This document shows positions 1 through 64,000 of a stretch of DNA of 64,000 nt, piece by piece; within the stretch, counting starts at the first letter, position 1, and each line of letters opens with the position of its first letter. The stretch spans positions 2,272,001 through 2,336,000 of the forward strand of contig OZ253555.1 in assembly GCA_965262725.1 (NCBI GenBank). Reading direction: 5' to 3'. The notes under the pieces are model-generated. The model did not search any database. It was not told the origin of the DNA and worked only from the letters and a program-made list of their open reading frames with translations. Source of the stretch: Dehalococcoidia bacterium. GTDB lineage: Bacteria > Chloroflexota > Dehalococcoidia > UBA2979. The translations under genes were made by a program, and so were the position numbers.

Positions 1-242
1 TACCCCTCGGCGGTCGGCCGGCCGGGCAGCGGGTCCGACATCCCGTAGCCGGGCGTGTCGGGGGCCAGCACGCGGACACCCGCCGCCGCGAGCCGGGGGT
101 AGGCCGCCTCCCACTGGAGCCCGGAGCTCGGCGTCTGGTGCAGGAGCAGGAGCGGCTCCCCGGCGCCCCCCTCGCGGTAGTGCAGCTGGCCGGCGTCGAG
201 ATCGATGTAACCCCGCCGCGGTCCCCGCATCGTCGTCGTCAT
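1..242 (-). CDS. alpha/beta hydrolase (3' end outside the window)
   Basis: Translated by hand: MTTTMRGPRRGYIDLDAGQLHYREGGAGEPLLLLHQTPSSG...RVLAPDTPGYGMSDP; GGAGG SD before ATG at 242. Confidence 0.85.
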   Translation of the reverse strand, partial: MTTTMRGPRRGYIDLDAGQLHYREGGAGEPLLLLHQTPSSGLQWEAAYPRLAAAGVRVLAPDTPGYGMSDPLPGRPTAEG

Positions 243-376
243 TGCGCCTCCGGTCGCTCCTCGGGTGCCGGCGCATCGTAGCGCGTGCGCCAGCCGGGCG
301 GACGCCGGCTCTGGACGTGGGCGGGCGGTTCGGGCATGGTGCCGGCGGCGCGGACGCGTCGGCCTCGGGGGCAGTA

Positions 377-1471
377 GTGCGCTTCAGTACGTTCCACCAG
401 CCGCTCGCCCCGACCAGCGGCGACGACCGCCGTGTGATAGGCGAGCAGATCGAGCAGGTCGTCGTGGCCGAGGAGCTCGGCTTCCGGACGGCGTGGCTGA
501 CCGAGCACCTCTTCAACGCCACCTGCGCCTACGGCGACCCCACGCTCATCGCGGCCGCGCTCTCCCAGCGGACGACACGCATCCGCATCGGCTTCGCCGT
601 ACTCCAGATGGCGATGACGCATCCCTCGCGGCTCGTGATCCAGGCCGGGGTTCTCGACAACCTGCTCGACGGGCGTCTCACCATCGGGCTCGGCCGCGGC
701 TCCGCCTTCAACCCGGGCGAATACGCGGCATTCGGGCGCTCGCCGGACGAGGAGCGCGACCGACGGCGGATGTTCGAAGCGATCGAGCTGATGGAGCGCG
801 CGTGGGCCGGAGAGGGCGAGTTCGCTGGCGAGCACTTTCGGGTGACCATCTCGGAGGTCCACCCTGTGCCCGTCCAACGGCCGCACCCGCCGATCGTGCT
901 CTCGGTGCTCTCGGATGAGACGCTCGGTTGGGCAGCGCGGCACGGGCACTCGGTGCTGATGCCGCGCCTGGAGATCGGGCGCGCCGTCAACCGCCTCGCG
1001 TTCTTCCGGGAGGCACTGCGCGAGGCGGGGCACGATGGCGAGACCATCGAGCGACTGGTCGACGGTTGCGCCATGACCAGGACGATCTACGTCGCGGAGA
1101 GCGACGCCGAAGCGCGGGCGGAACTCGAGGCGGCCGAGACACGCCATCGGCACGGCCGCGCGCCGGACGTCGACGGGCAGGCGCCAACGAGCCCCGATCC
1201 GAGGCTCTGGCAGGCGGAGCCGGCGGCGTCGTCCCCGCCCTCGCCCGATGGCGCCGCCGCCCTCCTCACGAAGACGATCCTGGGCCAGTCGATCGCGGGC
1301 ACTCCTGAGACCGTGCGTGCCGAGATCGAGCGGCTGCGGGCAGCCGGCGTCCCGGAGCTGATGCTCGCCTTCAGCCGGGGCGACATCCCGCACGAGAAGG
1401 TCGTGCGCTCGATGGAGCTCTTCGCCCGCGAGGTGATGCCGGCGTTCGCGGCCGATCCCGCGGCGGTGTAG
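377..1471 (+). CDS. Luciferase-like (LLM class) flavin-dependent monooxygenase
   Basis: MRFSTFHQP..., AEELGFRTAWLTEH, RTTRIRIG, GRLTIGLGRG, PVPVQRPHPPI, IAGTPETV; start moved to GTG 377. Confidence 0.9.
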   Translation: MRFSTFHQPLAPTSGDDRRVIGEQIEQVVVAEELGFRTAWLTEHLFNATCAYGDPTLIAAALSQRTTRIRIGFAVLQMAMTHPSRLVIQAGVLDNLLDGRLTIGLGRGSAFNPGEYAAFGRSPDEERDRRRMFEAIELMERAWAGEGEFAGEHFRVTISEVHPVPVQRPHPPIVLSVLSDETLGWAARHGHSVLMPRLEIGRAVNRLAFFREALREAGHDGETIERLVDGCAMTRTIYVAESDAEARAELEAAETRHRHGRAPDVDGQAPTSPDPRLWQAEPAASSPPSPDGAAALLTKTILGQSIAGTPETVRAEIERLRAAGVPELMLAFSRGDIPHEKVVRSMELFAREVMPAFAADPAAV

Positions 1472-1530
1472 GAGCGAGCGGGGATGCACACGGGGTAGCC
1501 GGGCTGTCGCGTTCACCGAGGGAGACGATC

Positions 1531-2313
1531 ATGCCTCGAGGTTATGTCACCGGCCGCTGGGGCCAGGTGCACTACCGTGCCGCCGGCGAGCGCGGGCCGG
1601 CGGTGCTGCTGGTCCACGAGTCGCCCCTCTCCTCCGAGGAGTACGTCCGGGCGCTGCCGGAGCTCGGCCGCTCCGTGCGCGCGGTCGCCTTCGACACGCC
1701 GGGGTACGGGCAGTCGGACCCGCCCCCCGCGCCACAGGAGATACCCGACTACGCGGCCGCGCTCCTCGAGGCGGCCGACGAGCTGGGCCTCGAAGAGTTC
1801 GCGGTGGTGGGTACGCACACGGGAGCCTCGATCGCCGTCCAGATCGCGGTTCAGGCCGCGCCCGGGCGCGTCACGCACGCTGTGCTCTCCGGCATCCCGC
1901 TGATGAGGCCGGAGACGCGCGCCTCCCTGCTCGCCACGTGGGCCCCGGAGACGCCGCCCCAGGCCGACGGGTCACACTTCGCCGAGGTGTGGGGGCGTTA
2001 CGCGGCGCAGGGCGACCCGCCGCCCGACTTCATTACGACGCTCGCCTGCTCGCTGTTCTCGGTCTGGGACCGCTACAACTGGGCGTACAACGCGGCGTTC
2101 CGCTACGACCCCGCGCCCGACCTGCCGTCGCTGGCCTGCCCGACCCTCTTTCTCACGGCCGCGTCCGACCTGCTGCTGCGCGCCGACGAGCGCGCGCTCC
2201 GGGCCGTTCCGGACGGACGGATGGAGGTCGTCGAGGGGCGCTCGCACCCGCTTCCGTGGTGCGTGCCGGAGCGCTTCGCCCGTGAGATCGCGGACTTCGT
2301 CGGCGCGGGCTAG
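1531..2313 (+). CDS. alpha/beta hydrolase fold protein (GxHxG elbow)
   Basis: GQVHYRAAG, LLVHESP, AFDTPGYGQSD, VVGTHTGA; SD GAGGGAG. Confidence 0.85.
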   Translation: MPRGYVTGRWGQVHYRAAGERGPAVLLVHESPLSSEEYVRALPELGRSVRAVAFDTPGYGQSDPPPAPQEIPDYAAALLEAADELGLEEFAVVGTHTGASIAVQIAVQAAPGRVTHAVLSGIPLMRPETRASLLATWAPETPPQADGSHFAEVWGRYAAQGDPPPDFITTLACSLFSVWDRYNWAYNAAFRYDPAPDLPSLACPTLFLTAASDLLLRADERALRAVPDGRMEVVEGRSHPLPWCVPERFAREIADFVGAG

Positions 2314-3425
2314 ATTGCCCCGTCCCGCCGCGCCGGCACCGCGGCCGCGGGCGCGGGCCCGTCGAGCTGCGGCATGACCTCGGCCGCGAAGTGGCGCATC
2401 GACTCGAGAACGCGCTCATGAGGGAGGTCGCCCCAGCTGAACGCGAGCATGACGCGTCGCACGCCCGCCTCCGCGAGTTCTTCCAGCCTCGCCCGAGCCA
2501 TCTCGGGCGTGCCGATGATGTGGGTCCGCTGGATCACGCGCGAGAAGTCCTCGGCGCCCTCGACCGCCTGGGGCGCCGCGGCCGGCGCCCTCCATGCATC
2601 CATCGGGATCGCGAGCGAGGTCGTATTCAGGGCCCGGGAGTGCGCACGCGCCGCGTTGGCGCGCTCGGTCGCCGCAGCAGCGGTCGCGCGCGCCTGCTGC
2701 TCGCTGTCGGCGAGGTGAATGGAGCGCGAGATCGCGCAGTCGTCGAGCACCCGCTCGATCGTCGCCTCGTCGTGGCCGGCCTCCTCCATTGCGCGCGCGA
2801 AGAACGCCAGCCGCTCGCGGGCGCGACCCACCTCCAGGCGCGGGAGAAGGATCGCGTATCCACGCGCCGCAGCCCACAGCAGCGTGTCGTCGGAGAGGGA
2901 GGACAGCGCGATCGGCGGGTGAGGCCGCTGGATCGGCGCGGGCCGAACACCATGGACCTGCACCTGGAAATGCTCGCCCTCGAAGGGGCTGTGGTCGCCG
3001 GCCCACGCGCGCTCCATCAGCTCGATGGCCTCAAACATGCGCTCGCGCTGGCCCTCCGTGTCCGCGCCGAACCCCGCGTACTCGAACTGGTTGAATGCGG
3101 AGCCGCGGCCGATCCCGATGGTGAGACGCCCGTTGAGCAGGTTGTCGAGCGCGGACGTCTGGATCAGAACGCGCGTCGGATGGTGCAGGGCCATCTGCAG
3201 CACCGCGAAACCAATCCGGATGCGCGTCGTGCGCTGCGAAAGCGCTGCGCCGAAGATCAGCGGGTCGGCGAAGGCGGACTCACCCGTGAAGTTGTGCTCG
3301 GTCAGCCACGCCGTCCCGAACCCGAGGCGCTCCGCTTCCACGATCTGGTCGATCTGCTCGGTCATCACGCGGTGGTCGTCGTCCGCCGACGGCGAGTACG
3401 GTAGGTGGAATGTATCGAACAGCAT
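2310..3425 (-). CDS. LLM class flavin-dependent monooxygenase (paralog of 377..1471)
   Basis: MLFDTFHLP, GFGTAWLTEHNF, GRLTIGIGRG, PIQRPHPPI. Confidence 0.9.
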   Translation of the reverse strand: MLFDTFHLPYSPSADDDHRVMTEQIDQIVEAERLGFGTAWLTEHNFTGESAFADPLIFGAALSQRTTRIRIGFAVLQMALHHPTRVLIQTSALDNLLNGRLTIGIGRGSAFNQFEYAGFGADTEGQRERMFEAIELMERAWAGDHSPFEGEHFQVQVHGVRPAPIQRPHPPIALSSLSDDTLLWAAARGYAILLPRLEVGRARERLAFFARAMEEAGHDEATIERVLDDCAISRSIHLADSEQQARATAAAATERANAARAHSRALNTTSLAIPMDAWRAPAAAPQAVEGAEDFSRVIQRTHIIGTPEMARARLEELAEAGVRRVMLAFSWGDLPHERVLESMRHFAAEVMPQLDGPAPAAAVPARRDGAI

Positions 3426-3669
3426 GGCGGCTCCCGTCGTGGTGCCAGGGCGACCGCCCCGGCTCGTTCGCCTCGCCGGTGCTGCGGGGCGCGCGGCGCT
3501 GGCCGCGCCGCTTGGCCGCGACCGCCGCGAGACTACGATCGTCACGCCGCACGGCGCCAGCGGGCCCGGGAGATGCTCCGGCGATGATGGTGGGTCGTGA
3601 GGCTCCCCCGCGGTCCGACCGGCGGGCTCGCGGACCTCGGGGGACCCGTCCATCCGCGGAGCCCGCCGC

Positions 3670-4872
3670 GTGAGCGGGGAGGACGGCCGGGAGGCCGGGC
3701 CGCACCCGGGGCCGCTCGCGGGGCTCCGCATCCTCGAGCTGGGGGGCGGGCAGCCGGGCGCCTACGCGGGCTGGGTGCTGGCCGGGCTCGGGGCCGAGGT
3801 GGTCGTGCTCACGCTTCGCGACGGGCACGACCGCGCGGCCGGTGCAACCCCGGCTGGCCCGGACGACGTCGCGCTCCACGCCGGCAAACGCCGCCTTCTG
3901 CTCGATGCGTCCCGGCCCGGCGGGCGCGAGGTTGCCCTGCGAGTGGCGGCCCGCTCGGACGCGATCGTCAACAGTCTCTCACCGCGCATCGCCGAGGAAC
4001 TCGGTCTCAGCGTCGACTCGGTGCGCGCGGCCAGCCCGGGAATCGTCTACGCGCAGGCCACGGCGGCCGGTGCGATCGGTGGCGACCCGAACGAGCCTCT
4101 CGCCGACATCGTGGGCCAGGCGGCGGGCGGATTGATGTGGAAGACGGGCCTGGCTGGAAGCCCGCCCACGGCGGCCGGCGCCGCGCTCGGGGACCACGGC
4201 GCCGGTGCCTATCTCCTCGCGGCGACGCTCGGCGGGCTGGCGCAGGCGGCGCTCACCGGACGCGGTGCGCGCGTCGACGTCTCGCTCGTGGGCTCCCAGA
4301 TCGCCCTCCAGTCGTGGGAGATCGCCGCTGAGTCCGTGTTCGGACGCGACAGCGGTCGCGCGGGCCTGGGGCACCCCGAGGTGTCGCCGGGCGCGATCTG
4401 GGGCACCTTCGAGGCGCGCGACGGGTGGATCGTCCTCGGCTCGGTCGACGCCGCTCGCTTCGAGCGACTGAGCGCGCTGATGGATCTCCCGGATCTCTTC
4501 GCGCTCTACCCGGATGACGCGCGACGCTCGGCCGGCATCCCCGACATCGTCGCGCGCCTGCGCACGCGCTTCCCCGATCACGACTGCTCCCACTGGCTCG
4601 GCCTCTTCGCCGAGCACGACATCATGGGCGCGCGCGTGAGCGGCTACGACGACGTGGTCGCGGACGAGCAGGCATGGGCGAACGGCTACCTGCGCACGCT
4701 TGCCGATCCCGCCGGCGCCGCCGTCGCCGGCGCCCCGATCGAGTTCGACGGCGGCGGCGCGTTCGCGGTGCGTAGGCCGCTCGGCGATGAGCACGAGCCC
4801 GGGTCCCTCCTTGAGGAACTCGGATACGGTCCGGATGAGGTCGCGGCGCTGCGCGCGTCCGGCGTGCTCTGA
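3670..4872 (+). CDS. Family III CoA-transferase (CaiB/BaiF), divergent subunit
   Basis: GPLAGLRILEL, LAGLGAEV, GKR, ALGDHGAG, FEARDGWI. Confidence 0.88.
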   Translation: MSGEDGREAGPHPGPLAGLRILELGGGQPGAYAGWVLAGLGAEVVVLTLRDGHDRAAGATPAGPDDVALHAGKRRLLLDASRPGGREVALRVAARSDAIVNSLSPRIAEELGLSVDSVRAASPGIVYAQATAAGAIGGDPNEPLADIVGQAAGGLMWKTGLAGSPPTAAGAALGDHGAGAYLLAATLGGLAQAALTGRGARVDVSLVGSQIALQSWEIAAESVFGRDSGRAGLGHPEVSPGAIWGTFEARDGWIVLGSVDAARFERLSALMDLPDLFALYPDDARRSAGIPDIVARLRTRFPDHDCSHWLGLFAEHDIMGARVSGYDDVVADEQAWANGYLRTLADPAGAAVAGAPIEFDGGGAFAVRRPLGDEHEPGSLLEELGYGPDEVAALRASGVL

Positions 4873-4882
4873 GGAGGAATAC

Positions 4883-6058
4883 GTGACCCGACCGCTCTCC
4901 GGCGTGCGCATCGTGGACTTCACCCTCTACCAGCAGGGCCCGTATGCGACCGTGATGCTCGCCGACATGGGCGCCGACGTGATCAAGGTCGAGCGGCGCG
5001 AGGGCGAGCGCACGCGCGCCTACCAGGACGAGCGCGCGCGCGCCCATCAGAAATGGACCGGCGTCGCCTTCTACATCAACAATCGCCGCAAGAGGAGCAT
5101 CGCGCTCGACGCGCGCACCCCCGGAGGTCGCGCGATCGTGCTGCGGCTCGCGGCGAGCGCGCACGCCCTCGTCCACAACTTTCGCCCGGGCGTCATGGAG
5201 CGGCTCGGCCTGGGCTACGAGGACCTGCGCGAGGCGAATCCGGCGATCGTCCACGCCCGTGCCTCGGGCTGGGGTCCGCGCGGTCCGCGGGCACGCCAGG
5301 CCAGCGTCGATCTCATCGCGCAGGCTGCGGGCGGGCTGATGTCTCGCACCGGCTTTCCGGGGGATCCGCCGCTTCCTCTCGGGGCGGCGGTCGCGGACCA
5401 GCTGGGGGCGATCCATCTCTGTGCCGGCATCCTCGCCGGTATCGTCCGCGCGTCGCGAGTCGGCGAGGGGAGCGAGGTCGACGTCTCCCTGTTCGGGAGC
5501 CAGATCGCCGCGCAGGGCCCGGAGCTCGCCGCACATGCGATGGGAGAACCGCCGCCCTCGCGCGGGGGGGCGGGCGAGGGGCTTCGGCGGCCGGATCACG
5601 CGGTGTCGGGCGTCTTCGCCACGTCGGACGGCTGGATCGCGCTGGCGGCGACCGAGGCGGCGCTCCCCCGCCTGCACGCGGCGCTCGAAGCGACCACGCC
5701 CGCAGGCGCACGGGCGGAGGAGGTCGACGCGGCCGTGCGCCTGCGGCTGGGGCACGGAACGACGGCCGCGTGGCTGGAGCAACTCTCCGCCCTGGACGGA
5801 GTCGCCGTCGGCCCCGTCCGGCGTTATGCGGAGATCCTCGACGACCCGCGCGCTCGCGCCAACGGCTACATCGTCGACCTGGACCACCCCGTGTGGGGAC
5901 GCCGAGCCGTCGCCGGCTCGCCGATCGTCCTTGATGGTGCACCGCTCACAGACCCCGGACGCGTCCCCGAGGTCGGCGAGTCAACCGAACTCGTGCTCGA
6001 GGAACTCGGCTACGGCTGGGACGAGATCACGGCGCTCCGCGAGGAGGCCGTGATCTGA
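4883..6058 (+). CDS. Family III CoA-transferase (CaiB/BaiF)
   Basis: PLSGVRIVDFT..QQGPYA..LADMGADVIKVE, NRRKRSI, HNFRPGVMERLGLGYE, AVADQ; GAGGAGG SD before GTG 4883. Confidence 0.93.
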   Translation: MTRPLSGVRIVDFTLYQQGPYATVMLADMGADVIKVERREGERTRAYQDERARAHQKWTGVAFYINNRRKRSIALDARTPGGRAIVLRLAASAHALVHNFRPGVMERLGLGYEDLREANPAIVHARASGWGPRGPRARQASVDLIAQAAGGLMSRTGFPGDPPLPLGAAVADQLGAIHLCAGILAGIVRASRVGEGSEVDVSLFGSQIAAQGPELAAHAMGEPPPSRGGAGEGLRRPDHAVSGVFATSDGWIALAATEAALPRLHAALEATTPAGARAEEVDAAVRLRLGHGTTAAWLEQLSALDGVAVGPVRRYAEILDDPRARANGYIVDLDHPVWGRRAVAGSPIVLDGAPLTDPGRVPEVGESTELVLEELGYGWDEITALREEAVI

Positions 6059-6158
6059 GGAAGCGGGTGGGACGGGAACCCTTCGCCGGAACGCGCCTGC
6101 GACCGGTGTAGTAGGCTCCCCCGGAGCCGCTAGACCGCGGTCGCCGAGGGGGAGACCG

Positions 6159-7367
6159 ATGGACTGGTCGGATACGCCGGAGGAGGCCACGTTCCGCGCG
6201 GACGTGCGCGCGACGATCGCGGAGCGGTTGCCCGCTGTCTACTCGGACGCGGAGGCGCGGCTGCGCCGCCGCACCGTCCGCGTCTGGCGCGAGGACTTCT
6301 TCTCGGACGACCCCGCCAGGCGGGAGAAGGCCATCGCCTGGCGCGACGCGCTCGCCGGGCTCGGCTGGACGGCTCCGGGATGGCCCCGCGAGAAGGGCGG
6401 CGCAGGGATGTCGCTAGTGCAGCGCCGCATCCTCGGGGAGGAGCTCGCCGCCGCCGACGCGCCGGGCCTCGGCGTCGCGAGCGTCGACCTGTTCGCCCAA
6501 CACGCGAGCGAGCGACACCAGCGGGAGCACATCCCGCGCATTCTCGCCGGTGAGGCGCTCTTCGCCGGGGGATACTCGGAGCCGGGCTCGGGCTCCGACC
6601 TGGCATCGCTCTCGACCCGTGCGGTGCGCGACGGCGACGACTTCATCGTCGACGGGCAGAAGATATGGAGCTCGGGCGCGCACGAGGCCGACTGGATGAT
6701 GGTGCTCGTGCGGACCGACCCGGAGGCGCCGAAGCACCGCGGCATCTCGATGCTACTGGTCGACCTGCACTCGCCGGGCGTCCAGATCATGCCGCTCCCG
6801 AACATCACGTATGGGCACAGCTTCAACGAGACCTACTTCGACGGCGTGCGCGTGCCGGCCGAGAACCTGCTCGGTGCGGAAAACGAGGGCTGGCGCGTGG
6901 CGATGTCCGGGTTCGAGGCGGAGCGCTCGACGGAGTACAACGCGGACGTCTCCCGGAGGCGGCTGCGTGAGCCCCTCGCCTTCGCGCTCAGCGAGCGTGG
7001 CCGGCGGCAGGCGCCGATGGGCTCAGCACTCCGCGACGCCGTCGCCGACCGCGCCATCGAGATCGAGGTGGGCGCGCAGTTCACGCTGCTCATCGGCTCG
7101 CTCCACGGACGCGGCGAGCCGCTTGGCTACGTACCTTCGGCGACAAAACTCCACGGATCGCACACGCTACAGCGGACCACGGAGACGACGATGCGTCTCC
7201 TCGGGCTCTACTGTCAGCTCTGGGATCCCGACGAGCCGCGCGCTCCGCTCTTCGCCGCAGTGCCCTACCACTTCCTCTACTACATCTCCGCGACGATCGG
7301 CGGCGGCACCTCCGAGATCCAGCGCAACGTGATCGCCACGCGCGGGCTGGGGCTGCCGAGGGGCTAA
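6159..7367 (+). CDS. Acyl-CoA dehydrogenase family protein
   Basis: GYSEPGSGSDLASL, VDGQKIWSS, FNETYFDGVRVP, TIGGGTSEIQRNVIA. Confidence 0.93.
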   Translation: MDWSDTPEEATFRADVRATIAERLPAVYSDAEARLRRRTVRVWREDFFSDDPARREKAIAWRDALAGLGWTAPGWPREKGGAGMSLVQRRILGEELAAADAPGLGVASVDLFAQHASERHQREHIPRILAGEALFAGGYSEPGSGSDLASLSTRAVRDGDDFIVDGQKIWSSGAHEADWMMVLVRTDPEAPKHRGISMLLVDLHSPGVQIMPLPNITYGHSFNETYFDGVRVPAENLLGAENEGWRVAMSGFEAERSTEYNADVSRRRLREPLAFALSERGRRQAPMGSALRDAVADRAIEIEVGAQFTLLIGSLHGRGEPLGYVPSATKLHGSHTLQRTTETTMRLLGLYCQLWDPDEPRAPLFAAVPYHFLYYISATIGGGTSEIQRNVIATRGLGLPRG

Positions 7368-7524
7368 GCCACCGCGACAGGGGAGGCGGGGCGCCGCCGG
7401 GGTGAGCCCCGTGCGCGAGGCCGGGCGCAGGCCCCCGGGCTATTCTCGACATCGCTCGAGTGGGCATGTACGGTCGCAGCGTCAGCGCCCGGAGGGCGCA
7501 GCTTCCACCGACGGGGGATGGCCA

Positions 7525-8442
7525 GTGGACACCGCATACATGGCTCGGCGCGCTATGCAGTTTGCCGTCGTCCTGTGGCTCCTCGTCACGATCCTCTTCA
7601 TCATCCCCAGGCTCCAGGGCGATCCGATCCTCCTGCTCACGGAGGGTGATATCGAGCCCGCGGAGGTGGAGCTGCTGCGCATCGCCTACGGGCTCGACCG
7701 ACCGGTCGTTGTCCAGTACATCGACTACCTCGGCAGCCTCGCGACCGGCGACCTGGGGACCTCAATCAAGACCAGCCAGGAGGTCACCGACCTCATCGGG
7801 CAGCGCATCCGCCGCACGCTGCCGCTCGTCATCCCGGCGAAGTTCCTCTCCCTCTTCGTCGCCATCCCGCTGGGAACCATCGCTGCCGTCAAACGCGGGG
7901 GAATCGATGTCTTCGCCGTGGGGATTTCCCTGCTCTTCCAGTCCGTTCCCAATTTCTTCGTCGCGATCCTGTTGATCTTGATCTTCGGCGTGAAGCTCCA
8001 GTGGCTGCCCACGTTTGGCAGCGGGGGGATTGATCACCACATCCTCCCGGTGCTGGTTCTCGCCGCCTACCCGATCGCCCGGTACACGCGGCTGATGCGC
8101 GCCCAGGTGAGCGAGGCCATGCACTCCGACTACGTGCGCACGGCGCGGGCGAAGGGCCTTGCGGAGGCCTCGGTGGTCCGGAGGCACGTGATGCGGAACG
8201 CTCTACTCCCGATCGTCACGCTGGTCGGCCTCGACTTCGGCACGCTCGTTGGCGGATCGATCATCATCGAGGCCGTCTTCAGCTGGCCCGGGTTCGGCAC
8301 GCTCACGCTCGACGCGGTCCTGCGCAAGGACTACCCCGTCATCCAGGGTGCGGGGCTGACGATCGGCCTCCTCGTCCTCACGGGCAGCCTTCTGGCGGAC
8401 CTCGCCTACGGGTATATCGACCCGCGCGTCCGGCGGCGGTGA
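7525..8442 (+). CDS. Peptide/nickel ABC transporter permease (DppB/OppB-like)
   Basis: GLDRP..QY, GDLGTS, DYVRTARAKGL, RNALLP, EAVFSWPG, DPRVR; start GTG 7525 or ATG 7540. Confidence 0.92.
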   Translation: MDTAYMARRAMQFAVVLWLLVTILFIIPRLQGDPILLLTEGDIEPAEVELLRIAYGLDRPVVVQYIDYLGSLATGDLGTSIKTSQEVTDLIGQRIRRTLPLVIPAKFLSLFVAIPLGTIAAVKRGGIDVFAVGISLLFQSVPNFFVAILLILIFGVKLQWLPTFGSGGIDHHILPVLVLAAYPIARYTRLMRAQVSEAMHSDYVRTARAKGLAEASVVRRHVMRNALLPIVTLVGLDFGTLVGGSIIIEAVFSWPGFGTLTLDAVLRKDYPVIQGAGLTIGLLVLTGSLLADLAYGYIDPRVRRR

Positions 8443-8664
8443 GCGCCGGGCCGGCGCGACGCCCCGCTCGTCGCATCGCCCTCGGGTCTCGCGATGCCAG
8501 GGGGGTGGCGGAGGGGCTCTCGCTTGCCGGAGGAAGGCGGTCGGGTGTCCGTCGTGACGCCGCATCGGTGAGCCCGGGCACGATACCGTCAGGCACTGTA
8601 GACTGCGCGTGGTATCGGCCCGGGGTGGCCGTGTGAAAAAAGAGAGAGTGGAGGACTGTCAGAC

Positions 8665-10350
8665 ATGGAAGAGTTGAGGACCTTGCTCGGCAGGCGCAGC
8701 TTCCTGCGGGGAGCCGCGCTCGGCGGTGTCGGGCTCGCGACGGCAGCCGTTATCGGCTGCGGCGACGGCGACGATGACGACGTGGCGGCGCCAGCCCCCG
8801 CCGCCACGCCCGCACCGCTGCAGGCCACCGCGACGCCGACCGCCTCGACGGCAGCGGCCACGCCCACGCCTACCGCCCAGCCGCCAGAGACCGTGAAGAC
8901 CGGGAGCATGACGATCGCGGTCCAGAGCAGCGTCGGCGAGACCCTGGACCCGAACTCCACGGCGGCGATCGCCGGCGACTACGCCGGCATCTTCGACCAG
9001 CTGCTGCGACGGGATCCGCAGACGAACCAGTACGTGCCCGAGGGACTCGCGTCCTCCTGGGAGTTCGACACGAGCAACCAGACGCGATGGCTCTTCAACC
9101 TCCGCGAGGCCGATTGGAACGACGGCACTCCCTTCACGGCCGATGATGTCAAGTTCAGCCTCGAGTACATCACCAACCCGGACAACAAGTCGCGGCTGAT
9201 CTCGCGACTCAACACCGTCGATCACGTGGAGGTCATCGACCCCCGCACGGCCGTGGTCGTCACGAAGGCACCGGACCCGATCCTCGATCGGCGCATGATC
9301 TCGAGCTGGGTCCTCCCGAAGCACATCTACGAGGACGCGTCGAAGGGTGCCGAGTGGCAGGCGCTCAGCGGGACCCCGGTCGGGACCGGGTCCTACGTCG
9401 TTGACAAGTGGATCCAGGCGGAGCGGACGGACCTGGTTGCGAGCGCGAGTTCGTGGCGCGGCAACAAGGGCGTGATCGAGGCTGTCGGGGCCAACATCAC
9501 CGAGGGGTCGACGCGCACGGCCGCGTTCGAGGCCGGCGATGTCTCGGCGATCGCTGCCCCCCTGCTCGAGGTTAGTCGCCTGCAGGGCCTGCACAACGGC
9601 GGCGTCACCGCCGCGGTCAACGTCAGCAACGCGCACACGAACTTCTCGGTGGAATACCACGAGGGACCGACGTCCGACCTGCGCGTGCGCCTGGCGCTCG
9701 CCCACGCGCTCGACAACGCGAGCTACGCCGGCCTCTACGAGGGCTTCGCCGAGGAGATGCAGGGGCAGCAGCTGACGCGCTCCGACTTCGGATTCAACCC
9801 GAACGTCGGCCCGTACGGCTACAACCAGGAGATGTCGCGGACGCTGCTCAAGGACGCCGGCTTCGCGGGCGGCTTCGATGCCCCCATCGGGCAGCTCACG
9901 GGTAACGATCCCGTCGTCGACGCCCACACGCTGGCCGTGAAGGATGCCCTCGACCAGATCGGCCTGAACACGAGCATCGTGAACATCGATGTCAGCACGT
10001 GGCGCGATCACATCTACGGCCGGACGCCGCGGATCATGCTCGAGCGCTGGGCCTTCAGCGGGATCGGACAGCACGACGCGTCGTTCGCGCTCAGCTGGTC
10101 GGAGGGCAGCCAGCCGTCGAAGTTCTACGCCAATGCCGATTTCGACCGGGCGTTCAACACGGCGATCACGACGATGGACTCCTCGGCACGTGAGAAAGTG
10201 TTCTGGGAGGCCGTGCAGGTCATGCACGACGACCCGCCCGCCGTGTGGTCGACCACGCGGCCGTCGGTCGTTGCGTGGCGCAGCGACCAGTACGATCTCT
10301 CGCTCTGGGAGCGGCCGACCATCTTCTTCGACCAGGTGGCGATCATCTGA
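8665..10350 (+). CDS. ABC transporter substrate-binding protein family 5, Tat lipoprotein
   Basis: RRSFLRG twin-arginine motif, lipobox-like IGC, Ala/Thr/Pro linker, WNDGTPFTADDVKFS, PVGTGSY, DLRVRLAL. Confidence 0.9.
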   Translation: MEELRTLLGRRSFLRGAALGGVGLATAAVIGCGDGDDDDVAAPAPAATPAPLQATATPTASTAAATPTPTAQPPETVKTGSMTIAVQSSVGETLDPNSTAAIAGDYAGIFDQLLRRDPQTNQYVPEGLASSWEFDTSNQTRWLFNLREADWNDGTPFTADDVKFSLEYITNPDNKSRLISRLNTVDHVEVIDPRTAVVVTKAPDPILDRRMISSWVLPKHIYEDASKGAEWQALSGTPVGTGSYVVDKWIQAERTDLVASASSWRGNKGVIEAVGANITEGSTRTAAFEAGDVSAIAAPLLEVSRLQGLHNGGVTAAVNVSNAHTNFSVEYHEGPTSDLRVRLALAHALDNASYAGLYEGFAEEMQGQQLTRSDFGFNPNVGPYGYNQEMSRTLLKDAGFAGGFDAPIGQLTGNDPVVDAHTLAVKDALDQIGLNTSIVNIDVSTWRDHIYGRTPRIMLERWAFSGIGQHDASFALSWSEGSQPSKFYANADFDRAFNTAITTMDSSAREKVFWEAVQVMHDDPPAVWSTTRPSVVAWRSDQYDLSLWERPTIFFDQVAII

Positions 10351-10367
10351 TCGAAGTAGTCGCGTGC

Positions 10368-10400
10368 GGTGGGGGACCGGCCGTAAGCCGGTCCCCCACC
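10368..10400 (+). terminator. 14-bp GC-rich hairpin after the SBP gene (terminator or mRNA-stabilising stem)
   Basis: ggtgggggaccggc-cgtaa-gccggtcccccacc perfect inverted repeat; no U-tract. Confidence 0.6.
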
Positions 10401-10444
10401 CACCCGCGAAGCCCCGCCCGGCGGTCCATCCCGGGGGGCACGGC

Positions 10445-11551
10445 GTGACGGGGTCACGGCCCCACCGCGTCGGCGTGATCGGCACCTCCTGGGCGGCGCG
10501 CGTCCCGCTCCCCACCTTTGTCTCCTACCCCGGCGTGGAGGTCACCGCGATCTGCAGCGGCCGCCTCGAACGCGCCGAAGAGGCAGCGCGGCGCTTCGGC
10601 GCCCGGACGGCGGTGGACGACTACCGCGCGCTTGTCGAGTCGCCCGACGTCGACATCGTCTACATCGGGGCGCCGGTCCGGCTGCACCGCGAGATGGCCC
10701 TGGCCGCGGCGGCGGCCGGGAAGCACATCCTCTGCGAGAAGCCGCTCGCGTTCGATGTCGCGGAGGCCGCGGAGATGCTGGCCGCCGCGCGAGCCGCCGC
10801 CGTCGCACATGTCACCTCCTTCTTCGTGCGCCCGTTCGAGAGCCACCAGTACGTCAAGCGGCTCGTCGAAGATGGCACCATCGGCGAGCCGCGCCAGCTC
10901 TCCGTCACGCACTTCCCCGGCTGGCAGCGCGGCGCGTGGAGCTGGCTCGACTCGGTCGCCCAGGGCGGAGGTCATCTCGGCGCCGTCGGTGCGCACTTCA
11001 TCGATCTGGCGCGCGACTGGCTCGGCGAGTTCGCCACCGTCTCGGCGCACGTGCGCACCTGGGTAGCCGAGGCCGACGACGCCGACGGCGTGCGCCAACA
11101 GGTCGACGCGGACGACGCGTTCCTGCTCACGGGAGCGATGGAGAGCGGCGCCCTCTACTCGATCCACTTCGGGCGCAACGTGCCGCCCGGGCGTGGTCGC
11201 CGCATCGAGCTCTACGGCAGCGAGGGCGCGGTGACCGTCGACGGTGACGAGGCGCGCGGTGGCGCACGGGTCTACTTCGCGCGGCGCGGCGCGCGGGCGC
11301 CCCACGAGGTGACGCTGCCCCCGTCGCGGCTGCCCGCCGCCGTCCGCGAGAGCGCGGTCCCGATCTTCGGTGCGATGATCGACGCGCTCCTGAGGTCGAT
11401 CGAGGAGGGATCTGCCAGGGGGCCGAGTTTCGAGGACGGGCTGCGGTGCCAGGAAGTGCTGGACGCCGCGCGGCTGTCGGCGACGGAGGGACGCACTGTG
11501 CCGGTGACCCGGGTGGCCGCCGGCGCGATGGGAGAGAGGACACCGCGATGA
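10445..11551 (+). CDS. Gfo/Idh/MocA family oxidoreductase
   Basis: RVGVIGT, DVDIVYIG, AGKHILCEKP, GGGHLGAVGAHFID; start GTG 10445. Confidence 0.9.
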   Translation: MTGSRPHRVGVIGTSWAARVPLPTFVSYPGVEVTAICSGRLERAEEAARRFGARTAVDDYRALVESPDVDIVYIGAPVRLHREMALAAAAAGKHILCEKPLAFDVAEAAEMLAAARAAAVAHVTSFFVRPFESHQYVKRLVEDGTIGEPRQLSVTHFPGWQRGAWSWLDSVAQGGGHLGAVGAHFIDLARDWLGEFATVSAHVRTWVAEADDADGVRQQVDADDAFLLTGAMESGALYSIHFGRNVPPGRGRRIELYGSEGAVTVDGDEARGGARVYFARRGARAPHEVTLPPSRLPAAVRESAVPIFGAMIDALLRSIEEGSARGPSFEDGLRCQEVLDAARLSATEGRTVPVTRVAAGAMGERTPR

Positions 11552-12009
11552 TCGTTGGCCTGCATGTGATCCTGCTTCGCGTGGAAGACGTTGAGCGGGA
11601 GCGACAGTTCTACGAGGACGCCTTCGACCTGCCCCTGGAGGAGATCCCGCGGGTCGAGGGCCAGCTCGCACACCTCCGACTGCCCGGGATCGCGTACGAC
11701 GGGGGGTCCACCTTCAGCGGGACGCTCGAGATCATCGCAGGCGGGAAGCCCCAGCCGGTCCCCGACGACCGCATCCACTCCCCGACGACGCCCGTCTTCC
11801 AGGTCGACGATATCGAGGAGTCGATGCGCCGCGTGGTGGCCGCCGGTGGCACCGTCGTGAACGAGCCATGGAGCAGCACGCAGCGCAGCGCGTTCACGAG
11901 CCAGGAGATCTTCGAGAGTGCCCGGCGCTCGGGGCGAGGCGTGCAGCTCGCCTACTTCGCCGATCCCGAGGGGCATGTGATCGGCCTGCGGCGCCCGATC
12001 GCCGTGTAG
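11548..12009 (+). CDS. VOC/glyoxalase family protein
   Basis: LHVILLRVEDVER..FYEDAF, FQVDDIE, AYFADPEGHVIGL; ATGA overlap with the upstream gene. Confidence 0.85.
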   Translation: MIVGLHVILLRVEDVERERQFYEDAFDLPLEEIPRVEGQLAHLRLPGIAYDGGSTFSGTLEIIAGGKPQPVPDDRIHSPTTPVFQVDDIEESMRRVVAAGGTVVNEPWSSTQRSAFTSQEIFESARRSGRGVQLAYFADPEGHVIGLRRPIAV

Positions 12010-12094
12010 CAGCGGTTCCTTGATCGGCAGGCCCCCGGGTCGCGCCCCGGCGGCGTGATCGGGGGCGGCGACCGGCGTGATGCGGCGCGGTTCG

Positions 12095-13228
12095 CTATGT
12101 CGCGCCGCGCCACATCCGGGCGAAGTCCGTCGGGGCGGCCGAGCCGCTGCCGAGCAGCGCTGGAAGCAGGCCAGGGTCGGGCTCGATGTCACGGAGCACC
12201 GGGAGCACGCGCTCGACGAAGCGGCCGAGGCTCGCACGGATGCGCTCGTCCTCCATGTGGCCGAAGTTCATCCAGCAGAGCAGGTTCTGAATGCCGAGCT
12301 GTGCGAGCGGCGTGAGGCGCTCCACCACCTCCTCGGCGGTGCCGGCGACGAGCCAGCCGCCGCGCATGTAGCGATCACGCCAGTCGGAGAACTGTGACGG
12401 CGAGAGGTCCGCCCCGGCCTCGCCGGCGTTCGCCACGGCGCTCTTGCGGACGTAGACATCGATGGGATCGGCGATCGAGCGCCGCCAGTCCTCGCCGTCC
12501 TCGGCGACGTAGATCTGACGGAGCACGCTCGTGTCGGCGAGACCGCGGGCGCGGACGCCTTCCCCCCCGTTCGCTGAGGCGACCTCGAGTCCGCCGAGGT
12601 AGTGAGCCAACCGCGGCGCCAACACGTCCACTTCGACCGGGCCGAGCAGCAGCGACCAGCCGCGCCGCCCCGCCATCTCGAGCCGGCCGGGATCGGAGGA
12701 GGCGAAGGCGATGTGCGGGTGAGGTTTCTGCACGGGCGCCGGGATGACGCGGCCACGCACCTCTCCCTGGTAGTGGGATCCCTGGTAGGCGAAGCCCGCA
12801 GGACCCGCGGACCACGCGAGGTCGCAGACCTCCATGAACTCGGCCATTCGCTCATGACGGCGCGTTATGTCGACCCCATACCCGGCGAACTCGTCGGGGG
12901 CGTTGCCGGGCCCGATGCCGATGACGACCTTCCCCGCCGTGAGCTGGTCGAGGAGGTTGCAGCGCGTCACGAAACGGATCGGGTGCTCCAGGGGGACGAC
13001 GTTGACCGCGAAGCCGATGCGCATCGAGGGGTTTCGTTGGCTGATCGCCGCCGCCATCGTGATCGGATCCGAATAGACGTTGTAGCCCGTGAAGTGATGC
13101 TCGGTGATCCAGATGTCCGAGAAGCCCCGTCGCTCGGCGAGGTCGACCTGCGCGAGCACCTCCGCCAGCACGCGGCGATCGTCGGCGGGCCCCGGCGTCT
13201 GCGGGTTCAGGTAGTAGCTCGCGCGCAG
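12095..13228 (-). CDS. LLM class flavin-dependent monooxygenase (probable CTG start)
   Basis: GFSDIWITEHHF, PAPVQKPHPHI, AGTAEEV; the frame continues upstream of GTG 13171 to CTG 13228 (LRASYYLNPQTPGPADDRRV). Confidence 0.88.
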   Translation of the reverse strand: MRASYYLNPQTPGPADDRRVLAEVLAQVDLAERRGFSDIWITEHHFTGYNVYSDPITMAAAISQRNPSMRIGFAVNVVPLEHPIRFVTRCNLLDQLTAGKVVIGIGPGNAPDEFAGYGVDITRRHERMAEFMEVCDLAWSAGPAGFAYQGSHYQGEVRGRVIPAPVQKPHPHIAFASSDPGRLEMAGRRGWSLLLGPVEVDVLAPRLAHYLGGLEVASANGGEGVRARGLADTSVLRQIYVAEDGEDWRRSIADPIDVYVRKSAVANAGEAGADLSPSQFSDWRDRYMRGGWLVAGTAEEVVERLTPLAQLGIQNLLCWMNFGHMEDERIRASLGRFVERVLPVLRDIEPDPGLLPALLGSGSAAPTDFARMWRGAT

Positions 13229-13255
13229 CGTTCGACTCCGTCCGGTGGCCGAGGG

Positions 13256-14416
13256 CTAGTAGACTTTCTCGTCGCGCAGCCGCGTGATCTCGTCCCAGCC
13301 GTAGCCTATCTCCTCAAGGTAGCGCTCGGTGTGCTCACCGTAGGTCGGCGGCGGCGTGGCTCGCGCCATGGGCTCGCGGTCGAATGTGATCGGCATCCCC
13401 ACGACCGTGATCGCGCCGTGCTCCGGGTGGTCCATGTCGAGGAGATAGCCGTTCGCGCGGGCCTGGGGGTCGTCCCGGATATCGCCGTAGCGCTGCACCG
13501 GCGCTGCCGCGATCCCCGCACCCCGCAGCCGCTCGACCCAGTCGGAGGCGCGGCGGGACGGGAGCCGCTCGCGGAGGCCGCTGAGGATCGAGCCGAGAGT
13601 GTTCTCGTCCGCCTGCTCGGTCGGCGGATCCAGACCCGCGACCTCGCAGAGCGTCGCGATCCCCGCCGGATCGGTGCAGCCGATGGCGATCCAGCCGTCG
13701 GCCGCCTCGAATGCCTGCCAGACGCCGCGGCCGTTGATCAGCGAGTGGCCGACGCCCGCGCGGGGCTCGGCGCCCCCTCCCCGCAGCGATCGCTCCGCGA
13801 ATTCCCACGCCTGGAGAGCCACCTGGCCACCGTAGAGCGACGTGTCGACCTGCTCACCGTGGCCGGTTCGCGCGGCGCGGGCGAGGGCGGCGAGCAGCGC
13901 CGAGCAGAGCACGAGCGCGCCGACCTGATCCGTGACCGCGCACCCGGTCGTCATCGGCGCTCCGCCGTCGAAGCCAGTGCGCCACATGAGCCCACCGCGG
14001 GCATGGCCCACCATGTCGACGGCGCCCTCGGAGACGCGCGGGCCGAAGGGGCCCCAGCCCGAGCCCTGCACGACGACGACCCGCGCGTTCACGCGGCGGA
14101 GGTCCTCGAATCCGAGGCCGAGCTTCTCCATCACGCCCTGGCGGAAGTTGCTGGTCACGACGTCGGAGGTCGCCGCCAGGCGCCGGGCGATCTCGTTGCC
14201 CTCCGGGTGCTTCAGGTCGAGGCTGATCGACCGCTTGTTGCGGGTGTGCGCGAGCACGAAGCCTCGCATCCACGGCTCGCCGCCGCCGATGCGCCCACCG
14301 CTCCTCTCGACCTTGATGACCTCGGCACCCATGTCGGCGAGCAGCTTCGTGGCATGCGGGCCCTGCTGAGCGATGGTGAAGTCGAGGACGCGGATGCCGG
14401 TGAGGGGGCCGCTCAT
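13256..14416 (-). CDS. Family III CoA-transferase
   Basis: MSGPLTGIRVLDFTIAQQGP, NKRSISLDLK, NFRQGVMEKLGLGFE, AVTDQ. Confidence 0.93.
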   Translation of the reverse strand: MSGPLTGIRVLDFTIAQQGPHATKLLADMGAEVIKVERSGGRIGGGEPWMRGFVLAHTRNKRSISLDLKHPEGNEIARRLAATSDVVTSNFRQGVMEKLGLGFEDLRRVNARVVVVQGSGWGPFGPRVSEGAVDMVGHARGGLMWRTGFDGGAPMTTGCAVTDQVGALVLCSALLAALARAARTGHGEQVDTSLYGGQVALQAWEFAERSLRGGGAEPRAGVGHSLINGRGVWQAFEAADGWIAIGCTDPAGIATLCEVAGLDPPTEQADENTLGSILSGLRERLPSRRASDWVERLRGAGIAAAPVQRYGDIRDDPQARANGYLLDMDHPEHGAITVVGMPITFDREPMARATPPPTYGEHTERYLEEIGYGWDEITRLRDEKVY

Positions 14417-15603
14417 GCGACCACGCCGTCCGCGCGCAGCGCGGCGATCGCGTCGGGCGTGTAGCCGATCTCGGCGAGCAGCGCCTCGGCATCGGCTCCA
14501 CGAGCGGGCGGCGGCGTGGGCGCCGGCGACGGCTCGCGTCCGAACATGAAGGGCGAACCGCAGACCGGCACGGTGCCGCGCTCCGGGTGCTCCACGTCGA
14601 CCACGTAGCCATTCGCTCGCGCCTGCGGGTCGGCGGCGATGTCGTCGTCGTCCTGCACCTTCACGCCGAGGATGTCGCGCTGCGCGATCTCCTCGAGCCA
14701 CGCCGTGACCGGACGCGTGCGCAGCCGCTCGCCGAACGTCGCCACGATCTCGTCGATGTGCTCGGCCTGGGCTCGCTCGTCGGGCCAGCGCTCGGACATC
14801 TCCGGCTCGCCGATCATGTCGCAGAGCTGGGGCCAGCGTGCGCGCAGCACGCCCGCGATCTGGAGCCAGCCGTCGGCGGTCTCGAACGCGTGGCAGATGC
14901 GACGATCGCTGACGTCGGGGTGGCCGACGGAGATGCGTTCCGTGACTCGCCCGAGCAGCCACTCGCTGTCTATTTCCCAGGACTGCATCCCGATCTGCGA
15001 GCCGTAGAGCGAGACGTCGACGCGGCGTCCGCGCCCCTCCCGCTCGGCGCCGGTCACCGCCGCGAGGACACCGACCACCAGGTAGAGAGCACCGACGCCG
15101 TCGGCGAGAGCGACGCCGGCCGGCATCGGGGGGCCGTCCGGCTCGCCCGTCTTCCACATCACGCCGCCGACCGCCTGCGCGGTGATATCGGCGCCCGGAG
15201 CGCCGGCGAGCGGGCCCAGCGGACCGTACGGAGAGGTCACGGCGAGCACGGCGCGGGGAGACTCCGCGCGCAGCCGCTCCTCGTCGAGGCCGAGCTCGGT
15301 GAGCAGTCCGAGCCCGAGCGGCGCGACGATGGCGTGGGCGTGTCGCACGAGCGACAGCACGAGCTCGGCCGCCCGGGGGCTCCCCGGCTCGACCGCGATA
15401 CTGCGCTTCCCGCTCTCGACTGCGATCTCCCACGACGACGGTGCCGGCTCGCCGAGGTCCACGGGCGAGCCGCGCCGCGGCTCACCGGCTCGCTCCACCT
15501 TCACCACGTCGGCGCCCATCTCCGCCAGCATTTTCGTGGCGAGCAGGCCCTGCCCCGTCTCGGAGAGGTCGAGGATGCGCACGCCCGCCAGCGGCGATGT
15601 CAC
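14413..15603 (-). CDS. Family III CoA-transferase, divergent subunit
   Basis: PLAGVRILDLS, LAEMGADVVKVE, GKRSI, ALADGVGA, FETADGW; GTG start 15603. Confidence 0.9.
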   Translation of the reverse strand: MTSPLAGVRILDLSETGQGLLATKMLAEMGADVVKVERAGEPRRGSPVDLGEPAPSSWEIAVESGKRSIAVEPGSPRAAELVLSLVRHAHAIVAPLGLGLLTELGLDEERLRAESPRAVLAVTSPYGPLGPLAGAPGADITAQAVGGVMWKTGEPDGPPMPAGVALADGVGALYLVVGVLAAVTGAEREGRGRRVDVSLYGSQIGMQSWEIDSEWLLGRVTERISVGHPDVSDRRICHAFETADGWLQIAGVLRARWPQLCDMIGEPEMSERWPDERAQAEHIDEIVATFGERLRTRPVTAWLEEIAQRDILGVKVQDDDDIAADPQARANGYVVDVEHPERGTVPVCGSPFMFGREPSPAPTPPPARGADAEALLAEIGYTPDAIAALRADGVVA

Positions 15604-16421
15604 GATTGCGCGGCCGCCTGCGCCGCCGGAGACTCGGAGGCTCGAGCACCGATCATTTCGTTCCGGGCCGTGGCGACGCAGGCGACGAGCGAACGCCCGA
15701 AGACGCCCCGCTCGTCGTGAAGCGCGCACTCGCCGACCGCCACCCCCTCGGCGCTCCCGCGAGCCACGACATCGAGACAGATCCACTCGCCCACCGGCAG
15801 CCGGTGCATGTAGAGCGTCATGTCCGCGTTCTTGAAGTAGAGCCCCACAGGACTGCGGTTGCTCACCGGGCTCGTGGCCTCGGCGCCCTCCGACGCCCTC
15901 ACCAGCGGCGTCAGCGGCGCGCCGTCGACGAGCGGCATCCGCATTCGCGTCCAGCGCGCCGCGGGCTCCGACCCCCCCGTCGGGCGCAGCGAGCGATTCT
16001 CGATCGAGGACGTGGCGGGGTTCCGACCCGGCCATCGATCCGTGGCGATTCCCTCCGGGCCGGAGACGGTTCGCGGGGGCGTTGTGGCGACGTCTCCGGG
16101 CGGCTCCTCGGTCCGGCGGATGAGCAGCGCCGTGGCACGGCTCACCTCGACGCCGTCATGCGTGAGCGAGACGTCGACGACCCGGATGCGCCGCCCGTCC
16201 CTCACGACCCGAGAGCTCATCCCGAGCGGCCCACGCGGCACAGGGCGGTACATGTCGAAGGTGAGGCGCGCGGGATGCAGCGTGCCGTCGACGTGGCGCT
16301 CGACCTCGTGAGCGAGGAGCCCCGTCACGAGTCCGCCGCCGAGCTCATTGTCGCCCCACGGCCCGCGGGCATTCTCACCGGGAATGTAGAGCCCGTCCTC
16401 GAGCGTGAACGCGGCGCTCAT
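15600..16421 (-). CDS. Thioesterase family (double hotdog) protein
   Basis: ARGPWG..LGGG, RLTFDMYRPVP, RDGRRI, NADMTLYMHRLPVGEWI, LHDERG. Confidence 0.85.
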   Translation of the reverse strand: MSAAFTLEDGLYIPGENARGPWGDNELGGGLVTGLLAHEVERHVDGTLHPARLTFDMYRPVPRGPLGMSSRVVRDGRRIRVVDVSLTHDGVEVSRATALLIRRTEEPPGDVATTPPRTVSGPEGIATDRWPGRNPATSSIENRSLRPTGGSEPAARWTRMRMPLVDGAPLTPLVRASEGAEATSPVSNRSPVGLYFKNADMTLYMHRLPVGEWICLDVVARGSAEGVAVGECALHDERGVFGRSLVACVATARNEMIGARASESPAAQAAAQS

Positions 16422-16542
16422 CGTGGCGCAGCCCGGCGAGCGGTCTCTCTGCATGACGATTGCTGGTGCATCGATCCCGCCCCTCTGGCCTCGCGTGGAC
16501 GCTAGGCGGGCACCGGGGGACTGTCAACAGGAACCGCGGGCG

Positions 16543-17406
16543 CTACCGCTCGCCCCTCGCGAAGCGGCGGATCGCATCCAGGACGGCGGCCGGCTGGTCG
16601 TGGTGTACCCAGTGGCCCGCATCGGGAACGACGAGGGTCTGTGCGTCGCGGAAGTGGTCGGCGTCCGCAGGACTCTGAACCCCCCGCCCAGCAGCCTCGT
16701 CGCCGATGAGCAGCAGCACGGGGCAGCGCACGCGCGCCCAGATCGGGGGCGCCTCCTCGGGACGGAGCTCGACCGGATCGCTGGAGTCTACCCACGGATC
16801 GAACTTCCACGCGTGGCCCCCGTCGACCGGCCGCACCGCATACGACGCGAGCTCGAGGGCCCGGTCCGCGGGAAGCCGCGGGTTGCCGCGACGCATCCGC
16901 TCGGCGGCGGCCTCGATACTCGGGAGGAGCCGCGGCAGGCGGCGCTCGAGGGCCCGCGTGTGGTCGACCCACTCCCGCAGCGAGTCGGGCTCGGCGCGCG
17001 GCAGCCTCTGCAGGTGGGCGCCCGTCCCCTCGATCGCGACGATGCGCTCGACATGCTCGGGATAGAGCCCGGCTGCGAGAGTGGCGACGAGACCCCCGCC
17101 GGAGTGCCCGACCACCGACGCCCGGCCGCCGACGACATCGATCAACGCGATGAGGTCGGCGATGTAGTCCGCGAAGACGTAGTGCGCGCCGATCGCCCAC
17201 TGCGAGTCCCCGTGGCCGCGCAGGTCGGCAGCGACCACGTACCACTCCCGCGACAGCTCGGCGGCGAGTCGATCCCACGAGCGCGCGTGGTCGCGCTTCC
17301 CATGAAGGAGGATCAGGGGAGGGCGGGCCCCGTCTCCCCACGCCCAGTACGCGAGGCGCAGCCGCTGCGACTCAAAGACGTGCTGTGTCGGATCGCTCGC
17401 CGTCAT
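16543..17406 (-). CDS. alpha/beta hydrolase
   Basis: LLHGKRDHARSWD, DLRGHGDS, VGHSGGG, DAGHWVHHDQP. Confidence 0.9.
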   Translation of the reverse strand: MTASDPTQHVFESQRLRLAYWAWGDGARPPLILLHGKRDHARSWDRLAAELSREWYVVAADLRGHGDSQWAIGAHYVFADYIADLIALIDVVGGRASVVGHSGGGLVATLAAGLYPEHVERIVAIEGTGAHLQRLPRAEPDSLREWVDHTRALERRLPRLLPSIEAAAERMRRGNPRLPADRALELASYAVRPVDGGHAWKFDPWVDSSDPVELRPEEAPPIWARVRCPVLLLIGDEAAGRGVQSPADADHFRDAQTLVVPDAGHWVHHDQPAAVLDAIRRFARGER

Positions 17407-17627
17407 CGGCTCCGCCTTATCGTCGGCCCGCGCGCAGCGCTCGGAGCCCGCCTCGCGGCGCCGGCCGGGACGCCCGAGACGCCCGCTCACAGCGACACGC
17501 GTCGGGCGCGAGATGGGCGGGCATCCTTCTCGTCGCGGAGCCTGACGCCACCATTCTACGCGCGGGTGTGATACTCCTAGGAGCGACCGTGCGCATTGCG
17601 CCGGGACGGTCGGGAGGGAGCCATTCG

Positions 17628-18815
17628 ATGACGGCCGCACTCGCGGGTGTGCGCGTGCTGGAGCTGGTGCCGACGCGCCAGAGCGCCTATGCGACGCGGA
17701 TGCTCGCCGACATGGGCGCGCTCGTGACCCTGGTCGAGCCGCCCGCGGGGACGGCGCTCTCCGCGGCGCGCTTTGAGCACGAACTCGACCGCATCACCTT
17801 CCACGCGCGCAAGCAGAGCGTGGTGCTCGACATCGAGCGGGAGCAGTCCCGCGGGATCCTGGGGCGCCTCACGGCGGAGGCCGATGTCGTGGTGCGGAGC
17901 GTCGGCGAGGCGACCGCGGAGCGACTCGGCATCGACGAGGAATCACTGCGAGCGCTGAACGGCCGGGTCGTCTATGCGGTCTGCTCCGGCTTCGGACCGC
18001 GGGGGGATCTCGCGGACGCGCCCGCCACCGACATCAACGCTCAGGGCGCGGGCGGCTACATGGCTCGTTCCGGCTTCGAGGGCGAGCCGCCGCTCCCCGC
18101 CGGCGCGGTGATCGCGAGCTCGACCGGCGCCATGTACCTCTGCTCGGGCATCCTGGCCGCGCTCATCCGCGCCGGGCGAACCGGAGTCGGAGGGCGCGTC
18201 GATGTCTCGCTCTACGGCGCTCAGATCGGCATCCAGTCCTGGGAGCTCGACTCCCAGTCCGTGCGCGGGATCGTGAGCCCGCGCATCGGGCGCGGGCACC
18301 CCGACATCAGCGACTACACGCTCTGCCACGTCTTCGAGGCGAAGGACGGCTGGATCACGCTGGCCGGCATGGGCTCGCCGCGCTGGGAGGCGCTCTGCGG
18401 GCTGCTGGGGCTGAGCGAGCTCCAGGGGCAGTTCATGCCCTACGGCGACCGCTCGAAGTGGGCCGTGAGCATGGCGGAGGTGCTCGAGATTCTCGGCGAG
18501 CACTTCCTGCTGCGGACCCGCGCGGAGTGGCTGGAGGCGTTCGAGCGCGTCGGCGTCACCGGCGGGTCGGCACAGACGCACGAGGAGATCCTGGGTGAGC
18601 CGCAGGCCCGGGCCAACGGCTACATGACCGAGATGGCCCATCCCACGCTCGGACCGATCACGGTCGTGGGCTCTCCCTACGTCTACGGCGGCGAGCCGGC
18701 GACACCGCCGCCTCCGCCGCCAGCGCCCGGCGCCGACACGGAGCGCCGCCTCGCGGAGCTCGGCGTGGCGGCGGGCGAGGTTGCTGCTCTGCGGGGAGAG
18801 GGGGTGCTTGGATGA
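17628..18815 (+). CDS. Family III CoA-transferase, divergent subunit lacking the catalytic Asp
   Basis: LAGVRVLEL, LADMGA, KQSVVLD, AVIASSTGA (Ser where paralogs have Asp), FEAKDGWI. Confidence 0.88.
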   Translation: MTAALAGVRVLELVPTRQSAYATRMLADMGALVTLVEPPAGTALSAARFEHELDRITFHARKQSVVLDIEREQSRGILGRLTAEADVVVRSVGEATAERLGIDEESLRALNGRVVYAVCSGFGPRGDLADAPATDINAQGAGGYMARSGFEGEPPLPAGAVIASSTGAMYLCSGILAALIRAGRTGVGGRVDVSLYGAQIGIQSWELDSQSVRGIVSPRIGRGHPDISDYTLCHVFEAKDGWITLAGMGSPRWEALCGLLGLSELQGQFMPYGDRSKWAVSMAEVLEILGEHFLLRTRAEWLEAFERVGVTGGSAQTHEEILGEPQARANGYMTEMAHPTLGPITVVGSPYVYGGEPATPPPPPPAPGADTERRLAELGVAAGEVAALRGEGVLG

Positions 18816-19996
18816 ACCGGCCGCTGGATGGAGTTCGCGTTCTCGACTTCTCGATCGCCCAGCAGGGGCCGCATTCGATGATGATGCTCGCCCAGATGGG
18901 AGCCGAGGTGATCCGCGTCGACCGGAGCGGGCCGGGTGTTCCACCCGCGCGCCCGCCCTCTCGGGATCACCACATGGTCGGATTCTCGTTTGCCCACGCG
19001 CTCGGTAAGAGGAGCATCGCCGTCGACGTGCGTCGGCCGGAGGGCCGCACGATCGTGCTCCGACTCGCCGCGACGGCGGACATCGTCACGAGCAACTTCC
19101 GGCCGGGCGTCATGGAGAAGCTCGGACTCGGCTTCGAGGACATGCGAACCGCGAACCCCCGCATCGTCTACGCGACGGGAAGCGGTTGGGGCCGGCTTGG
19201 CCCGTACCCGCAGCGAACCTCGCTCGACATGGCGGCACAGGCCGCCGGGGGGATGGTGTGGCTCTCTGGCTACGAGGGCCGGGCGCCCGCGCCGGCCAGC
19301 TGCGCCATCGCCGACCAGGTGGGAGCTCTCACGCTGTGCGCCGGCGCGCTCTCCGCCCTCGTCCGCGCCGATCGCACCGGCGAGGCCGTGCAGGTCGACA
19401 CATCGCTCTACGGGGGCGGCGCGGCGCTGCAGGCCTGGGAGATGAACGCGTCGTCGCTTCAAGGGCGAACGGTCCGCTCCGGCGACGCACATACCGTTCT
19501 TCGGCCGCGGGGGTCGGTCGGGCGGGCGTTCGAGACCTCCGATGGGTGGATCACGATCGCTGCCGAGGATGCCCCCACCTTCGCGCGCCTCTGTGAAGCC
19601 ATCGACACTCCCGACCTGGCCGAACGCTACCCGCACGACGAGGCCCGCTCGGCCGGAATCGACGCCATCGAGCGGCGTCTCGCCGAGCTGCTCGCGTCGC
19701 GGCCGGCGGAGCACTGGCTCGCGGCGCTCCGCGAGCGGGAGGTGCCCGCGGGACGTGTGCAGAGCTTCGCCGAGGTCCTTGCCGACCCGCAGGCGCGCGC
19801 CAACGGCTACATCGGGCGCACCGCGCACCCCGACTTCGGTGAGATCGACGTGGCGGGCCTTCCGATCCTCTTCGAGCGCGAGCCGGTCGCGCCCCCGCCC
19901 CCGGCCCGGCCGGGCGCCGACACGGAGGCATACCTCCAGGAGGTCGGCTACAGGTCCGACGAGATCGAGCGGCTGCGGGACGACGGCGTGATCTGA
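18812..19996 (+). CDS. Family III CoA-transferase
   Basis: PLDGVRVLDFSIAQQGP, GKRSI, NFRPGVMEKLGLGFE, AIADQ. Confidence 0.93.
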   Translation: MNRPLDGVRVLDFSIAQQGPHSMMMLAQMGAEVIRVDRSGPGVPPARPPSRDHHMVGFSFAHALGKRSIAVDVRRPEGRTIVLRLAATADIVTSNFRPGVMEKLGLGFEDMRTANPRIVYATGSGWGRLGPYPQRTSLDMAAQAAGGMVWLSGYEGRAPAPASCAIADQVGALTLCAGALSALVRADRTGEAVQVDTSLYGGGAALQAWEMNASSLQGRTVRSGDAHTVLRPRGSVGRAFETSDGWITIAAEDAPTFARLCEAIDTPDLAERYPHDEARSAGIDAIERRLAELLASRPAEHWLAALREREVPAGRVQSFAEVLADPQARANGYIGRTAHPDFGEIDVAGLPILFEREPVAPPPPARPGADTEAYLQEVGYRSDEIERLRDDGVI

Positions 19997-20037
19997 CCGC
20001 CAACCCCGGCGAACAGGCATTCAGGAAGGAGACGACC

Positions 20038-20688
20038 ATGGCGACAAGCGAGGGATCGCCCGCCTATCCGGCGCGCCTGGAGATCGACTACCCCGAGCGA
20101 CTCAACCGCTTGACCACGGTGTTCCGGCTGATCTGGATCATCCCGATCCTCGCCGTGGCAGGAATACTCAGCGGCACCGGAAACCAGTGGGTGGTCACCG
20201 ATTCGGGTGAGTGGGTCCAGGGATCCGCCGGCGGCTTCAGCGCCGGACTCTTTCTCGCGACGCTCCTGATGATCCTCTTCCGCCACCGCTACCCGCGGTG
20301 GTGGTTCGACTTCGCGCTCGAACTCACACGCTTCAGCACGAGGATCTTCGCCTACTTCGCCCTCCTGACAGATCGGTACCCCTCTACGACGGATGAGCAG
20401 TCGGTGCATCTCGACGTCGACTACCCGGACGCGGAGCGCGATCTCAACCGCGGGCTGCCTCTCATCAAGTGGCTGCTGGCCCTCCCGCACTGGCTCATCC
20501 TGAGCCTCCTCTCCATCCTCGCGATGTTCGCGATCGTCATCGCCTGGGTCGCGATCCTGTTCACGGGCCGGTATCCGCGGGGACTCTTCACCTTCGTCGC
20601 CGGGGTCGCCCGCTGGGGGCTCCGCGTGTCGGCCTACTCCCTCCTCCTGGTCACCGACCGCTACCCGCCGTTCCGCCTTGAGTCGTAG
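20038..20688 (+). CDS. DUF4389-like membrane protein (two internal repeats)
   Basis: Repeated YPERLNR/LNRGLP...ILF..RYPR..F...AY..LLTDRYPP; SD GGAAGGAG. Confidence 0.8.
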   Translation: MATSEGSPAYPARLEIDYPERLNRLTTVFRLIWIIPILAVAGILSGTGNQWVVTDSGEWVQGSAGGFSAGLFLATLLMILFRHRYPRWWFDFALELTRFSTRIFAYFALLTDRYPSTTDEQSVHLDVDYPDAERDLNRGLPLIKWLLALPHWLILSLLSILAMFAIVIAWVAILFTGRYPRGLFTFVAGVARWGLRVSAYSLLLVTDRYPPFRLES

Positions 20689-20817
20689 GGGCGGCGAGCC
20701 GCGCGGCGCCTCGTGGCATAGTGCGGACGCCGTGTCTACCGTGAGGCGCCGCGCAGGAGTGGGAGCGAAGCACGGGGGAACCGTCACGACCGGCCACGGC
20801 CGTATTGTGAGCCGTGC

Positions 20818-21771
20818 GTGAGCGAGGAGCCGGTCCCGCAGGATCCGCGAGGGGACGCGGCCCCGCCGGCACCGCCCGCAGGGCCCGACCCCGCCCCCGG
20901 GGCCGACCGGCCCACCTGGTCCTACTTCCTCACGCCGATCGCGGTCCTGATCGGTGCCACCGCCATCATCGCCGCCGTCGTCGCGACCGATCGCGGCGAT
21001 GACTCCGCGGCCTCCCTCGCGCCCACGCTCGAGTCGCTCTCGGCGACCGCCGGGTCGCTCTCCGCCACGGCGCGCTCGCTCTCCGACACAGCCGAGTCCC
21101 TCTCCGGCGGCGCCCAGCCGACCCGCGCCGCGCCGGGAACTCCCGCCACGCTCCGTGGCGCGGTGAGGGACTACGCAGCGTCGCTGGGCCTCGACGTCGC
21201 CCTCTTCGACGAGTGCCTCGCGGCGGCAGCCCCCTACGAGGTGATCAGCGCGCGGCTCCAGCTCGGGGTCGACCTCGGCGTCAGGGCCACGCCGACCTTC
21301 TTCGTCAACAACAAGCTGATCGCCGGCGCGCAGCCAGCCTCCGTCTTCGCCGAGGTCATCGCCGCCGAGCTCGCGGGCGCCCCGACGAGCATCGACGACT
21401 ACTCGCCGGTGATCCGGCAGCTCGCGGAGCGGGATCCACCCAGCTTCGTCATCCACTCCGAGCGGCCCGACCTCGCCGGCGCGTTCATCGAGGGAGATCC
21501 CGACGCCCCGGTGGTGATCGTCGAGTTCAGTGACTTCCAGTGCCCCTTCTGCCAGCGCTGGTACTACGATTCCCTGCCGGCCATTCGGACGCTCGTGGGC
21601 GACGACGTCGCACTCGCGTTCTCCCACTTCCCGCTCACGCAGATCCATCCCAACGCGGCCGGCGCCCACGTCGCCGCCGAATGCGCCGGGGCACAGGACC
21701 GGTTCTGGGAGATGCACGACCTCCTCTACGAGAAGCAGGAGGAGTGGGCGAGCCTCCCGGACACGGGCTGA
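20818..21771 (+). CDS. Membrane-anchored DsbA/thioredoxin-fold protein, circularly permuted
   Basis: N-terminal TM segment; GVRATPTFFVN..GAQP comes before GDPDAPVVIVEFSDFQCPFC..HFPL..HPNA. Confidence 0.85.
   Translation: MSEEPVPQDPRGDAAPPAPPAGPDPAPGADRPTWSYFLTPIAVLIGATAIIAAVVATDRGDDSAASLAPTLESLSATAGSLSATARSLSDTAESLSGGAQPTRAAPGTPATLRGAVRDYAASLGLDVALFDECLAAAAPYEVISARLQLGVDLGVRATPTFFVNNKLIAGAQPASVFAEVIAAELAGAPTSIDDYSPVIRQLAERDPPSFVIHSERPDLAGAFIEGDPDAPVVIVEFSDFQCPFCQRWYYDSLPAIRTLVGDDVALAFSHFPLTQIHPNAAGAHVAAECAGAQDRFWEMHDLLYEKQEEWASLPDTG
21034..21105 (+). repeat. Imperfect 21-bp tandem repeats coding a heptad (SLSATAG/SLSATAR/SLSDTAE/SLS)
   Basis: tcgctctc(g/c)g... recurs every 21 nt. Confidence 0.7.
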
Positions 21772-21775
21772 CCCG

Positions 21776-22675
21776 GTGGACTTCGACCGCGAGCATGACC
21801 GTCGCGTTCGGGAGGCGGCGTTCGCCTGGCTTGATCGGCTGGAGTGGATCCACGGGGAAGTGCTCCCCCGCCGCGAGCTCCAGAACGGGTTTCCGCTGCG
21901 CGGGGAGCGCGTCCACCTGGTGAGTCCACAGGGGATCTTCACGCCGAGAACGCTCGCGGCTCCCCTCTCGATCCTGACCGTCCACGACAGCCCCTACGCG
22001 GACGAGCGCAGCCCGTCCGGCCTCTTCCGCTACATGTACCGCGGCACCGATCCCGCGCACCGCGACAACGTCGGCCTCCGCTTCGCGATGGAGCAGCGCC
22101 TTCCCCTGGTCTACTTCCTCGCCGTGGCGAGGGGGAGATACCAGGCGCTCCGGCCGGCGCACGTGCTGGACGAGTCGCGGAACGATCGGTCGTTCTGGAT
22201 CGGGATCGGCGAGCCCGCGGATCCGTTCGCGCCCGCCGAGCCGTCCGATCTCAGGCACTACGCCACCACGGAGGCGCTCCAGCGTCTGCACCAGGGGCGC
22301 TTCCGTGAGCGCGTGCTCGACGCCTACCGCGAGCGCTGCGCCTTCTGCAGCCTCCGGCACCGGGAGCTGCTCGATGCCGCCCACATCATTCCCGACAGCG
22401 AACCCGGGGGCGTCCCGGAGGTGCGCAACGGCATCGCGCTCTGCCGTCTCCATCACGCCACGTTCGATCGCTACGTCGTCGGCATCCGGCCGCGCGATCA
22501 CGTGATCACGGTGCGCCCGGACGTGATGGAGGAGGAGGACGGCCCGACCCTGCGCTATGCAATCCAGGGACTGGACGGGCAGCGCATGGCTCTGCCGCCG
22601 CGCCCCGGCGACAGGCCGGGGCGCGAGTTCCTCGAGACGCGGTACGAGCGCTTCCTGGCCGTCGCACCGTCCTGA
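21776..22675 (+). CDS. HNH endonuclease (putative restriction nuclease) with an SRA-like N-terminal domain
   Basis: RLHQGRFRERVLDAYRERCAFC, LLDAAHII, NGIALCRLHHATFD; N-domain YMYRGTD...N.GL..AM..LPLVYF. Confidence 0.85.
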   Translation: MDFDREHDRRVREAAFAWLDRLEWIHGEVLPRRELQNGFPLRGERVHLVSPQGIFTPRTLAAPLSILTVHDSPYADERSPSGLFRYMYRGTDPAHRDNVGLRFAMEQRLPLVYFLAVARGRYQALRPAHVLDESRNDRSFWIGIGEPADPFAPAEPSDLRHYATTEALQRLHQGRFRERVLDAYRERCAFCSLRHRELLDAAHIIPDSEPGGVPEVRNGIALCRLHHATFDRYVVGIRPRDHVITVRPDVMEEEDGPTLRYAIQGLDGQRMALPPRPGDRPGREFLETRYERFLAVAPS

Positions 22676-22794
22676 GGGTGCCGCCCCGGGGGCTCCGGTC
22701 GCTCCGCCCTGGCTCCACGCGCCCTGTGCCGGTCGTGTGCGCCGCGGAACGCGACCAGCGGTGCACACGGGGGGAGGGGGCTCCGCAGGGATGG

Positions 22795-22870
22795 TGGTGC
22801 CGAGGGCCGGAATCGAACCGGCGACACCACGATTTTCAGTCGTGTGCTCTACCGACTGAGCTACCTCGGC
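22795..22870 (-). tRNA. tRNA-Phe (GAA)
   Basis: GCCGAGGTAGCTCAGTCGGTAGAGCACACGACTGAAAATCGTGGTGTCGCCGGTTCGATTCCGGCCCTCGGCACCA; cloverleaf with encoded CCA. Confidence 0.97.
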
Positions 22871-22943
22871 GTAGCGCTGAATGTAGCGAGTGGCGGCGAT
22901 GCGGGCCAGCGCGCGGCGCCGCCGCGGGAGCCGGGAGGGGCTC

Positions 22944-23519
22944 TCAGTGCCAGATCATGGCCGCGCGGGCGCTCTCCTGCTCCCGCTCGCTCTTCTCGGC
23001 CCAGCGCGCGAGGAAGTCGCCGCCGATCCGTCCGCGCGCGTCGGCCCAGCGCATCGGACGGCGCGCCTCGCCCGCGGCTCCGAGGCGCGCGCGCTCGCGC
23101 ACGGCCACCAGGTAGGCGGTCGAGTCCCCGAGGGCGACGGCGTCGAGAGCCTCGCAGGCGAGATAGCCGACCCCCTCCGTGAAGAGCGGGTCCCCCGCCG
23201 CCGTGGTCCGGAGCGGAAGGCCCGAGAGCTTCTCGCTGTCTCGCCCGGAGCGCAGTCCGAGCGGCTCGAGCAGCTCCAGCTGGTCCTCCGCGAGCAGCGT
23301 GACGGCGAGCGTGCCCGACTCCAGGACGAGATCGTGGGTGAGGGTCGTGCGGCTGAGGACGACGAGCAGCCGCGGCCGCTCCGGCACGATCGACGCCCCG
23401 AAGACGGAGACGCAGATCTGCGCGTTGAGCCGCCCGGCAGCGTCGTGGCTCCCCACGGCGCAGAGCGGCGCCCAGAACTCCGAGAGCAGGTCGGGAAGCT
23501 CCGGGGCGCCCGGGCTCAC
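22944..23519 (-). CDS. Flavin reductase family protein
   Basis: GRLNAQI, SIVPERPR, THDLV..SG, LGLRSGRDSEK, ALGDST; GTG start overlapping the hisN stop. Confidence 0.82.
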   Translation of the reverse strand: MSPGAPELPDLLSEFWAPLCAVGSHDAAGRLNAQICVSVFGASIVPERPRLLVVLSRTTLTHDLVLESGTLAVTLLAEDQLELLEPLGLRSGRDSEKLSGLPLRTTAAGDPLFTEGVGYLACEALDAVALGDSTAYLVAVRERARLGAAGEARRPMRWADARGRIGGDFLARWAEKSEREQESARAAMIWH

Positions 23520-24367
23520 GGCGTGGCGCGGGGGCCCGGGGACGGGGGCGGAGGTTGCTGCTCGCCCCGGAGCACGCGCAGCGCCGGCCCGTGCAGGGCG
23601 CCGTTTGAGCTGATCGCGTGGGGGATCCCGAGATCCGCGCGCCCGTCGACGTCGGTCAGGTGCCCTCCCGCCTCCTCCAGGATCGGGCCGAGCGCGGCGA
23701 TGTCCCACGCCGCGACCGCCGGGTCGAGCATCAGCTCGGCCGAGCCCTCGGCGACGAGCAGGTGCCCCCAGCAGTCGCCGTAGCCGCGCTGGCGCCAGCT
23801 CGCCTCGAGCAGCAGGGCGGCGCGGCCGCCCCACGTCCGCGCCATCAGCCGGTAGGAGCCGAAGACGATGTGGGCGTCCTCGATGCGGTCGACGGCGGAG
23901 ACGTGGATCCGCTCGCCTCCACGCGCTGCGCCCCGGCCCTCAAGGGACCGGCTGCGGTAGGCACCGAGCCCGCGCCCCGCCCACCAGCGCGCGCCGAGCG
24001 CCGGCGCCGACGCCACCCCTACCTCCACGACACCCCTGCGCTCGCAGGCGATGAGCGTCCCCCAGACCGGCACGCCTCGTGCGAAGGAATGCGTCCCGTC
24101 TATCGGGTCGAGGATCCAGCGCGCCGGCGCATCCGGCGCCCCGCCGAGACCCTCCTCTTCCCCGAGCACGGCGTGCCCGGGGAAGCTCCTCCCGATGCGG
24201 ATCCGGAGCTCGCGCTCCGCCGCCTCGTCGGCAGCCGTCACCAGCGACCCGTCCGGCTTGCGGCGAACCGGCGCCCCACCGCGGAAGGCCGGCAGCGTGA
24301 CGGCATCCGCCGCGTCGGCCAGCTCGAGCGCGAACGAGAGCAGATCGCGCGTGGTCGGCTCGCTCAC
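23516..24367 (-). CDS. hisN: Histidinol-phosphatase (inositol monophosphatase family)
   Basis: [29 protein letters not shown]; lies in the his operon. Confidence 0.85.
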
Positions 24368-24987
24368 GCGGTGAGCGTCCCCTTCGTGGAGGGGATCTGG
24401 CCGGCGAGGCGCTCGTCGATGCGCGTGGCGGCGTCGAGGGCGCGGCCGAGCGCCTTCATCGCCGCCTCGGCGACGTGGTGGTCGTTGGCGCCGGCGAGCT
24501 GTCGCACGTGCACCGTCGCCCGGGCGCCCACGGCGAAGGAGCCGAGCACGTGCGAGACGAGCTCGGTCGGTGCCTCGCCGATCCGCTCCCCCGTGAACTC
24601 GAGATCGACGGCGGCGTAGGGGCGGCCCGAGAGGTCGATCGCCACGTGCACGAGCGCCTCGTCCAGGGGGACGGTGGCGTCGCCCATGCGCACGATTCCC
24701 GCGCGCTCCCCGAGCGCCCCGTCGAAGGCCTGACCCAGCGCGAGCGCGACGTCCTCCATCGTGTGGTGCGCGTCGACCTCGAGGTCGCCCTCGGCGCGTA
24801 CGTCGAGGTCGAAGCGGCCGTGGCGCGCGAAGGCCTCGACCATGTGGTCGAGGAATCCCACGCCGGTGCTCGCCGACGCGGCGCCCGAGCCGTCGACGTC
24901 GAGCTCAACCGTGACGCGGGTCTCGCCCGTCTCGCGCTCAAGCGACGCCCGGCGCCCGCCGGCCGCCGCTGCGTTCTCCTGGGTCAT
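24364..24987 (-). CDS. hisB: Imidazoleglycerol-phosphate dehydratase
   Basis: [43 protein letters not shown]. Confidence 0.96.
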
Positions 24988-26174
24988 CGCTCGTCCTCCG
25001 TCCGTCCCAGCTCGCCCGAGGCGGCTACCTCCCGGATCGCGCCGAGCAGCGCGTCGGTCTCCTCAGGACGCCCCGCGGAGATGCGCACGCACCGCTCGAG
25101 CCGCGCCGCCGCGAAGTGCCGCACGAGGACCCCGCGGCGGCGGAGCGCCTCGTAGAGCCTCCGACCCGCGTCCTCCGGCGCAGAACCGCCCCCGGGCGTC
25201 CCCGTCATCTCGACCAGCACGAAGTTCGCAGAGGATGGGTGCGACCTCAGCCACCCCGTCTCCGCGATCGCCGCGGCCATCCGGTCGCGCTCCGCGAGGA
25301 GTGCGCAGGCCCGCTCGTCGAGGAGGGTGCGCTCCTCGAGGCTCGCGAGCGCGGCCGCCTCCGCCGCGACGCTCACGGAGTACGGCTGCTTCACCACCAT
25401 CAGCGTCTCCGCCAGCTCCGGCGGCATCGCGGCGTAGCCGGCGCGGAGCCCCGCGAGACCGCCCCACTTGCTGAAAGTGCGCAGCACGACGAGCGGTGCG
25501 CCGGCCGCCGCCTCCTGGGCCATCGACGGCGTCTTCGTGAACTCGATGTACGCCTCGTCGAGCAGGAGCAACGCCCCGCTCCCCAGGAGCGCCTCCAGGA
25601 GCGCCCGCGGCGCCACACCACCGGTGGGGTTGTTGGGCGAGGCCAGCGCGACGAGCTTCGCCCGCCGCGCCTCGGCGAGCAGCTCCTCCTCGTCGAGCGA
25701 CCAGTCCGCCAGCCGCGGCACCTCTACGATCTCAGCACCGACCTGCCCGGCATCGAAAGCGTACATCCCGAAGGTCGGCGGCGCGACGACGACGCGGTCG
25801 CCGGGCCCCACCACGCAGCGGATGACAAGGTCTATGAGCTCGTCGGATCCCGCGCCGGCCACCACCGCCTCGGGTCGAACGCCGAGGTGGCGGCCCAGAG
25901 CCTCGTGCAGCCGCCTCTGCTCGGGATCGGGGTACCGGTGCGGCGCGACCCCTCGCAGCGCCCGAAGCGCCCCGGGCGAGGGCCCCTCGGGGTTCTCGTT
26001 CCCGTCGAGCTTCACCAGGCGCCGCGGGTCGAGGCCGTAGCGCGCCGCGACCTGCTCCGGCGACTCGATGGCCGCATAGGGCTCGACTGAGCGCAGCTGC
26101 GGGCGGAGCAGCCGCCTCGGGTCGGCGGGCACGGGTGGGTCGTTCCCCCGGCGGCCTGGCGTCCCGCTCATCAT
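24984..26174 (-). CDS. hisC: Histidinol-phosphate aminotransferase
   Basis: [46 protein letters not shown]. Confidence 0.95.
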
Positions 26175-27541
26175 CGTCCCTCCAGACGCAGCTCGACGGC
26201 GCGCGCATGAGCGGTCAGCCCCTCGGCCCGGGCGAGCGTCGCCGCGTAGCCGCCGAGGCGGTAGAGGTCGGACTCGGAGAGGGCGACCGTCGAGGTGACG
26301 CGGAGGAAGTCGAGGACGGTGAGAGGCGACGCGAAGCGCGCCGATCCCCCGGTGGGCATGACGTGGCTCGGGCCGGCCGTGTAGTCGCCAATGACCTCGG
26401 GCGTGTCTTCGCCGAGGAAGAGGCCGCCCGCGGAGGTGACGAACGTGGCGAGCCGCTCCGGCTCGCGCGTCAGGAGGCAGAGGTGCTCCGGCGCAAACTC
26501 GTTCGCGAGCGCAACCGCCTCCTCGAGGTCGGCGGCGATCACCGCTCCTCCCCGTTCGATCGCGGCGCGCGCGATCACCTCGCGCTCGAGTTCCGGGAGC
26601 TGGCGGTCGACCTCCGCGGCTACTGCCTCGGCCTGCTCCCGGTCGGTCGTGATCAGGATTGGAGTCGCGAGGGCGTCGTGCTCGGCCTGCGCCAGCAGGT
26701 CGGCGGCGACGAGATCCGAGGCGGCGCTCCCGTCCGACAGTACGAGCGTCTCCGTCGGTCCGTAGAGCGAGTCGATCCCCACGCGGCCGTAGAGCTGCTG
26801 CTTCGCGAGCGTGACGAAGAGATTCCCAGGGCCCACGACGATGTCGACGCGCGGGATGCTCTCCGTCCCGAGCGCGAGCGCCGCTATCGCCTGCGCGCCG
26901 GAGGCGCGCACGACCCGCGTCAGCCCGGCAAGCTCCGCCGCGGCGAGCTTCAGCGGGTGCACCGAGCCGTCCGCGCGCGCCGCCGTGGCGCCCACGCGTT
27001 CCTCGACGCCGGCGACGGCGGCGGGCACCGCCGTGTGGATCACGGAGGAGGGAAGGACGGCGTCGCTTCCCGGCATGTAGATGCCGGCGGAGGCGAGCGG
27101 CGTTACCCGCATCCCGAGCCCGTGCCGGGCGAAGGGTCTCGGGCCGTGGTCGAGCTGCAGCTCGTGGAAGTGGCGCACGCGCTCGGTCATAAACCGGAGC
27201 GCTTCGAGGAGATCGGGCGGCGTCTCCTCCAGGGCGGCGCGGAATTCTGCTCGCGTCACCTCGATCGGCGCCTCCGCGGATCCGTCGAAGGCGCGCGAGT
27301 AGCGCACCACGGCAGCGTCGCCCTCGCGCTCGACGTCGGAGATGATGCGCGCCACGGCGGAGGCGGCGTCGAGCTCCTCGCCCAGCACGTCGCGGATGCG
27401 CTCGCGCACGGGCTCGGGGAGCTCGGGACTCGCCAGGGGGCGGCGGCGGAGCACGCTCGCGCGCGCCGCCTCCGCGCCGTCCACGATCCGAAGCGCGCGC
27501 CCCTCGCCGCCGCCCGGCCCCACCGCTGCCGGCTCGCTCAC
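26171..27541 (-). CDS. hisD: Histidinol dehydrogenase
   Basis: GAQAIAALALGTE, VGPGN, GPTE, DLLAQAEHD, APEHL, GDYTAGPSHVMPT, EGLTAH. Confidence 0.95.
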   Translation of the reverse strand: MSEPAAVGPGGGEGRALRIVDGAEAARASVLRRRPLASPELPEPVRERIRDVLGEELDAASAVARIISDVEREGDAAVVRYSRAFDGSAEAPIEVTRAEFRAALEETPPDLLEALRFMTERVRHFHELQLDHGPRPFARHGLGMRVTPLASAGIYMPGSDAVLPSSVIHTAVPAAVAGVEERVGATAARADGSVHPLKLAAAELAGLTRVVRASGAQAIAALALGTESIPRVDIVVGPGNLFVTLAKQQLYGRVGIDSLYGPTETLVLSDGSAASDLVAADLLAQAEHDALATPILITTDREQAEAVAAEVDRQLPELEREVIARAAIERGGAVIAADLEEAVALANEFAPEHLCLLTREPERLATFVTSAGGLFLGEDTPEVIGDYTAGPSHVMPTGGSARFASPLTVLDFLRVTSTVALSESDLYRLGGYAATLARAEGLTAHARAVELRLEGR

Positions 27542-28302
27542 GGGATCTCCTCCCACGCGAAGTAGTTGGCGATGCGCCGGGCGCACGCTTCGGCCGTCTC
27601 CTCCCAGAACGCGCTCATCCGCTCCTCCGTCACCGCCGCAAACGCCTCCGCCGCGAGCTGTGGTCCGCGCGCGACCTGCTCCTCGATGGCCGCCTCGTCG
27701 AGGCCGGCCCGGCCGAGGTGGAGACGCAGCATGCGCGGAAAGCGCTCGTAGGTGGGCGGCTGCGCCGCGATGTCGGCGACCGCCTCGCGCCACCGAGCGA
27801 GGTCGGGCCCCGGAAGGAACGGGACCCGCGGGTCGCCCTCCTGCGCCGCGAGCGCCGCGCGGATCTCGTCCATCGCCGCCGCGTCCTCGCGCTCGCGCCG
27901 ATCCATCTCGAACTGGAGCGCCCGGTCCAGCACGTCGCGCCGCGGATTGCGGGCGCGCCGTGAGCGCTCCCCGAACTCGCTGCGGTAGACCTGCTCGATG
28001 TATCGCTCGTCCATCACCAGGTGCGTGACGTAGCCGGCGAGGAAGGCCGGCGTCGGGCGCGGCAGCACGGCCGGCCGGGCGAGCTCGGGGTACGCCCGGG
28101 CCATCCGCCCGAGCGAGTCCTGCGGCCCGAAGTCGTCGAGGTCGTAGAAGTGCGTCTCGCTGCGATCGCGGCGCGTGATCGCGCGGATGTCCGGCGCCGT
28201 CGCGCCGAGGTAGTAGGCGCCTCGGTCGGCGTCGATCACCGGCCGGCCCAGACGCTCCGCGACGCGCCGCGCCACCACGAGGTGCGAGCCCAGCGACGGC
28301 AT
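27538..28302 (-). CDS. Zinc-dependent phospholipase C-like metallohydrolase
   Basis: MPSLGSHL, LGATAPD, THF, GYVTHLVMD metal-ligand pattern; overlaps the hisD start. Confidence 0.75.
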   Translation of the reverse strand: MPSLGSHLVVARRVAERLGRPVIDADRGAYYLGATAPDIRAITRRDRSETHFYDLDDFGPQDSLGRMARAYPELARPAVLPRPTPAFLAGYVTHLVMDERYIEQVYRSEFGERSRRARNPRRDVLDRALQFEMDRREREDAAAMDEIRAALAAQEGDPRVPFLPGPDLARWREAVADIAAQPPTYERFPRMLRLHLGRAGLDEAAIEEQVARGPQLAAEAFAAVTEERMSAFWEETAEACARRIANYFAWEEIP

Positions 28303-28306
28303 GGCG

Positions 28307-29737
28307 CTACCCCGAGCCGGAGGCGGCGTCCGCCAGCCGGCGCACGAGCTCCGCTCGGAGCTCCCCGCGCCTCCCGGTCGGGGGCTCCCTGTGGCCGATT
28401 GCACAGTTCGTGGACTCCATCACGACGTCGATCATACGCAGCCTGTTCGCGCGCAGCGTGGTCCCCGTCTCGGTTCCCTCCAGCAGTATCTCGGCGTCCT
28501 CCGGCACGAAGCCCTCGGAGGCGCCGGCGATCGGGATGACGCGGTAGCGGCCGAGGTGCCGGTCGCGCGCGTACTGGTCGGCGAGGGCCGCGTACTCCGA
28601 GGCGATGCGGATCACGCGCGCCGGGTCGTCCCGGCGCCAGTAGGCGACCGCCTCCTCGATGCTCTCGGCCGGGAGCTCCTCCGGGACAACGGCGCCGAGC
28701 CGGTAGTTGCTGCGCCTGAGGTCGCAGAGCTCGACGACCGGCGAGCCGGGGAACATGGCAACGTACACCGCGAGCCAGTCCCGTCCCGTGAGCGCGAGAT
28801 CGAAGAGCCCGAGCGCGACGGCGCGCGGCATATCCTGCGGCCGCATCACCTTCACCGAGACACCCTCCATCGGCGAGACCGGGTGCCGCACGGCACGCTC
28901 TTCATCGTAGCCCTCGAAGACGATCCCGGCGCCCGCGAGCGCGGCCACCGTGTGGCGCTGCGCGTGCCCGTCCGGGACCGCGATCCGCAGCGTCTCGCGC
29001 CCTGTGACCTCCGCGCGACGAGGCCGCCGCCCGGGCCGGAGTACCAGCGGGAGCGGATCCACGGGGCCGGCCGCGGCTCCCTCGCCGGCGGGGAGCGCGA
29101 GCAGCGGGCCCAGCGCCTCCGTCAGGTCGCGGCGCATGAGCGCCTCCCGGTTGCCGAGAAGCCACGCGCTGCCGCGGTGGAGCGTCGCCAGCTCGACCAG
29201 CTCCTCGGCGCGCGCCCGCTCGGAGGTGACGACGGCGGCGTCGGCATCTTCCGGGGGCCACGCCTCCGCGTTCGCCCACACCTCCACGAGGCGGTGGTCC
29301 GGGACGCGGGCGCGCGCGAGGAAGCGCGCCGCGAGGTTCGGGAACTCCGTTGCGACCCGGAGGATCCCCTCGTCGGCGAGTCCGTCCAGCGTGGCCCCCG
29401 CCGCTCCCGCCAGCACCAGCCGGCTCTCGCCGATGTCGAGGGCCCGCAGGGGGATGACGGAGTCGTGCGGGTAGCGCACCAGGAGCTCGTCGATGTGGGC
29501 ACGGCCGGTGATGCCGAGATCGTAGTGGCCGAGCGCGACCTGGATCGGGATGTCCGCCTCGGAGAAGACGCGGACGCGCACCCGGGGCCTTCCCTCCACG
29601 TCGAAGCGGTAGGAGCGGGAGCCCTCCCCGTAGCCGGGGACGCGGAAGCCGGCCGCCTGGAGCCGCTCCGCAAGCTCCCCGCGCAGGTCGCCGCGCGGCA
29701 GCGCGACGCGGATCTCCCCGGAGCCGCCCGCACTCAT
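28307..29737 (-). CDS. hisG: ATP phosphoribosyltransferase with two tandem HisG catalytic domains
   Basis: Domain 1: RVALPRG..DIP..DLGITG..RVATEFP. Domain 2: RIAVPDG..RPQDMP..DLALTG..RIASEY..GASE..ETGTTLRANRL. Confidence 0.9.
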   Translation of the reverse strand: MSAGGSGEIRVALPRGDLRGELAERLQAAGFRVPGYGEGSRSYRFDVEGRPRVRVRVFSEADIPIQVALGHYDLGITGRAHIDELLVRYPHDSVIPLRALDIGESRLVLAGAAGATLDGLADEGILRVATEFPNLAARFLARARVPDHRLVEVWANAEAWPPEDADAAVVTSERARAEELVELATLHRGSAWLLGNREALMRRDLTEALGPLLALPAGEGAAAGPVDPLPLVLRPGRRPRRAEVTGRETLRIAVPDGHAQRHTVAALAGAGIVFEGYDEERAVRHPVSPMEGVSVKVMRPQDMPRAVALGLFDLALTGRDWLAVYVAMFPGSPVVELCDLRRSNYRLGAVVPEELPAESIEEAVAYWRRDDPARVIRIASEYAALADQYARDRHLGRYRVIPIAGASEGFVPEDAEILLEGTETGTTLRANRLRMIDVVMESTNCAIGHREPPTGRRGELRAELVRRLADAASGSG

Positions 29738-30813
29738 CGCGGCGTTCCGTCGACGGCCGGGGAGCCGGCTTCGGGGGCGAGATCGGCGAGGCGCAGCAGG
29801 TCGACGCCGAAGCCGGAGGCGGGGATGGCCGGCCCGCCGAGCGCCTCGGTGAGGCCGTCGTAGCGGCCGCCGGCGAGGCACTCGGCCTCGCCGGCGAGCG
29901 CGCGGAAGGTGACGCCGGTGTAGTACTCCAGGTTTCGCGCGGTCGCCGGGCGCACGCGGTAGGGAACGCCGGCCCGATCGAACACTCCGGCGGCCACGGC
30001 CAGCTCCTCGATGGCCGGCTCCGACTCCGGGAGCACGGGGAGCAGCGCCGCGCGGAGGTTCGCGAGGTAGCCCGGACCCTCACCCGTTATGTCCAGCAAG
30101 AGACGCAGGGCCGTCGTCGCGGCCGGGTAGGCGGCGGCGAGCTCCTCGGTGACGCCGCCGTCGCCGTCCAGCACGCGGTCGTAGGCGGCGAGCTGCTGCG
30201 CCGGATCGAGCCCCGCGGCGCGGAAGGCGGAGCGCATGATGCCCGCGTGCGCCAGCTCCATCCGCGGCGCCAGGCCGAGCGCGCGGAGGAGGACCACCGC
30301 CAGTCCGAGCAGCTCGCCTTCGCCCTCCGGCGCGCCGAGCCCGAAGAGCTCGACGCCGGCCTGCCACTGCTCGCGGTTCCCGTCGCCCGGGACGAAACGG
30401 TAGACGGGCTCCACGTAGGAGAGGCGCACGCCGTCGCCGAGGTCGTCCGCGCTCAGGAGGGCCTCCTGCTCCAGCAGCCAGCGCGCGGCCGGGACGGTCC
30501 CGTCCGGGCGCAGCACGACACGCTCGCCGCTCCACCCGTCCCAGTCGAGGAAGGAGTAGACGCGCTCCAGGAGCTGCGGGGAGAGGGTGCCGGCCGCCGT
30601 GAAGAGGTGGAGCGGCTCCAGGGTCGGCGTGCGGATCTCGCGGTACCCGCGCTCCGCCGTCACCTCCAGGAAGATGCGCTCCACCAGGCGGAAGCGGCGC
30701 ATCTCCTCGGGGCCGAGCTCGCGCATCCCGCGGCTTCGTAGCATCTCGGCCGCGGCGCCCGCTCCCCCGCCTGTCCCCGTCGCTCGATTGATCCCGCCGT
30801 CAGTCGGCGTCAT
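29734..30813 (-). CDS. hisZ: ATP phosphoribosyltransferase regulatory subunit (HisRS-like)
   Basis: RGMRE, GYREIRTPTLE, VLRPDGTVP, REQWQAGVEL, YYTG, GGRYD; no anticodon-binding domain; directly upstream of hisG. Confidence 0.88.
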   Translation of the reverse strand: MTPTDGGINRATGTGGGAGAAAEMLRSRGMRELGPEEMRRFRLVERIFLEVTAERGYREIRTPTLEPLHLFTAAGTLSPQLLERVYSFLDWDGWSGERVVLRPDGTVPAARWLLEQEALLSADDLGDGVRLSYVEPVYRFVPGDGNREQWQAGVELFGLGAPEGEGELLGLAVVLLRALGLAPRMELAHAGIMRSAFRAAGLDPAQQLAAYDRVLDGDGGVTEELAAAYPAATTALRLLLDITGEGPGYLANLRAALLPVLPESEPAIEELAVAAGVFDRAGVPYRVRPATARNLEYYTGVTFRALAGEAECLAGGRYDGLTEALGGPAIPASGFGVDLLRLADLAPEAGSPAVDGTPR

Positions 30814-30947
30814 GTCCTCCCCCTCCGCCCGCGGGCCGGGCTGGGCCCGAGGCCCGACCGGCCCGCTGGATGGATCTCGGGCGGCGCGCACGGCGGCGCC
30901 GCCGGCGCGCCGCCGCCGCTCGCTCTCTCGCCCGTGCCTGATGACTG

Positions 30948-31031
30948 CTAGCGCGGGAGGGGAGCGCGCGACGGCGACGCGCCGGGATGCACGTGCATGC
31001 AGGCGGAGATCGCGCGCTCTGTTCGGTTCAT
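30948..31031 (-). CDS. Putative leaderless his-operon leader peptide MNRTERAISACMHVHPGASPSRAPLPR
   Basis: 27-aa ORF with His codons CAC and CAT; ATG lies 7 nt downstream of a TAGCCT -10 box; upstream of hisZ. Confidence 0.55.
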   Translation of the reverse strand: MNRTERAISACMHVHPGASPSRAPLPR

Positions 31032-31038
31032 GACGTCG

Positions 31039-31067
31039 AGGCTACGGCTCGCCCTCGCCGGGGGCAA
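31039..31067 (-). promoter_or_regulatory. sigma70-type promoter of the his leader/operon
   Basis: TTGCCC-N17-TAGCCT. Confidence 0.55.
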
Positions 31068-31097
31068 CCGGCGCCCGCGATCGTACGCACCCGCCGC

Positions 31098-31982
31098 CTA
31101 CTCGGGGGCAGCGTCGCCCGCCGGACCGCTCGTCGCGACGTCGGCCGCCGCGTAGGCGGTGGTGGAGCCGTCGGCCGACCGGATCAGGAGCTCGCCCGTT
31201 GGCGAGACGTCGAGGGCCAGGCCCTCCACGACGCTCGCGCCGGGGCCGGAGGCCGGGACGGCGAGCCGCACCCGCTGCCCCAGCGTCAGGAGGCGCGACC
31301 GCCACGCGGCGGTGAGCGACGCCGGCTCGTCGGCTGCCTGGCGCCACCTCTCCCCGAGCGCGGCCGAGAGCGCCGCGAGCACCTCCTCGGGGGAGACGGA
31401 GCGCCCTCCTGCCTCGACGACGCCCGCGGCCGCCTCGGCCAGCGCGGCCGGAAGCGCCGCGGCGCTCGTCAGGTTCACGCCGATGCCGAGCAACACGTCG
31501 ACGCGGCCACCCGGCGCCGCCGCCGACTCGGCCAGGATGCCGGCGACCTTGCGGACCGCGCCCGAGCCCTCGCCGCCGGAGCCCACCACGACATCGTTCG
31601 GCCACGTGTAGCGCGGATCGAGGCCCGCCGCCTCGCGAAGGGCGTCGCCGACGGCGAGCGCGCCCGCGATGGTCGCGCGCGCGGCCTGATCGGACGAGCC
31701 GCAGAGGTGGTAGGTCACGAGGAGTCCGGAGCCGGCCGGCGAGTCCCATCGCCGCCCGTGCCGACCGCGGCCCGCCTCCTGTTCGCCGGCGACGAAAGCG
31801 CTGCCGCAGGAGGAGAGCCCCTCGCTCTCCGCGGCCGAGCGCGCGTCGTCCATCGTCGAACGCGTCCGCTCGCGGAAGCGGACGCGTTGCCCGACCGCGC
31901 CGCGCCCGCGCCGCGCGCCGAGCAGCGCCCGGTAGCGGTCCTCATCGAACGGCGGCACGAGATCTTCCCTCCCCCGGCTCAT
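31098..31982 (-). CDS. birA: Biotin-[acetyl-CoA carboxylase] ligase
   Basis: STMD, EQEAGRGRHGRRW, WPND, KVAGIL, GIGVN; no N-terminal HTH domain. Confidence 0.9.
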   Translation of the reverse strand: MSRGREDLVPPFDEDRYRALLGARRGRGAVGQRVRFRERTRSTMDDARSAAESEGLSSCGSAFVAGEQEAGRGRHGRRWDSPAGSGLLVTYHLCGSSDQAARATIAGALAVGDALREAAGLDPRYTWPNDVVVGSGGEGSGAVRKVAGILAESAAAPGGRVDVLLGIGVNLTSAAALPAALAEAAAGVVEAGGRSVSPEEVLAALSAALGERWRQAADEPASLTAAWRSRLLTLGQRVRLAVPASGPGASVVEGLALDVSPTGELLIRSADGSTTAYAAADVATSGPAGDAAPE

Positions 31983-32070
31983 GCGCGGGCCGCGGCCCGC
32001 ACGCGGGAGCGATCGACGACCGGCATCCCGTCCCCCCGGCCGACGCCGTCGGCGACGGGAGGCGAGACGC

Positions 32071-32108
32071 AAAGAGAGAGGCGCGCCGGCCGATGGCCGA
32101 CGCGCCTC
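32071..32108 (-). terminator. Intrinsic terminator of the small transcription unit
   Basis: Minus strand: gaggcgcgtcggcc-atc-ggccggcgcgcctc followed by tctcttt. Confidence 0.7.
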
Positions 32109-32133
32109 GCGTATATCGCACCGGACCCGGGAA

Positions 32134-32205
32134 CTAGCCCGGACGCACCTCCTCAGAGATGCCGGGGAAGCGCCCGCGATCCGGGCGACATTGTCTATCA
32201 CTCAT
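32134..32205 (-). CDS. Putative 23-aa small protein MSDRQCRPDRGRFPGISEEVRPG (or dual-function sRNA)
   Basis: Preceded by GAAAGGAGGTGAT (extended anti-16S complement); has its own promoter and terminator. Confidence 0.6.
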   Translation of the reverse strand: MSDRQCRPDRGRFPGISEEVRPG

Positions 32206-32234
32206 AAGAGGCATCACCTCCTTTCCTGCCGGCG

Positions 32235-32263
32235 AAGATAGCGGCGCGGTCGGGGGTCGTCAA
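32235..32263 (-). promoter_or_regulatory. sigma70-type promoter of the small unit
   Basis: TTGACG-N17-TATCTT. Confidence 0.7.
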
Positions 32264-32344
32264 TCCAACGGCGCAGCGTCGTGCGCATGTGCGGCGGCGC
32301 GGCCCCACGGCGGGTCTCGCACCCTCTCCGGGCTTGGCGAGCCG

Positions 32345-33718
32345 CTACCCGAGCGTCGCCCGCACGGCAGCGTCGAGGGCGCCGACCACCTGGTCCACCT
32401 CGTCTCCGTTCACCACGAGCGGGGGCGCGAGGACGATCTCATCGCCGACGAAGCGCGTGATCACGGATCCCTCCTCGCGCATGTGGCGCGCGACCCGTCC
32501 GCCGACCCCCTCCGAGGCATCGAAGCGCTCGCCGCTCCCCGCGTCCCGCACGAGCGAGAGCCCGGCGATCAGTCCGAGCTGCCGGATGTTGGCGACGTGG
32601 GGGTGCGCCCCGAGCGAGGCGCGTAGCCCCTCGCCCAGGCGCTCGCCCATCGCCCGGCCGTTCTCGACCAGGCGCTCCTCCTCGATGATGCGCAGGTTGC
32701 GCAGCGCCACCGCGGCCGCGGTCGGGTGCGCGCTGTTCGTGTAGGCGTGCATGAAGCGCGCGTCCGGCGGGAGGTCGTGGAGCGCCTCCGTGATCGGGCC
32801 CGAGAGCACGACCGCCCCCAGCGGCACGTAGCCGGAGGTGATCGCCTTCGCGACGGAGAGGATGTCCGGGACGACGCCCCAGCGCTCGAGTGCGAACCAG
32901 TGTCCCGTGCGGCCGAATCCGGTGATCACCTCGTCGGAGACGAGGAGCACCTCGTACCGGTCGCAGATCTCGCGGAGCCGCGGAAAGTAGTCGTCCGAGG
33001 GCGTCCAGACGCCCCCCGCCCCCTTCACGGGCTCGGCGATCACGCAGGCGACAGTGTCGGCGCCGGCGCGCTCGATCGCGGACTCGATCCAGTGCGCGCA
33101 TTCGCCGTCCGCGTTCGGCCGGCAGCCGCACTCCAGGTTCTCGGGGCGGGTCGCACGGATGACGTCGTCAGGGAGCGGCCCGAAGTACTTCCAGAATGCC
33201 GGCAGCCCCGTCATGGCCGAGGTGGCGAGCGTGCCGCCGTGGTAGGCGCGCTCGCGCGCCACCACCTTCACCTTCCCGGAGCGCCCCATGAGGTTCCAGT
33301 AGAAGCGCGCCGTCTTGAAGGCGGCCTCGTTGGATTCAGAGCCGGAGTTGGTGAAGTAGACGCCTTCCATCCCGTCGTAGGCGAGGCCGGCCAGGGTGCG
33401 GGCGAGCTCGATGGCGGGAACGTTGGAGAAGCCCGTGTAGTTGTTCGTGAAGGCCAGCCGGCGCATCTGCTCGGAGGCGGCGTCGGCGAGTTCGGCGCGG
33501 CCGTGGCCGACCGCGACGTTCCAGAGCGAGGAGAGCCCGTCGATGTAGCGGCGGCCGCGCACATCGGTCAGCCAGACGCCCTCGCCGGAGGCGAAGATCA
33601 CCGGATCGGCGTGATCGGGCGCGTAGTACTGCGGGTGCAGCAGGTGACCGAGGTCCTCCTCGACGAGGCGCGCGATCGTCGCCTCGTCCAGCCGCGGGCC
33701 CATCCCCGTCGTGCTCAC
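32345..33718 (-). CDS. Class III aminotransferase (omega-amino acid transaminase type)
   Basis: IDGLSSLWNVAVGHG, SGSESNE, AYHGGT, IAEPV, DEVITGFGRTG, AKAITSGY. Confidence 0.92.
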   Translation of the reverse strand: MSTTGMGPRLDEATIARLVEEDLGHLLHPQYYAPDHADPVIFASGEGVWLTDVRGRRYIDGLSSLWNVAVGHGRAELADAASEQMRRLAFTNNYTGFSNVPAIELARTLAGLAYDGMEGVYFTNSGSESNEAAFKTARFYWNLMGRSGKVKVVARERAYHGGTLATSAMTGLPAFWKYFGPLPDDVIRATRPENLECGCRPNADGECAHWIESAIERAGADTVACVIAEPVKGAGGVWTPSDDYFPRLREICDRYEVLLVSDEVITGFGRTGHWFALERWGVVPDILSVAKAITSGYVPLGAVVLSGPITEALHDLPPDARFMHAYTNSAHPTAAAVALRNLRIIEEERLVENGRAMGERLGEGLRASLGAHPHVANIRQLGLIAGLSLVRDAGSGERFDASEGVGGRVARHMREEGSVITRFVGDEIVLAPPLVVNGDEVDQVVGALDAAVRATLG

Positions 33719-33742
33719 GGCATCCCCCTCCTCAGCCGGCTC

Positions 33743-35302
33743 TCACCGCGCCTGCCTCCGGGCGTGCGAACCGAAGCGTGCGGCGACCAGCTCCCCTGCC
33801 ACCGCGCGCTCGTCCCACGGGTGCGCGCCGTCCGCGCGCTCGATGCTGCGCTCGTGCCCCTTGCCGGCGAGCACCACCGCGTCGCCCGGACGGGCGAGCT
33901 CGAGCGCACGCCCGATCGCCTCCCTGCGGTCCGGGACCCGCTCGAAGCTCCGGCCCTCGACGCCGCCAGCATCACGCATCGCCGATGCCAGCGCCTCCAG
34001 TATCGCGTCGGGCTCCTCCGATCGCGGATCCTCCTCGGTCAGGACCGCGTAGTCGGAGAGCTCGGCGGCGGCCCGGCCCATGCCGGCCCGTCGCTCCGTT
34101 CCGCGCTCGCCGGCACAGCCGAAGACCACGATCAGGCGTCCCGGCACTCGTGCGCGGAGCGTCTTCAGGAGCTGGCGCAGAGCCGCCTCCGTGTGCGCGT
34201 AGTCCACGACCACCTCCACCGGTGAGTCGGCGATGAGCTCCATGCGTCCGGGAACGCCGGGAGAGGCCGCGAGCCCGGCCGCGGCGCGTACGGGATCGAG
34301 GTCGAGTGCGTACGCGACCGCCAGGGCGGCCACGGCGTTCGCGAGGTTGGCCCGGCCGGGAAGCGGCGCGTGCGCCTCAATCGCCGCCGTCCGGGAGCCG
34401 TGCCGTCCGAGCGCCAGGAGAAAGCGCGAGTCGCGCTGCCGCCATTCGACGGATTCGGCCCGGACCGAGGCGCCTGGGATTCCCTCCCCGCCCTCCAGCG
34501 CGTAGCGCAACGCGCGAGCCCGCGTGCTCCGCGCGAGGTAGTCCGCCGCGTCGGGCTCGTCGGCGTTCAGCACCGCCCAACCGTCGGGGGGCAGCATCTC
34601 GAACAGCCTGGCCTTCGCGGCGTGGTAGGCCTCCCGCGTGCCGTGGAAGTCGAGATGGTCGGCGCCGAGCGTGGTGGCGACGCCAACATCGAAGCCGGCC
34701 CCGTCGAGCCGGTGCTGCACGAGCCCGTGCGAGCTCGCCTCGATGACGGCGTGGGTGCAGCCGGCGTCGACCATCTCGGCGAGCAGCCGCTGGACGTCGG
34801 GCGCCTCGGGCGTGGTGAGGCGCGAGAGGGGCAGCCGGACATCGCCGGCGACCCGCGACTCGACCGTCGAGAGGAGTCCGCCCGAGAGCCCCGCCCCCTC
34901 GAGGGCGGCAAGCGAGAAGAATGCCGTCGTCGACTTCCCGTCGGTGCCGGTCACACCGACGACGGTGAGACGGCGCGCGGGATGGCCCTCGTGCGCGGCG
35001 GCGACGGAGGCGAGCGCCGCGCGGCCGTCCGGGACCTCGACAAGCGGGACGCCCGTGGAGCGCAGCGGCTCGCCGCGGCCGCTCTCGGCGACGATCGCGG
35101 CGGCTCCGGCCCGCGCCGACTGCGTGGCGTGGTCGTGCCCGTCCGAACGCCGGCCGCTGAGGCAGACGAAGAGGTCCCCCGGCTCGACCAGTCGAGAATC
35201 ATGGCGAACGGCGCCCACGCGCGGGGGAAGCTCGGAGCCGGCGAGGAGGCGCGCCTCGGGGGGAAGTCCCTCTCGCCAATCGCCGCGCGACTCCGGTGCC
35301 AC
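33743..35302 (-). CDS. murE: UDP-MurNAc-tripeptide synthetase (MurE-like ligase)
   Basis: HDSR, VGVTGTDGKST, TTP, EASSHGL, DHLDFHG, PGRME, DYAHT, VFGCAGER, EDPRSE, AGKGHE. Confidence 0.9.
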   Translation of the reverse strand: MAPESRGDWREGLPPEARLLAGSELPPRVGAVRHDSRLVEPGDLFVCLSGRRSDGHDHATQSARAGAAAIVAESGRGEPLRSTGVPLVEVPDGRAALASVAAAHEGHPARRLTVVGVTGTDGKSTTAFFSLAALEGAGLSGGLLSTVESRVAGDVRLPLSRLTTPEAPDVQRLLAEMVDAGCTHAVIEASSHGLVQHRLDGAGFDVGVATTLGADHLDFHGTREAYHAAKARLFEMLPPDGWAVLNADEPDAADYLARSTRARALRYALEGGEGIPGASVRAESVEWRQRDSRFLLALGRHGSRTAAIEAHAPLPGRANLANAVAALAVAYALDLDPVRAAAGLAASPGVPGRMELIADSPVEVVVDYAHTEAALRQLLKTLRARVPGRLIVVFGCAGERGTERRAGMGRAAAELSDYAVLTEEDPRSEEPDAILEALASAMRDAGGVEGRSFERVPDRREAIGRALELARPGDAVVLAGKGHERSIERADGAHPWDERAVAGELVAARFGSHARRQAR

Positions 35303-35415
35303 TCGTTCTCCCGCCCTGTGCGGCCGTCATCGTAGCGGAGGCTTCCCGCTGGGGCTTCGGCGTACACTCGCCGCACGCCCGACGAGGGCGAGCGCGAGCG
35401 GGGGACGGGGGCGCG

Positions 35416-35895
35416 ATGATCCGCCTGACGGACGAGATGCAGAGCGCCGTGAACGACGCCCTCACGGAGGGCGTGCCCATCACGATCGCCGCCGTCGACG
35501 CCGCGGGCCAGCCGAACATCACCTTCCGCGGCAGCACGCAGGCGCTCGACGAGGAGCGGCTTGCCCTCTGGGCACGCAACCCGGAGGGGGGCCTCGTGCG
35601 CTCGATCCAGAGCAACCCGCGCGTCGCGCTGCTCTACCGGCACCCGGCGCGGGGCCTCGCACTGCTCTTCCACGGCCGCGCGCACGTGACCGAGGACGCC
35701 GCACTCGCGGCGGCCATCTACGAGCGATCGCCCGAGCCGGAGCGGGCCCGGGACCCGGAGCGCGGCGGCGTCGCGGTGGTGATCGAACTCGACCGCGTGA
35801 TCCAGCGCGGGGCCGCGATCATGGAGCGCGACCAGGCGGTCGCAGCCTCCCCGCGGCTGCCTGCGGCGCCGGAGAGTGGGACAGGGGACCTGTAA
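35416..35895 (+). CDS. Pyridoxamine 5'-phosphate oxidase-like (split-barrel) protein
   Basis: IAAVDAAGQPNITFRGS, IQSNPRVALL, FHGRA. Confidence 0.75.
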   Translation: MIRLTDEMQSAVNDALTEGVPITIAAVDAAGQPNITFRGSTQALDEERLALWARNPEGGLVRSIQSNPRVALLYRHPARGLALLFHGRAHVTEDAALAAAIYERSPEPERARDPERGGVAVVIELDRVIQRGAAIMERDQAVAASPRLPAAPESGTGDL

Positions 35896-36280
35896 GCGGG
35901 ATTCTGTCCCGCCCGCCGCCCGAGGGGCGGAAGCGGGGACGGTCATCCATCTAGGACGGCGGTTGCCCGCCGCCTCCAGCAGCCTACCCGGGGGCGGGAC
36001 CGGACCTCCCATCGCCCCCCTATGTGGCCTTGCTCCGGGTGGGGTTTGCCCGGCCGCCCCGTCTCCGGGAACGCCGGTGCGCTCTTACCGCACCATTTCA
36101 CCCTTGCCGCCCCGCCGGGCCCGGGGGCTCCGCGGGGAGGCGGTATGTTTCTGTGGCACTTTCCGTCGGCTCGCGCCGCCCGGCCGTTAGCCGGCACCCT
36201 GTCCGGTGGAGTCCCGACTTTCCTCCCGCGGGGGCGCCCACCACGTGGGGCCGTCCGCTGGCGACCGTCCGGTCCCCTGT
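35881..36280 (-). ncRNA. rnpB: RNase P RNA (type A)
   Basis: Minus strand GAGGAAAGTCGGGACTCCAC, AAAGTGCCACAGAAAC, GGTGAAATGGTGCGGTAAGAGCGCACC, GGCAAACCCCACCCGGAGCAAGG, GACAGAATCCCGCTTAC; P1 acaggggacc/ggtcccctgt; TGTGATAAT promoter just upstream. Confidence 0.97.
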
Positions 36281-36292
36281 CCTCCCCGATTA

Positions 36293-37375
36293 TCACACGG
36301 CCGGGGACTCGTCGGGCTGCATGACCTGGAGGTCGGCGGGCGGGAGCTCGACGACCCAGCGCCGGGTCGAGGCGACCCCGAGCACCTCATACGGGCGCGA
36401 GGCCACCTCCACGAGCACGGCGGGGCCGCGTCCCTCCGGCTCGAGCCTGAGCAGGTGCGCGTTGCCGAAGGCGAGATCCTCCACCACGCCCGCGACGAAG
36501 CAGTTCTGGGGGAGCGCCCCGTCGGGATCGAGGCGGCGCAGGATGCAGCGCTCGGCGCGGACCCCGACGTCGACGCGGACGGCCCCGGCCGGGGGCGGGC
36601 GGTCGGCGGGGAGCGCCAGCGCGAGCCCCCGCACGACGACGCGCCCCCCCTCCACGCGGCCGGCTACGATGTTGCGCACGCCCGTCAGCTCCGCGACGCG
36701 GCGGCCGAGCGGGCGCCGGAAAACCTCGTCACGGCGGTCGAACTGCAGCACGCGGCCCCCGTCGAGAACCGCGATGCGATCGCCGAGCAGGTGCGCCTCG
36801 CGGAGATCGTGCGTCACGAAGAGGATCGGGAGTCCCAGCTCTCGCCGCAGCCGCAGGAGCTCCCCGCGCATCTCCTCGCGCAGCGCCTCGTCGAGAGCCG
36901 AGAACGGCTCGTCGAGCAGGAGCGCCTCTGTGGGACGCACCAGTGCTCGCGCGAGCGCGACGCGCTGGCTCTGGCCGCCCGAGAGCTGGTGCGGTCGCCT
37001 CTCGTCCAGCCCGCCGATGTGGAGCATCGCGCAGAGGCGCGCGTAGCGGGCGTGCGCCTCGCGGGAGCGCTCCACGCCGATCAGGACGTTCCGGCGCACG
37101 TCCAGGTGCGGGAAGAGAGCCGGCTCCTGCACGACGTAGCCGACGCGCCGCCGCTGCGGCGGCAGGTGGAGGCCGGCCGCCGCGTCGACCACGACGCGGC
37201 CCCCGATCTCGATGCGCCCGCGCTCGACCGGTTGCAGCCCGGCGAGGGCGCGCAGCGTCACCGTCTTGCCGGAGCCGGAGGGTCCGTAGAGCACGACCAG
37301 CTCGTCGGCGGCCGCGAGGTCGACTTCGAGGTCGAAGTCGCCCACCCGGGTCCCGAAGGCGGCGGTCAGGGTCAC
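36293..37375 (-). CDS. modC: Molybdate ABC transporter ATP-binding protein
   Basis: GPSGSGKT, LPPQRRRVGYVVQ, LSGGQSQR, LLLDEPF, VTHD. Confidence 0.85.
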   Translation of the reverse strand: MTLTAAFGTRVGDFDLEVDLAAADELVVLYGPSGSGKTVTLRALAGLQPVERGRIEIGGRVVVDAAAGLHLPPQRRRVGYVVQEPALFPHLDVRRNVLIGVERSREAHARYARLCAMLHIGGLDERRPHQLSGGQSQRVALARALVRPTEALLLDEPFSALDEALREEMRGELLRLRRELGLPILFVTHDLREAHLLGDRIAVLDGGRVLQFDRRDEVFRRPLGRRVAELTGVRNIVAGRVEGGRVVVRGLALALPADRPPPAGAVRVDVGVRAERCILRRLDPDGALPQNCFVAGVVEDLAFGNAHLLRLEPEGRGPAVLVEVASRPYEVLGVASTRRWVVELPPADLQVMQPDESPAV

Positions 37376-38169
37376 CGGTAGGGCCCTCCTGCCGTCGTCA
37401 CGCGGCTCAGCGCGAGCATGACGGCGAGCGCCAGGGCGACGAGCAGGAGCGAGATCGAGACGGCGCCGGCGAGCCCCGCCGAGGACTCGAAGGCGTTGAG
37501 GATGGCGAGGGGCGCCGTGCGGGTGCTCCCCGGGAGCGATCCGGCGAAGAGCAGCGTCGCCCCGAGTTCCCCGAGCGCGCGCGCCCAGCAGAGCACGGCG
37601 CCGGCCGTGAGCGCCGGCCGCACGAGCGGGAGCGTGACGCTGCGGAAGGTGCGCCATCGCGAGAGCCCGAGCGTGTATGCGACGCCCTCGAAGCGGCGGT
37701 CGGCGCCGCGGAAGCCGGCGTAGGCGGAGCGGACGAAGTAGGGCCCCGCCACGAAGAGCTGCGCCAGCACCACCGCCGCCGTCGTGAACGAGAGCGAGAT
37801 GCCGAGCCCCTCCAGGGGCTCACCTAGGTAGCCGCGCCGGCCGAAGACCGTGAGCAACGCGATGCCGGCGGCGGCCGGCGGTAGCACGATGGGCAGGTCG
37901 ATGAGCGCCGCCGCCAGCCGTGCGCCCCCCCGCCCCGACCGCGCGAGCGCGTACGCGAGCGGCGTCCCCAGGATCGCCGCCAGCAGCGTCGCGAGTGTGG
38001 CCGTCGCGAGCGACAGGCGCAGCGCGCGCCAGCTGTCGGCCGAGCGCAGCTCGGAGGCGACGTCGCCGTCGGTCAGCGCGCGCAGCCCGAGCCCGGCGAC
38101 GGGCAGGAGGAAGAAGAGTGCGAAGAGCGCCGCCGCGGCGAGCCAGCCGTGGCGCGCGATCGCGCTCAT
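37372..38169 (-). CDS. modB: Molybdate ABC transporter permease
   Basis: DLPIVLPPAAAG, LSFT, WARALGELGAT, PLAI. Confidence 0.88.
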   Translation of the reverse strand: MSAIARHGWLAAAALFALFFLLPVAGLGLRALTDGDVASELRSADSWRALRLSLATATLATLLAAILGTPLAYALARSGRGGARLAAALIDLPIVLPPAAAGIALLTVFGRRGYLGEPLEGLGISLSFTTAAVVLAQLFVAGPYFVRSAYAGFRGADRRFEGVAYTLGLSRWRTFRSVTLPLVRPALTAGAVLCWARALGELGATLLFAGSLPGSTRTAPLAILNAFESSAGLAGAVSISLLLVALALAVMLALSRVTTAGGPYR

Positions 38170-38996
38170 CGTGCCGCCGCCGCCCCGGGCGCTCGGAAGC
38201 CGGCGGCCTCGAGCAGCCGCCAGACGCCCTCGGATGCGAGAAAGTCGGCGAATGCCTTCGCGTCGGCGCCGGCCCCGGCGAGGACGACGGCGACGTACTC
38301 GTTGGCGGGGAGCCCGGCCGGTAGGTCGAGCGCGCGCAGCGCCTCGCCGTCGCGCGCGCTGCCGCGTCGGGCGTCCGTCTCATAGACGAAGGCGGCATCG
38401 GCCTCGCCGGTCTCGACGCGGGAGAGCACGAGCCGCACGCTCGGATCCTCCGTCACGATGTTGGCGCGGATCCGGGCGGCGAGTTCGGCGTCGAGCAGCG
38501 CAAGGGCCGAGCGCGTGAGCGCCCCCACCGGAACGTCGGGCGCCCCCACGGCGACGCGGCGTCCCGGCTCCGCCAGCGCCTCGACCGAGGCGATGGGAGA
38601 TCCCTCCCGCACCACGACGGCGAGCGCGTTGGCCGCGAACCCGAGCGACCGCGTCGCGCCCGCTGCAGCGACGAGGCGCTGGGCCTGGAGCCGGTTGGCA
38701 GAGAGCAGCACGTCGGCGGGCGCTCCCTCCTCGATCTGCGTCGCGAGCAGCTGCGAGCCACCGAAGACGACCGCCACCTCGACCCCCGGCCGCTCGGTCT
38801 CGAAGAGCTCGACCACGCGGGGCAGGACGTCGTCGAGCGACGAGGCGGCGAGGACGCGCAGCGTACGCTCACGCGTGCCGCTCTGGCCCTCGCCGCACGC
38901 GGCGATCAGCGCCGCGAGCACCGCGAGCGCCGCGAGCGCCGCGTGCCAGGAGGCGGACCGCGCGGGGCTCTGAGCCGAACTCTCCGGCACGTGCAT
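38166..38996 (-). CDS. modA: Molybdate ABC transporter substrate-binding lipoprotein
   Basis: Lipobox IAAC, AASSL, FGGSQLLATQIEEGAPAD, VPVG, GEADAAFVYETD. Confidence 0.88.
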   Translation of the reverse strand: MHVPESSAQSPARSASWHAALAALAVLAALIAACGEGQSGTRERTLRVLAASSLDDVLPRVVELFETERPGVEVAVVFGGSQLLATQIEEGAPADVLLSANRLQAQRLVAAAGATRSLGFAANALAVVVREGSPIASVEALAEPGRRVAVGAPDVPVGALTRSALALLDAELAARIRANIVTEDPSVRLVLSRVETGEADAAFVYETDARRGSARDGEALRALDLPAGLPANEYVAVVLAGAGADAKAFADFLASEGVWRLLEAAGFRAPGAAAAR

Positions 38997-39103
38997 CCTT
39001 CCCTCCGGCGCACCGCCTTCCGGCGGTGACGATAGCAGCGCGGTCGCGCTGCGGAGCCGCGTGCGGTGCTACGATCGCGCTCCGCCCGGGAGGTCGGTCC
39101 CTG

Positions 39104-39652
39104 GTGATCTTCAATGTTTCCACGCTCCTCGGCGAGCCCGTGGGCGCATCGCGCGATCACGCGCTCGCCGACGCCCCGGCGGAGTCCGCCGCCCGCCCCC
39201 GGCCGATTCGGGGCGCCGCGCGTCTGACGCGGACCACGTCGGGCATCCTCGTCTCGGCGCGTCTCACCCTCGAGACGGATCTGGCGTGCGCGCGCTGCCT
39301 GACCCGATTCCGACGACCCCATGAGATCGCCTTCGACGAGGAGTTCGTGCCCGAGCACGACCCGGCGACCGGCCTGCCGCCGACCGTCGACGACCCGGAC
39401 ACGTTCCGCATCGATGCCCGCCAGCATCTCGACCTCAGCGAGGCGATCCGGCAGTATGAGCAGGCGGCGCTTCCGATCTCCCCGCTCTGCCGCGAGGAGT
39501 GCGCGGGCCTCTGCCCGCGCTGCGGTGCCGACCGCAACGAGAGCCCCTGCGGCTGCTCGGGCGACGACGAGGATCCGCGCTGGGGGCCGCTCGCCGCGAT
39601 CGCCAGCGCGTGGAGGCAGAAGGAGAAGCGGCGTGGCAGTCCCCAAGCGTAA
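39104..39652 (+). CDS. DUF177/YceD family protein
   Basis: CARCL, LDLSEAIRQ, PLCREECAGLCPRCG, DPRW; upstream of rpmF. Confidence 0.9.
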   Translation: MIFNVSTLLGEPVGASRDHALADAPAESAARPRPIRGAARLTRTTSGILVSARLTLETDLACARCLTRFRRPHEIAFDEEFVPEHDPATGLPPTVDDPDTFRIDARQHLDLSEAIRQYEQAALPISPLCREECAGLCPRCGADRNESPCGCSGDDEDPRWGPLAAIASAWRQKEKRRGSPQA

Positions 39653-39821
39653 GACGCCTCGCGCGAAGCGCAATCACCGCCGCAGCCATCACCGCGTCGC
39701 GGTGCCGCAGCTGGTCGCCTGCACGCAGTGCGGCTCCCAGCACATCAACCACCGCGCCTGCACCGTGTGCGGCAACTACAACGGCCGCCGCGTGCTGGGG
39801 TCCGAGCCGGAGCAGGAGTAG
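39633..39821 (+). CDS. rpmF: 50S ribosomal protein L32 (Zn-ribbon form)
   Basis: MAVPKRKTPRAKRNHRRSH..CTQCG..HRACTVCGNYNGR. Confidence 0.95.
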   Translation: MAVPKRKTPRAKRNHRRSHHRVAVPQLVACTQCGSQHINHRACTVCGNYNGRRVLGSEPEQE

Positions 39822-39923
39822 CGCCGGCCGGGGCCGGGGCGTCGCGCCGGAGGCCAGCGCCTGAGCAGGGGGATGGGGCGGCCGAGCCGTCGGCGTTCCT
39901 CCCCCGTCCCGGAGGTGGCACCC

Positions 39924-40889
39924 ATGCTCCAGGACGCGCTCGGCGAGCTCCCGCGTGATCCCACCGTCGCGTGGCTCTTCCCCGGGCAGGGAGCACAGCA
40001 CGCCGGCATGGGCCGCGACCTCTACGAGGAGAGCAGCTGGGCGCGCGCGATCTTCGACGAGGCGGACGACGCCCTCGGCATCGCGCTCTCCCGCCTCTGC
40101 TTCGACGGTCCGGCAGAGGAGCTGACGCGCACCGTCAACGCACAGCCGGCGCTCGTCGCGCACGGACTCGCGGCGCTCGCAGCCGCCGTCGAGGCGGGGA
40201 GCATCACGGCGCGCCCCGGCCTTCTCGCCGGCCACTCCCTGGGCGAATACGCCGCGCTGGTCGCGGCCGGGGCGCTGTCGGTCGGTGCCGGGCTGCGGCT
40301 CGTCCGCGAGCGCGGCCGGCTGATGCAGGAGGCCTGCGACCGGGAGCCGGGCGCGATGGCGGCGCTCGTCGCGCTCGAACGCGATCGGGTCGAGGCGATC
40401 TGCCTGGCGCACGGCGCCACGATCTGCAACGAGAACGCACCCGGCAACGTCACGATCGGCGGTTCACCCGAAGCGGTCGACGCCGCCTCCGAGCAGGCCC
40501 GCTCGGAGGGCGGACGCGTCTTCCCGCTGGCGGTGGCCGGCGCCTTCCACACGCCCCTGATGGAGAGCGCCGCGGCGGGCATGCGATCGGCGCTCGCGTG
40601 CGTTCGCTTCGCCGACCCCGATCCGCCGGTCGTCTCCAACGTCACCGCCCGGCCGCTTGCGCGCGCGGCCGAGCTTCCGGGGGAGCTCGCGGCGCAGATC
40701 ACAAGCCCCGTGAGGTGGGCCGACTCCGTGCGCGCGCTGGCCGAGTCTGGCGTCTCCCGCCTCATCGAGTTCGGGCCGGGGAAGACGCTCACCGGCGCGG
40801 CGAAGCGCACCGTTCGCGGCATCGACGTCCGGAACGTCGAGAGGGCGGCCGACGCCCGCGCCGGGGCCGATGCCCCGGCCGGCCGATGA
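39924..40889 (+). CDS. fabD: Malonyl CoA-ACP transacylase
   Basis: FPGQGAQ, AQPAL, GHSLGEY, GAFHT, PVRW, EFGPG. Confidence 0.95.
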   Translation: MLQDALGELPRDPTVAWLFPGQGAQHAGMGRDLYEESSWARAIFDEADDALGIALSRLCFDGPAEELTRTVNAQPALVAHGLAALAAAVEAGSITARPGLLAGHSLGEYAALVAAGALSVGAGLRLVRERGRLMQEACDREPGAMAALVALERDRVEAICLAHGATICNENAPGNVTIGGSPEAVDAASEQARSEGGRVFPLAVAGAFHTPLMESAAAGMRSALACVRFADPDPPVVSNVTARPLARAAELPGELAAQITSPVRWADSVRALAESGVSRLIEFGPGKTLTGAAKRTVRGIDVRNVERAADARAGADAPAGR

Positions 40890-40908
40890 CCCCCGAGAGG
40901 AGGGCGGG

Positions 40909-41667
40909 ATGAGCGCGGAGGGGCCCCTGGCGGGCCGCATGGCGGTGGTGACGGGCGGATCCCGCGGAATCGGGCGGGCGATCGCGCTCGAGCTCGCGAG
41001 GCAGGGCGCCGATGTGCTCATCACCTACCGCACGAACTCGGCGCTCGCCGAGGCCGCGGCGAACGAGATCCGGCGGCTTCGCGTCGAGTGCACGGCGAGC
41101 GAGATGGACGTGCGCGACGACAACTCCGTCAGGCGCGTGTTCGAGGCGGCGCGGGCGCGCCACGGCGAGATCGACGTGCTCGTCAACAACGCCGGCGTGA
41201 CGGTCGACGGCCTGCTGATCCGGATGTCGCGGGACGACTGGGACACGGTCGTGGAGACGAATCTCACCGGTACCTTCCTCGCGACGCGTCTCGCCCTCCG
41301 CGGGATGATGCGCCGCCGCCGCGGCCGCATCATCAACATCACCTCGGTGGTGGGGCAGATCGGCAACGCCGGGCAGGCAAACTACGCGGCCGCGAAGGCG
41401 GGGATCATCGGGTTCACGCACGCCGTCGCGCGCGAGGTCGCCTCCCGCAACGTGACCGTGAACGCCGTCGCGCCCGGGTTCGTCGAGACCGACATGACCT
41501 CCGGGCTCTCCGAGCAGGTGAAGGAGACGATCCTCAAGCAGATCCCGATCGGGCGCTACGCCGACCCCGCCGAGGTGGCGGCCGTCGTCGCCTTCCTCGC
41601 CTCCGACCAAGCGTCTTACATCACCGGCCAGACGTTCAACGTCGACGGCGGACTGGTGATGCAGTAG
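40909..41667 (+). CDS. fabG: 3-oxoacyl-ACP reductase
   Basis: TGGSRGIG, NNAG, GNAGQANYAAAKAG, YITGQ..VDGG. Confidence 0.95.
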   Translation: MSAEGPLAGRMAVVTGGSRGIGRAIALELARQGADVLITYRTNSALAEAAANEIRRLRVECTASEMDVRDDNSVRRVFEAARARHGEIDVLVNNAGVTVDGLLIRMSRDDWDTVVETNLTGTFLATRLALRGMMRRRRGRIINITSVVGQIGNAGQANYAAAKAGIIGFTHAVAREVASRNVTVNAVAPGFVETDMTSGLSEQVKETILKQIPIGRYADPAEVAAVVAFLASDQASYITGQTFNVDGGLVMQ

Positions 41668-41679
41668 CGGGAGGCGCTC

Positions 41680-42105
41680 GTGGCCACGCGCTCACGTCGC
41701 CGCTCGCGGATCGCCGCGTTCCAGGCGCTCTTCGAGGCGGATCTCTCGGGGCGCCCCACGGAGCAGGTGCTTGGCAGCGGATTGGCGGGCGCGCGCCTCA
41801 CGGAGGAGGCCACGGCGTTCGCGCGGGCGCTCGTCGTCGGCGTCACGGAGCGGCAGGACGAGATCGACGCCGTGATCACCGAGCACGCCCCGGCCTTCCC
41901 GCTCTCGGAGATGGCGCCGGTGGATCGCAGTGTGCTGCGCCTTGCTATCTATGAAGTGCTCTTTGATAATCGCCACGCTCCGCTCCGGGTCGCGATCAAC
42001 GAGGCCGTCGAGATCGCAAAGGGGTACGGGTCGGAATCCTCCGGCCGCTTCGTGAACGGAGTGCTTGGATCCGTCGCCCTGCAGGCGGCGGGCGAAACGC
42101 AATAG
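41680..42105 (+). CDS. nusB: Transcription antitermination factor NusB
   Basis: RRRSRIAAFQALF, VDRSVLRLAIYE, AINEAVEIAK, FVNGVL. Confidence 0.95.
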   Translation: MATRSRRRSRIAAFQALFEADLSGRPTEQVLGSGLAGARLTEEATAFARALVVGVTERQDEIDAVITEHAPAFPLSEMAPVDRSVLRLAIYEVLFDNRHAPLRVAINEAVEIAKGYGSESSGRFVNGVLGSVALQAAGETQ

Positions 42106-42126
42106 GCACGGAGAGGGACTTGACTC

Positions 42127-42387
42127 GTGGCAACCGTTTTTGAACGTGTGCGCCTGCTCATCGTCGAGCAGCTGGGGGTGGAGGAGTCTCAGGTTGCGTC
42201 GAACGCTTCGTTCGTCGACGACCTGAACGCCGACTCGCTCGATCTGGTGGAGCTCATCATGTCGATCGAGGAGGAGTTCGGCGGCGACGACGCCAGCCTC
42301 GAGATCTCCGACGAGGATGCCGAGAAGATCCAGACCGTGCAGGACGCGGTCGACTACCTGCACGATCAAGGCGTCGAGGACGAGTAG
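42127..42387 (+). CDS. acpP: Acyl carrier protein
   Basis: [25 protein letters not shown]. Confidence 0.96.
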
Positions 42388-42460
42388 CACGCGCCCGCGG
42401 CCGCCGCCGCGCGCGGGCGGCCGCGGGAACGGGCCGGCCCCCGCGGCGTATCATCGCTGA

Positions 42461-42811
42461 ATGGAACTCTTCGGCGTCGGCGCCATGGAGGCGCTGCTCG
42501 TCCTCGTCGTCGCGCTGATCGTCGTCGGACCGCGCCGCTTCCCCGAGATCGCGCGTCAGGGCGGGCGCTGGTACCGCGTCGCTCGCCGCTACGCGAGCGA
42601 GGTCACGCGGGACGTGCGCGGCGCCATGGAAGAGCTCAAGAGCGAGATCGAGGAGGAGAGCGAGGATCTGCGCTCGATCCGCGATCTCGGGGACGAGGTC
42701 GAGGCGGACCTCCGCGCGAGCACGCCTCCACTGGAGGACGCCGGGCCGGCGACAGGCCGAGCGGGCGGCGACGCCGCGCGGGCGCCTGATGAGGGCGGCT
42801 CCACTCGGTGA
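42461..42811 (+). CDS. tatB: Twin-arginine translocase TatA/TatB subunit
   Basis: FGVGAME..ALIVVGPRRFPE; upstream of tatC. Confidence 0.8.
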   Translation: MELFGVGAMEALLVLVVALIVVGPRRFPEIARQGGRWYRVARRYASEVTRDVRGAMEELKSEIEEESEDLRSIRDLGDEVEADLRASTPPLEDAGPATGRAGGDAARAPDEGGSTR

Positions 42812-43560
42812 CGACCGCGGATCAGGAGGAGCTGGCCGACGGCGGCAGCATGACGCTGCTGGAGCACCTCTCCGAGCTCCGGTCGCGCGTCACCTGGATG
42901 GCCGCGGCCGTCGCCGCCGGCTCCTTCGTCTTCTTCCTCCCGCCTATAGGCTTCCGGCTGATCGAGGTGCTCCTCGAGCCAGCGCGCGTCGCCATCGACG
43001 ACCCCACCTGGCGCCCGCAGTTCGTCGAACCGCTCGAGCTGATCGTCACGTTCTTTCAGGTCGGCCTGCTCGGCGGCGTCTCGGTCGCGATGCCCGTCCT
43101 CGTCTACCACGTGCTGCGCTTCGTGAGCCCCGCGCTCACCCGCAGCGAGCGCGTCTGGACACTGCCGATCGCCATCGGCGCTTCGATCTCGTTCCTGATC
43201 GGCCTCGCCTTCTGCTACTGGGTGGTGCTCCCGCTCACGCTCACCTTCCTCCTCACGTTCGGCGACGAGGTCGCGCAGGCCGACCTGCGGATCGGCAACT
43301 ACATCAACTTCGTCACGCGCCTGCTGCTCGTGCTCGGCCTCGTCTTCGAGACGCCGCTCGTGGTGATGGGTCTGGCGAAACTGCGCGTCGTCAGCGCCGG
43401 TCAGCTGCTCCGGCGCTGGCGCATCGCGGTGGTCGGCTCATTCCTCGTCTCGGCGATCGTGACGCCGACCATCGATCCGGTCACGCAGTCCCTGGTCGCG
43501 GGCCCGATGGTCCTTCTCTACTTCGTTGGTATCGGCCTCGCCTGGGTGGTGCGCCGCTGA
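42808..43560 (+). CDS. tatC: Twin-arginine translocase subunit TatC
   Basis: MTLLEHLSELR, FVSPALT..ER, GLVFETP, AIVTPTIDP. Confidence 0.95.
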   Translation: MTTADQEELADGGSMTLLEHLSELRSRVTWMAAAVAAGSFVFFLPPIGFRLIEVLLEPARVAIDDPTWRPQFVEPLELIVTFFQVGLLGGVSVAMPVLVYHVLRFVSPALTRSERVWTLPIAIGASISFLIGLAFCYWVVLPLTLTFLLTFGDEVAQADLRIGNYINFVTRLLLVLGLVFETPLVVMGLAKLRVVSAGQLLRRWRIAVVGSFLVSAIVTPTIDPVTQSLVAGPMVLLYFVGIGLAWVVRR

Positions 43561-43595
43561 GCCCGGCGATTCTGCTCAGACGCCTACGCGGTTGA

Positions 43596-43624
43596 TTGCC
43601 CGCTGAGGGGCGTCGCGGTAGCAT
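43596..43624 (+). promoter_or_regulatory. sigma70-type promoter of udg-rnj
   Basis: TTGCCC-N17-TAGCAT. Confidence 0.5.
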
Positions 43625-43660
43625 GGCGACGGGGCACCCTCCCCGCGAGCCGAGGACTCC

Positions 43661-44320
43661 ATGGCCCTCCGCGAGTTGACCGTGCTCTACGAGGAGATCG
43701 CCGATTGCCCCAACTGCGCGCTCGCCCGGACACGAACGCAGACCGTACCGGGCACCGGGCCGGCGCCTGCGGACGTGATGTGCATCGGGGAGGCGCCCGG
43801 CGCGCGCGAGGACGAACTCGGCCAGCCCTTCGTCGGCCCGGCCGGTCGCTTCCTCGACGAGCTCCTCGGCGCCGCCGGCCTCACGCGGGAGAGTGTCTAC
43901 ATCGCCAACGTCGTGAAGTGCCGCCCGCCCGGAAACCGCGACCCCCAGCCGGAGGAGATCGCGGCCTGCCGCGGCTACCTGGAGCGGCAGATCACGCTCG
44001 TCGACCCGAAGGTGATCGTCACCCTCGGCCGCTTCTCGATGGCGGCCTGGTTCCCGGGCGAGAGTATCGGCCGTATCCACGGCCGGGCGCGACGCGTCGA
44101 CGGCCGGCTCGTCATCCCGATGTACCACCCCGCGGCGGCGCTTCACCGCGGCGACCTGCGCCCGGCGATCGTCGCCGACTTCCAGAAGCTCCCCGCCCTG
44201 ATCGCCTCCGCCTCGGGCGAGGGCCCGCCCGCGGAGAGCGCCGGAGAGCCCGAGCCGGGCGCGGCGCGAGCGGAGGAGGCAGTGCCGGCGCCTCCTCCTC
44301 CCCAGGCCCCCCTCCTGTGA
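43661..44320 (+). CDS. Uracil-DNA glycosylase family 4
   Basis: [32 protein letters not shown]. Confidence 0.93.
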
Positions 44321-44342
44321 TCGCCCGGCGGGAGGCGGGGCG

Positions 44343-45998
44343 ATGAGCGGCGCGCTGCGCGTGATCCCGCTCGGCGGGCTCGGCGAGATCGGGCGCAACA
44401 TGATGATCTACGAGTACGAGGGCGCGGCGATCGTCGTCGACGTGGGGCTCCTCTTTCCGGACGCGGAGCACCTCGGCGTCGACATCATCATCCCCGAGAT
44501 CAGCTACCTCAGGCGCGACCCGTCGCTGCTGCAGGCCGTCTTCCTCACGCACGGGCACGAGGACCACATCGGCGCGCTGCCCTTCCTCCTGCGGGAGATC
44601 AACGTGCCGGTCTTCTGCTCTGAGCTCACGCGGGGATTGATCGAGGTCAAGCTGCGCGAGCACCGGCTGCTCGACCAGACGCAGATCACCGTCCTCGCGC
44701 CCGGCCAGAGGGTGAACGTGGGGCCCTTCACCGTCGAGCCCTTCACGGTCTCGCACTCGATCCCGGATGCGGTCGGCTTCCTCGTCGAGACCCCGCTGGG
44801 GGACGTCGTGCACACCGGCGACTTCAAGATCGATCACACGCCCGTCATGGGCCAGCACACCGATCTCCCCCGCCTCGCCGAGGCGGGGGCCGACGGCGTT
44901 CTGCTGCTCGCCGCCGACTCCACCTACGCCGAGATCGAGGGGTACACGCCCTCCGAGCAGATCGTCGCCGACGCGCTCGACCGCGCCATCAGCTCCGCCG
45001 CCGGGCGCGTGATCGTGACGACATTCGCCTCGCTGATCTCGCGCGTGCAGATGGTGATCGACGCCGCGGAGCGCCACGATCGGCGAGTCTTCGTGACCGG
45101 GCGCTCCATGATGAACAACGTGAAGATGGCGCGCGACCTCGGCTATCTCCAGTGCAGCCCGGAGACGTTCATGAGCCAGCGCCAGCTGGCCTCCCAGCCC
45201 GACTCCAAGACGATCATCGTCTGCACGGGGTCCCAGGGGGAGCCGACCTCGGCCCTGACGCGCATGGCGCGCGGCACCCATCCCGTCGTCGCCATCGGCG
45301 ACGGCGACACCGTGATCCTCTCCTCCAATCCGGTGCCCGGGAACGAGAAGCAGGTCTACCGCAACATCGACGCGCTCTTCGAGCGCGGCGCCAACGTCAT
45401 CTACAACCGGCTCGCGTCCGTGCACGTCCGCGGCCACGCGGCGCGCGAGGAGCTCAAGATCGTCCACCGCATCGTGCAGCCCCAGTACTTCGTTCCGATC
45501 CACGGCGAGTACCGACACCTCGTGCTGCACCGCGAGCTCGCCATCGAGCTCGGCATGGAACCCGACGCCGCCGTCATCCTCACCGACGGCGACGTGCTGG
45601 AGATCGACGAAGACGGTGCGCGCGTCGTCGAGCGGGTCTCCTCCGACTACGTCTTCGTTGACGGGCTCGGTGTCGGCGACATCGACGAGTTCGTGCTGCG
45701 CGACCGCCAGCACCTCGCCACAGACGGCGTGCTGGTCGTGGTCGCCGCCGTCGACCGCCACACGGGGAGGCTCACACGGCCCCCGGAGGTGATGTCGCAC
45801 GGCTTCGTCGGCCCGGAGGAGGAGCCGGCTCTCCTCCAGGCGGTCGGCGATCTCGTCTCCGACATCATCGGGAGCAATCCCGCCGAGCGGCGTGACTGGG
45901 CCGAGCTCCACGACTCGCTGAAGGACGATGTGCTGATGCTCATGCAGAAGCGAACGCACCGTCGCCCGCTGGTGTTGCCGGTGATGCTGGAGGTGTAA
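44343..45998 (+). CDS. rnj: Ribonuclease J
   Basis: PLGGLGEIGRNM, THGHEDHIG, HSIPD, HTGDFK, TGSQGEP, HVRGH, PIHGE. Confidence 0.96.
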   Translation: MSGALRVIPLGGLGEIGRNMMIYEYEGAAIVVDVGLLFPDAEHLGVDIIIPEISYLRRDPSLLQAVFLTHGHEDHIGALPFLLREINVPVFCSELTRGLIEVKLREHRLLDQTQITVLAPGQRVNVGPFTVEPFTVSHSIPDAVGFLVETPLGDVVHTGDFKIDHTPVMGQHTDLPRLAEAGADGVLLLAADSTYAEIEGYTPSEQIVADALDRAISSAAGRVIVTTFASLISRVQMVIDAAERHDRRVFVTGRSMMNNVKMARDLGYLQCSPETFMSQRQLASQPDSKTIIVCTGSQGEPTSALTRMARGTHPVVAIGDGDTVILSSNPVPGNEKQVYRNIDALFERGANVIYNRLASVHVRGHAAREELKIVHRIVQPQYFVPIHGEYRHLVLHRELAIELGMEPDAAVILTDGDVLEIDEDGARVVERVSSDYVFVDGLGVGDIDEFVLRDRQHLATDGVLVVVAAVDRHTGRLTRPPEVMSHGFVGPEEEPALLQAVGDLVSDIIGSNPAERRDWAELHDSLKDDVLMLMQKRTHRRPLVLPVMLEV

Positions 45999-46054
45999 CC
46001 TCCCGGAGAGGCCGCCGCGCCCCGGCGGGGAGCGCGACGGCCGGGGGCGTGGAG

Positions 46055-48655
46055 ATGGCCGACACGCGCAAGCCCCGCAGCGGAGCGGCGCCACGCCGCG
46101 CCGTCGGCCGTCATCCGCGGCAGAGAGCAACGCCCGATATCCTGACCGTCGGTCGCCTGCTGGTGCGGCCCGCGGTGGCCGGCGCGGCGATCCTGATCCT
46201 CGCAGCGGTCGCCCTTCCCGGGGTGATCGCCCTTCCCGGCCGGTTGCTCGATGTCCGCGCCGAGGTGCTCGGCGCTCTGGGCGTGCACCAGGCGACGCTC
46301 GCGCTGCTGGCGGGCGGCGCCGGCGTTCTGCTCCTGCTCGGCGACCGCGGCCCGGGCCTGGGCGGCATGCTCTGGCGGCACCGGCGCCACACGCTGGGCG
46401 TTCTCTTGATGCTCGGATTCAGCTGGGGACTGCTCGGCATGTGGCAGCCTTCCCTCACCGTCGACGGCGTCGACCTCCAGGCCGCCTCCGCCGGCGGCGC
46501 GCTGGGCCGATCGCTCACAACCTGGCCGCGCCTGCTTCCGTGGCTCCTCTGCCTGCCGGCGGGATTCGCGCTGCTCTGGCCCAGGACCGCCACCGGCCTC
46601 GCACGGAGGACGCCGGGCGCTGCGGCCGTCGCGGCGCGCTCCGTCTGGCGGTGGAGGCTCGACAGGCGCGCCTGGCGGGGGCTGCGGGTGCTCGCGAGAG
46701 GTATCGGCCGCCTGCCGGCGCTGCTTCGGGCGTTCGTCGTGGCGCTGCAGCCCCGGATGCCGCGCGAGGAGCGCACCCGGATGAGCGGTCCCTCCTCGCT
46801 CACCGAGCTCGCCGGGCCTCCCGAGCCGACGCTGGTCTCCGTGCCGCGCGTCGCGGCGCCGCCCGTCGAGGAGCTGACGCCGACCGAGGACGGGGAGAGC
46901 GGTGGGGCGCCGGTGACGCAAATCGTGATGGATCTCGAACGCCCGGCCGGGGAGTGGAGGCACTCGGGCGACGGCTGGCAGCTCCCGCCCCTCTCCCTGC
47001 TCGAGGACGGAGCGGGTGCCACCAATTCGTCGACCGACAACGCACGGCGCGCGGAGCTCATCGTCCAGACGCTCGCCTCCTTCGGAGTCGACGCCTCGGT
47101 GGTGCAGGTCAACGAGGGCCCCACCGTCACCCAGTTCGGCGTGGAGCCGGGCTGGGACGTCCGCACGCGTTCGGTGCCGGAGCGCGACGCCCAGGGGCAG
47201 TCGGAGCTCGACGAGTCGGGGCAGCCCAGGGTGCGCATCGTCGAGACGGCGCGCACCCGTATCCGCGTCTCGCGCATCACGGCGCTCCAGAACGACCTCG
47301 CGCTGGCGCTCGCCGCGCCCTCGCTCCGCATCGAGGCGCCGGTGCCGGGAAAGCCGATCGTCGGCATCGAGGTGCCGAACCACACGGCAGCGTTGGTCTC
47401 GCTGCGCTCGGTGCTGGAGTCGCCGGTGTTCGCCAAGGCGCGCACGCGCGCCGCCCTCCCCGTCGCGCTCGGCGTCGGCGTCTCGGGCGAGCCCGTCGTC
47501 GCCGATCTCGCGACGATGCCGCACCTACTGATCGCGGGCGCCACCGGCGCCGGCAAGTCAGTGTGCCTCTCGGGGATCATCACGAGCCTCCTCATGAACT
47601 ACTCGCCGCAGGAGCTGCGGCTCGTCCTGATCGACCCCAAGCGTGTCGAGCTGACCCCCTTCGCGGAGGTCCCGCACCTCGCCTTCTCCGAGATCGTGGT
47701 CGACATGGACCGGGTGGTGGGAACGCTCCAGGCCGTCATCAACGAGATGGAGTCTCGCTACCGCCGCTTCGCGCAGGCCGGCGTCCGCAACATCGCCCGC
47801 TACAACGAACAACATGCCGCGCGGGCGCTTCCCTACTGGGTCGTCGTCGTCGACGAGCTCGCTGACCTGATGATGGCGGCGCCCTTCCAGGTGGAGGCAC
47901 AACTCGTGCGACTGGCGCAGCTGGCGCGCGCCACAGGCATCCACCTGGTGGTCGCGACTCAGCGCCCCTCCGTCGACGTGATCACGGGGCTGATCAAGGC
48001 GAACTTCCCCACCCGCATCGCCTTCGCCGTCGCCTCGCAGGTCGACTCGCGCACAGTGCTCGACCACGGCGGCGCCGAGAAGCTGCTCGGCCGCGGGGAC
48101 ATGCTCTTCCAGGCCCCCAACGCGCAGAAGCCGACCAGGCTGCAGGGCGTCTACGTCGCCGACGCCGAGATCGAGGCGGTGGCGGGCTTCTGGACGTCGG
48201 AGCGCTTCGCCTCGCTCGCTCCGGAGAAACACGACGGCCTGCTGCAGGAGGCGGCGCGACAGCTCTCCGAGGAGACGGAGGCCGCCGCAGTCGGGGGCCG
48301 CGGCGAGGAGGATGACCCGCTGCTCCCGCGGGCGACCGAGCTCCTGCGCGACCACCAGCGTGTCTCGATCAGCCTGCTCCAGCGCAAGCTCCGCATCGGC
48401 TACCCGCGTGCCGCCCGGCTGATGGACGAGCTGGAGCAGCGCGGCCTCGTTTCCGCCGCCGATGTCGGCGGCAGCTCGCGTGCCGTCCTTCTCCGCGCGG
48501 AGGCGCAGCCGGATCCCCCCGCCGGTGCCGAGACGGCCTCGCCCCTGCGGTCGGCCTCCCCGCCGTCGCCGGGGCCCGGACCGGCGGAGCCGCCTCCCGG
48601 GCGGGCTCCGGGGGCCGGCTACCCCGCCTTCCCGCGCCCCTTCGACGAGGAGTGA
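46055..48655 (+). CDS. ftsK: DNA translocase FtsK/SpoIIIE
   Basis: N-terminal TM region, RIEAPVPGK, PHLLIAGATGAGKS, DELADLMM, ATQRPS, LLGRGDML, LQRKLRIGYPRAARL. Confidence 0.95.
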   Translation: MADTRKPRSGAAPRRAVGRHPRQRATPDILTVGRLLVRPAVAGAAILILAAVALPGVIALPGRLLDVRAEVLGALGVHQATLALLAGGAGVLLLLGDRGPGLGGMLWRHRRHTLGVLLMLGFSWGLLGMWQPSLTVDGVDLQAASAGGALGRSLTTWPRLLPWLLCLPAGFALLWPRTATGLARRTPGAAAVAARSVWRWRLDRRAWRGLRVLARGIGRLPALLRAFVVALQPRMPREERTRMSGPSSLTELAGPPEPTLVSVPRVAAPPVEELTPTEDGESGGAPVTQIVMDLERPAGEWRHSGDGWQLPPLSLLEDGAGATNSSTDNARRAELIVQTLASFGVDASVVQVNEGPTVTQFGVEPGWDVRTRSVPERDAQGQSELDESGQPRVRIVETARTRIRVSRITALQNDLALALAAPSLRIEAPVPGKPIVGIEVPNHTAALVSLRSVLESPVFAKARTRAALPVALGVGVSGEPVVADLATMPHLLIAGATGAGKSVCLSGIITSLLMNYSPQELRLVLIDPKRVELTPFAEVPHLAFSEIVVDMDRVVGTLQAVINEMESRYRRFAQAGVRNIARYNEQHAARALPYWVVVVDELADLMMAAPFQVEAQLVRLAQLARATGIHLVVATQRPSVDVITGLIKANFPTRIAFAVASQVDSRTVLDHGGAEKLLGRGDMLFQAPNAQKPTRLQGVYVADAEIEAVAGFWTSERFASLAPEKHDGLLQEAARQLSEETEAAAVGGRGEEDDPLLPRATELLRDHQRVSISLLQRKLRIGYPRAARLMDELEQRGLVSAADVGGSSRAVLLRAEAQPDPPAGAETASPLRSASPPSPGPGPAEPPPGRAPGAGYPAFPRPFDEE

Positions 48656-48839
48656 CGGCTCGGGCCGAGCCCGCCACCGCACCCGATCCGAAGCGGCACG
48701 GCGGACGTCCCCGGCCGCCGGAACCCGGCCCCGCTCGTGAGGCGGTGCACATCCGCGAGCGCCGATGCGACGACGCGCGAACGCGCGAGAGCCGACGACG
48801 CCCGCACGCGTGCGCGCCCGTCACGTCCTCTCCCCGATG

Positions 48840-48868
48840 TTGCCCCGCGCGTCCGTCGCTTCGATAAT
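48840..48868 (+). promoter_or_regulatory. sigma70-type promoter of an intergenic small unit
   Basis: TTGCCC-N17-GATAAT; a 9-bp inverted repeat gcgtccgtc/gacggacgc flanks the -10 box. Confidence 0.55.
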
Positions 48869-48874
48869 GGATGT

Positions 48875-49127
48875 ACGCGGAGACGGACGCCGCGAATCGA
48901 CGGTGAGGAGGTGCCCTGCCCTTGGACAAGGAAGATCCGTCAACGGTGTCGCCCCCCGCCCTCTCAAGAACGGCGTAGCGGCACACCACCGGGCATCCGC
49001 CAGCGGGATGGACCGACCGTCACCGTGGCGGAGCCCCCTCGGCACCAGTCGTGGCGACACGGTCGCGCGTCGAGGCGGCACGGGCGACAAGAGATGAGAG
49101 ACGGGCCCCGGACCTCCGGGGCCCGTC
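48875..49127 (+). ncRNA. Candidate structured small RNA, containing an 18-aa ORF (48922..48978, MDKEDPSTVSPPALSRTA)
   Basis: Promoter, GAGGAGGTG SD before TTG, long-range pairings tgtcgccc/gggcgaca and tccgcca/tggcgga, terminal hairpin. Confidence 0.5.
49100..49127. terminator. Perfect hairpin between the small unit and convergent uvrB
   Basis: gacgggccccgg-acct-ccggggcccgtc. Confidence 0.65.
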
Positions 49128-49160
49128 GGCGTCCGGGGGGAGGGGCAGGGACGGAGCCGG

Positions 49161-51272
49161 TTAGCGCCGGCGGCGGCCGCGGCGCACGCCCCCCGTCCCC
49201 GACTCCGGCCGCTCGGGCGCAAGCCGCCGCAGCCCGGCCGGGGGCTCGCCCAGGAGCTCCCCCCGCAGCTCCATCACCTGGTCCCTGAGCAGCGCGGCGC
49301 GCTCGAACTCCAGATCGCGGGCGGCGTCGCGCATCTGGCGCTCCAGCTCGCTGATCAGGCGCTCCAGCTCCTCGCGCGGGAGATCTGAGGCGGCCGTGTA
49401 TGGCGCCGCCGACCGGTCGGCCGCGCGCAGCTGGTCGGTGATGTCCCGGATCGTCTTCTCGATCCCCTGGGGCGTGATGCCGTGCTCCTGGTTGTAGCCG
49501 TGCTGGAGTTCGCGCCGACGCTCCGTCTCGTCGAGAGCCCGGCGCATCGAGCCGGTGATTACGTCAGCGTAGAGGATCGCCTTTCCGCGCGGGTGCCGCG
49601 CGGCTCGCCCGATGGTCTGGATCAGCGAGCCGGAGGAGCGCAGGAATCCCTCCTTGTCGGCGTCGAGCACGCAGACGAGCGAGACCTCGGGGAGATCGAG
49701 TCCCTCGCGCAGCAGATTGATGCCGACGAGGACGTCGTACGAGCCGGTCCGCAGCTCCCGCAGGATGTCGACGCGCTCCAGGGTGTCGATCTCGGAGTGG
49801 AGGTACATCGCGCGCACGCCCATCTCCTGGAGGTAGTCGGTGAGGTCCTCGGCCATCTTCTTGGTGAGGGTCGTGACGAGTGTGCGCTCACCGCGCTCCG
49901 CGCGCGCCGTCACCTCGGCGTGGAGGTCGTCGATCTGCGCGCGCGTGGGGCGAACCTCGAGCTCCGGATCGGGCAATCCCGTCGGGCGAATCAACTGCTC
50001 GACGACCTGCGTCGAGCCCGCGAGCTCGTAGGATCCGGGGGTCGCCGAGACGTAGACGACCTGGTTCAGGTGCCCCTCGAACTCCTCGAACGAGAGCGGG
50101 CGGTTGTCGAGCGCCGAGGGGAGGCGGAAGCCGAATTCGACCAGCGTCGACTTGCGGGAGATGTCGCCCTTGTACATCCCCCCGATCTGCGGCACGGACA
50201 CGTGCGACTCGTCGACGAAGAGCAACCAGTCATCCGGGAAGTAGTGGAGCAGCGTCCACGGCGTCGAGCCGGGCGTCCGCGCCTGGAGATGGCGCGAGTA
50301 GTTCTCGATCCCCGAGCAGTACCCGACCTCTTGCAGCGTCTCGAGGTCGTAGCGCGTGCGCTCCTCGAGCCGCTGCGCTTCCAGAAGCTTCCCGCTCGCC
50401 CGCAGCTCGCCCAGTCTCCGCCCGAGCTCATCCCGGATCGTCTCGATCGCCTGCTCGAGTCGCTGCTCAGAGGTGACAAAGTGCTTCGCCGGGTAGACCG
50501 CGGTGCTCTCCACGTCGCCCAGAAGCTCGCCGGTCAGGGGATCGAGCTGGGCGATGCGCTCGATCTCGTCGCCCCAGAAGTCCACGCGCAGGGCCGTGTC
50601 GTCGTAGGCGGGGAAGATCGTCAGCGTGTCGCCGCGGACGCGGAACCGCCCGCGCTCGGGGCTGACGTCGTTGCGCTCGTACTGCATCGCGATCAGCTGG
50701 CGCACGAGCGAGGTGCGGTTCACCCGTCGTCCGCGGTAGAGGCGCATCACGAAGGACTGGTACTCCCCCGGCTCCCCCAGTCCGTAGATGCACGACACGG
50801 AAGCGACGATGATCACGTCCCGCCTCTCGAAGAGCGAGCGAGTGGCCGCGTGCCGCATCTTGTCGATCTCGTCGTTTATGTCCGCGTCCTTCGCGATGTA
50901 GGTGTCGCTGCGCGGGATGTACGCCTCCGGCTGGTAGTAGTCGTAGTAGGAGACGAAGTACTCCACGGCGTTGTGCGGGAAGAAGTCGCGGAACTCCGCG
51001 ACCAGCTGGGCGGCGAGCGTGCGATTGGGAGCGAGCACGAGCGTCGGCTGCTGCCGCTCGGCGATCACGTTCGCCATGGTGAAGGTCTTCCCCGAGCCGG
51101 TGACGCCGAGCAGCGTCTGGGCGCGGTCGCCGCGGTTGAGGCCCGCGAGGAGGCGCGCTATCGCCTCCGGCTGGTCGCCCGTCGGTCGAAAGTCGGAGAC
51201 GAGCTCGAAGGCCCGTCCCTCGCCGCTGGCAAGAGGGGCGGCGGCGGCTGTTTCCCTGGGCGGTGCGGACAC
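49161..51272 (-). CDS. uvrB: Excinuclease ABC subunit UvrB
   Basis: [57 protein letters not shown]; GTG start 51272. Confidence 0.97.
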
Positions 51273-51364
51273 GGATCGTCCCCTGCCCCGGCCTGATCGT
51301 CCCGGCCGCGGCGCGGCCGGCGAGGCCTCCTGCGGTGCCCAGTGTAGCGCGCCGGCGAGCACGC

Positions 51365-52018
51365 TCAGCCGGAGCTCGCGCCCCCTCCGCGCGTTGCCTG
51401 CCGCTCAAGGACCGAGCGCAGCAGTGCCTCGAGCCCGGTCGCGGCGGGGTCGGCGCGGAGCGCCTGGTCGACCAGACGCTCCGCCTCGCGGCGCCCGTAC
51501 TGCAGGGCGATCAGGGCGTCGACCGCGTCCTCGCGGAGCTCGTTCGCCGCGGCCCCGCGCGGGCGGCCGGACGTGTAGGGCTCCTCGGGGCCCAGCGCCG
51601 CCTCGATCAGCCGCCCCCGCAGCCTGGCGACGATGGTCTGCGCCAGCCTGGGGCCGATGCCAGGAAGACGCTGCAGGGCGTGGACGTCCTCGGACTCCAC
51701 CCAGCGCGCGATCTCCGGGACCGGGTGCGTGAGCGCGCGCACCGCCTTCACCGGTCCGACATCGGGGACCTCGATGAAGATCCGGAAGAAGTTGCGGTCG
51801 GCTGCGCGCGGGAAGCCGACGAGGAGCGGCTGGGGACTCCGCTCCGAGACGTGGTAGTAGGTGTGGAGGTGGATCTCCGCGCCCTCGGCATGTCCGGCCA
51901 CCCATTCCGCGGCGAACGCCGGCACGACGACCTCGTAGATGACGCCCGAGACGTCCACCCAGGCGGTCGCCGTCGGCTCGTCCCAGCGCGCGAGAGCGCC
52001 GCGCAGCCCCGCGATCAC
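51365..52018 (-). CDS. ruvA: Holliday junction branch migration protein RuvA
   Basis: [43 protein letters not shown]. Confidence 0.88.
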
Positions 52019-52560
52019 GGTCGGCCGCTCGCCCGAAGTCGGGCGTCGAGCCGCGCCTCCGCGAGCCGCGTCAGAGCGATGGCGATCGCATCCGAGACGT
52101 CGAGAGGCGAGGGCGGCTCGTCCAGGGCGAGCTGCAGAATCACCATCGCACGCACCTGCTCCTTCGGCGCACCGCCGTACCCCGCGACCGCCTCCTTCAC
52201 CTCGGTCGGCGCATAGGTGAACACCGGAAGCCCGGCCGCCGCGGCCGCGATCATCGCGGCCGCTCGCGCCTCTCCGATCGCCATCGCGGAGCGAACGTTC
52301 TCCGCTACGAACTGCTGCTCGATCGCCACCTCCCGGGGCCCGTGCTCCGCGATGCGGGCGGCCAGTCCCTCGGCGATCCGGTGGAGGCGCACCGAGCGCT
52401 CGTCGGCAGCTCGCGTGCGGAGCGCGCCCGACGCCACCAGCCGCGGCTGGTGTGGACCGCCTTCGAGCACCGCCCACCCGGTCACCGCGAGGCCGGGGTC
52501 GACCCCGAGCACGCGGCCGCCGGCCTCCACCCCGGGCGCGACGCCCGCATCCGCGCTCAC
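52015..52560 (-). CDS. ruvC: Crossover junction endodeoxyribonuclease RuvC
   Basis: LGVDPGLAVTG, AIEQQF, YAPTEVK..GYGGAPKEQV, DVSDAIAIA. Confidence 0.95.
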   Translation of the reverse strand: MSADAGVAPGVEAGGRVLGVDPGLAVTGWAVLEGGPHQPRLVASGALRTRAADERSVRLHRIAEGLAARIAEHGPREVAIEQQFVAENVRSAMAIGEARAAAMIAAAAAGLPVFTYAPTEVKEAVAGYGGAPKEQVRAMVILQLALDEPPSPLDVSDAIAIALTRLAEARLDARLRASGRP

Positions 52561-52640
52561 CTCATCGTGCGTGTTCGCCGGGATGGTGCCGGCGGCGCTT
52601 CCCTCCGACTGCGTCCCGCGCGCACGCGCGGTCCCGGGGC

Positions 52641-53390
52641 TCAGCCCGCCGCCTCCAGCACGCCGGCAGGGAAGTCGGCGTTCGAGTAGACGCGCGAGAC
52701 GTCATCGAGCTCGTCGAGCCGATCGAGCAGGCGCAACATCTGCTCCCCCGCCTTCTCGTCGAGCGTCACCGTGCTCTGGGGAACACGCGCGATCTCGGCG
52801 CGCACGACCTCGAAGCCGGCCTCGACGAGCCGATCGCGGATGCCCTCCAGCTCGCCGGGCCCGGTCACGACCTCGACCTCCCCGTCGTCGACCGAGATGT
52901 CGTCGGCTCCCGCCTCGATCGCGGCGAGCTGCACCTCGTCGGGATCGGTGCCGGCCGCGGAGACCGCGAGCAGCCCACGCAGGTCGAACTGCCACGAGAC
53001 GGCGCCCGCGTCCGCGAGGTTGCCGCCGCCGCGCGTGAAGGCGAGGCGCACCTCCGCGACGGTGCGGTTGCGATTGTCGGTGACGGTCTCCACGAGCACC
53101 GCGGTGCCCCCCGGGCCGTAGCCCTCGTACGTGGCCTCCACCAGGTGGGCGCCGTCACCCCCGCCGACTGCGCGCTGGATCGCGCGCTCGATGTTGGCGT
53201 TGGGCATGTTGGCGTCTCTGGCGCGCTGCATCGCGAGCCGAAGCGCCGAGTTCGTCGTCGGATCGGCGCTCGATCCCTTGGTCGCCGCGACCGTGATCTC
53301 TCGCGCGAGCTTGGTGAAGAGCTGGCCGCGCTTCGCGTCGAGCGCGCCCTTCTTGTGCTTGATCGAGGACCACTTGGAGTGTCCGGACAC
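52641..53390 (-). CDS. YebC/PmpR family protein
   Basis: MSGHSKWSSIKHKK, YEGYGPGG, TDNRNRT, LDDVSRVYSN. Confidence 0.96.
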   Translation of the reverse strand: MSGHSKWSSIKHKKGALDAKRGQLFTKLAREITVAATKGSSADPTTNSALRLAMQRARDANMPNANIERAIQRAVGGGDGAHLVEATYEGYGPGGTAVLVETVTDNRNRTVAEVRLAFTRGGGNLADAGAVSWQFDLRGLLAVSAAGTDPDEVQLAAIEAGADDISVDDGEVEVVTGPGELEGIRDRLVEAGFEVVRAEIARVPQSTVTLDEKAGEQMLRLLDRLDELDDVSRVYSNADFPAGVLEAAG

Positions 53391-53461
53391 CGTGCCCCTC
53401 CGGGACGCCGGCCGCCGGATCGCGGCCGCGACCTATGCTAGCGGCGCGGCCGGTCGGGGCG

Positions 53462-54319
53462 CTACGGCCTGAGCCTGACATTGTCGATGAGGCGGGTCCC
53501 GCCGACCCGGGCGGCGAGCGAGAGCACGGCCTCCCCGGGGACCTCGCCGTCTAGCTCCCCGCTCATCCCGGCATCGGCGAGCGAGATGTAGTCGAGGACG
53601 GCGAGCGGCTGCGAGGAGACGCAATCCGCGACGATCCGGCGCAGCTGTGCCGCGTCGCGCACGCCGTCAGCGAAGGCCGCTTCCGCTGCGCGCAGGCCGG
53701 TCGAGAGAGAGCGCGCCTGCCCGCGCTCCTCCGGCGAGAGGTAGACGTTGCGCGACGAGAGCGCGATCCCGTCCGGGTCACGCACCGTGGGGCACGCGAC
53801 CACCTGGACCGGGAGTGCGAGGTCGGAGACGAGCCGGCGGATCACGGCGAGCTGCTGAGCGTCCTTCTCCCCGAAATAGGCGCGATCCGGAGTGATGATC
53901 GAGAGCAGCACCGTCACGACCGTCGCGACGCCCGTGAAGTGTCCCGGGCGGGAGACGCCCTCTGGCCGCTCCTCCGCGCCGGCGACCGTGACCGTCGTGG
54001 CGTGACCCGGCGGGTAGATCTCCTCGAGCGCGGGGGCGAAGAGAAGGTCGACTCCTGCCTCGGCGAAGAGCCGGGCGTCGCGCTCCTCGTCCCGGGGGTA
54101 GTTCGCGAAGTCCTCCTTCGGTCCGAACTGCGCCGGGTTGACGAAGAGGGAGGCGACGACCGAGGCGCACTCTCCGCGCGCGCGACCCACCAGAGAGAGG
54201 TGCCCCTCGTGCAGCCCTCCCATCGTCGGCACCAGACCGACCGGCGGCTCGAGCACTCCCCGCGCGGCACGTACCTCGCCGATGGTGCGGACGAGCTGCA
54301 TCTTCCCGGCGGCGGGCAT
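53462..54319 (-). CDS. panC: Pantoate-beta-alanine ligase
   Basis: VPTMGGLHEGH, FVNPAQF, RPGHFTGV, YFGEKDAQQ, ALSSRN, RLIDN. Confidence 0.96.
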   Translation of the reverse strand: MPAAGKMQLVRTIGEVRAARGVLEPPVGLVPTMGGLHEGHLSLVGRARGECASVVASLFVNPAQFGPKEDFANYPRDEERDARLFAEAGVDLLFAPALEEIYPPGHATTVTVAGAEERPEGVSRPGHFTGVATVVTVLLSIITPDRAYFGEKDAQQLAVIRRLVSDLALPVQVVACPTVRDPDGIALSSRNVYLSPEERGQARSLSTGLRAAEAAFADGVRDAAQLRRIVADCVSSQPLAVLDYISLADAGMSGELDGEVPGEAVLSLAARVGGTRLIDNVRLRP

Positions 54320-54321
54320 GG

Positions 54322-55290
54322 TTAGTCGCGGTCGGCTGATCCGCCGCCCGCCGGATCCGAGCCGCGCGGGCCGTACAGCTCGGCACGCTCCGCCTCGGGT
54401 CCCTCGGCGGCGGCGGGGGGCGCGTCCTCGGGCGGCCCCCCGGCGTTCTGCCGCGTCATCCGCTCGATGAGCGCGAGCGCGCGCTCGTCCATGTAGAAGG
54501 ACTCCGCGGCGGCGGGGAAGGATCCGTCGGCGACCGCCTCCCGGTAGGAGGTGAGCGCCTCGCGTGCCAGGCGGGCCCCCTCCATGAAGCGGCGGGCGTG
54601 CTTCGGCTCGAAGTCCTCGTAGAGGCCAAGCATGTCGTGCAGCACCTGGACCTGGCCGCTGCAGAAGGGCCCCGCGCCGATCCCGATGGTGGGGACGCGC
54701 ACTCGCTCGGTGATCATGTGGGCGAGCGCGGTGGGGATCGTCTCGAGGACGACCGCGTAGGCGCCGGCCTCCTCGAGCGACTTCGCGTCCGAGATCAGGC
54801 GCACGCCGTCACGGGGCGTCTTGCCCTGGACGCGGAATCCGCCGAGCTGGTGGACCGACTGCGGCGTGAGGCCGATGTGCCCCATCACGGGAATCCCGGC
54901 CTCCACGAGCCGCCGTACGGTCTCGGCGATGCGGGTTCCCCCCTCAAGCTTCACGGCGCCGGCGCCCGTCTCGCTCAGGACGCGCGTCGCCGCGCGCATC
55001 GCGTCCTGCCAGCCGGTCTGGTACGTGCCGAACGGGAGGTCGACGACGACGTGCGCGCGCTGCGCTCCCCGCATCACGGCCCGCGCGTGGTGAATCATGT
55101 CGTCGAGCGTGACAGGGAGCGTCGAGTCATAGCCGAGCACGACCATCCCGAGGCTGTCCCCCACGAGGATCGCCGGGATCTCCGCCTCGTCGGCGAGCTT
55201 CGCCGAGGGGTAGTCGTAGGCCGTGACCATCGCGATCGGCTCGCCGCGATCCCGCATGCGCTGGAGATCGACAGTCGTGAGGCGCCTCAC
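54322..55290 (-). CDS. panB: 3-methyl-2-oxobutanoate hydroxymethyltransferase
   Basis: TAYDY, LVGDSLGM, DLPFG, VKLEGG, GHIGLTPQS, IGIGAG, GQVQV. Confidence 0.97.
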   Translation of the reverse strand: MRRLTTVDLQRMRDRGEPIAMVTAYDYPSAKLADEAEIPAILVGDSLGMVVLGYDSTLPVTLDDMIHHARAVMRGAQRAHVVVDLPFGTYQTGWQDAMRAATRVLSETGAGAVKLEGGTRIAETVRRLVEAGIPVMGHIGLTPQSVHQLGGFRVQGKTPRDGVRLISDAKSLEEAGAYAVVLETIPTALAHMITERVRVPTIGIGAGPFCSGQVQVLHDMLGLYEDFEPKHARRFMEGARLAREALTSYREAVADGSFPAAAESFYMDERALALIERMTRQNAGGPPEDAPPAAAEGPEAERAELYGPRGSDPAGGGSADRD

Positions 55291-55344
55291 GACACGCCCT
55301 CGGCACAGCGGCCCCGGTGCCCACCCTCGATACGGCTTCTCGTC

Positions 55345-55395
55345 ATGGCGGCTCCGTCTCGGTCTCGTCGATCCAAGCGGATGTGTCCTGCGGCC
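55345..55395 (-). ncRNA. pan RNA motif (cis-regulatory element upstream of pantothenate genes)
   Basis: Minus strand ATCCGCTTGGAT-CGAC-GAGACCGAGACGG in the panB 5' UTR matches my recollection of the pan motif; boundaries approximate. Confidence 0.75.
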
Positions 55396-55499
55396 GGACC
55401 GGTCGTCCCCGGCGAACGCGGCGCCCGTACGCGCCCCGCCGCACTCCCTCGCCGCCGCTCGCGCGGTCGGCGGGCTCGGACTGCCGCTCCGGCGCGCCG

Positions 55500-55528
55500 A
55501 GTATCGAAAGCGACGGCCCGACTGTCAA
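55500..55528 (-). promoter_or_regulatory. panBC promoter
   Basis: TTGACA-N17-GATACT. Confidence 0.7.
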
Positions 55529-55550
55529 CGTGCCGCCCGCCCGGTGCCCG

Positions 55551-56606
55551 TCACGCGGAGGCGGCGGGCACCCCGTGAAGAGCGGTCGCGAGGCGCACGG
55601 CGCGCAGCACGGCCCGCTCCACGGCGCGCGCGGCGAGCGCCTCGAGCGCCACGATGCGTCCCGGCGCCAGCTCCACCGCCCCCGTCGCGAGCCCGAAGAC
55701 GGTATCGCCGTCCCCGCGCGTGTGCGCCGGCAGGATCGTTCGCGCGAGGCCAGCGTGTGCGGCGCTCGCGAGCACGCTTGCCTGCGCCTTGGTGAGCCGC
55801 GCGTCGGTCGCCACGACGGCGAGCGTCGTGTTCTCCGGAGGGGCCGAGGCGACCGGAGGGCGTGCGCCCGAGCGCAGGAGCTCGATCGGATCGGACACGC
55901 CGTCCTCCGCCGGCCGCGGCGCGGCGACGCTCTCGCCGGTGGCGGGGTCGATGATCGCGCCGAGCGCGTTCACGGCGACGAGCGCCGCGACCACGATCTC
56001 CGGGTGCCGGGCGCCCGGTACGGCCTGAAACCGCTCGCTCGCCGTCCCCAGTCCCCCCTTCGCGCAGCGCTCGGCGCCGGCCACCTTCGCCACGGTCGCG
56101 CCCGTCCCGGCGCCGACCGAGCCCTCCGCGACGCGGCCGCCCCGGGCCGCGCGCGCCGCGCGGTATCCCTCCTCCGGGCCGGGTGACCAGGGGCGGCCGA
56201 CCGAGAGGTCGTAGAGGATGGCGCCGGGAACGATCGGTATCCGCCTCGGAGCCTCGCGCGGGCCGACCGGGAAACCCACGTCCCGCTCCTGGAGCAGGCG
56301 TACGACTCCGTCGGCCGCGGCGAGCCCGGGAGCGGAGCCGCCGGCGAGGACGATCGCATGCACCTCTTCCACGAGCGTGCCCGGGCGCAGCAGGTCGGTC
56401 TCGCGCGTGCCGGGCGCCCCGCCGCGCACGTCGACGCCCCCCACCGTCCCGGGCGGGGTGAGCACGACGGTCACGCCGGTCGCGCGGCGCCGGCTGCTCC
56501 AGTGGCCGACGCGAATCCCCGCGACGTCGGTGATGCGCCCCTCGTCCCGGGGCGGCGAGGCGCCGCGCGGGCGCGGGCCCGCGGTGGAGGCGCGGTCCGC
56601 CGGCAT
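55551..56606 (-). CDS. P1/S58 family peptidase (DmpA/ThnT-like)
   Basis: ITDVAGIRVGH, DVRGGAPGTRETD, LAGGSA, VGAGTGA, VNALG, ENTTLAVVATDA, HTRGDGD. Confidence 0.9.
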   Translation of the reverse strand: MPADRASTAGPRPRGASPPRDEGRITDVAGIRVGHWSSRRRATGVTVVLTPPGTVGGVDVRGGAPGTRETDLLRPGTLVEEVHAIVLAGGSAPGLAAADGVVRLLQERDVGFPVGPREAPRRIPIVPGAILYDLSVGRPWSPGPEEGYRAARAARGGRVAEGSVGAGTGATVAKVAGAERCAKGGLGTASERFQAVPGARHPEIVVAALVAVNALGAIIDPATGESVAAPRPAEDGVSDPIELLRSGARPPVASAPPENTTLAVVATDARLTKAQASVLASAAHAGLARTILPAHTRGDGDTVFGLATGAVELAPGRIVALEALAARAVERAVLRAVRLATALHGVPAASA

Positions 56607-56610
56607 GCCC

Positions 56611-57525
56611 CTAGCCCGCGAAGGCGATAGGCAGCCGGGCCGGGACGGCGATGTCGACGAAGGCACCGACGCGCCGGAGGTACTCCTCCGGGTGCTCGAG
56701 GAAGGCGCCGCAATGGCCCGCCTCCGGCGCGACCCACACCTCGTGCCGCCTGCTGAGCGAGGCCGCCGCGATGTTCAGGGTCTGATGCGGCGGGATGTGT
56801 TCGTCCAGTTCCCCGCAGACGAACAGGATCGGGACCGCCTCGGCCCGCGCCACCGCGGCCATCGGATCGAGGGCGTCGACGTCGGCGTCGAAGATCCTGC
56901 GGGCGAGCACGCAGGCGAGCGCGAAGAGGTAGCCCGGCACGCGGGAGTGCTGCCACCGCCGCTGCTCGCGCATGGACGCGATGGGTGAATCCGCGATCAC
57001 CGCCGCGACCGGGCTCTCGGCGACCGCGACGGCTTCGAGCGCGAGCGAGGCGCCGAGCCCAAAGCCGTGGAGCAGCACGGGAATCTCTGGAGCCCGGCGG
57101 GTCGCGTAGGTGATCGCCGCGACCACGTCCACGAGCTCCGGCCCGCCGAGCCGGTCCCGGCCGCCGGGGGATTCTCCGCGCCCGCGCAGGTCGAAGGCGA
57201 GCACGTGGAAGCCGCGACGCACGTACTCGTGCTCGAGCTCGAGCAGCCCATGGCTCTCGTCGGCCCGCGTTCCGTCGCTGTCGTGCACCACGGTGACGGT
57301 CGCCCGCGCGCCCGGCGCCTCGATGAACCAGCCACGCAGCGGCACGCGGTCGGCGGTGTGGAAGCGCACGTCCTGGTAGCGCAGCCCCGCGTCGCCCGGC
57401 GTGCCGCGTACGCGACGGCGCGGCGATCTGGTCAGCACGTTGGCCAGGCACAGCGCGGCTGCAACGTGCGCGAGCACGGCGATCGCAAGAACGACACTGA
57501 CAAGCGCCAGCATCACCATGAACAT
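56611..57525 (-). CDS. Membrane-anchored alpha/beta hydrolase fold protein (nucleophile position is Gly)
   Basis: TM segment, LRGWF, FDLRGRGES, LHGFGLGA, GELDEHIP, AGH; start uncertain (57525 or 57561). Confidence 0.8.
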   Translation of the reverse strand: MFMVMLALVSVVLAIAVLAHVAAALCLANVLTRSPRRRVRGTPGDAGLRYQDVRFHTADRVPLRGWFIEAPGARATVTVVHDSDGTRADESHGLLELEHEYVRRGFHVLAFDLRGRGESPGGRDRLGGPELVDVVAAITYATRRAPEIPVLLHGFGLGASLALEAVAVAESPVAAVIADSPIASMREQRRWQHSRVPGYLFALACVLARRIFDADVDALDPMAAVARAEAVPILFVCGELDEHIPPHQTLNIAAASLSRRHEVWVAPEAGHCGAFLEHPEEYLRRVGAFVDIAVPARLPIAFAG

Positions 57526-57631
57526 CCACCCCGCCCGGACGGCCCGGATGCGTACCGCCAAGCGTCGCGCACACTACTACTGCGGGGCCCCCGCCTCAAG
57601 CCCGGCGGCGCGGCCAGAGAGAAGCGGCGCC

Positions 57632-58258
57632 TCAGCGTACGGCGAGGACGGCGAGCACGAGGCCTGCGACGATGAAGAGCGCCCCCGACAGGCGCTCGAC
57701 GGCCGGCCCGGGGAGCAGGCGCGCGAGGCGCACGCCGGCGACGATCGCGAGCGCGTCGGCCGCCGTCATCCCCGCCGCTGCTCCCAGCCAGACGAGCAGC
57801 CCCCGACCGGGATCGACGCCGGCGAGGGAGATCGTCGCGAGCTGCGTCTTGTCCCCGAGCTCGGCGACGGTGAGCCCGACGACGAGCACCGCTCCCAGGA
57901 CGAGCGGAGCCCACCTCGTGTCGGCGCGGCGCGCCCTGGCGAGGAGCGCCGGCACGCCGTGCTCAGGCTCCCCGGCCCCGTCGTCCTCCCCGCCGGCGAA
58001 CGAGGCGTGCACGGTCCAGGCTCCCACCGCGACGAAGAGGAGGGCCGACCCCGCCTCCGCCAGGCGTCGCGGCAGTATCTCGCCGGCGGTGGCGCCGATC
58101 AGGACGGCCGCTCCCATGATCAGGGCGGCGGAGAGCGCGACCGCGGGGAGCAGCACGGCGATGCGCGCTCGCGCCGCCACCACCAGGACGAGCAGCATCG
58201 ACTTGTCGCCGAGCTCGGCGAGGAAGATGAGGGCGAAGCTCGAGGCGAGCGTTCCCAC
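57632..58258 (-). CDS. TMEM165/GDT1 family cation transporter
   Basis: Two ELGDK(S/T) motifs. Confidence 0.9.
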   Translation of the reverse strand: MGTLASSFALIFLAELGDKSMLLVLVVAARARIAVLLPAVALSAALIMGAAVLIGATAGEILPRRLAEAGSALLFVAVGAWTVHASFAGGEDDGAGEPEHGVPALLARARRADTRWAPLVLGAVLVVGLTVAELGDKTQLATISLAGVDPGRGLLVWLGAAAGMTAADALAIVAGVRLARLLPGPAVERLSGALFIVAGLVLAVLAVR

Positions 58259-58262
58259 GGTG

Positions 58263-59102
58263 CTAGCGCCGCTGGCAGCCGGGGCAGAGATGCGTTCCGC
58301 GGCCTCCGACGCGTCGCTTCACGATGGTCGCGCCGCAGCGCCGGCACGCCTGCCCCTCGCGCCGGAAGACGGCGACCCGCACGGTGTGGAGCCCCTCGGC
58401 GCCCAGGCCGTCGCGGTAGTCGCTGAAGCTCGACCCGCGATCGGCGATCGACGCGTGAAGCGCCTCGCCCACGGCGGCATGGAGCCGTGCGACCCGCCTC
58501 GCGCCGAGCCGGTTCGACGGCGTGCGCGGGTCGATCCGCGCCCGCCAGCAGGCCTCGTCGGCGTAGATGTTGCCGACGCCGGCCGCGACCGCCTGGTCGA
58601 GCAGCGCCGACTTCACCGCCGCCGAACGCCGCGCGAGCGCCCGTCTCAGCCATCCCGCCGTGAACGCCTCCGAGAGCGCGTCGGGTCCCGCGCGCGGGAA
58701 GGCATCACGCGCCTCGTCGACCAGGTGCCACGTGGCGAACTTGCGCACGTCCCGCAGCGAGAGAGCGGCGCCGTCGTCGAACTCGGCTCGGGCCCGCTCG
58801 TAGCGGGCGCCCGACTCTGCCGCACTCGCGTCCACCCCGTCCGGCTCGTGCACCAGCGACCCGGTCATCCGAAGGTGGATCACCCAGTGGCGGCCGTCGT
58901 CAAGTCCCAGGAGCAGGTACTTCCCGTGGCGGCCGACATCGCGGATGAGGCGGCCCTGAAGGGCCTGCTCCATCGCCCGCGGGGCGTGGGTGACGGCGAG
59001 CCGCTCCGCTCCGGGGTGGATGGACACGCACTCGACCCTCCGCCCGGCGATTCGGGGCGCGAGGTCGCGCCGGATCGTCTCGATCTCGGGCAGCTCAGGC
59101 AC
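58263..59102 (-). CDS. mutM: Formamidopyrimidine-DNA glycosylase
   Basis: PELPEIE, GKYLL, HLRMTG, LLDQ..AGVGNIYADE, CRRC..CPGCQ. Confidence 0.96.
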   Translation of the reverse strand: MPELPEIETIRRDLAPRIAGRRVECVSIHPGAERLAVTHAPRAMEQALQGRLIRDVGRHGKYLLLGLDDGRHWVIHLRMTGSLVHEPDGVDASAAESGARYERARAEFDDGAALSLRDVRKFATWHLVDEARDAFPRAGPDALSEAFTAGWLRRALARRSAAVKSALLDQAVAAGVGNIYADEACWRARIDPRTPSNRLGARRVARLHAAVGEALHASIADRGSSFSDYRDGLGAEGLHTVRVAVFRREGQACRRCGATIVKRRVGGRGTHLCPGCQRR

Positions 59103-59144
59103 GGCGCCCATGCCCGCCCCGCGGCACGCCGGCGCTGCGTGGCG

Positions 59145-62012
59145 TCACGGCGAGCGGCCGGGGCGCGAGGGGGCGGGCCCGTGGAGGTCGCCCCAGGAGC
59201 GACCCCATTTCTCCTCGAGCACGAGCGGGACGGCAAGCTCCATGGAGGGCATGAGCCGCGCCGCGGTCTCTCGCACCCAGCCGAGCTCCGCCGCCGGCAG
59301 CTCGAAGATCAGCTCGTCGTGCACCTGGAGCACGAGCCGCGCCCGTGCCCCCGCGGCGCGCCCCTGCTCGAGCTCGTGGTCGATGCGGTTCGTCGCGATT
59401 TTGATGATGTCGGCCGCCGTCCCCTGCGCCGGCATGTTGATCGCGATCCTCTCCGCCGCCATGCGCCGGTTGCGGTCGTGCGCCCGGAGCGCCGGCACGG
59501 GTCGCCGCCGCCCCGTCAGCGTCTCCGCGTACCCCTTCTCCCGCGCCTCCTCGACCACGCGCTCGCGCCACTCCGCGACCCCCGGGTAGGCCTCGAAGTA
59601 GGCGCGGATGAACTCCTCCGCCTGCTCGTGCGGGATGCCCTCGCGCTGGGTCAGGCCGAACGCCGTGAGCCCGTAGAGCACGCCGAAGTTGAAGACCTTG
59701 GCGCGCCGCCTCTGCTCGCGATCGACCTCCCCGGGGTCGACGCCGAAGACGCGGGCGGCCGTCGCCGCGTGCACGTCGAGGCCCTCCAGGAACGCCTGCC
59801 GGAGCTCCTCGTCGCCCGAGAGATGTGCCAGGATCCGGAGCTCGATCTGCGAGTAGTCGACCGAGAGGAGAATCGGATCCTCGCCGCAGTCGCGCGCCAC
59901 GAAGGCGCGGCGGATGTCGTTTCCCATCTCGGTGCGCACAGGGATGTTCTGGAGATTGGGGTCGTTGGAGGAGAGCCGTCCCGTCGCCGCCGTCACCTGC
60001 GAGTAGACGGTGTGCACGCGACCGGTGCGCGGATTGACCTGCGAGGGAAGCGTTGCGACGTAGGTGGACCTGAGCTTGGTGAGCTCGCGCCACCTGAGCA
60101 CCGCCTCCACGACCGGGTGGACGCCGCGGAGCGCCTCCAGCGCATTCGCATCCGTGGTCCAGCCCGTGCGGGTCTTCCGCGTCTTGGGCAGGCCCAGATC
60201 CACGAAGAGGACCTGCGAGAGCTGCTGCGGCGATCCGATCTGGAACTCGTGGCCGATGGAGCGGTAGACCTCCGCTTCGGCGTCGGCGATCTCCTCGTCG
60301 AGCTGCCCCGAGAGCTCGGTGAGCACGGCCACGTCGAGGGCCATACCGGCCCGCTCCATCCGCGCCAGCACGGCGATATGCGGGCGGTCGAGATCGCGGT
60401 AGAGGCCGTCGAGCCCGCTCGCCCGCAGTTCCGGCTCGAGGACGGCCGCGAGCCGGAGGACCGCGTCCGCCCGCGGCGCCGCGTAGTCGCAGGTCTCCTG
60501 GAGCGGGGCCTCGGAGAAGGCGATCGCCGTGCGCCCGCTCCCGAGCAGTTCCCGGGGGTCCATCAGCTCGAGCCCCAGCCGGTCGAAGGCGAGCCTCGAC
60601 AGCGTTATGTTGACGTCACCGAGCACGTAGGCGGCGAGCATCGTGTCGACGTCGATGTCGGCGGCCTCGACGCGCTCCGGGGACTCGGCGAGGGCGACGA
60701 GCCACATCTTCCCGTTGTGTGCGACGCGCGTAATCGCGGCGTCGGCGAGAAGCGGCCCCAGCGCCCCCAGCAGCTCGCGCGCCGCGAGTGAGACCGGCGC
60801 GCCGGTCGCCTCCTCCATCTTGCCGTCGTCGCCGGGCTCGAGAGCGAGCGCCGCCTGGCCGCCCGGGGCGGCCGGAGCGGGCTCGCGGGCGAGGGGCGCG
60901 TACCAGCCGCTTCCCTCGGCGGTCGAGAGGGCGAGGCCGACGAGCGTCTCGGCGGCGCGCATCGGGTGCTCCTCGTCGGCGATGAGTTCCACCGCGACGC
61001 GGCCGGCGGTGCGTATCTCGCGGACCAGCTCCCGAAGCTCGGCGGTCGTCGTGAGGAGCCGGTACCGACCCTCGACCCTCGTGCTGGGCGGCTCGCCGCC
61101 CGCGGCGCCGTCATCCTCCGCGGGCTCTGGGAGGCGCGCGAGCAACGAGCGGAACTCGAGCTCACGGAAGAGCGCGATCACCCGGCTGCGGTCGTAGCCG
61201 CCCCAGCGGGCCCGCTCCCAGTCGAGCGTGACGCCGGGGACGTCCTCCACGATCGTCGCGAGGCGCCGGGAGAGATCGGCCTCCTCCCGACCGGCGGCGA
61301 GCGCGGCGCGCGCGCGCGGCGGGGTCACCTCATCGAGGTGCGCGTAGATCTCCTCCACCGTCCCCCAGCGCGTGATGAGCGCCTTTGCGCCCTTCTCGCC
61401 GATCCCGCGCACGCCGGGGATGTTGTCGGATGTGTCGCCGACCAGCGACTTGTAGTCGACGACGCGTCTGGGATCGAACCCGAAGCGCTCGCGCACCTTC
61501 GCCTCGTCGTAGAGCACGTAGTCACGCTGGTAGGGGCGATACATGTAGACGCGGACGCCGGGTCGGACAAGCTGCAGGAGGTCGTTGTCGAGGGTGACCA
61601 GCACGGTCTCGATCCCGGCCTCGACGGCCTGCGCGGCGAGCGTGCCGAGCACGTCGTCCGCCTCGTAGCCCACGGCCTCGATGCGCGGGACCGCGATCGC
61701 CTCCAGGAGCTCCCGCACGCGGTCGACCTGCGGGCGCAAGTCGTCGGGCATCGGCTCCCGGTGGGCCTTGTAGCGTTCGTCCTCCTGCTTCCGGAAGGTC
61801 TCCTCGGAGGCATCCCACGCGGCGATCACGTGGGTCGGGCGCAGCTCGTTGAACACCGTGAGGAGAGAGTTCGCGTAGCCGTAGACGGCCCAGACCGGTT
61901 CTCCCGAGTGCCCGACCGTGAGCGTGTCGCGCATGGCGAAATAGGAGCGGAAAATGATCCCGTGCGAGTCGAGGATGACGAGCAGAGGCGAGCGGATGGC
62001 GGGCTCCGACAC
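59145..62012 (-). CDS. polA: DNA polymerase I
   Basis: 5'-3' exonuclease (YEADDVLGTL, GDTSDNIPGV), TGRLSSNDPNLQNIP, DYSQIELR, AKVFNFGVLYG, QGTAADI, QVHDEL. Confidence 0.97.
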   Translation of the reverse strand: MSEPAIRSPLLVILDSHGIIFRSYFAMRDTLTVGHSGEPVWAVYGYANSLLTVFNELRPTHVIAAWDASEETFRKQEDERYKAHREPMPDDLRPQVDRVRELLEAIAVPRIEAVGYEADDVLGTLAAQAVEAGIETVLVTLDNDLLQLVRPGVRVYMYRPYQRDYVLYDEAKVRERFGFDPRRVVDYKSLVGDTSDNIPGVRGIGEKGAKALITRWGTVEEIYAHLDEVTPPRARAALAAGREEADLSRRLATIVEDVPGVTLDWERARWGGYDRSRVIALFRELEFRSLLARLPEPAEDDGAAGGEPPSTRVEGRYRLLTTTAELRELVREIRTAGRVAVELIADEEHPMRAAETLVGLALSTAEGSGWYAPLAREPAPAAPGGQAALALEPGDDGKMEEATGAPVSLAARELLGALGPLLADAAITRVAHNGKMWLVALAESPERVEAADIDVDTMLAAYVLGDVNITLSRLAFDRLGLELMDPRELLGSGRTAIAFSEAPLQETCDYAAPRADAVLRLAAVLEPELRASGLDGLYRDLDRPHIAVLARMERAGMALDVAVLTELSGQLDEEIADAEAEVYRSIGHEFQIGSPQQLSQVLFVDLGLPKTRKTRTGWTTDANALEALRGVHPVVEAVLRWRELTKLRSTYVATLPSQVNPRTGRVHTVYSQVTAATGRLSSNDPNLQNIPVRTEMGNDIRRAFVARDCGEDPILLSVDYSQIELRILAHLSGDEELRQAFLEGLDVHAATAARVFGVDPGEVDREQRRRAKVFNFGVLYGLTAFGLTQREGIPHEQAEEFIRAYFEAYPGVAEWRERVVEEAREKGYAETLTGRRRPVPALRAHDRNRRMAAERIAINMPAQGTAADIIKIATNRIDHELEQGRAAGARARLVLQVHDELIFELPAAELGWVRETAARLMPSMELAVPLVLEEKWGRSWGDLHGPAPSRPGRSP

Positions 62013-62146
62013 GAGCGCCAGTATATCGAGGGCGACGCACCTGGGTTCGACCGCGCCGTGCCGCTGACCGATCCCCCGACCGGGCAGCGGTCGCGGCGCC
62101 TTCAGGCCGCCTCCCGCGCCGATCGCGCGGAGACGCCACCGTGCCC

Positions 62147-62737
62147 GTGAGCCGGGTGTTGCACCTCATCGCGGGGCGCCTCCCGACCGGCGCAGCCGGA
62201 GCTCCGCGCCTCCAGGCGGCGATCGAGCTCGGCGGCGAGCTCGCCAGTGCCCCCGGCGTGCGGGCGGCGCTCATCGGGAGCTCCGAGCAGCACATCGTCT
62301 CGGCCTGCTGGCTCGACGACCGCGCCGCCATCGAGCCATTCGCCGCCTCCCGCCCGCACATGGCCTTCGTGATGCGTGGCCTTGCACCCCTCGTGAGCGG
62401 CATGTGGAGCGCCTCCGTCGAGACCGCGTCTTCCCCGCACGCCGGCGGCGACGCCGCCGCGATGTGGGCGATGGCGATCCCGGAGCGCGCCGGCATCTTC
62501 GAGTGGGAGGTTCGAGCGCTGCTCGAGGCCATGACGGCGCTCCCGGGCGCTGCCGCCTCCGGCCCGACCGTGGAGGAGCGCGATCGCTTCCGCGCCGGCG
62601 GCGTCATCCTTCTCCGCGGGTCGGAGCAGGAGCACTTCGACGAGGCACTTCGCGCCGCTCGGAGTACCTGGCCCTCCTTCGCCTCCGGCATCGAGGAGGC
62701 TTTCGTCCGGGTGCTCCCTCCGCGGGATGGGGCATAG
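62147..62737 (+). CDS. Hypothetical protein (possibly dimeric alpha+beta barrel-like)
   Basis: Fills the gap between polA and the convergent gene; GC3-biased codons; FAASRPHMAFV motif. Confidence 0.55.
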   Translation: MSRVLHLIAGRLPTGAAGAPRLQAAIELGGELASAPGVRAALIGSSEQHIVSACWLDDRAAIEPFAASRPHMAFVMRGLAPLVSGMWSASVETASSPHAGGDAAAMWAMAIPERAGIFEWEVRALLEAMTALPGAAASGPTVEERDRFRAGGVILLRGSEQEHFDEALRAARSTWPSFASGIEEAFVRVLPPRDGA

Positions 62738-62774
62738 CGGCGTCGGCCCACGGCGTGCCCCGGCGCGGCGCCCC

Positions 62775-63545
62775 CTACGGGCGCGAGCCGGGCTGGTAGG
62801 AGAGAAGCCGGAAGATCTCGGAGCCGTTATCCCACTGGACGAGCTGATGCGGCGGGTCGACCGCGATCCAGGCAACCCGCGTCGCGCGACCGCTGCGAAC
62901 GTGGAGCCGCCACGCGTCGAAGGCGCCGGCCGGCACCTCGACGCGCTCGCGGCGCACGACCGTCAGGCGCACCGTGATCTGGCTCTGGTTCACGGCGCTC
63001 ACCGAGACGTACTGCCCGTCGTACTCCCCGGTGAGGTCGAGCGCCCGCCAGAGCCACAGGGCGCTCTCGTTGTCGTACGCGCCCCGGCGTAGCCGCAGTT
63101 CGCGCTCCTCCGTCTCCCCCGCCGGCGTCTCGTGCGTGAACGCCACGGCGGAGAGATCCGGGGCGTAGGCGGCGGACCAGCGCTCCTGCTCGTCCTCGCG
63201 CGTCGCCTCGCGGCTGCTCGAGACGGGGAGCAGGGTCCCCGAGTCCGCGACCACGTGCGAGAGGTCCTGGGCGCCGTGTCCGCCGTCTCCGGTCCGCGGT
63301 TCCGCCGCCCGGAGGCTCTGCTCAAGGAGCAGCGTGTCACCCTCGCAGAGCACGTCAAAGGACGCTTCGGCGACAAGCGTGCCGTCAAGCTCCTGGAGGT
63401 CGTAGCGCGCGCTCTCCCCGCAGGCGAACGGGATGCGGGCCACGACGATTCCGGCCTCCGTGCCCCCGCCGGTCGCCTGACACCCCGCCGCGAGCACAGC
63501 GAACAGCAGCGCGCCGAGCACGCGGAGGCGAAGGGGCGCCCTCAC
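62775..63545 (-). CDS. Putative lipoprotein, DUF3108-like
   Basis: Lipobox LAAGC; C-terminal ERVEVPAGAFDAW; GTGA overlap with the upstream gene. Confidence 0.7.
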   Translation of the reverse strand: MRAPLRLRVLGALLFAVLAAGCQATGGGTEAGIVVARIPFACGESARYDLQELDGTLVAEASFDVLCEGDTLLLEQSLRAAEPRTGDGGHGAQDLSHVVADSGTLLPVSSSREATREDEQERWSAAYAPDLSAVAFTHETPAGETEERELRLRRGAYDNESALWLWRALDLTGEYDGQYVSVSAVNQSQITVRLTVVRRERVEVPAGAFDAWRLHVRSGRATRVAWIAVDPPHQLVQWDNGSEIFRLLSYQPGSRP

Positions 63546-64000
63546 TGCGCGGGGACCGCCGGGAGGCTCTCCACAGCCCGCCTGGTGCGCGCGAGCGCCT
63601 CCTCCACGTCGGCCGCCGAGATACCGAGGTGCGTCGCCATGCGCACACGGTGGGGGGCGGTGCCGGAGGCGCGCACGCCCTGCGCCGAGAGCGCCGCGCG
63701 GAACGCCCACGGATCCGGCCCGTCGATCTCGAAGAAGACGAGGTTCGTCTCGACCGCCTCCGGGTCGATCCGGATCCCGGGCAGCGTAGCGAGGCCCTCG
63801 GCCAGGAGGCGCGCATGCGCGTGATCCTCGGCCAGGCGGTCGCGGTGGTGCTCCAGCGCGTAGAGCGCGCCGGCCGCGATCACGCCCGCCTGCCGCATCC
63901 CACCGCCGAGCTGGCGGCGCAGTGCGCGCGCCCCTCCGATCAGATCGGCGGGACCGCAGAGCACGGAGCCGACCGGGGCGCCGAGCCCCTTCGAGAAGCA
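63542..64000 (-). CDS. Low-specificity threonine aldolase (5' end outside the window)
   Basis: CFSKGLGAPVGS, GGGMRQAG, RLAEDH, VETNLV, RMATH. Confidence 0.9.
   Translation of the reverse strand, partial: CFSKGLGAPVGSVLCGPADLIGGARALRRQLGGGMRQAGVIAAGALYALEHHRDRLAEDHAHARLLAEGLATLPGIRIDPEAVETNLVFFEIDGPDPWAFRAALSAQGVRASGTAPHRVRMATHLGISAADVEEALARTRRAVESLPAVPAQ

Follow-up and report, generated by a model that had tools for sequence, protein, structure and literature searches.

The window analysed here, a stretch of 64,000 nucleotides, is taken from a genome of 3,674,403 bp (a single contig, 70.6% G+C). Between a class-III aminotransferase gene (32345..33718, minus strand) and birA, which encodes a biotin-protein ligase (31098..31958, minus strand), the window sequence holds the features of a mini-gene, all of them on the minus strand. 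The birA product matches the Pfam models BPL_LplA_LipB and BPL_C as well as TIGR00121, the last with 90.2 bits, above the cut-off of 83.1, and by the Pfam and NCBIfam scans it is a ligase without the N-terminal DNA-binding domain; hisZ and hisG are the next genes after it. The upstream aminotransferase is given for context only: it is not BioA, scoring 321 bits against the bioA model, under the cut-off of 405. Neither bioB (best score 23.6 bits) nor bioD was found in the window's whole genome, which keeps birA, and the organism is probably a biotin auxotroph. Given the score of the aminotransferase and the absence of bioB and bioD, the locus has no biotin-synthesis theme.

The initial annotation had described a hidden gene at this place, with a promoter, an over-long Shine-Dalgarno (SD) sequence, a 23-residue ORF and a terminator of its own, and each of these parts was recovered. 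A consensus scan places a -35 hexamer TTGACG at 32258..32263 and, after a 17-nt spacer, a -10 hexamer TATCTT at 32235..32240 (both minus strand). This TTGACG-N17-TATCTT site (32263-32235) is the sole promoter-like site in 31500-32900, where shuffled sequences gave a mean of 0.0, and we read it as a promoter of sigma-70 type from which transcription would start at about 32227-32229, giving a predicted RNA of ~160 nt. An extended SD of 13 nt, GAAAGGAGGUGAU, complementary to the 16S 3' tail, lies at 32213..32225 on the minus strand (GAAAGGAGGTGAT, read from 32225 to 32213). The single 16S gene of the genome ends ...GGATCACCTCCTTTCTAG, and thus all 13 nt of the mini-gene SD are a perfect complement of the rRNA tail. 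The 13-mer occurs twice in the whole genome, once as this SD and once antisense to the 16S gene, and nowhere else.

A 23-codon ORF, MSDRQCRPDRGRFPGISEEVRPG, occupies 32134..32205 on the minus strand, from an ATG at 32205-32203 to a TAG at 32136-32134; the ORF list extends it from an in-frame upstream GTG (32134..32217, 27 aa). The start region (32212-32186) is AT-rich, as had been remarked, with 12/27 G+C against 70.6% for the genome, and the second SD-like motif reported near the ORF end is there, GAGGAGGTG at 32154-32146. Both of the repeats that had been pointed out, cgcccg/cgggcg and, around the stop codon, ccggg/cccgg, are present in the sequence. The minimum free energy (MFE) fold, a duplex test and covariation define a helix, P1, whose 5' strand (32173..32191, minus strand) lies in ORF codons 5-11 and whose 3' strand (32113..32131, minus strand) stands immediately 3' of the stop codon, while the MFE fold and covariation define a hairpin, P2, GCAUCUC-UGAG-GAGGUGC (32145..32162, minus strand). 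The terminator scan gave an intrinsic terminator at 32070..32108 (minus strand), with a 14-pair stem at 32108-32078, 12 of the pairs G-C, and a U-rich tail, TCTCTTTG; it is the sole terminator-like site in 31500-32900. The start of birA appears to be the GTG at 31958-31956, 120 nt past the terminator stem.

We rejected identity with a known housekeeping RNA, given that the SRP RNA sits elsewhere in the genome and that the Rfam 6S RNA model gave no match in the window's genome, a weak negative since this model matched just 5 of 14 control genomes.

An RNase P RNA of class A (window 35877-36280, minus strand, 249 bits) lies three genes upstream of the element. A tRNA-Phe in the window (22795-22870) was found by both ARAGORN and Rfam; ARAGORN also reports a tRNA-Arg (TCG) at 59859-59933 (minus strand, anticodon position 32), which the Rfam tRNA search at gathering score does not list.

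Distribution of the element across Chloroflexota

A BLAST-type search found the stretch in all four same-genus genomes, at 84-89% identity, and in one other genus, while scanning 185,579 species for the motif gave 22 stretches, about 15 of which we judged to be true relatives, all of them in Dehalococcoidia or Chloroflexi MAGs. Two covariance models were used, R1 (18 sequences) and R2 (50 diverse sequences). With R1, the element was found in 81 of the 99 genomes of the window's family (19/21 genera; 45/48 high-quality genomes), with one high-scoring full-length match per genome and, in four genomes, a second, far weaker one; one such second match (L112), which has no SD or ORF, was rejected. 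R2 gave exactly one match in each positive genome, both at the level of the class (57/151 genomes) and at that of the phylum Chloroflexota (51/151, a tally that includes one genome, G508, flagged as unpublished). When the 185,579 species were scanned with a strict motif, 36 stretches were found, of which 35 are labelled as Chloroflexota lineages (Anaerolineae, Ktedonobacterales, Thermomicrobiales, Chloroflexia, Caldilineae, Ardenticatenales, Dehalococcoidia or simply Chloroflexota) and one is in a MAG labelled as a proteobacterium; a looser scan returned at least 119, overwhelmingly Chloroflexota. The element is also carried by a cultured organism, Tepidiforma flava YIM 72310 (81.8 bits), in the same element-birA layout, located at L276:1150-1620.

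Some matches stand apart from this set. Five loci (L285, L301, L310, L240 and L271) in MAGs labelled Acidobacteriota, Proteobacteria or 'bacterium' have full-length R2 matches of 32-77 bits, and may be mis-binned or mislabelled Chloroflexota contigs. We dropped L241 and L277, pattern matches that have no model match, and the three loci of f14 (L126, L127 and L158), whose 42-codon Cys-rich ORFs share only the pattern. The f14 ORF is itself conserved, reading MSDARAVCKNCQGK... after GGAGGTGATG; one genome has it twice, and birA is not close by. L202 and L203, with 13-14 codons and no birA, were kept as uncertain relatives only.

The element has escaped annotation. Against Rfam 15 (4227 models), the window's copy has no match at gathering score, and none of six distant members reached threshold, the best being ar14 at 27.3 bits against 58.8. 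All seven of the peptides tested are absent from a collection of 15 billion proteins, the NCBIfam scan of the window gave no family for the mini-gene peptide, and a literature search found no description of the element. The proposal of a complete unit overlooked by gene callers is therefore upheld: the mini-gene is real, conserved, single-copy per genome and, as far as we found, previously undescribed.

The promoter and the long SD are conserved with it. In the aligned -10 hexamers of 18 relatives (TATCGT/TATCTT), the T, A, T and C are invariant, and TTGAN-N16-19-TANNNT is found upstream in 134 of 185 unique elements. The complement to the 16S tail has a median length of 11 nt and reaches at least 11 nt (11-14) in 146 of these 185, so the over-long SD noted in the window is a property of the group; other families of the class have the consensus AGGAAAGGAGGUGAUG, and in part of the window's family the SD core is GGGGG. 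In one Anaerolineae MAG (L207:7227-7290, minus strand), GGATCACCTCCCC, which reproduces the 16S 3' tail and has a run of T behind it, is found just upstream of the element promoter, and the L207 ORF also holds GCATCACCTCC.

RNA structure

The predicted RNA of 162 nt folds at -91.5 kcal/mol, against -69.3 ± 4.3 kcal/mol for shuffled sequences (z = -5.2). In P1, ORF nucleotides 6-36 (codons 5-11) are paired with the 20-25 nt that follow the stop codon. The P1 duplex of the window has an energy of -30.9 kcal/mol (z -3.8), and among family members the mean is -22.0 kcal/mol, against -12.9 kcal/mol for shuffles, with 5% or fewer of the shuffles matching the real duplex in 53/61 members. P1 has at least 8 pairs in the MFE folds of only 33/55 diverse members, and the terminator hairpin is present in 55/55; it is important to note that the relatives are not independent, and such member counts overstate the support. 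The outer P1 helix and the terminator were also recovered by RNAalifold on a MAFFT alignment built without structure information. Across the columns of P1, P2 and terminator, 79.4% of cells are paired, against 44-51% with the partners slid by 1-3 columns, and the covariation score is 0.389, against 0.07-0.17 when slid, a value reached by none of 500 shuffles. Changes on both sides are seen in 5/7 P1 pairs and in 11/11 of the terminator pairs counted. Base conservation is seen in the SD, in the start codon and along the helix strands but not at junctions, and the interior sequence of P1 and P2 is variable.

P2 pairs the internal SD-like GGAGGUG (GAGGAGGUG in the window RNA, at 32154-32146) with a strand that itself resembles an anti-SD (CAUCUC, or GCAUCACCUCC in some lineages). 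The GAGGUG of P2 begins 15 nt ahead of the stop codon in 60 of 66 unique ORFs, a set fetched in part by a pattern that contains the motif. For a ribosome whose A site holds the stop codon, the GGAGG core would end 8 nt before the P-site codon, which would be an initiation-like spacing.

The SD at the 5' end is itself mostly paired in the MFE folds (median 3/10 nt unpaired; at least 8 unpaired in 4/55 members), with no conserved partner strand. One candidate partner was the C-rich tract after the stop codon, which seemed to covary with the SD (GGAGG/GGGGG with CCUCU/CCCCC); we rejected it since the duplex test was weak (z -0.84, 13/61) and since the tract finds a better partner in the ORF, within P1.

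Linkage to birA

Downstream of the element and on the same strand, birA is found in 58/61 family members, in 11/14 loci from other families of the class, in 9/11 from other classes and in 81/104 pattern-derived loci (a further 4 have too little sequence). The three family members without a birA match have, respectively, a contig end, hisZ in its place, and an inserted 752-codon ORF with birA behind it. That inserted ORF (L108 / L189, G110:C64) has no Pfam match. At another locus (L149, G288), the birA that follows the element is divided between two reading frames, pointing to a frameshift or an error of assembly; the GRGRRGR motif is present. The other neighbours vary: members of the window's family have the aminotransferase and hisZ, and MurE or other genes are found elsewhere. 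Given that the remaining neighbours differ between groups, we take the link to birA to be specific.

Between the terminator stem and the start of birA lie 16-120 nt, the shortest spacers measuring 16-30 nt, and no promoter-like motif was found in any terminator-birA spacer examined, from which it follows that birA would be reached only by read-through. The element therefore has the position of a birA leader, and its terminator that of an attenuator. The description of the element as a stand-alone gene is thus half right: it has a promoter and a terminator of its own, but in most genomes it is the leader of birA.

The linkage is not universal. In family f53 a convergent gene follows the element, and in f4 birA is likewise not downstream; in four genomes birA is elsewhere and has no second copy of the element. 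In Thermomicrobiales, dxs follows the element in 3/3 loci examined. Since the element persists where birA is not downstream, it must also have an independent existence. The three Thermomicrobiales MAG loci in which the element precedes dxs (L214, L215 and L223) encode the peptide MDSSSSLVGVTGKSVR, lack the internal GGAGGUG, and have, in divergent orientation to the element, a class-III aminotransferase, a family that also neighbours it in the window.

A terminator between leader and gene calls for a search for an alternative fold, and none was detected. Pairing of the terminator 5' arm with the post-stop region gave a mean z of +0.19 (2/61 members below 5%), and pairing with the 5' UTR gave a mean z of -0.1 (2/55). 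In some members, folds cut before the 3' arm do bring the 5' arm of the terminator together with the 5' UTR, but shuffled sequences pair just as well, and we rejected this candidate. As a rule, 20-28 nt separate the stop codon from the terminator stem, and a terminating ribosome would therefore be too distant to block the hairpin. We also considered a second ORF, which would start at the GUG in the 3' strand of P1 and read on past the terminator into birA; in the window it has 59 codons. Such an ORF is found in 48/61 members, yet of 183 frames followed across the terminator, 146 are open in any case; open frames being so common there, we regard the second ORF as background.

A reading frame kept, a peptide drifting

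Covariance models are blind to reading frame, and the loci they retrieve are free of pattern bias; among the 61 family members found in this way the aligned-frame ORF is present in 61. In these, an ATG or GTG stands 3-6 nt past GGRGGTGATG and opens an ORF of 19-24 codons, or in one case 41. At the level of the class, an ORF of 15-24 codons beginning with ATG or GTG is listed at the aligned start in 13/14 loci, the remaining locus having, in our judgement, an in-frame TTG; an ORF is present in 11/11 loci from other classes. Across elements the length is 16-25 codons, with two exceptions, of 41 and 43. A 41-codon ORF, at L090:2501-2737 (G048), is expanded by repeated E-G-E units, and the element there is ~60 nt longer.

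We measured 66 unique ORFs between RNA landmarks that are independent of frame, bearing in mind that part of these loci had been fetched by patterns that presuppose the SD, the start codon and the internal GGAGGTG. The distance from the start codon to the GTC of P1 takes four values (10, 13, 16 and 19), all equal to 1 mod 3, and that from P1 to the internal GRGGY motif takes nine, of which eight, accounting for 65/66 sequences, equal 2 mod 3. The non-coding flanks vary freely: the distance from SD to start codon (3-6 nt) is mixed mod 3, and that from stop codon to terminator (11-56 nt) has its residues spread 20/24/22. The start codon is ATG in 43 and GTG in 23 of the 66, and the end position, which is TAG in 29, TAA in 27 and TGA in 10, is not occupied by a sense codon in any of them.

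The peptide itself is poorly kept. All that recurs phylum-wide is an N-terminal M-D-x-S-S/H and, in many lineages, an E-V three residues before the end. Our conclusion from this comparison of sequences is that selection appears to be for translation, not for a particular peptide. The earlier suggestion of a highly translated micropeptide therefore fares unevenly: the ORF bears the evolutionary signature of translation, but its product varies so much over the phylum that we think a need for translation itself more likely than a functional micropeptide.

That the element is nonetheless an autonomous gene, whose acidic, Ser/His-rich peptide of 16-25 residues acts in trans while birA hitch-hikes on read-through, is a reading to which we give a rather low probability. 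It would account for the element having its own promoter and terminator, for the signature of translation, for the retention of the element where birA is not downstream, and for an N-terminus that recurs across classes. The shared residues, however, coincide with helix strands, MDxSS being coded by the P1 5' strand (AGUAGUC) and E-V by the P2 strand (GAGGUG), and the peptide changes where the helices covary (H, R, Q or G at the P1 position). Nor does the variation in ORF length, from 16-25 codons up to 41 and 43, suit such a gene, and the absence of any NCBIfam family counts against it as well. Two particular identities were rejected, a PqqA and a mycofactocin precursor, given that the required Tyr or C-terminal motif of these is absent. 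The peptides are acidic and polar rather than hydrophobic, and no antisense promoter was found in 31500-32900, in keeping with the initial view that the unit does not resemble a type I toxin mRNA.

The kept frame also bears on the other function that had been suggested, an RNA that binds 30S subunits. If the element were a non-coding structured RNA that binds or titrates 30S through two long anti-16S stretches, with the ORF incidental, then the 13-nt complementarity to the 16S tail, the second SD-like motif at its fixed, conserved position and the strong, covarying structure would all be explained, as would the internal anti-SD-like strand that in some lineages equals the 16S tail (for example GCAUCACCUCC in L207). 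But an incidental ORF would not hold a start codon in 61/61 members, keep only stop codons at its end position and limit internal indels to threes while the flanks vary. Thus, of this suggestion the conserved long SD stands, while a pure RNA reading leaves the kept frame unexplained, and we consider it improbable.

Discussion

We think it somewhat probable, from the comparative pattern set out above, that the element is a translated leader mini-gene and attenuator for birA, in which the loading of ribosomes, and not the peptide, would matter. The long SD would capture 30S subunits on a free 5' tail, although the freedom of that tail is an assumption, given that the SD is mostly paired in the MFE folds. 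While translating the ORF, the ribosome would have to unwind P1 and P2, and at the stop codon its anti-SD could re-pair with the internal SD-like motif in initiation-like geometry. Most transcripts would stop at the terminator, giving an abundant small RNA, and the fraction that reads through would supply birA, or dxs in Thermomicrobiales. Given the conserved SD/anti-SD mimicry, ribosome occupancy is the most likely variable in such a system. A more specific form of this proposal, about which we are doubtful, is a phylum-wide ribosome-sensing attenuator, in which the 13-nt SD, the internal SD-like motif and the mimic of the 16S tail would together reproduce the SD:anti-SD interaction within one RNA, and free 30S subunits and the internal mimic would compete to decide the folding and translation of the leader. 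Were it correct, it would couple transcription of birA (and dxs in Thermomicrobiales) to translational capacity, a control principle not known for biotin ligase or for any terminator that lacks an antiterminator.

A metabolite riboswitch, sensing for example biotin or biotinyl-AMP and controlling birA by termination, is very improbable: it would suit an intrinsic terminator in a birA 5' leader and a ligase without a DNA-binding domain, and the phrase 'biotin riboswitch' was not found in the literature searched, so that the niche is open, but the interior of P1 and P2 is variable with the conserved bases outside junctions, no alternative pairing with the terminator was seen, a preserved ORF is not a riboswitch feature, and in other lineages the element precedes dxs or no gene.

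Whichever way it works, the element has the size of a gene and is found, in a single copy, in about one third of the Chloroflexota genomes sampled (51/151) and in nearly all genomes of some families, and given that it is absent from Rfam and from protein catalogues, annotation of the phylum misses it. It is also, as far as our literature search showed, the first RNA- or translation-based element linked to birA that we could find, and the ligase of the organisms that carry it lacks a DNA-binding domain. The combination of an exceptionally long SD with an internal SD/anti-SD mimic at a fixed spacing from the stop codon makes it a natural test case for ribosome anchoring, touching on initiation, termination and transcription read-through. 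Since a cultured carrier exists, Tepidiforma flava YIM 72310, these questions are directly testable.

The closest parallel to the translated leader that we favour is with the leader-peptide attenuators (trpL, hisL, pheL, pyrL), in which a short ORF near the promoter is followed by a terminator and then by a promoterless enzyme gene. The mini-gene appears to share this plan, with a leader ORF (61/61), a terminator (55/55) and a birA that seems to have no promoter of its own. It differs from the trpL type in that no antiterminator or alternative pairing is detectable, in that there is no run of regulatory codons, only M-D-x-S-S/H recurring, and in that its ORF ends 20-28 nt before the terminator with no overlap; moreover, its SD is 11-14 nt long, and in some lineages it survives without the downstream gene. 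The translational-attenuation leaders of ermC and cat have a short ORF with its own SD and a second SD in a hairpin near the end of the leader, and the mini-gene likewise holds a second SD-like sequence in a hairpin near its ORF end. In the mini-gene, however, this second SD precedes the ORF's own stop codon and not a start codon, and what blocks the way downstream is a transcription terminator.

Two other comparisons concern the RNA. STAB-SD and other 5' mRNA stabilisers of Bacillus bind ribosomes, and a STAB-SD, like the SD of the mini-gene, is a long, near-perfect complement of the 16S 3' end (GAAAGGAGG...) near the 5' end of the transcript; unlike a STAB-SD, the SD of the mini-gene is followed by a conserved start codon and ORF, and most transcripts should end ~140 nt further on. 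Dual-function sRNAs that carry tiny ORFs include RNAIII/hld, SgrS/SgrT and SR1/SR1P. The mini-gene would resemble these in being small and structured, with a tiny ORF and a predicted promoter and terminator of its own, but it is linked in cis to birA and its peptide is poorly conserved. At E values up to 10, Rfam gave weak, chance-level matches only, and the one model that touches the window's element is RF01867, the Caulobacter sRNA CC2171, whose consensus also starts with GAAAGGAGGUGAU and ends in a terminator. RF01867 is not the element's family: the match reaches 14.1 bits (E = 2.9) where the gathering score is 75, and it consists of the SD and the terminator only.
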